DNA of 36,054 bases from Paraphysomonas bandaiensis. Lineage: Eukaryota; Protista; Chrysophyceae. Within the stretch, counting starts at the first letter, position 1. Every line of letters begins with the position of its first letter. Positions 1 through 36,054 of this stretch are shown here, one piece after another. Location: NCBI GenBank assembly GCA_965644295.1, contig CBFFRP010000353.1:1-36054 (forward strand). Reading direction: 5' to 3'. Made by a program: the position numbers and the translations under genes. Under the pieces are notes generated by a model. It saw only the letters and a program-made list of their open reading frames with translations, ran no database searches and was not told the origin of the DNA.

Positions 1-19
1 AACATGGCCTAATTTATAG

Positions 20-132
20 CGTTTTATACTGACAAAGAAGAGATAGAGAATGGTGAGGAAGCCGAGGCCATTTGTTCACTTGAATACAACCGAAAGGACG
101 CACCAAATTGCCAACACGATATCGTTGAATGA
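20..132 (+). CDS. Probable last exon of a gene entering from the left edge (…FYTDKEEIENGEEAEAICSLEYNRKDAPNCQHDIVE*), product unknown
   Basis: CTAAT branch-like motif plus TAG acceptor at 9-19, followed by a purine-rich open frame ending TGA at 130-132; no recognisable domain. Confidence 0.35.
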
Positions 133-495
133 GGCGTTTGTAAAGCACTATTAATTGCAATGCCAATGATTTGACGCTTGATTATAAATATCTATTTTTA
201 TTGTTAGAATGTTAGTACGTTAGTACCTCTTACATTTAGATCAAAAGAAAAACCTCATAGGAAGTGTATTAACATGGAGATCTGATGATCTGTTACAAAA
301 TATTGGCTATTTGAAATATACACTCAACGTTCTTTGCGCTTTCTTTTTGTTCTACTCCGACCTCCGACACACTATATATACATACATACTGCATTATTAT
401 TAACAATATGAATTATTGACAAAGTGCACTTTTAAAATTAATACACACTTTTCAAGGCTACGAAAACTACGCCGCCAGCATCTATCAATTACTCA

Positions 496-692
496 TTTTT
501 TTATTGAAAGTGTTTTTATTTAGCAATAGGCGTTAAAAACTCGTTCCGATATAGTGGCTAGTTGAATGCTAGACCTACTAGTTAGACCTCTACCCATAAC
601 TAATTAGCACAAATTCTATTATCCTACTATTTAGCGCTACAGAAGCTGCTTGTGCGTCGCCGCAAGCACCAAGGTGCAACCACTTCCGCTCT
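496..692 (-). mobile_element. 3' end of a second copy of the short retroposon family (partial), ending in an A7 tail
   Basis: Reverse complement aligns to 1532-1713; 635-692 vs 1532-1589 match at 56/58. On the minus strand it ends GCCTATTGCTAAATAAAAACACTTTCAATAAAAAAA. No TSD found. Confidence 0.7.
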
Positions 693-1207
693 TAATGTTG
701 TTTGTGAGTTTCTCCCTGCTCGTGTGTCTTAGGACTGACTGGCGCGTGTTCAATTGTAGATAATATATATACCTAATATTGGCAAACTGTAAACTAAGAT
801 GAGATAATCATTGCTGAATGAGGGCTAGAAACTATTATATAGATTCATAGATTCTTCATACGCTCTTATATTGCTTAAACTGAGATATTGTTACTAAATA
901 TCAAAGTGTAAAGTGTAGTGAGTAAACCAAAAATTATTACACACTTGCAATCGATAGCAACATTTTGTGACATACAATATAGCTAACTCTTACATTTCGC
1001 ACTTCAGTAATTCTAATCGCCTGCCATCTAAAAGCTGTAGTCAAGATATTTAAATTATGACTGTTACTTGAATAATACTGTTTTTTAGTTAACAGTATTA
1101 TTAGAATCAATGTCATGAAGGCAGTCATATATAGTAGTAAAACAAAATATAAGATCATGATATATACTTCAGTGGTATGACAATATTGGTAGTAGAGAGT
1201 AGAGACA

Positions 1208-1296
1208 CCCTCAACAAAGTCGGACTCGCACCTTTTCGTGGTGTTCTGGGGGATAAGTACCGGAGAGATTCTCTCTGGGAAACTAACGTGAGCCGC
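1208..1296 (+). ncRNA. Candidate HDV-like self-cleaving ribozyme (Pr77/ingi-hallmark-like)
   Basis: P1 1208-1215/1243-1250 (6 of 8 pairs); P2 1221-1229/1288-1295; P3 ACC/GGT with 7-nt L3 TTTTCGT; P4 1260-1267/1271-1278; J4/2 ACTAAC with candidate catalytic C1283. Confidence 0.65.
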
Positions 1297-1414
1297 AAAC
1301 ATAGTCAGCAGATATTCTTCTGCCCACACATATAGCCGAATGCTTATGTGGTACAAGAAGGGACACCAATAAGTGTCACTTGTGTAGACGTCTTTGGGTC
1401 CTGACGAATAAACA

Positions 1415-1499
1415 GGCATCCGGGAATGGGCCCACCTCAAGGGCATCCGGGAATGGGCCCACCTGAAGGGTAACCGGGGAATTGGGCTGCCTGCTGAAG
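1415..1499 (+). repeat. 27-bp GC-rich tandem repeat inside the retroposon (2 near-identical copies plus 1 degenerate)
   Basis: GGCATCCGGGAATGGGCCCACCT(C/G)AAG at 1415 and 1442; degenerate copy from 1469. Confidence 0.85.
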
Positions 1500-2214
1500 T
1501 TAAGCATCCGAGATGTTCACCTTGAGAACTCAGAGCGGAAGTGGTAGCACCTTGGTGCTTGCGGCGACGCACAAGCAGCTTCCGTAGCGTGTGTACTGAT
1601 TAGTTACAGGTAGAGGTCTAACTAGTTTGTCTAGCATTCATCTAGCTACTAAGCTAGTAAGTTGGTGCAGGTTTTTAACGCCTATTGCTACTGTAATAAT
1701 AAGACTTTCAATATATGAGAGTAGAGACAACATTGACAGTGAATGAAAAGTGATGTTGATTATAATTTTATTATATCTATGTTTCTTATATATTATGTCA
1801 GCATACAGCATAGAGTGAAAGTCTTGTGTCTTTATTTCATATTTCTCGTCCGTAGGTTAAGACCAAGTATAGTAGTATAGAGTATAGATATATTTAAAGT
1901 CAACACAATGCAACACCGTTTGCTGAAGTGTTAACCTGAAACTTAAGGTATTACTCAGCCTATAGTGGCAAACTGGTTAGCTTATTTCGCCACATTAGCT
2001 TTAGCGTGGCGACTACATAATAAAACTCGTTACAAATTAATTACAAATTCAGGTTCAATAATGACGAGGCCTCGTTAAAATGAAAAATTTCTACTCCACC
2101 AATCAATTAATGATTGCAGAAATCATACATATGCAATGCATACACCAGCACCGTCAATTATAAGCGTTGTGTCTTTCTCTTTATAGACACAAAAACATCA
2201 ATTTTTTAGGATCT

Positions 2215-5200
2215 TCATAAACATCGTAACACATTCCAGCCGTATCTGGCAGTGTCATGCACTTTATTTTCTTTAAAGTCTAGACACTGAAGTCTTGGCA
2301 TTTCACAGCACTCACTGGGATACACAACATTATCAATAGCCCACTGTGGACCCCCAGAGTGTTGAACTTTCAAATTCCGCACTAATTTGTTCTTAACCAC
2401 TTTATCTCCGCCTTCAATACCATGTTCATTTTGTGGTGAATGATGTCTTGAAAAAATGCACGTGACTGCAAACGTCATGGGCACGCAACATCTTAACCTA
2501 CGGACGAGCAATCGAAGTACCCAATCATAATTAATACTCGCGGTTTCATTGCGTCCATTGTCACACGACGATACGCCCTGCGTTGGGAACAAATACACTT
2601 CACCATCGTCTCCAGCCGAAACTTCAAATAAATCATCCCCATCGAAATCGGAAACATAGAGTTGACCTTCGAAGTGCTTATACTTTACGCTTTTACCAGT
2701 TCTACGAACTCCGGATTCAATGCATTTCCTGAAATCTGGAAACCGGCGAAACTGCGAAAAAACATTACGCTCAGAGTTTATTTTCGTAGCACTACTGTCG
2801 GCAAAACTGTAACACTCAGAAGGTAACAAAGTAAGAGCAGCCTCAAAAAATCGAAGTAACGGGGGACCTTCTAAAATCATTTCAGCTTCAGATGTCCCGT
2901 CATTCACCGCAAAGCTAGCATACCACCATAGCTCAAAGTTTTCCGACCCTGGTGAACAGTTCCGAGAACAGGAAAATTCACACCTCAACTGTCTCGCAAT
3001 AGAAATCGCTTCACTGTTGGCAGAAGCGAAACACCTGCAGCATCTCATGTACACAGATATCTTCTTCACAGCAGAGATGTGACCACAAAGTGTCCACATA
3101 CATCGGTTTCGGTATCGATATATGTCAGCTATGGTAATATAAGGGGGAGGCAGTGGTATCGTAGACTCACTCAAAAGAGACATATCAGTACTATTTTTCA
3201 ACTCTTCCGACTGTGAAATATCCACAAGGGCACCGATGCCCAGTATATTCTCTACAACTACACAAAAGTTGTTCTTAAAACAAAATTCAAAATATGAAGC
3301 TTCCACGTACCAGCAAATGTGTCTGCCGCACCATCTAAATATAGACGCTTATTACTAGCAGAAAGTTTGAGATTAAAGTTGTGTAGCTGGACAACGAAGC
3401 CCACAAAGCACGATGCTGCCACATCGCTTAACATATAGACGTGGAGACTGTCTGTGTAGGACTCATCACGCAATACTATTAAAACCTTTTCTGAGGATAG
3501 TTTTCTTTTCTTGTAATTTCCTTTGTAATTAATCGTGTGACCACAATAATGACTTGCAGCTTCTTTACTATATTCCTTTCTTATGACCACTCCCTTGACA
3601 GGGGGTAGCAGCATTGACATATCAAGTGGCAAAGACGTGTCCGTCATCAATACCTGTCTTACCCCCAAGGGAGGAAGTCGTTTCGTTGTCGCACCCACTG
3701 CAGTCCTAGAAGCATAGGGATGAATGTGGGACCTTATGTAATCCGAAAATTGGTATATATTCCCGGTTCTCGTGTGCTCCAATTCAATTCTAGGCGGCAA
3801 ATTCAATTGACTTAGAGTAAATACTTCAGAGGCTGACAGAATAGCAAATACCACTGCACTCTGCTCATTGTGGGAAGGGTTTTTTTCAAGAAGTACGTAG
3901 GGATTTAATAATGCGACCAACAGATGAGGTGTCTTGTGTGCAGTGCAATGGGCGATCATATTCAGTACTTGGTTATCACATTTATCGTCAAGATGTGACG
4001 ATGAAGAGATAATCGCAACGGTTTTACATCCGGTTGAATCACATAACACCATAGAATAGAGGCCATTGTCATTGCAACAACCACCCACAAGAGTGCCGAC
4101 CACGAGGATAGGATGATCACATGTGTAAGTTTCATGGCGTATTTCAGACCGCTGAGTTGCCTCCACTAGAACACGATACAAAACGTCTGTCTGACTACTC
4201 TTACCCTTCCAACGGTAGGTAGCAACATTTTCCGCATATTGCCGAAGCATGCCACAAGTCCACACTTCTGGTAACAGAGAAGAAAGCCAATCAGAGTCCT
4301 GCCCTGCCCGGATAGCGTAGAGTGGACCATAGTCTGAGTCGACAAACTCCTCCACCAAATTGTAGGTAGGCGTGGAGAAGACTTCAGGCTTTGGAACAGT
4401 AAGGTCAATAATAGCCTGTAAGTATGAAGGCTCCGGAGTCGGCATCCCATGACGCGGCATACATTGTCCTATCTTTCGACAGGCATACGCATACCATGCC
4501 ACGAACACGGAGCACTTGTTTTCTAACATTGAAATGTCAGAGCAAGACATGCGGGTTATGGCTCTTTCTTTGGATGGGGCGAATTCTAGGAGATGACACT
4601 GTGAACGCACAGTCATAGCAAATCCATGAAGCCGGCCCCACAGGTATACGGGGTAAACTTCACGACACTTCACCCTGGCCCCGCGACGCAAACATCCAAG
4701 GACCGCATTAGGGAAACCTCCATGAGACGGGTATAGGAACAGGTTATCGCCACGACAATTACTGTCGAGTTTACCTACAAACTCTACCCATAGCAGCTGA
4801 TGTCCACTCATACAGCACCTCCACACCACACCAGTGATGTCAACAGCAGAGTGCATATATCCGTCTCGCAATGAAACTGATGGTGGGCGGAGATACTTCG
4901 GGTAAACCGCTGCAATCCGTTCCACTTGAAAGCAGTCATTTTGTGGTAGCACATCGGCTGGACATACAGGTGAATAATCTATACAAGCAGATACACTTCT
5001 TGTGTCGCTATTGCATAGAGCTGTCCAACGCGAAGACGAGATGATGCTGACAATATTTTCCCGAGAAAATCCACGGAAAGCGTACCAGGAACCACAACGC
5101 AGAAAAGGATGTAAGTGAGCCGCGTTCTTACGTATAATAACTAGTTCTTCCTCATAGTTTGCGCTGCAGCTACTGGCTTCATTATCATTCAATAGTTGCA

Positions 5201-5566
5201 CACGAAGAAATACTGTGTATATACGAGATCAGTGTTACATTGCACATCAAAATGATCCGACGTACCTGATAAAACACCATCTACTGAACAAGGATTGCTT
5301 ATACATATTATTCGACCAATAAACTGAACAGGTAAGGGCAATACGGGGTCTGTTCGAGGGCTCCTCTCAATATGCTTCCAAGCCTCTATTACAGAGCCAA
5401 TACAGCGACCGCTAATTGATACTTTAGCACCAATATCACATAATTGAAATTGGAAACCACGAGTCACTACTCTGATAATTTCATTATCACATTCAAGCGT
5501 TACACTTACATCTCTCCCTTTTGATAGTTTGATAGTCCCATGGTATTCTTTCTCTACAAATTTCAT
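2215..5566 (-). CDS. CTC1: CTC1-like CST complex subunit (multi-OB-fold telomere protein), ~1,080 aa
   Basis: Three ORFs join in frame through GT-AG introns 5213-5265 and 3258-3310. Motifs HPFLRCGSWY, LRRGARVKCREV…RSQCHLLEFAP and a C-terminal CxxC…CxxxC followed by AVNDGTSEA resemble CTC1 OB folds. The start may lie further up (ATG 5682 via intron 5579-5655). Confidence 0.7.
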
Positions 5567-5956
5567 CTTTATCAATGTCTTGTAAGAGATTATAGTATTA
5601 TATTAAAGGGTATTATAGAGATCATAGATAAGTGACTATATATACGATACTGTACTGATGTTAATGATACTACCAGATCCATATGCTTCTAGTCATCCAC
5701 TGGCAATGCCTCGAACAGCACTCTGTATGCAATTCAACACTCACACTTCGAAGTGTGGTTTTTGAATAACACCTTCATTCAATTTTCACCAATGAATATA
5801 TCTAACGCAATATTGATTGGATAAAATTTCTATATATTCGAAAATCCTATTTTTTATTGGTTTATCCTGTATTTTTCACTGTATTTTTCATTGCATTTTA
5901 TTGATTTTTTCAGTTCTTTTTCAGATGTGTATGTGTGTATGTGGAGTGTTGTATAT

Positions 5957-5974
5957 CAGTAGGAATTCCTACTG
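5957..5974. promoter_or_regulatory. 18-bp perfect palindrome CAGTAGGAATTCCTACTG, candidate cis-element
   Basis: Perfect palindrome upstream of CTC1-like; 15 bp of it recur at 25266-25280 in a divergent promoter. Confidence 0.3.
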
Positions 5975-6837
5975 TGTAGTGTGACATGTTGCTGTTTGAA
6001 GATAAGATCAATGAGAGGGAATATACAGTACTGCAATGAGATGAGGTTGTAGTAGTATTCATTGATCATCTATTGAAGTAATGAATGAGTTGTTGTTGAG
6101 ATTACATCTTTCGACTATGTTAGATCAATATGACATGATTGATATTTCAATACATGATAAATAAATGACTCCTGCGTGTTATAATTCAACAGTTTGTATT
6201 AGTGCGTGAAAATCATGCAGAGAATAAAACCGTCGAGCCCGAGAGATCATTCACTTCTCAGATCTATGAGATGTACAGATTTTCATAGATTGGAGCACAG
6301 TGAGAGTGATAACAGAACTAATTGGTCTCAGATCGTGGGCGATCTCTGCCACAAGATAAATAGTGACGATGTGGCAAAGATATTACGTCCATGGAGTGAG
6401 GAATTTCCACCTCTGAAACAACGAACCGTTTCTGGGCAATAAACGATTTTGTAGAGGGCATATTTTTTATTGATACGTCAGTATTACCTTGAATTTCGAT
6501 ATGAATATTGTACTATTTCGATCACACTTTAGCTTATTATTTCACTACTGGCATGATAGAACTTGAACAGTATGTTAATATCATGCACTTTCCATCGAAA
6601 AATAATTAATCGATTTTTCTTGTTATACAATGAACAATGGATGAACTTTGAAAGGTGTCGGTTGTCATTGGCAAGTTAGGTGAGCCTCACCACCAAAAGT
6701 AAGTAATATACAAGGGTGTCATACTATTCATCTACTCGAAATATATTCCCCTCAACACTCAACCGTAATATTGGCATTTAAACTATGTTAAAATGTCATT
6801 GAGAGGAATATAGGGGTTGTTTGTATTTAAGATATAG

Positions 6838-6894
6838 CAGGGCTAGGGAACAATATATTGCAATACTATGTCTAGTATGCCCTAGCTAGCCCTG
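6838..6894. mobile_element. 57-bp hAT-type MITE
   Basis: TIRs CAGGGCTAG…CTAGCCCTG; identical 8-bp flanking duplication AGATATAG at 6830-6837 and 6895-6902. Confidence 0.8.
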
Positions 6895-7138
6895 AGATAT
6901 AGTATGTACATGTGCATAATTACAATTTCTAGTATACGTGCATTCCGTAGCCGTAGACATGTAATAGAAGGAATGTTAAGCATGTAGACTAGTAATATAA
7001 TTAAAATGAATGGCCAACAAAACAAATCACTGACTCGCTACTCATAACTACCAGTATCATGCTTATTCCGAGAGTATGTGTAACATTGTAGGCCACCATA
7101 ATAAGTAATCCCCCAGACACGACCAAAATATTCGTTGT

Positions 7139-9553
7139 CTACGCCACGATATCATTCACAAAACGGTCTTCAATCTGACTCGCGCGAAACAAACCATCAA
7201 TGTCCATCGCCTCAAATCGGTCAACAAAGGACTGAACCATCCCTGACGGCGTGGGCTCATATTCTCTGAGCTGGACATCAGATCCATCCATAACCATGTT
7301 CGGTTGAACAAGCAACTTCCTCGGCTCTTTCCTTGCCATTACGATACTTCTTAGATTCATCATATCTTCATTGACCTCGCTGTAGGTAGAAAACATGGCA
7401 CCACCGGCATGGACATCAGCAGTGGACTTATATACCTGCAGACGTAAGAGGAAGGCACCTATCGCTGGCTTTCCAACAGACTCAATTTTCGTTCGATCGA
7501 GTGCGATGTGAATATCTGGTTCACCATCAGCCCCTACAAATCTCTCGATAGACAGCAACCCCTCTCCGGCTTCAAGAAGCACGCGTAATATAACATACCG
7601 TGCATTCATGTGAGCCTGACGCCAGGTCTTCGTTTCAGGAGTATAAAACTCTAGCCCCAGGACACCAGCACGACACATGAGCAGCCAATTGATGTAAATT
7701 ATATCTGATTGCGCTTCGGTGTTAACATGCCCAAATACAGCAAGTACAGATGGCTCTAAACATAGATATATTCCGATGCACTCAGCGCGACATTCCTCGT
7801 AGTTGGATGCAATCTTTCCAAAAGTTGAGTCCCATGTAGAGTTTCTTTTGTAGACAGACAACCCGCCAACTTCGCCTGTCAGAGGATTTGTTACAGTTGC
7901 AAGGACCTCAGAATCTTCTTCTTGAAAGAGCTTTCCACTTCCATGCCCCAACAACTCGTGAATTCCTACCTGTTCAGAAATATATTAATTGAGAAGACTT
8001 ATGTCAAAAGTAATTACCTGAACTTCAAAGGCCTCCCCCATTAAAGATTTATATAGTTGTTGATCCTTTGGAAGTATAAATGACACAGGTTTGTCACCCG
8101 ATGCTCCGTATCCCGCCTTCAGTACATTGCCCAGTGACACATTTTTGAATCCCTCTCTCTGTCGGATATCGTCGTAATTAGGGATATTAATCCCAGCAGG
8201 GACTCCTGAGGAGCCGAAGGCGATAATATCAAGGCTTGTGAAATCCGGTCGAAGAAATTCATCTTTCTCGAACTCCTTTGGCCATGGCATCATAGTTAGC
8301 AATTGTTCCGCAGAGTCCACAAGGACCTAAAGCTACTATGTCACGCATTCATAAAACAACAAAGCAACATTGAAAGTGCCTGAAATTTCTTGGAAATTTC
8401 TTTGTTCACACACGCAACAAAACCCTCAAACTCGCCACGCGTTCCTGATGGGTCTCTATAGCTTTCAATAAACCCTATATAGCTTTCTACGGCAGGGCCT
8501 ATAGGAAGTAATATGGTCGTGTAAGTGGTAAACGCATAAGTAGTGAATGCATACTTTTGTCTCGTATCCAATAGCGCGACCCCTCTTTGTGCATTTCGAT
8601 GGAGCCTACTTCAAATGACCGTGCGTAACACTCAAGCATTCGAACTTGCGTATCATTTGCTGCATAACCTGCTCAGACAAAATGAAGCGATAATACGTCA
8701 GTGTAACGTCTACGTACGAGTGGCGTTGCGGAGGCACTCCGCCGCCCTGCGCATTTGGTCACAGTGGTCACCTCGTCGAATCTCAAACTCAAAACCCTCG
8801 AAAGTGTACTCAGAATCAAATGGAAATTCACCGGTATCAGAAGTGGTCAGTGCACTGGCTACGAGTACCGTGTATCGTACAGTCTCCGTCCCACCATTCG
8901 TCTGAACAGTTTTGAACAGGCGTGTGTTGTAGGGAGACAGCCCTATGGAGCCAAGAAACCGTCCAGCTACTTCCGCATCACGCTCCTCACAGTTTGCTGA
9001 AAAGTATGTTGTAATACCGTGGCGGCTACCAAGGCCAAGCTATTTCCATACAACATTAAGTATGCATCGAAAACAATATGGAACCTACTTGTCGGTGTCT
9101 GTGGGGTAAAGAATACATCCTCTCCACAGTCGCATCGAAGTATGTGTTAAATAGATCACTGTTCATGCAGGAGCAGGACAGGAATAGTTTTAAACGATCC
9201 TGTGGGACATCTGGGACAAATTTAGTGTCACCAAAAGATTTATAGTTTCCCATGTTTCCAAAAAAAGCAGCACACCAAATCATAATTCTACTAATTTCAT
9301 CCTCGGTGACACCCTGATTACGTGCTTTAGCCAATAAGACTTGCACTTTTTGTGCAGAAAATACAGATAGTAATAAACAAAAAATCGGAGCGGATTCCGG
9401 GGAGCATTGAGTGAGGCATATCAGGCTACCTTCCCAACTGGCCCTACCCAACCAATACGCATATAGCTTCTCCTGTGAAGTGAGTCCTGTAAATGCCTCC
9501 CGAGAATCTAAAGTGCAAATAGGAGTTGTCACAGGAATGATATGGTTTGACAT
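7139..9553 (-). CDS. DPP3: Dipeptidyl peptidase III (peptidase M49), ~719 aa
   Basis: HELLGH and EECRAE zinc motifs. Introns 9040-9088, 8669-8717, 8499-8554, 8327-8379 (GC-AG) and 7970-8017 give a continuous frame. Upstream in-frame ATGs at 9562 and 9691. Confidence 0.95.
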
Positions 9554-10153
9554 AGTAGGCATATCAGAGGTGGCATTGCTGCTACACAACTGGCACACAA
9601 TAAGCGGAAACTTGCTGGATGCATTGGAACCACCAGAGTCTTCATTGAAATCCTTTCGGATTCCACAACACGGACAAATATAACCCTTCATTAACACTCT
9701 GTATCTTTGTAAATACGTAACTTTAAGAATCACAACTTGATAACTAGACGTGAGGCTATATATCTATCTCGTATCCTGCATATGCTGCTATGTGCTACTC
9801 TTGTACAGGCCTCAATTCTTGTGGGTCAACAGAAGGAATAGCTACAACCTTAATTCCCTAAATCCCAGGTTTTTAAGGGGAAAGGGGTTTAGTACTTGTT
9901 TTTGCCATATGGAGTTCAAAATTTGTGTTTTGAGGATATGTGTTCGATTTGGACCTAAAATGTACAGTATTTTGGGATTCTTGAGGGGTTTGCTGCTGCT
10001 CGTGATAGCTGTTGGAACATGCGATGATGCATGTGGAGCGATACTACTGACAGCAAGGGAGTTGCAAGCAATGCATATTCCAACTAAATCCTGTGCTTCA
10101 GATACTTCCATCCCCGTTGCACAGATTATCTCTTTCTATACACCAGCGCAAGA

Positions 10154-11725
10154 ATGTCTTCAAGAACTAGTGCAATCTTCAGTCGCCTAAAAGTGGGTCC
10201 CATGAAGCGACTGTACAAGTACTACACACCGGAAGCTATTAACTTTGCAGGTTGCAGTGTATTCAAACTAGATCGGATGTTTACCTTAACAACGTATAGG
10301 GGGTGTTCCAATGGACTCATCCTTTCCTATTAAAAAGCTAAATATCCACCTAGACACTGAAGAAAATATCGAAATAGCCGTCGGAAAGGGTTTAAGCCTT
10401 AATTATATACGCGGAGATGGTATCCCAGAGCTAAAGGAATGGGTCCAGAATCATGTGAAAAGTATACACTCTCCCCCTTCTGATTTCGGTACATGCGTCA
10501 CAGTTGGGAGTACGGATGCTTATGCCAAGACACTCGCTTTACTTTCTGGCGACACCGTTTTATTCGATCAATATGCATACGGCACAGCTGTTGCAGCGTG
10601 TCGTACCTATGGGCGAACAGGCGTAGGCGTTAAAATGGACTCTAATGGCATGGTCCCTGATGACCTACGTCTACAAACACTCCGTGCTCGGGAAAATGGA
10701 TTGGATCCGGATATTGTCTACCTTGTTCCAACTGCCCAGAACCCAACTGGAGTGTCAATGAGTTCTGCTCGTAAAGAAGCCATATACCGTGTATGCCAGG
10801 ATCTGGATCTTTATATTATAGAGGATGATGCCTATTACTACCTTTATCATGGACAACAGCCTATTGATAGTGAAATCGAGGTATCATCTTTACCAGGGTT
10901 CCGTTCATTACCAAGGTAATATCACTTGCAACAGCACGATATATACATGTAACTGTTTTTCTTTCCCCGCTGCACAAGATCCCTTCTCTCTATGGATACT
11001 GATGGTCGGGTCATTCGTATGGATAGTTTATCTAAGTTCATCTGCCCTGGCATGCGTCTAGGGTGGGTTTCAGCTCCAGCTGCTTTCACAGAGAAGTAAT
11101 CTTGTACTTCGCGTATATTCTATTCTTATTATCGTTTGGTTTGTTAGATATCTTCTCCTTCAAGAAATGACAACGCAGGTGACTGCGTATGCTATGTTTA
11201 TTACTTTTCTGAGGTTAATGGTTATTAGTTTCCTTCTGGTTTGAGCCAATCCGCGTTCACGGCTATGTTAAAAGGATGGGGAGATGAGAAACTGAACTCA
11301 CACCTGCAGCATGTATGTGTCGTGATTTCTACAAGTATCCTTTATTTACCTAATTGCAGATTCAAGGACACTATTGCCGTCAGCGCAATGCAATGTGTTC
11401 CGCACTTCTTAGCCAGCTGGATCGGAAGAATGTGTCATTCGAGATGCCTGACGGAGGCATGTTCGTATTTTTATACTTTAGGGAAGGGTATATTAATATG
11501 TCATCGGAAGAGCTCTTTAAGGTTCTTGCCCGACATGGTGTAATCATTGTTCCTGGAGATGACTTCAAGGTAGAAGGAATAAGAGGGAATTTAAGTGCTG
11601 AACTTGCGAAAGATTCTGGTTCGCAACTGTCAGTACGTCTCTCATATGCTGCCGCACAGCCTGCAGAGATAGCTGATGGTGTTTCACGACTTGCTAAAGG
11701 GCTTAAGGAAGCTGCATCTCTGTAA
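10154..11725 (+). CDS. Class I PLP-dependent aminotransferase (2-aminoadipate/aromatic amino acid transaminase-like)
   Basis: INFAGGVP, PTAQNPTG, IIEDDAY, DSLSKFICPGMRLGW (PLP lysine), PDGGMF and RLSY motifs across five GT-AG introns; start uncertain. Confidence 0.9.
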
Positions 11726-12311
11726 ATTTTATTCATGTGTATAGCATTTTGCCTAATCGAACTCAGTATAATAGCTCTGTTCTGCCAGATTCTTTATTGC
11801 GAAATGCTTTTCGAATTTTTATTTCCGAGAAACTAATCCATCATTTCACTGCAATGCTTTTTAAAGCACGATTTATAAAGCATGTCTAAATAATTCAACA
11901 ACTGCACTACTCGGGTGATGCGCTGGCATGTTTTCACAATGTTAATTGGTAGATGTAGCTTGTTAACATTTCACTGATGTCAATCTACAATCTCTACTAT
12001 GTGTTTCGCTATTGTATATATTTGCTTGAGATACTGATAAAATGGAATGGTCCATACATACACATACGAACCTATCATATTTACTTGCTCTCAATGTGTC
12101 TGCATTGCCATCGCAGCATTGGTTACTATATAATACACAAGGATATGTAAAAGGATTCTAACAGGCAATTTCGAACTGAAATATACAACTATACTACAAT
12201 TTGGTTTCTGCCATGCATAAAAACAATAGAAAAGATAGTTGGTATATCGTACAAATTGAACGTTGCAGATTATTATTCCCTTTACAGTGACGTCCAAAAC
12301 AACCTTAATAT

Positions 12312-12859
<548 letters not shown>

Positions 12860-13207
12860 CGTTCTGTTCACCTCTATATATACCAGGGAAGGTAACTGCA
12901 GTGCCTGTGACACAAGTAATTAACCCTCTTCAGTTCTCGACAGCACTTCCTTCTCAATCATTTATGTGTGGATGAAAAAAAGCTGAGAGCATATCTTCAA
13001 TCGACAAACTGAATTTAATAAATGTAAAATTCATTATCTCAACATACGTTGTATTCCACTGTAGTCCTCACCAGCATTGCAGTTTGTGCCAAGTGTACCG
13101 CTGTAGTTGGGTGATATCATGCACCGCATACCGCAGCTAGCTACTGCTGTGCTGTTAAGTTGCAGAAGTCACATATCTAAAGCATCACAGTATTAACAAC
13201 AAACACA

Positions 13208-14204
13208 ATGGCTAACAACACCCGTAATTCGAGAAAGCTTGTGCTTTTTGATGTCGATGGCACACTTACTGCAGCTAGACAGGTTTGACTATTGGTTACT
13301 CAGATGCAACAAGCTCACAATGTTACAGGAAAGCACCCCTGAAATGAAGGATTTCCTCAAGAGATTGAGCGAGAAAGTGGTTGTTGGTATCGTTGGTGGA
13401 TCAGATTTAGTCAAACAGCGAGAACAAATGGGACAAAATATAACCAACGAAGTAGATTATAGCTTTTCGGGTATGAGTGTGTATATCTGTAAGGCACATG
13501 TAATCTACTGATGCAGAGAATGGCTTGGTTGCCTACAAGCAAGGGGAGCTAATCGGAAAGCAGGTATTATGGAATTGAGCTTTCCTTATATCCGTTATGT
13601 TACATTCCGCATTAGTCAATCGCAGCACATTTGGGTGAAGATAAAATCAAGGAAATCGTTAACTTTGTGCTGCGTTATATTGCTGATCTCGATATTCCTA
13701 TCAAGAGGTTTGTACCTTTTATTTCGAACGTATATTTTGAGATGGTACACCAGGGGTACATTTATAGAGTTCCGTGCGGGTATGTTGAATATCTCACCTA
13801 TTGGCCGCAACTGCTCCCGTGAAGAGCGCAATGAGTACGAAAAATTTGACCTGGTACGATCGCCGTTGTTTCGGAGGTTATATTTTATTGTGTTCCTTGT
13901 TATTTAGGAACATGGAATCAGAAGAGAGATGGTGCGCGCTATGCGGGAACGGTTCAGCGATATGGACCTGACATACTCCATCGGCGGACAGATATCCTTT
14001 GATCTCTTTCCCAGAGGATGGGACAAAACTTACTGTTTAAGATACATACCAGAAGACGAATATGATGAGATCCATTTCTTCGGTGACAAAACTTATGAGG
14101 GTGGGAATGATCATGAAATATTTACACACTCTAGAGTCATTGGCCATACTACTACTGGACCGGACGACACAGTCAGTCAATGTAAGTCCCTCTTCGGCCT
14201 CTAG
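13208..14204 (+). CDS. PMM: Phosphomannomutase (HAD family, PMM/SEC53)
   Basis: [21 protein letters not shown]…[25 protein letters not shown] and FFGDKT…GGND motifs over several short introns. Confidence 0.95.
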
Positions 14205-14763
14205 GCAGTAGATTCGCACGCCACTATCGAATAAGTAAAAAGAACGATATTCATTCTTGATTGAAAATTTGGATTTAATTAGTTTTGTGGCTTTTCCTTC
14301 TGCCCACGCCTGTATGGTACGGTGACGAGAAACTCTTTAAACTTTCGACACTACTAGATGTCGACGCATCTTACGCCCATTTTGCACTCTACGATTAAAC
14401 GGGTGCACAGCAACATTCTTACTAAAAACACAATCATGCCGGGAAACCACTTCCGAGCAAATAAAGATTATGATGCACAATGTGAAGACGTAGTCTTTGA
14501 ATTTCTACAGTGGTTGCATCTTGATGTAGGAAATAGTATTATGTCGGGAAAGAGAGTAGTATTGCTCTTCTTGCCACGCGCATAATACTATATTTCCGCA
14601 CTTCATCTCAGTATGTAAACTGAATATGTATATGCAGTAACTGCCACCACCTTCATCTACATAATAGGATATAATTATTACTTGTTTTAAAATAGCACAA
14701 CTACTATTAAAAAATTAGAAGCGCATGCCTACAATAGCGCGATAATAAATATACACACAAGAG

Positions 14764-15225
14764 CTATGTAGCATGCGCAGGGGGAAGGATCTCTTTTGTT
14801 TTCCCTGAAGCCCATTCAGCTTCAGCTTTTGTGTACTGCTTCTGAGCAACATCCTTCAATCTGCCAATATATTACACATTTTACGTACTGTTGCCATGAA
14901 TCTATACCTTCGTTTATGTAATTTAGACTGACAGTGGCTGTCTAAAGTCTTTTGGTCAATGAAGTGTCGTCCGCATGGTGTGCAGTAATACTGTCCAAGT
15001 CTGGCGTGTGATTATGATATAAGAACTTCACACACCGAAAAGAATTCAGTCTCACCCTGCTAAATCATCATCAATCTCAAACGTCTTTTTCTCTCCTGTT
15101 TCCTGCTCTATTTTCAAATCATCTTGTATTTGGTCGATATCACGAGGTCTATTCTTTGTTCGAAGTTGTTTCTTATACTCCTTATTCTTAGAGGTTCTTC
15201 TTCGGGACACTCTTTGCCGTCCCAT
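14764..15225 (-). CDS. ZNF593: Zinc finger protein 593 / Bud20 (pre-60S factor)
   Basis: RPRDIDQIQDDL…LAGLGQYYCTPCGRHF…HCQSKLHKRRLK…YTKAEAEWASG; two GT-AG introns. Confidence 0.92.
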
Positions 15226-15722
15226 CTCCAGCAATTATAAACAGAATATATAAGATTATTCCTCAAATTTCAATGATTTAATCAGTGTAATACGTCAAAG
15301 ATAGTCAACGGGACACTTGTAGTGACATGAGGTGCTAGTTAGGGAGTTCTCTGGCTCATCATCCTTCATTCATTACAACCAATCAAAAAATACCTCCATA
15401 CCACCGTATGGTTTTCTATATACGGGGGAGAATCCCGGTGTGATACCCGTACGATTGTGTTGAAAAACAGGTGATTTTTTCAAGAGGAAATAGAAACCAC
15501 TCTACTGTATATAGAAAATAGGAATATAAGCCTGGATGTACTCAGTGCATATACATGCTATGTACTGTATGATAAGAAGTGGAAGTGGAAGTCTGAAGTA
15601 ATATATAGAAAGGGGTGTATAGTATAGTGATGGAATTCATCTGATACAAGACGTGAACTTACTTATGTGACCTGTATTTATATTCTACTCAAGAATGATA
15701 TATAGTTACTAATATAATACCC

Positions 15723-18700
15723 ATGACTGCATCGATGAATCAGAGTGCTATTATGGTGAAATCATGTGCATTTTGTCATAGAGATAGATCTGATATATGT
15801 GGTGAGATATTAGGACCATTTCGAGTAAACTCTAAGTTAGAAATATATGCTCATTTATACTGTATATATTTCTCTTGGGATGTCTGGATGAATGTTTGTG
15901 ATGATAAAACACTCATGGAAATGTTTTTCATATATCCAAGTCCATCATTAGTGTATGTTAACGATGATATTAAGCGGATGACTCCGTATTTAGAGAATGT
16001 TGTATCGAATTATAATCGAACGAAAAAGAATCGTTGTGTTGGTTGTAAGAAATCAAGAGCTACTGTTGCGTGTTCAATTGCCTCGTGCAATTCACAGTAC
16101 CACTTTCCATGTGCTCAAGGCAACGCTAGATTCTTTTATTGCAGTTTAGCGTATATTAAAGAACAAAGTGCCTCACGGTCAGTGAAGTCGTATGGGCTAA
16201 TTCGTCCTGCCCGATTTATTATATGTCACAACCATCGTGAGTGGAATTCCGACTGGCGGGAGTTGCGGTTGTATTTAGATGAGCAGTACCGATGTAACGT
16301 GGTCAACGTGGACGAACTGCCGCTCCGAATAAGATCAATGGTTTCTGAGGCCGGCTGTGTGCCTATATACGACCCAAGGACACGTAAGTTGTTCAGTTTT
16401 TATTGTTTTGACAGTAATACTCATTCCCAATCGATTAGTATGCCTTGTAGATAGGATCCAACAACGGTTTTCAGCTGTGAACATAAAGCAGATGCTCAAA
16501 GAATATTTTCACTCACATTTAAAATATATGTCTCAGAATTCCGATGCCAACCGTCTTTTAATTCGGGACACGAGTAACTATCCAGATGTCCCAGTTCTCC
16601 CAGACAACTTCGTTCGCCAGCTCCCACTCCCCCTAGATGACAGAATTCATTACGATGGTATATGGTATGAATCACTTCGCGGTGTTTCACGGGGCAAGTT
16701 TTGTGGATTTTGCGGACTAGTAGAGCGCCCTCATGACAGAGATTCCGGTAGTAGCAGTGATACCGTGGATTCATTGATGTGTTGCTCTAAGTGTGGGCTG
16801 TACATGCATACACGGTGTGCTCACTCACATCACTATCGACCCAGTACGCCATCGGAAGATTGGCTCTGTTCACGTTGTGTCTTAACATCGACACCATCTT
16901 GTGTTTTCTGTGAAGAAAATGATCCTTGCATGGCCCTAGCAATTACTGGCGGGGGATTTTGGGCCCATGGTCCCTGTGGTTGGACGGCAAACACGGAGAT
17001 ATACGGTCAACAGTGCACTGTATGCAATAACTTTTTGTCTGGTTGCTTGGTGCGTTATTATTATTAAACCACATTCATATGCAATTAATTCTTGAGGCAG
17101 GTAAAGTGCGCCTCTCCAGGGTGCGGAAGCGTGTTCCACATGTCGTGTGCATGGCTTCAAGGGTTTCCTCTAACTCGCTCTTGTGTTGGTGATCCACATG
17201 ATAAACAACCTCTTAGTATTATGTATGTAGCTTCATTACTTTAGTGTTTTCGTAATATGTTTCGTAGTGCGTATTGTGGTCAACATACTGCAGTTAACCC
17301 ACCTCGGCGGTCTCCTATCAGACTCAGATTCAAACTCAAGAATAAAGACCCAGTTGATATACTATCGAACATGGCGGCAGTCAACTTTAAGGCGCTTCAT
17401 AAGAAAATGTTTCTTCTGAATGATATAACTCTCGATAAGACACTTTCTGAGAAAAAACTGGATCAGCTTGGCATTGATATAAAGTCTCGATTACAGCATG
17501 AGAGCAGTTGCGTTATGGCTTTACTGCCTGATGACACAACTAGTTGTACTCTTCGAGAATACCTGAAGAGCTCAGCCGTTGGGTGTGTAACAGAAACATG
17601 GAAGAATGTTGTTCTCGTTAGTCGTGATAATAGGCGCTTGTATAATGGGCTACAGCGCGCTATACTTGAGCATGCTGGACACTCCACTTCGCACTTAAAA
17701 AGCGGGGAGTTTTTTCTTATCGGCTTCAAAGATGGTATTAAAGTACCAGACCAACCCCAGCCTGCTACAATGAATGCAATTTCGACTGGGAAGCCTGATT
17801 CTTTAGTGAGTACTGTTTCTGATTCAAGCGTATCCCATTCCTCCATTGCCAAACTCTCTAAACCACTCGACAACGTATCGGAGGCTTCTATGAGGAGGCT
17901 GGAAACTACTAAAGGTACTGCAGCAGGTACACAGAATTCAACACATGGAGTTGAGGAGAGAGCGGCGTCTATTTCCGCAACTGCGCCAAGACCAGGAGTT
18001 GTTTCAGCAGCACCGGTCGTGCGAAAGAGTATTCCTCGAGATATTATCCCTGTAAAGAATGGTAGTTCTGACATCAGACCGGTACCAGAACCGTCATTCA
18101 AACAAAGACCATTGTATAGCCAAGCTAGCGTTAAACCCAGATCCACCAATTATCTGTCGAAAGACTCAATGAAAGATGTCCATGCTGCTCGGGAGAACAG
18201 GGTCTTGAAGTTTGCAAAGCCCAATGGAAAGTCGATCTCGAGACAACCTCTGTCTGGATCGGGGCGGGCGATGTCAAGGAATGACCAAGGCGACGATATT
18301 TCCAAATCCGTGTTAGCAGACGAACCCAGTACAGTGAATATAAAAAATATTGGTATTACGGAAAAACTCATCGATTCGTCCTCCTCTGCACCAAGCCCGA
18401 CAACGAGTGCTACCATCGGTTCGTCGGACGCTTCAGAAGGTTTACATCGAGAACGGAGCCCTGTTGCGTTTATATCTAGAACTCCGTGTATCAATGAAGA
18501 TGTTCCCATGGAACTAGAGGACGACGATTCGTTGAGAGCTTCTTGTCGCATCCATAATTCAGATGAGGGTAGCAATTCAAAAGTATCAAGTGATGTTGGA
18601 GGGAGGGCCAGCACGACTAATTTTAGTACAACTAGTAGTGAAACTCGGAAAAGAAAGGTCCAATGGGATGTAGATGATAGTCCCTCTTGGGAGGAAGGGG

Positions 18701-19272
18701 AAGTTGATAGTGGTAGTAGCAATACTGACGTGAATATGTATGGTTCGAATTTTGGTCTTGCCAGTAGAGGGGATGAAACATCCGCCGACAATCGTGACCA
18801 TTGGAAGGGGAATAGATATATGAGTAGATATAGAGACATAGATTTAAGCGGAGACAGGCCAACAAACACTAATTATGATGGACTGAATCAGAAAGAGCCA
18901 CGCGAATGGGAAACATTTTCGGGTTTTACACATGAATATTCTCCAGAAGATCGGCAGTCGCCGCGATATGATGACAACCGAAGTCGGTTGCAAGGTCAGC
19001 GTAGCAGAGGGCGTACAGAATCTCCAATGAGAGACATGGAGTCGAAACCGTTTGGGCGTGCCAAAGTTATAGATCTCGCTATGGATAATGAGGATTATGA
19101 GTCATCTAGCTCAGAGGAAAAGTTGGTCGGAACTGCAAAGAAAACAAGAAATCGTGGGAAAATTCGGAAGGCCATGCGAGCGAATGGATATGTATTTAAG
19201 TCAAAATCTGCAAAGCAAGAAATTCGTACAAAGCGTTTTTTCTCCAGCTTATCTGCATCCCGCGAAAATTAG
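15723..19272 (+). CDS. PHD-finger chromatin protein: N-terminal extended PHD, PHD-zinc knuckle-ePHD (PZP) module, possible SPOC-like domain, long disordered tail
   Basis: Cys/His spacing CAFC…HLYC…CVGC…ACSIASC…HFPC, CGFC…CSKC…HTRC…WLCSRC and CVFC…HGPC…CTVC…HMSC…YCGQH; introns 16384-16450, 17050-17100, 17223-17267. Confidence 0.8.
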
Positions 19273-19530
19273 ATATGTCTTTTTTGTCAGAAGAGTGTGA
19301 AGTTGTGTTTTTGAGTCTGCTTTATTTGACGTGTTGTAAGCAGTGAGTTGGAGCCTCCATATAGCAGCAGGGAAATTCACTTTGATATGTAGCATCTCAC
19401 TATAAAATAAATACCTGTTATTTTATATAAAGTGAAACTGGATGATTAGTTACGAAGTTCTACAGAAATGGTTGATGGGAAAACATTCCACTTGGATAAA
19501 CAAGAATACGCTAGACTGTAGATTTGCATT

Positions 19531-19582
19531 CCCTCTGGACTCGCACCTTTTCGTGGTGTTCTGGGAAACTAACGTGAGCCGC
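19531..19582 (+). mobile_element. Deleted copy of the retroposon 5' end (ribozyme lacking P4)
   Basis: Starts CCCTC like 1208; 19537-19582 is identical to 1222-1296 except for loss of 29 bp between two TCTGGG microhomologies. Confidence 0.8.
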
Positions 19583-20606
19583 TTATATAGATGTATATTC
19601 AGCATTTTTTTTTCCCACTCGTACTTGAGTGTATACTAGATGATTTACATGAAGGATAAGGACTAATAAAATGACAGCAAGATATGTTTGAACAGGGCGT
19701 TAGCACCACATACATTTGCGTATCTTGCATAATATAGTTTGGTAACTATTCAGTTAATTTGATATTTTATTGAATACGTGTGCTGTATTCACGCGCTAAG
19801 AGATATACGTGAATCATTGAATCTTAATAACACTTAAAGCTTGAACATAATTCACTTACAAGTAGGAATTATAATTATTAATCTGGTGAACATCTGTTCT
19901 CAGTAACATATATTTATCATATGTTCACCAGTCACTCCTATATATCAGCAACTGAATTTACTTTCTCTGTAACTATATTCACCCTTTACACCATGTTCGT
20001 TTCATCTATTACACACTATTAACTTACTTCAATTGTATAGTCTATACCGCATTATAATGCAAAGAACTCAACACATACATGGCTACTAGGGAAAAGTGAA
20101 CGATAAAATATTGTAATATATTGTAAAAATAATGTAAAACGCAATATCCGGCAATATAGTTATTCTTAAGTAATCTCCCAATATATTACAATAGATTTGG
20201 TATGTAGTAACGATTGTACGTATGTATACATACCTACAAAGTGACAAGTACTTGTATATATAGCAAATGATAGTAATTATCAATCAATCTTCATTGCACA
20301 GTCTGGCATTTGGATATATTGCATGAAAAGGCAGTGTACCTGTCTCCACAAGTAGCCAAGGGTGTAAGTAGTATTTGTTTGGAAGTGTAGTGGGTTTGAC
20401 TGTCATGTGATCTTTATGATTAGTACTAAAAATGGAATGTATGCATGTATTCTTTATCATCTGTTAGATCTGTAATGGTATGATAAGTATGTAATATATG
20501 AACGTCTTGTTATTTTAGCAATATAGGCGTCAAGAATATGCACTAGAATGGTATTGTTAGAAAAGTATTTAATTTTACTATCGATAAAACCTTAGCTAAG
20601 CACCAG

Positions 20607-23600
20607 TTAGTTAAATTGTTTTACTATATTAGTTCTGACCCTTACACGTCTATTGCTAATAATAAGACCGTCACTACTACAAAAAAGACATTCACTATTA
20701 AAATCCTGTTCCAATATGTTGTTCTTTTTTCTATATATGGTTGAGGTGGTACCCATGAACGTCACTATACAAGAGCTACACACTTCGAACAATGACTTTG
20801 ATATATTATATCATCAAACATCAAAAAAGTCAAATCTATAGTTAATAGTTACAGATTCGTTTGATGTTGATGCAAAACGAATGACTTGCCAACAGTGCAA
20901 GGAAAAAGACCACAGTCTAGTGCGGTTGTTATTCATGATTCGTGCAATTACGATGAATGAGCTAAAAGTTCACTGCTCAAAACATATGTGGTTGAACTAC
21001 TTAATATACTTCAGATTCAATCTAATTCCTGCATTACCAGGAAGAGCTACACCTGTCAATTTATCATACAAAGTAAACCATTCATTCATGTCGTTGATAT
21101 CATTCACAGATTGCGACGTCGATGATTGTGACTTCAGCTGCGCCAACTCGTTTAGAGAGGGAACATTGGAACACAAAAAGTCTACCAAGGAAAAGTCCGC
21201 AGACCCAACAACGGTATTCGTTTCGCCACCCTATAATATATCCGTCAATATTAAAGGAATCAACAAAGGATGATATACCAATGACATCGGTGTTCGTAAT
21301 AAAACAAATACAACGATTCTGGCATTATTTTCAATAGCAGCTGTGATGTTAATATCCCTGAAGAGGAAATCTTCTCGAAAAACGGGGTTCGGTCCACGGG
21401 GTTGTCCTCCAGATTTGTACACTAAATTTGACACGGTTGTCGGAGAAATGCTGACCTAATGATATGTTACGTTATGACAAAATGCCAAAAAATATATCCC
21501 TACTTGAACAAATAGTTTAGGTAGTACAGCAGTAAATGGACCTCCCACATTCAATGAACTCGACAGCTCCTTGACGGGAAGATCCCGTGCGCTCACAACT
21601 GTCAGTACAAATGATCCTACAATGTCAGTGTCTGATGGGTCTCTCACTGAGCTCCCTAGCCCTGCACTTTCAACTTTGTCCAAATCTACTGCTGTGACAG
21701 ATGATTTTTTCCCTTTCGTGATGGCTTGAACGCCAACAATTCCCCCATGTCTAGCAGAACTGAGTTTGGACACCGTTGGAATTAAGTCAGAAAATTCTGC
21801 CGCTAAATTCCATTCCATTTTCTTAGATTGTAGCCTCCCTAATTCTGTACCCTCTTCAAGGTACTGTTGTAGACAGAAATACCTGAAGTACATCACACTC
21901 CATATAATGCAGTGAAATGTAACTCTACCTGTGTTGCAGCTCGAGGTCATCGGGGACCATTTTTATCCATTTGTGGATATACTTCCTAGCTAAGGCTGAG
22001 AGTCTCTTCCCTCTATCAGCCCGAATATCATCAGATGTGATTACAGATCCCGTAGAATGGACAAGCTGCATAGAAAAATATTCAAACCAGTAGATAGAAG
22101 GGTCACCTTAAATAACAGATACCTGAGTTGGAGTTAGAAGGGGTGGCGGAGTGACACCAATTTCATCAGCACTGGCAGTGTGTGTAATGCGATTGATGGC
22201 CTGTATCCATTCCCTCGCCTCGTTGTCTGTTTTACAGGCAAATACCCATCCGGAAACCTTGTAGAGAACTCCACCTTCGCCCATTACACTCCGCGGAGGA
22301 GGAGCTCCGTACAGAAGGCTCACCTGGAACATGTGTAAAACTCGTGTGTGATGTTTCCGTGGCTCTAACTTCTCAGTTGCCATCACGAGGGGCCTATCTT
22401 CGGTATCCCAACTACTGTTCGGACTCGACACAGGTTGTTTCGAGGTGCTATGTCTACGCTCAATGACAGTGCGGCCACTACGCAACAGTTAAATAAGTCA
22501 AGGTCGAAGCCAAAACACAGATTTCTTACACATAGGACGCGTGCACATGCTTCAAATCAAATAACGTCACAGTTTCGCGTTTCTTTTCTCTCTTCGTTTG
22601 GGAGACATGCTTATGAACGTGGGAGGTTGAGGTCGCTGTCTTCTCTGTGACTTTCAACAGTCCCGGAATCATCCATGCTTCACACCAACGTGAAGTCCAA
22701 CCCTCTGTAACCACTGAGCCAGTCTTTTCATCAGAATGATGTTTGGATTGCTCATCACTCTCGATTCCTTCATTGCCATTGTCTGTCCTCTCCTCTTCCG
22801 GCCATAACTTACTATACAGGAACCCACTCAGCTCGTGGCGTTGCATGCAATGGAGGGGATCCTCCAGTGATAATCGGTGAAGGTAGTCGCCATTCCTCAA
22901 TTTTGGTCCCCTAAAACCCACTACTTGTAAGCGCTTTAACCCCATCACTACCTGGCGGGAAGTATATGATATCCAAATAGCAATTCTCTTGGCATATATC
23001 TTCGCACGTACAACTCCATCCTCAGGTGCAAAAAGAGCAAGCCCTACTAAAAATGCAAAAGTGTTTGGGCTGACAAAACACAAAAAAAACGAAGCTCCTA
23101 GAGCGAGAGCGAATGCAAAAGACAGAGCCCCAAAAGACAAAAGGGGATCAGAGAGAAGAAGAAGATTGTTACACTGCTCGAGTAACGATGCCATTGCATC
23201 GATCTTTTGCTCCATGCTCACTGCAGCTGCTTTAAGACTTTTGTATCTGTCATAAAACTGCACTAAGAATGCCATATAAAACTCAAAATGACTGCAACTA
23301 CCTATCAGCAATGCTTTTCGGCTCTTCTTGATGAGTGTAATCAGTTCCTTCATCTTCTGTCTCCACGAAGAGCTTCACCTCATCATAGCTCCTCCTCCGA
23401 GCCGCCAGTACACCAATACAGAACACGGAAAACATAAATACCAGTGGGAATTGCCACACCGGTGCAACAAGAAAAACATAGGCATGCAAGTAGAGGGCTC
23501 CAAAGGACACACTCCAGTGAACTTTCCAGTGAATGATGTCCAGAAAAGTGTGCATATATAGAGGAAGTTTCCCAATTCGAATTATGCGTTTGATGTTATT

Positions 23601-25052
23601 ACCCGCAACGTACATACCGGCCATACCAGATTCATCTTCCTGTATAGCACAGCAGGTATAAAAACGATTCAATCATATACATGGCCCCTTACATACCGCA
23701 TCAGGTCTTATCAAATCTGGAGCAAGGCTGAAGGGATTATGAAAAAGAGTAAACACGAGGGGGCGGGAGAGTACAACTTCGACATCAACCTTTAAAAATC
23801 CCAGCGGCTGTAGAGAATAATACACATAAACAGATAGGAAGAATTCCTACCAATTGTAAACCAACCTTCTCTGGTCTCACCAACCCATAACCGGCAGATT
23901 GTGGTACCCCTATTATGTAGGGTCTGTACTGCCCCCCTCTGTTTAAACGACTGGGACGACAATAGGGAAACATCTCAAACCATCCAGATAGTCTTGCCCG
24001 ATCTGCAGACATGTCGAACAAACTGATTCGGTCCACTATCCAGCTAAGAGGAATGCACACCTGGCCAATAGCGCGGTTTGATCGGACCGCATGCCTCTGA
24101 ATTTCAAGACAAAATCATAAACCACATGGATAACACTGGCAATTCGATCATACCTCTCTCAGCACCAGAAATATATCGCCTTGGAGAGATGTGATGTCTA
24201 GCACAGCTACGTGGTCGAATATTGGGTTGTGTGGGTTATTCACTGTCCCCGATCGGAAACTGCAAGGAAGCACAAAAAGAGTTCAAGCAAGCAGTTGACA
24301 ATAAAGGTACATTTAGTGGAAATGTTATTGTTACTCACCGCCGAGACCCCTGCTGATTGCTGTATACCTCAAGGTACACTGGATAAGAAGATTGCACATT
24401 CTTCCCTTGCCATGTGAGTACGCGTACATCTCCAAGCTTCGTCCGATTTGGTTCCAGCTTACCCTGCCCGGATACTGTAGGGAGGACAGATCGAGGACAA
24501 AGACGTAACGCAACCGTGGCGTTGTAGTGCCGCACATCGACGCCAGTACATTCCAAAGGAGACATCTCAAAATCGCAAACTTCCTCATAAACAGCTGTTA
24601 GAGGTACCAAAGCCACACAAAGCGTGACAGTTCCAATCTTGTCGAAATGAGCTTTCAGCTACAAAAAACACTAACGTTAATACTCAAAATAACAGCAAAT
24701 GGAACAATTAAACCTCTAGTTTAAGTTGACCATCCTTTGGTGATGAACATACATCTACAAACAAATGATTCTTCTTATGAATAGTCTAATAATACATACC
24801 TTTAAAAACAAACCATTTATTATGTCCAGAAAAATTATTTTCTAATGGAGTTACAATCTTTGTATTTTTTGTAATTCCAACATCACTACTTGGACCAAGA
24901 AATGATAGAGATATCCATGCTTTTAATGGTGATATATGAGAAGTAGATATACGAACAGAAACGACTTCTAGTTTCTCTGGTAAAGCGCTATTCAGAGTGA
25001 TGCTATTATCTATATCGCCATCCTCATTGGAACCAAAAAAACGTTTTAACAT
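20607..25052 (-). CDS. MCTP-like membrane protein: C2, PRT_C transmembrane region, PH-like domain, C-terminal C2; many introns, ends approximate
   Basis: C2-like NPIFDH…IGQVCIPLSW…GWFEM; hydrophobic hairpins and ASLLEQCNNLLLLSDPLLS (PRT_C-like); WVFACKTDNEAREWIQAIN (PH end); LTVVSARDLP…NPVFREDFLF (C2). Confidence 0.65.
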
Positions 25053-25509
25053 TGATATTATTGAATGATAATAAACACTTTTTGCATTGTATTACTACGA
25101 AACACTCTGGCTTTTATCTAGAAGATATCTATGGAATGTAATATCTGCTGAGATATATGTATATATATGTATGTATGGATCTTGGCTGTAGCATATGTGT
25201 CTGTCTGTATGTTTTTTCTGTAGGAATGTATCTTGAATACAACACATACATACATACATATGTAGCAGTAGGAATTCCTATATATATACGTACATGAATG
25301 TATACATACATATGATATCTATGTATTCCACTGCTGTATACTATATACTACAATATATCTCATATAAAACTAATTTTCAGTTTGTGTCTTTTGAAGATTA
25401 TAAAGTGTGTGGAAAAGACAAGGAGGGGGACTGCAGTGGAGAGATGAGTGTGTATGATAAGAGAGTTGGGTTTAATAATTATTATCATTGGATTTGAAAG
25501 GACGGGAAG

Positions 25510-26199
25510 ATGAGGCCTATTTACACATCGCAGACAATTGACATCCCTGAAGGAGGTTTGCGCATGTTTTATTATCTCTAGTTACATGATTTGATATTTA
25601 TTTGGTTAAACAGTGACTGTTGAGGTCAAGGCCAGACAGGTTGTTGTGACTGGACCTCTGGGCACATTGAGAAGGTCATTCAAGTTTATCGCCATGGACC
25701 TTAACAAGTCTGAGGATGGTAAATCCATCAAGCTTGACATCTGGTTTGGCAACCGTGAGGCTATTGCCTCAATTAGGTATGTGGTGTTCAGGTATAACGA
25801 TTGTATATAGTGTAAATGTACTGTTATTGCAGAACCATCTGCTCTCACATTGACAACATGATCACTGGTGTGACCAAGGGCTACAAGTACAAGATGCGCT
25901 TCTGCTATGCCCACTTTCCCATCAACGTGTCCAACACACAGGTCAATGGCAAGGAGGTTGTCGAAATTCGCAACTTCTTGGGCGAGAAGAAGGTCCGCCG
26001 TGTCGAGCTCCTTGAGGGTGTGCAGTACGTCAGAACTGCTGATGTGAAAGATCAGATCGAAATCTCTGGTATTGATATTGCCAAGGTATCTCTTTCTTGC
26101 GCACAGATTCAGCAGTCTACTACCGTCAAGAACAAGGATATCCGTAAGTTCCTTGATGGTATCTACGTGTCGCAGAAGGGAGCAATGATTGAGGAATAG
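25510..26199 (+). CDS. RPL9: 60S ribosomal protein L9 (uL6)
   Basis: [15 protein letters not shown]…[12 protein letters not shown]…[16 protein letters not shown]…[15 protein letters not shown]; two introns. Confidence 0.97.
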
Positions 26200-26509
26200 G
26201 CTAATTGTATGCATATGGGCGTCTTTTCCAATCGTTCGTAATAATAAATCCATTTAGAAAACTATTATTTTCTGGTGCATTTGGTATATGCTGCAGATTT
26301 GTCCAATCTATATGATTATTATGTGTATATATACCATATTCATGAGCATAATTATGCAATAGTAGTGAGCAGTATTTTCTAGAATTCTACCTGACGCGAC
26401 AGCGAATGTTAGATCCAGTATTCTCGTACACGGAGTTTAGCTTGCAGTCAAACCATTAATACTTAAACAAAACATAGTACAACACGCTTTCGGTTTTATA
26501 ATGACGGTT

Positions 26510-28330
26510 GAATGCTGTGTAACGTGTTTTAAATGAAGTTTTAAGCAATGTATTGTATGAGCTGGAATAGAGTGAGAGTAAAAAATTGTGACTTCCTAAA
26601 AATATTATTTGGCAGAAGTGCAGATTACCAAGTTGCAATGAACAATTACAAAATTGAATAGTGATGTATTTTGCAGTTTGGTTATCTTTTCGAATGCTGT
26701 GTAACGTGTTTTAAATGAAGTTTTAAGCAATGTATTGTATGAGCTGGAATAGAGTGAGAGTAAAAAATTGTGACTTCCTAAAAATATTATTTGGCAGAAG
26801 TGCAGATTACCAAGTTGCAATGAACAATCATTACAAAATTGAATAGTGATGTATTTTGCAGTTTGGTTATCTTTTCGAATGCTGTGTAACGTGTTTTAAA
26901 TGAAGTTTTAAGCAATGTATTGTATGAGCTGGAATAGAGTGAGAGTAAAAAATTGTGACTTCCTAAAAATATTATTTGGCAGAAGTGCAGATTACCAAGT
27001 TGCAATGAACAATTACAAAATTGAATAGTGATGTATTTTGCAGTTTGGTTATCTTTCCGAATGCTGTGTAACGTGTTTTAAATGAAGTTTTAAGCAATGT
27101 ATTGTATGAGCTGGAATAGAGTGAGAGTAAAAAATTGTGACTTCCTAAAAATATTATTTGGCAGAAGTGCAGATTACCAAGTTGCAATGAACAATCATTA
27201 CAAAATTGAATAGTGATGTATTTTGCAGTTTGGTTATCTTTTCGAATGCTGTGTAACGTGTTTTAAATGAAGTTTTAAGCAATGTATTGTATGAGCTGGA
27301 ATAGAGTGAGAGTAAAAAATTGTGACTTCCTAAAAATATTATTTGGCAGAAGTGCAGATTACCAAGTTGCAATGAACAATTACAAAATTGAATAGTGATG
27401 TATTTTGCAGTTTGGTTATCTTTTCGAATGCTGTGTAACGTGTTTTAAATGAAGTTTTAAGCAATGTATTGTATGAGCTGGAATAGAGTGAGAGTAAAAA
27501 ATTGTGACTTCCTAAAAATATTATTTGGCAGAAGTGCAGATTACCAAGTTGCAATGAACAATCATTACAAAATTGAATAGTGATGTATTTTGCAGTTTGG
27601 TTATCTTTTCGAATGCTGTGTAACGTGTTTTAAATGAAGTTTTAAGCAATGTATTGTATGAGCTGGAATAGAGTGAGAGTAAAAAATTGTGACTTCCTAA
27701 AAATATTATTTGGCAGAAGTGCAGATTACCAAGTTGCAATGAACAATTACAAAATTGAATAGTGATGTATTTTGCAGTTTGGTTATCTTTCCGAATGCTG
27801 TGTAACGTGTTTTAAATGAAGTTTTAAGCAATGTATTGTATGAGCTGGAATAGAGTGAGAGTAAAAAATTGTGACTTCCTAAAAATATTATTTGGCAGAA
27901 GTGCAGATTACCAAGTTGCAATGAACAATTACAAAATTGAATAGTGATGTATTTTGCAGTTTGGTTATCTTTTCGAATGCTGTGTAACGTGTTTTAAATG
28001 AAGTTTTAAGCAATGTATTGTATGAGCTGGAATAGAGTGAGAGTAAAAAATTGTGACTTCATTATTTGGCAGAAGTGCAGATTACCAAGTTGCAATGAAC
28101 AATTACAAAATTGAATAGTGATGTATTTTGCAGTTTGGTTATCTTTCCGAATGCTGTGTAACGTGTTTTAAATGAAGTTTTAAGCAATGTATTGTATGAG
28201 CTGGAATAGAGTGAGAGTAAAAAATTGTGACTTCCTAAAAATATTATTTGGCAGAAGTGCAGATTACCAAGTTGCAATGAACAATTACAAAATTGAATAG
28301 TGATATATTTTGCAGTTTGGTTATCTTTCC
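26510..28330. repeat. Tandem array of 10 units of 182/185 bp (one 174 bp), AT-rich satellite-like
   Basis: Units start at 26510, 26692, 26877, 27059, 27244, 27426, 27611, 27793, 27975 and 28149; they differ only by a 3-bp indel, a T/C site, one 8-bp deletion and one G>A. Confidence 0.97.
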
Positions 28331-29031
28331 TAAAATTGGTTAGACATGTCAAACAATCACAAGTTATGCGTCATGCTAAACATATTATATACTTTTCATT
28401 ATCATGCTTTCTAATTAAGTACTCTAAAAATGCAAACCCTGTTCCTTCTCTCTCTTCTGGGTATTTTACAAATGCGGGCTGGATTACCGAAATGTTCTTT
28501 CTACACTCTATCCACATGTCTTTCAGTATACTTTTACGAATGGTAGAATCTACAGGTCCATCCAATCCGAACCTTTTGACTAAGATCTCAGGTTTCATGA
28601 GAGTGATAACAGAGGCTGCCATCACTGGGAGTTGACATCTGTCCGCATCAACTTGCGTCAATTGGTATATTGTCTGCACCATTCATATATTCCCACACTT
28701 GTTTGCCACAAAATTGAAAGTAAGTTAAATTTTTCCCTGTGCTAACATTCTTTGCTCTCTTCCTTGTGCAACAGTGGTTGTTCCATCCCCCAATGAGAAC
28801 CCCGCAGAATGTTGTTCCTTTGCTAAGACTGCTCTGAAGCACCTACGTTGGAGAACACAAGTTCCTAAAAGCGTCCTTGAAGATATTCTACTAAACAACT
28901 CAACTAATTCTCGATGTAACCGTTCACTGCTGCGGTCGATCGGTGCCTGTGAACGAGGCTTTGAGCGAATACCATACCAATGTCGTGAATCATTCTATAC
29001 ATAGCAATTCAATATCGATATTGTATCCAAA
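28331..29031 (-). pseudogene. Decayed coding-like sequence running into the array; possible PD-(D/E)xK nuclease-like remnant
   Basis: Overlapping short ORFs (28648-28842, 28371-28682, 28062-28352) with stops and frameshifts; motif resemblance only. Confidence 0.3.
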
Positions 29032-29120
29032 CTAAAGTTTCAAAGGTAACAATCCAACACATGATACATATCATATACAGCAGTGTCGAATTATACAGCA
29101 GTATTGGTACTATCGCAGTC

Positions 29121-29207
29121 CATTCCTCACAGATTCCATGATGCGTTCAGTGAATGCATTATCATTCCCCACAGAATCCATGACGCTTTCAGTGACTGTC
29201 ATTGTCA
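29121..29207 (+). repeat. Degenerate 42-bp tandem duplication
   Basis: CATTCCTCACAGATTCCATGATGCGTTCAGTGA… at 29121 vs CATTCCCCACAGAATCCATGACGCTTTCAGTGA… at 29163. Confidence 0.7.
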
Positions 29208-29976
29208 TTTCAGTGTCTGATAAGTCGTATGGCATGATTTACTTTGACCAAATGACGTTTCCTGTTCATATCAGTGGTTATATTCATCCACTCCTGTAGA
29301 CGATATCTGATAGGTCGTTCGTAGCATTGTTTCTATCAGAAAATTAAAAAAAAAACATATCTTGAACAGGCATACACAAATTCAAATTCCAAGTCTGTTG
29401 TTTTCTACTGATAGCCTAATCATGAATACTGCTGTGTAATGGGGAATAATATCAAGTAAGTTGATTGCTGCCTTATATGGTTGTACTGAGCCGAATATTA
29501 CAACTTCGTACGGCTGGAATACATATATTTTCAGGCATTTTTGAACAAAAACATAAAATCCAGGGATTTAGTCGAAAAATATTGTAGTAATGTTGGATTT
29601 TATGACACAGTAAATACAGCAGTACGTCGTACGATTCGTTCGTACACATGCACCCTCAATTAAAAAATATGTACAGCAGTATGTTATATATAAGGATATT
29701 TGGGAAAATAATGAGAATATCTGTATTTTTCATATTATTGCTCAGTTTTTCCCTAAAAAATAAGCATATGAAACCAAAAAAACATAATATAAACATCTGG
29801 TTTTTAAAGCCCCCCCATTTGATCTAAATCTAAACCATATAACAATATCATGACCACACTTGTATATATTCTATAGTACTACTAAGAGTATGTTATGGAT
29901 TGTATGGTATTGATTCATGTAATAGAATACATATAGAAGCATTCATATATTAAGAAGTTGATTAAATCTTTTAAAT

Positions 29977-32900
29977 ATGATGAGAAATGCTTCAAGTGAA
30001 GACTGTGTGGACTATGAAGAACTACATGTACCATCAGATACCATAATACCCCATACAGATGATGAGATGAATGCTCATAGTACATTAAATTTGAAATTTA
30101 GATCACAAAATGTTTGGAAAAGTGTTAAATTGGGAGCTGGAACTGTGAAATCTAGAACTAAAGCAGCTGCTGGGAAGGCTAGAGAAGTGGCTCAGGCTCA
30201 AATGAGTGTATTTGGGGCAGCACCATCATTAGCAGTCATGAAAAATTTGAATCAACAAACTCATGGTTCAAAAACAATGTTTCAAGGAGCTGAATTTTGG
30301 TACCGCTTTAGACAGTACTACTTCTATGTATTTCCTCTGATGTTTGTTGTTGCCTTAATACTAGCCACTACTGCATGGAATACTGAGAGAGGTCACGTTT
30401 GTCTTGGTGCTTTGTTGTCTTTTGTATCATGTGTCGCTGTATGCGCTTCTTATATCATGATTCTTCCTTGGAGGAGACATCCAAGTACAATTGTATTCTA
30501 TCGGGCGGCTACCAATATACTGTTTTCGTTTATCGTCATATGCATGGCTGTGTACTATGAAGCGAATCCCACAATAGATTGCAATAGTTATTCTGTCTCG
30601 GTTGAATTTGCGCTGATTGCAGGAGAGTGCTGGTTGACAACAATTGCCCTTGACCTTGTCTTCTCTCTGACCAATCCCTTTACTAGCTACAAGGGTAATA
30701 TGCGACGATACCACTCCATGACGTGGTGCTTTGCACTCCTCATATCATTCGTGCTTTATAATCAACCCAGTTGCCAGGGACGATTTGAGGGTGGTGTCTG
30801 CTGGGTAAGTGGTTCGGGATGTCTTATGGGTTACTACGTGTTCTGGATTATACTCATGTACTGTTTTCAATTTGGCGCTGTAATATTTGCACACCTTCGA
30901 CTTCGTAAAGGTCTTCCCGCTACTTTCGAAATTCGACTCAAGATTGCCATAGAAACTTTTAAACTACTAGCATTGTACTGTGTCTATCTGGTAATTGTCT
31001 GTATCTTCTTCATAGTCCTCTCTTCTGAGCCAGATAATCCAGAAAACCCAAAGAGCTGGAGTAACTTCAGAAATGTTTTCAACTTTATCGTATCATGCAG
31101 GGGATTTGTGGATGGAGTGGTGTGGTTCATGCAGCACGAGTTTGCTGTAGATGAGAAAGTTGTTGTCGTGGAGTCGGCTTCGGGAGATGAAGCGGAAGAG
31201 GATCGACAAGTCCGCGTGAAAGGAACTGAAAGCTCGGATGATTCGGAGCGCCGGGACGATGTGGATCTTGAGTCAGGAGGTCTTCGGAGACGACAACCTG
31301 CCAGAAGGAGGTCAAGCTCTGATAGTACTTCTATGCGGAGACCCACCATGACACTACTCGCGGATAACATCGCTGATGCCATCAAGGATTTGGCGGAGAT
31401 TACAGCGTACGAGTTCGACGAGGCAGATCTTAGTCCTCAGGTGAATCTCGCATTACGACAACAGATTGTGAAGTACGTAACGATGGGGGTTACTCGAGCA
31501 GCAGAAGAGGGAATGAAGAACAAACGGATAGTTCCAACGGATCCTTGGGGCAAGGCGATGAAAGCGTGCATGGAAGCTTATCGAGAGTACTTTTCGCCAC
31601 ACGACCCTATGAAGGAGCAGTTGCAAGTGACGGAATTCCTTCTGGATGGGGAGCACCCGTTCCAAGCCTTTGCGCAAGACTATTTTGAAGAGATTCGACG
31701 ATTTGAAGGGATTGATGAAGGTGCCTATCTGGAAGCCTTACAACACACAGAAAAAGAGCAGCTTAGTGAAGGCGCAAGTGGTGCATTCATGTTTTTCTGT
31801 GGAGGCGGGGATTATATTGTCAAGACCATACGGGCACATGAGGCTAACGTACTGCATCGCTCATTGCCTATGTACAAAGATTACTTAAAAGAAAATCCTT
31901 CATCACTTTTGGTGCGATTTTTGGGAAGCTATAGTTTGAAGGTCTACGCGCAAACATTTAGCTTTGTCGTAATGCGGAATATATTTGAGCCCGGTGTGTA
32001 AACTTATCTTCTTTTTATCTGTGTTGATTGTTGTTTGATGATAGGAGTGGATATCAATGAAAGATATGATATTAAAGGGAGCTGGGTGAACCGTAGCGCC
32101 GCTGCTCCTATGCCAAATAAACGCATAGTGTGTAGACATTGCAACGAGATGTTTTTACCTTCTGCTCGAGCTCAGTGCACTAAGATCGTTGGTACACATG
32201 AGGCTAACGTTGTACTCAAGGATAATGACCTTCGCACAAAGATAAGTCTTCGACAAGAAGATGCTAGGGCTGTACTAGAAATAATCAAGAAGGATAGCAA
32301 TCTTCTCGCAGATATGGGAGTGCTGGACTACAGGTGCTACAGTCTTTTTTGGTCGCATTGATGTAATATCCGATATGATATAATAGTTTGATCGTGGGCG
32401 TTAAGAAGCGCAATTTTGAAATCGGGCAGGAGGAGCAGCGACCGGTTCGGCCCAAGTCACGGGGCAAGGGGAAAAAAGGTGTTGAGAACAATAAGCGGTA
32501 CGCCTCGTTCAATGCGAAGTCGGTGTCAGGCCCTGCCATATACTATATGGGTATTGTGGACTATCTACAGGACTGGTCTAACAAGAAAAAGATTGAACGG
32601 GCTGCGAAGATATATCTGACTCGTCACGATCCTGCAGGAGTGTCTGTGATGGAACCACTTCCTTACAGGGACAGGTTTCAGGACAAGATGGATCATATAT
32701 TCGACATGTCTCCAGGAGGTGACTCGGATGGGGAGACTCATCGCGTGTCCCTTCGACGCAGCAGTAACAGCATGAATACTCGTATCGACCACCATCACAG
32801 AATGCATCCTATAACTGGTTCTCCACCATCCTCGCCCACTGCAGGAGGAAAAGTAACGACCTATACTACGGTCGACGATAACAGTAGCGGAGTAGTTAAT

Positions 32901-32993
32901 GTTCTGCACCAGGGAAAGTCTATCACTTTGAAAGGGACGGTACTATCTACTGAACCTGGCCAAAGTGATGATGACGACTATGCGAAGCTTTGA
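29977..32993 (+). CDS. GPCR-PIPK: serpentine receptor fused to a phosphatidylinositol phosphate kinase, ~970 aa
   Basis: Multi-TM N-terminal region (LTNPFTSY, GVCWV, RGFVDGVVW); linker LR(x)9GV; PIPK motifs SEGASGAFMFF, YIVKT, SLLVRFLG, VVMRNIF, YDIKGS, LKDND, LDYSLIVGV, GIVDYLQ; introns 31994-32044 and 32334-32386. Confidence 0.92.
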
Positions 32994-33770
32994 TTTCATG
33001 TACATTAGGCAAATATACTTTTCATCGTTTATTTGAGGTGGAAAGAATACTAGATGGTTAGGGGGTTTGTAACCAGATAATATACATAATATTATATATT
33101 GTATATCATTTCATGATGTGTTCCCATGTTCCCTGTGTATTTTAAGGTTTTTGGATTGTAACCCTTACTTGAATTATGCAGAAGTTAGAGACAGTATTAT
33201 AAGAATTTAATGATATACTATGAGATATGAGATAGTTAGACATTAGACATATGTTGGCTATATATATTTTTTGCAGATGTTCCTACTGTAGAGTAGAATC
33301 GAATAAAATTCTTATGTTAGTAGGAATGTCTGAAAATTAAGAAGTCGATAAATATAATTCAGGGTTATTATCAAACTATATATTTAGAGAATCGATGCAC
33401 GAATTATTGCTTCAAGGAGGGTAAATAGCGTTAGCGTTGATCTATAAACGGATGGTGAAAATTGAAAATGTTCACATATAAATCTTCCATCATAATACGC
33501 TTATTCAGGCATTACGGTGCAAGCCTAAGCCATATCAATTAAGCTCTCTTCCGTTAATACTACAGTGAACATTCAACGCTGTTCATGTCCTTCAATAATA
33601 ATATATTCTGCAACGATTACACGATATCGCACTTTAATCTCTATTGAAGTGTCTTGCATAATACAAAGGGACGACTTTCTTACTGCATACTATGCAACAG
33701 CTACTTCACAAACTGAAAGCAGGAACTGCCACATAAGCACATAAGGAAATATACCTCCTAAAGTCGGTGC

Positions 33771-35099
33771 CTAATCATATGAAGACAAATAGTTAACCCA
33801 CTCGTTAAGACACGTAACCCAAGACTCCGCCTCGGTGCCGTCCCTTGCCATCAACTGAAAGGTCCTCTTCCCCATATGTATTCGGATCTCCTTTTCGTTT
33901 GCAAGTTCGATACCACTAGAGTCTGGTAGAACTTCCGCAATTAGAATAGTGCCCTTCGGAAGGTGACCATTTAAGTAATCTTCACGCTGTCAAGTCAACA
34001 AGACAAGTTACACCACGTTGCCGATGAAATTGTTACATACCGATAAATAATAATTCACCTCACCCGGGTCCTGTATAACAAAGTATCGCTTCTGCCATCC
34101 CGTCAGCAGCGCAGGACTCTTCTTCATAAGGAATCCTTCCATACCATTCGGAGGATTGCGGAGACTAGATTTTCGCAAATAAGACAGCTGCATGTCACCC
34201 ATTGATCCCCCAGAGGCTGTGGAGGCAGTATCATCATCCATCCCTGGGCTACCACTTTCGGAAGCCTCTCGCATAGGGTTGTTGACGTCATCGTCACCCT
34301 CAAGATGAATGGCCATAGCACCAGCCTTACTGACACGCTTTAACTGGTCTACCCAACGCTTACGATCACCTATAAAACAAAACATTATTTTGAGTCAATC
34401 ACTTGTACTAGAGATAATACCAGCAGTTTCGCAGAGAAAGCTGTACTTTTTTAGACCCTTTCTGCCTTGAGCAACTATTTCGAAGCAGTATTTCTTGTCC
34501 TTGCTGGAGAATTCCCTCACTTTCGATCCTTGAACAGCTACGTAGCGAGTGAGATGCATAAATATATTCTTGAATTTCTTACGAATGGTGCCTTTTGGTA
34601 AGCTATCCCCACAATTCTCGTAATAATCCAAATTTGTACCAGCCAAGACGCACCATCTTTCCTGCCAAGTATTTTTGGATATTCCGCCTTTCTTATGCAA
34701 CGAACCATACAGAGAACCACTTCTTTCTATTCCGGCTAAAATTTCAGTTAATCTATTCAGCCATTGCTCTTTGCGGTTGTTGGTTTTAGCATAGAACTGT
34801 CTTGTGCCACACTTAGGATGATTTATAGTAAAGTGATATTGCTTTTTTTTATTCAAGGTATCATTTGATTTACAACTTGCTCCCACAAGAACAATCTCAC
34901 CTTTCAATTTAGTACGAGATGCATCGGAAAAATATTTTAATGTATAATCCGTTAAGACAAAGTATCGTTTTGACCAGTTTCCTCGACTCTTTCCTTGTTT
35001 ATAGAGCCATCCGGCCCCTCTCTCCCCTTTCCTTGCCTCATCAGTGATAGTCCATTCATCAGGTGGATCAAGACACGAACAACAGTCAAAACAGCACAT
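33771..35099 (-). CDS. Protein with three PH domains and an N-terminal Cys cluster
   Basis: GWLYKQG…NWSKRYFVL, GSLHKKG…TWQERWCVL and EGFLMKKS…GWQKRYFVI, each ending in a Trp-containing helix; three short introns; stop TAG 33771-33773. Confidence 0.88.
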
Positions 35100-35107
35100 A
35101 GATCTAC

Positions 35108-35108
35108 G

Positions 35109-35139
<31 letters not shown>

Positions 35140-35142
35140 GTG
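35108..35142. repeat. (TA)n/(TATG)n microsatellite upstream of the PH gene
   Basis: GTATATATA…TATGTATGTATG run; similar tracts near 25155-25315 and 35285-35337. Confidence 0.8.
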
Positions 35143-36054
35143 TGAGATGAACTGGCCTATAGCAACACTATCTATATGTTCGGGAAGCAGGAGAGGTATA
35201 AGGATTGAGGGAATCCTTTACAAGTTATTACCAGGACACCACTGATCTGCAATATATACTATGGGCTGGAAGATACAAATGCATGTGTGTATATATGTAC
35301 GTATATATGAGCTGTGTGTATGTATGTATGTATATGTCGTAGTAGAGTACAGCAACAGCAACAGCTACTGTCTGTATGGTACTGTCCGTCTAGATGCACG
35401 CCCAGATATACAGTAAAGTGGATATACGGCAGTATATATACCGTATACCATAACATCTGATCCTTCCTATATATGGTATATACATATATATGCTCTGTAT
35501 ATGATCCACCAGCTTGATATGTACGCTGGATATGCATGATATCTAGATGCGTATCTTTCGTATGGATGGATATGTATGAAGATCTCCATATTAACACAAC
35601 ACAATAACAAGCTCTATGAGACATTGATAAAGTAGATAGACCTTCATGATACGAGTACTACTAGATGACAATTAACTAGTGCAGATAATGCACATGATCT
35701 ATCCATTCAATGGAGAGTGTGAATATATAGATCTACACTTGCTAGTTTATACTGTATATAATCTAATAAGTTTTGATTTAGTAGCTGATTTGTACAGTGG
35801 TATATATATTTGCATTGGAGGATGAGAGTAGTTGGTATACTGGTCACTTATACAGTTGCGACTGTAGTCTAGATAACGTCATATGCAAAAGAGTAAGTAT
35901 ATTTCTGTGTATCATGTAATCGTGATTATTCACACTACACGGAATATAAGCGATATTGTCAAGAAGATTTATTTGTGCAATCAACGCCACAAACTAAAAA
36001 GCAATTGTACTACCGACTATTGTGTTATGTGTTATCTATGAACCGATTTATTTT

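Follow-up and report, generated by a model that had tools for sequence, protein, structure and literature searches.

A probable HDV-like self-cleaving ribozyme at the 5′ end of a SINE-like retroposon of a marine protist

The retroposon, its copies and its LINE relative

The window, i.e. the whole 36,054-nt stretch of Paraphysomonas bandaiensis DNA analysed here, carries at 1208-1715 (plus strand) a single copy of a non-coding SINE-like retroposon of about 508 bp, made up of a ribozyme-like head, a body and a LINE-like 3′ tail ending in CAATATA. The copy is flanked by a target-site duplication (TSD): the 13-mer GAGAGTAGAGACA found at 1195-1207 is present in identical form at 1717-1729. The mechanical ORF list, and that list only, places an ORF over the element, on the minus strand (937-1572). 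With positions 1150-1700 as the query, dozens of matches at 84-92% identity were obtained in the genome, all of them starting at query base 56-59, which corresponds to window position 1208; with a longer query, the matches ended near 1715. Alignment of 29 copies revealed a sharp 5′ edge (CCCTCAACAAAG...), with homology starting at CCCTCAAC, and a 3′ edge reading ...AAGACTTTCAATATA. Each copy has its own TSD of 10-14 bp, which abuts the same first base of the element, and C1208 is counted as part of the element because no downstream TSD is followed by a C. The original prediction of a TSD-flanked element starting exactly at 1208 is upheld by these 29 copies and their abutting TSDs.

The genome, of 62.6 Mb, contains 762 sites with the core motif of the head (CACCT-NNN-CGTGGTG) and 13 with the reversed motif used as control. 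Head and body did not differ in conservation among the 29 copies, and we therefore make no claim of extra constraint on the head. One further match, on contig C428 (G000; ~3000-4420), is 100% identical to window 300-1750, flanks included: this is probably an assembly duplicate or a haplotig rather than a second insertion.

The tail of the SINE (1532-1713) shares 74% identity with the final ~190 nt of a LINE of about 9.4 kb that encodes APE and RT (contig C440 of G000, about 3935-13290, minus strand, L193+L199; 12-bp TSD AGTAATTCATAA). This LINE is young and is present in at least 40 copies at 98-100% identity. It starts with AAATTCTCTG... after its own TSD, and this 5′ end is multi-copy. Neither the covariance model R1 (see below) nor Rfam detected a ribozyme at the 5′ end of this LINE, the sole LINE family followed to its 5′ end, so that the head of the SINE is not common to the LINE with the nearest tail. 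The LINE also contains repeats of ~70 nt at about 0.7-0.9 kb from its 5′ end, and no RNase H was found in it by Pfam at E up to 0.01. A separate repeat of ~250 bp is present in the window at 502-750 (minus strand). Its 5′ edge is sharp, a first look gave about 2000 candidates, and its copies show 94-97% identity. It matches the final 244 nt of the ~9.4-kb LINE at 81% identity, has no ribozyme head and looks like a tail-only retroposon family.

Predicted fold of the head and its environmental class

At 1208-1295, the segments of the head follow one another in the HDV order P1-P2-P3-L3-P3′-P1′-J1/4-P4-J4/2-P2′ (nested double pseudoknot), all on the plus strand; the sequence, this order, P2, P3/L3, P4 and J4/2 are as drawn in the original prediction. 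The P1 5′ strand is CCCUCAAC (1208-1215), in which CCCUC pairs with the G run at 1248-1252 and AAC can pair with GUU at 1243-1245; C1208, the first base of the element according to the TSDs, is also the predicted first base after the cut. An unpaired linker, J1/2 (AAAGU, 1216-1220), comes next, as in the class members described below (xxxxAAC-AAA-...). P2 is formed by CGGACUCGC (1221-1229), with A1224 bulged, and its complement GUGAGCCG (1288-1295); it has 8 bp, one of them G-U, and its 5′ strand is aligned as P2 by model R1. P3 (ACC/GGU) and the 7-nt L3 loop UUUUCGU (1230-1242) belong to the invariant core of the class. The P1 3′ strand, GUUCUGGGGG (1243-1252), measures 10 nt versus 7 in the class. 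J1/4 (1253-1259) reads AUA followed by AGUA: AGUA was fixed by our search pattern and AUA fits two covariation rules that the pattern did not impose. The P4 hairpin, CCGGAGAG-AUU-CUCUCUGG (1260-1278), has 8 bp including one G-U.

J4/2, GAAACUAAC (1279-1287), holds the CUAA motif. The putative catalytic base, already placed at C1283 by the original prediction, is the C of this motif, after P4 and GAAA, i.e. the class-invariant C of J4/2; the catalytic C is found at the first position of J4/2 (PMC10879173), and we infer the role of C1283 by position only. P1.1 had been drawn as a G-U pair; the class rule that associates the third L3 base with the first J1/4 base gives instead a Watson-Crick pair, U1235-A1253. 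At the second P1.1 position, two identical pyrimidines face each other, as they do in most class members; in the SINE head they are U/U. Recurrent variants of the SINE head lie where the structure is not affected, namely at the P2 bulge (A1224G), in the loop of P4 and at a P4 pair that is either G-U or G-C, and the CCGGAG/CUC(C/U)GG stem is kept in all four recurring P4 variants.

The class itself was defined by scanning metagenomes with a pattern whose core was taken from the SINE head and from L1Tc, and in which P1, P2, P4, three L3 bases and J1/4 were left free; 118 stretches matched. Of 94 unique sequences, 71 carry, just upstream of P2, a stretch able to pair with the P1 3′ strand over 7-8 bp without mismatch, versus a mean of 8.4 and a maximum of 17 when P1 partners were permuted between loci. 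There are 44 distinct P1 3′ strands among these 94 sequences, and the first P1 pair is C-G in 42 and G-U in 21 of the environmental sequences. A MAFFT alignment of 61 heads placed the P1 5′ strand wrongly, owing to the variable length of J1/2, and was replaced by the permutation test and by an alignment, A2, of 23 length-matched environmental sequences. With the full pseudoknot structure, 96% of the cells of A2 are paired versus 36-46% with slid partners. P2 is 93% paired in A2, with compensatory changes in 7 of 8 pairs, P4 has compensatory changes in all 3 of its pairs, and P1.1 (third L3 base with first J1/4 base) is paired in 23 out of 23 sequences, with four pair types. These three elements are independent evidence; P1 was selected for complementarity in A2, so that its 100% pairing is not independent and only the permutation test counts for it. 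In 75 of the 94 sequences, the second positions of L3 and J1/4 are occupied by one and the same pyrimidine (U/U or C/C). In 84, the third base of J1/4 varies together with the N of GAAN, which is G where that base is U or C, and A where it is A or G. These two associations suggest tertiary contacts. Covariation, by which the original prediction proposed to judge the helices, is thus found in the environmental class for P1, P2, P1.1 and P4 and is missing from P1 of the sampled SINE copies, which is invariant.

The cut site of the class could be checked at dense tRNA arrays. In at least 14 cases, the P1 start predicted from complementarity alone is the base that follows a tRNA 3′ end given by ARAGORN; the tRNA-abutting loci number about 10 (L080, L081, L085, L099, L108, L122, L128, L129, L140, L152, L161), and three more sites (L062, the second in L085 and the second in L108) seem to be adjacent to a tRNA by arithmetic from the core position. 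The cut site of the class is independently validated by this coincidence. The arrangement is that of the theta ribozymes, which are located directly downstream of phage tRNAs and four of which cut in vitro (PMC10879173). Rfam searches at the tRNA-adjacent sites of L080 and L062, the only two such loci tested, returned tRNAs only; at L080:243-310, right after a tRNA-Glu, RF02682 scored 40 bits, below its gathering score of 44.

The pattern is held by seven IMG/VR viral contigs, one of which is the same contig as L099. Other class members are on contigs with ordinary eukaryotic genes, e.g. for Rad5 and Sec7-type proteins, and no RT was found in the ORFs downstream of the eukaryote-like members, which are ordinary host genes. 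One multi-copy eukaryote-like family on metagenome contigs (L063, L069, L091, L113, L131, L135, L139), with a J1/4 one base longer, has copies whose homology starts at the predicted +1 (the G of GCCGGAC, with G-U as the first pair) and whose flanks are unrelated. It is a second case where the 5′ edge of a repeat equals the predicted cut.

To relate the SINE head to this class, two covariance models were built from the 23 environmental sequences only, without this genome: R1 (P2, P3, P4) and R2 (P1, P3, P4). R1 matches the window at 1212-1297 (35.5 bits, E = 1.3e-8) and R2 at 1209-1297 (36.6 bits, E = 6.7e-8). The head has 23 core bases identical to those of the covariation-supported class, and it fits two class rules that lie outside the search pattern, i.e. 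L3 UU with J1/4 AU (a combination present in 18 environmental members) and A as third J1/4 base with GAA-A. The covariance-model search suggested originally was thus positive with R1 and R2 and negative with Rfam, which gave no match on the head at the gathering score or at E up to 10. The silence of Rfam weighs little because the eight class members tested also gave no match at the pattern-hit sites, even at E up to 1. As judged from these comparisons, the SINE head qualifies as a genuine member of the HDV-like ribozymes and very likely defines the 5′ end of the element, in agreement with the initial placement of an HDV-like module at the exact 5′ end of the retroposon. There is no tRNA next to 1208, the upstream sequence being the TSD and an AT-rich flank, and no Rfam family, tRNA included, reached the gathering score anywhere in the window; the predicted cut does not lie within 5 nt of a tRNA 3′ end, which is the criterion for theta ribozymes.

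The label 'ingi-type', which the original prediction had attached to the head, is not supported: the same core is present in 118 environmental stretches, among them tRNA-array ribozymes and viral contigs, the subtypes differ (UU/AU/A for the SINE head, CA/UC/G for L1Tc) and the LINE with the nearest tail has no such head. Sequence comparison indicates that the core is that of a broad HDV-like subclass, with L1TcRz as one canonical member, and that the Pr77 core is this class-wide core rather than a trypanosomatid signature.

Two other forms of the head were encountered in the genome. The window contains at 19527-19583 (plus strand) a solitary head fragment of 57 nt, in which J1/4 and P4 are deleted and GTTCTGG is joined to GAAACTAAC; no SINE body follows it and its R1 score is 23.2 bits. 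The other is a satellite derived from the SINE, which forms a tandem array at L046 (G000:C69:4500-8500); its units, repeated every 681 bp, are 99.6% identical, and each has a degenerate head with a differing P1 5′ strand.

The P1 helix and the possible function of the head

The spacer between GGUG and AGUA is 12 nt long in the SINE head; it is of 9 nt in 81 and of 10 nt in 11 of the 94 other class members, none of which has a spacer as long as that of the head. The P1 3′ strand of the head exceeds those of all other members by 2-3 nt, and models R1 and R2 each insert 3 nt (cug) there. Because of this long spacer, P1 must carry either a bulge or a 4-nt linker to P3. Several registers were compared. 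The one originally proposed (C1208-G1250, with two central mismatches and two Gs left over) is the weakest, at -5.7 kcal/mol. The CCCUCA/UGGGGG register, from C1208-G1252 to A1213-U1247, gives 6 continuous bp plus a 4-nt linker, at -8.7 kcal/mol, and is the one found in the unaided fold of ViennaRNA; adding AAC/GUU leads to 8 pairs with C1246 and U1247 bulged, at -5.9 kcal/mol. The form aligned by R2 has 7 bp with a 3-nt bulge and pairs C1209 with G1252, one base off: the element would then start at 1209, which is contradicted by the TSDs. According to the class rule, the partner of base +1 is always the base that immediately precedes J1/4. C1208-G1252 is the only register that satisfies this rule and places the cut at the TSD-defined 5′ end, to the base, the choice of register being itself guided in part by the known 5′ end.

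There is no P1 variation among the SINE heads: the same two P1 strands were read in all of about 65 heads from the genome, where the variant heads are mostly decayed copies, and no pattern-matching copy with the usual spacing of the class was found in the genome, save two SINE-head variants with shortened G runs. Since P1 is invariant among the sampled copies, its register is without covariation support in the SINE family, and cleavage activity is uncertain. P1 is best described, from its sequence, as a variant helix in which the G run would be paired with CCCUC and GUU with AAC, leaving 2-3 extra bases of the 3′ strand, at about 1246-1248, looped out. It had also been supposed that this particular copy may be weak or dead. 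The window head, however, is the family majority sequence (all 28 differences of the window copy lie beyond base 120) and the P1 'mismatches' are the family consensus; any weakness therefore belongs to the whole family.

On balance, we think it probable that 1208-1295 is an HDV-like self-cleaving ribozyme which heads a LINE-dependent non-coding retroposon. The SINE would be transcribed as part of a longer RNA, presumably by read-through, and its head would fold into the nested double pseudoknot comprising P1, P1.1, P2, P3 and P4. C1283 in J4/2 would then catalyse a cut 5′ of C1208, leaving an element RNA that starts with a 5′-OH exactly at the first base of the element. This RNA would be copied by target-primed reverse transcription, by a LINE reverse transcriptase recognising the shared 3′ tail (the ~9.4-kb LINE could be the partner), and this would generate the TSDs of 10-14 bp. 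Marine polyA metatranscriptomes include contigs with sequence of the SINE family (~1216-1596), and one of these contigs runs across the predicted cut site; as assemblies, contigs show no RNA ends.

The head could also be a relic or crippled ribozyme, of HDV-like descent, in which the extra bases of the P1 3′ strand abolish or strongly weaken cleavage; the head would be kept for RNA stability or for binding RT or a host factor, or be merely inherited, and the 5′ end would be set by the transcription start. The 12-nt spacer, to be compared with 9-10 nt in 92 of 94 class members, the 3-nt insertion required by both models, the modest -5.9 kcal/mol of the 8-bp bulged P1 and the lack of a difference in conservation between head and body in 29 copies all go in this direction, as does the finding that Pr77-type heads with helix defects are inactive or weak (PMC4035085). 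However, a family with this head has reached at least 760 copies, an uninterrupted 6-bp P1 (-8.7 kcal/mol) remains available with the cut exactly at the element start, and all catalytic-core positions and both class rules are intact, which leads us to regard loss of cleavage as rather unlikely.

Acting mainly as DNA, the head might instead be an internal promoter of the Pr77 type, which serves RNA polymerase II; its downstream element, CGTG, would fix the start at 1208, as has been reported for L1Tc, the fold being secondary or both roles coexisting. The same 77 nt of L1Tc are indeed both promoter and ribozyme, with CGTG at +25 to +28 (PMC4748587, PMC3383444), CGTG is present at +30 to +33 in the SINE head, and the SINE needs some source of transcription. 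Yet this position is off by 5 nt with respect to L1Tc, and CGUG is part of the L3/P3 core, equally invariant in the tRNA-array ribozymes and viral contigs, where a eukaryotic promoter element would be senseless; a mainly promoter function thus appears improbable. As for a chance resemblance, the 5′ end of an ordinary repeat lending itself by accident to an HDV-like drawing, it could be argued from the nested MFE z-score of the head, which is only -0.13, and from the absence of an Rfam match. But the z-score is uninformative because pseudoknots are beyond the reach of an MFE calculation, and the class members tested were likewise missed by Rfam. The match of independent covariance models at E about 1e-8, the 23 core bases identical to the class and the good P2 and P4 in the right places make such a coincidence hardly credible.

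If the head is, as we favour, a self-cleaving ribozyme, a more specific proposal can be made, which we put forward as tentative and somewhat doubtful: the SINE would have acquired its HDV-like ribozyme independently of its LINE partner, head and tail coming from separate sources, and the ribozyme would work with a non-canonical P1, bulged or slippable (three registers are possible for CCC against GGGGG). Were this true, the HDV fold would tolerate extra bases between P3 and P1, slippage might tune the amount of transcript that is cut, and the 'Pr77 signature' would be an ancient ribozyme core common to phage-type tRNA-processing ribozymes and to retroposons of distant eukaryotes. The long P1 3′ strand offers in any case a natural test of the tolerance of the HDV fold at the P3/P1 junction. 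That the Rfam models missed this HDV-like subclass in every member tested matters for ribozyme annotation and for the reading of Pr77 as a promoter element.

Comparison with known HDV-like ribozymes

The ribozymes of R2 and other insect non-LTR elements, of HDV and of CPEB3 share with the SINE head the nested double-pseudoknot order and the catalytic C in J4/2. For the R2 element, the role of the ribozyme is to free the 5′ end of the element from a co-transcript (cited in PMC4035085). Unlike the SINE head, these ribozymes have a canonical G-U first pair and a 7-bp P1 that abuts P3 directly, and no similarity to them was detectable, either in sequence or with Rfam models.

A second comparison is with the theta ribozymes (PMC10879173): the environmental members that adjoin tRNAs have the same core and the same helix order. 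The members nearest to the SINE head in subtype, with L3 UUU(A/U)CGU, J1/4 AUA and GAAA, lie immediately 3′ of tRNAs in arrays, some of them on IMG/VR viral contigs. Theta ribozymes process tRNA 3′ ends and have a G-U first pair and short P4 stems, whereas the SINE head stands at the start of a eukaryotic retroposon and has a C-G first pair, an 8-bp P4 and a longer P1 3′ strand. The drz-Mtgn-1 sequence printed in PMC10879173 differs from the class core.

Another parallel is L1TcRz/Pr77, found in L1Tc, NARTc, ingi, RIME and SIDER (PMC3185411, PMC4035085), where an HDV-like ribozyme likewise makes up the first ~77-90 nt of non-LTR retroposons, both autonomous and non-autonomous; L1TcRz is active in vitro (PMC3185411). 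Bases 27-77 of L1Tc clone 55, as rebuilt from the reverse primers in PMC3185411, read UGGUG-CCAGGG-UCU-AGUA-[hairpin]-GAAGCUAAG-[P2 3′ strand], so that L1TcRz fits the class core and rules in its primer-covered 3′ half; the L1Tc 5′ primer is CCCTGGCTCAGCCGG, with CGTG at +25 to +28 (PMC4748587). The parallels with Pr77 drawn in the original prediction (L3/P3, AGUA and GAANCUAA) are therefore real, according to these primers and to this CGTG. Both systems have their cut, predicted in the case of the SINE, 5′ of base +1, a C-G first pair (CCC.../...GGG) and the core CACCU-NNN-CGUGGUG, with AGUA before P4 and GAANCUAA after it. They differ in the P1 3′ strand, which in L1Tc has the canonical 7 nt (GCCAGGG) instead of the 10 nt of the SINE head, and in the relation to the autonomous partner: in trypanosomatids the autonomous LINE carries the same head (L1Tc/NARTc, ingi/RIME), while here the LINE with the nearest tail does not. 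The hosts are also distinct, kinetoplastids for Pr77 and a marine protist for the SINE head; a limited search of the literature gave no paper in which HDV-like ribozymes were connected with diatoms or stramenopiles. If our preferred reading holds, ribozyme-headed retroposons, known from insects and trypanosomatids, would extend to an abundant SINE-like family of a marine protist.
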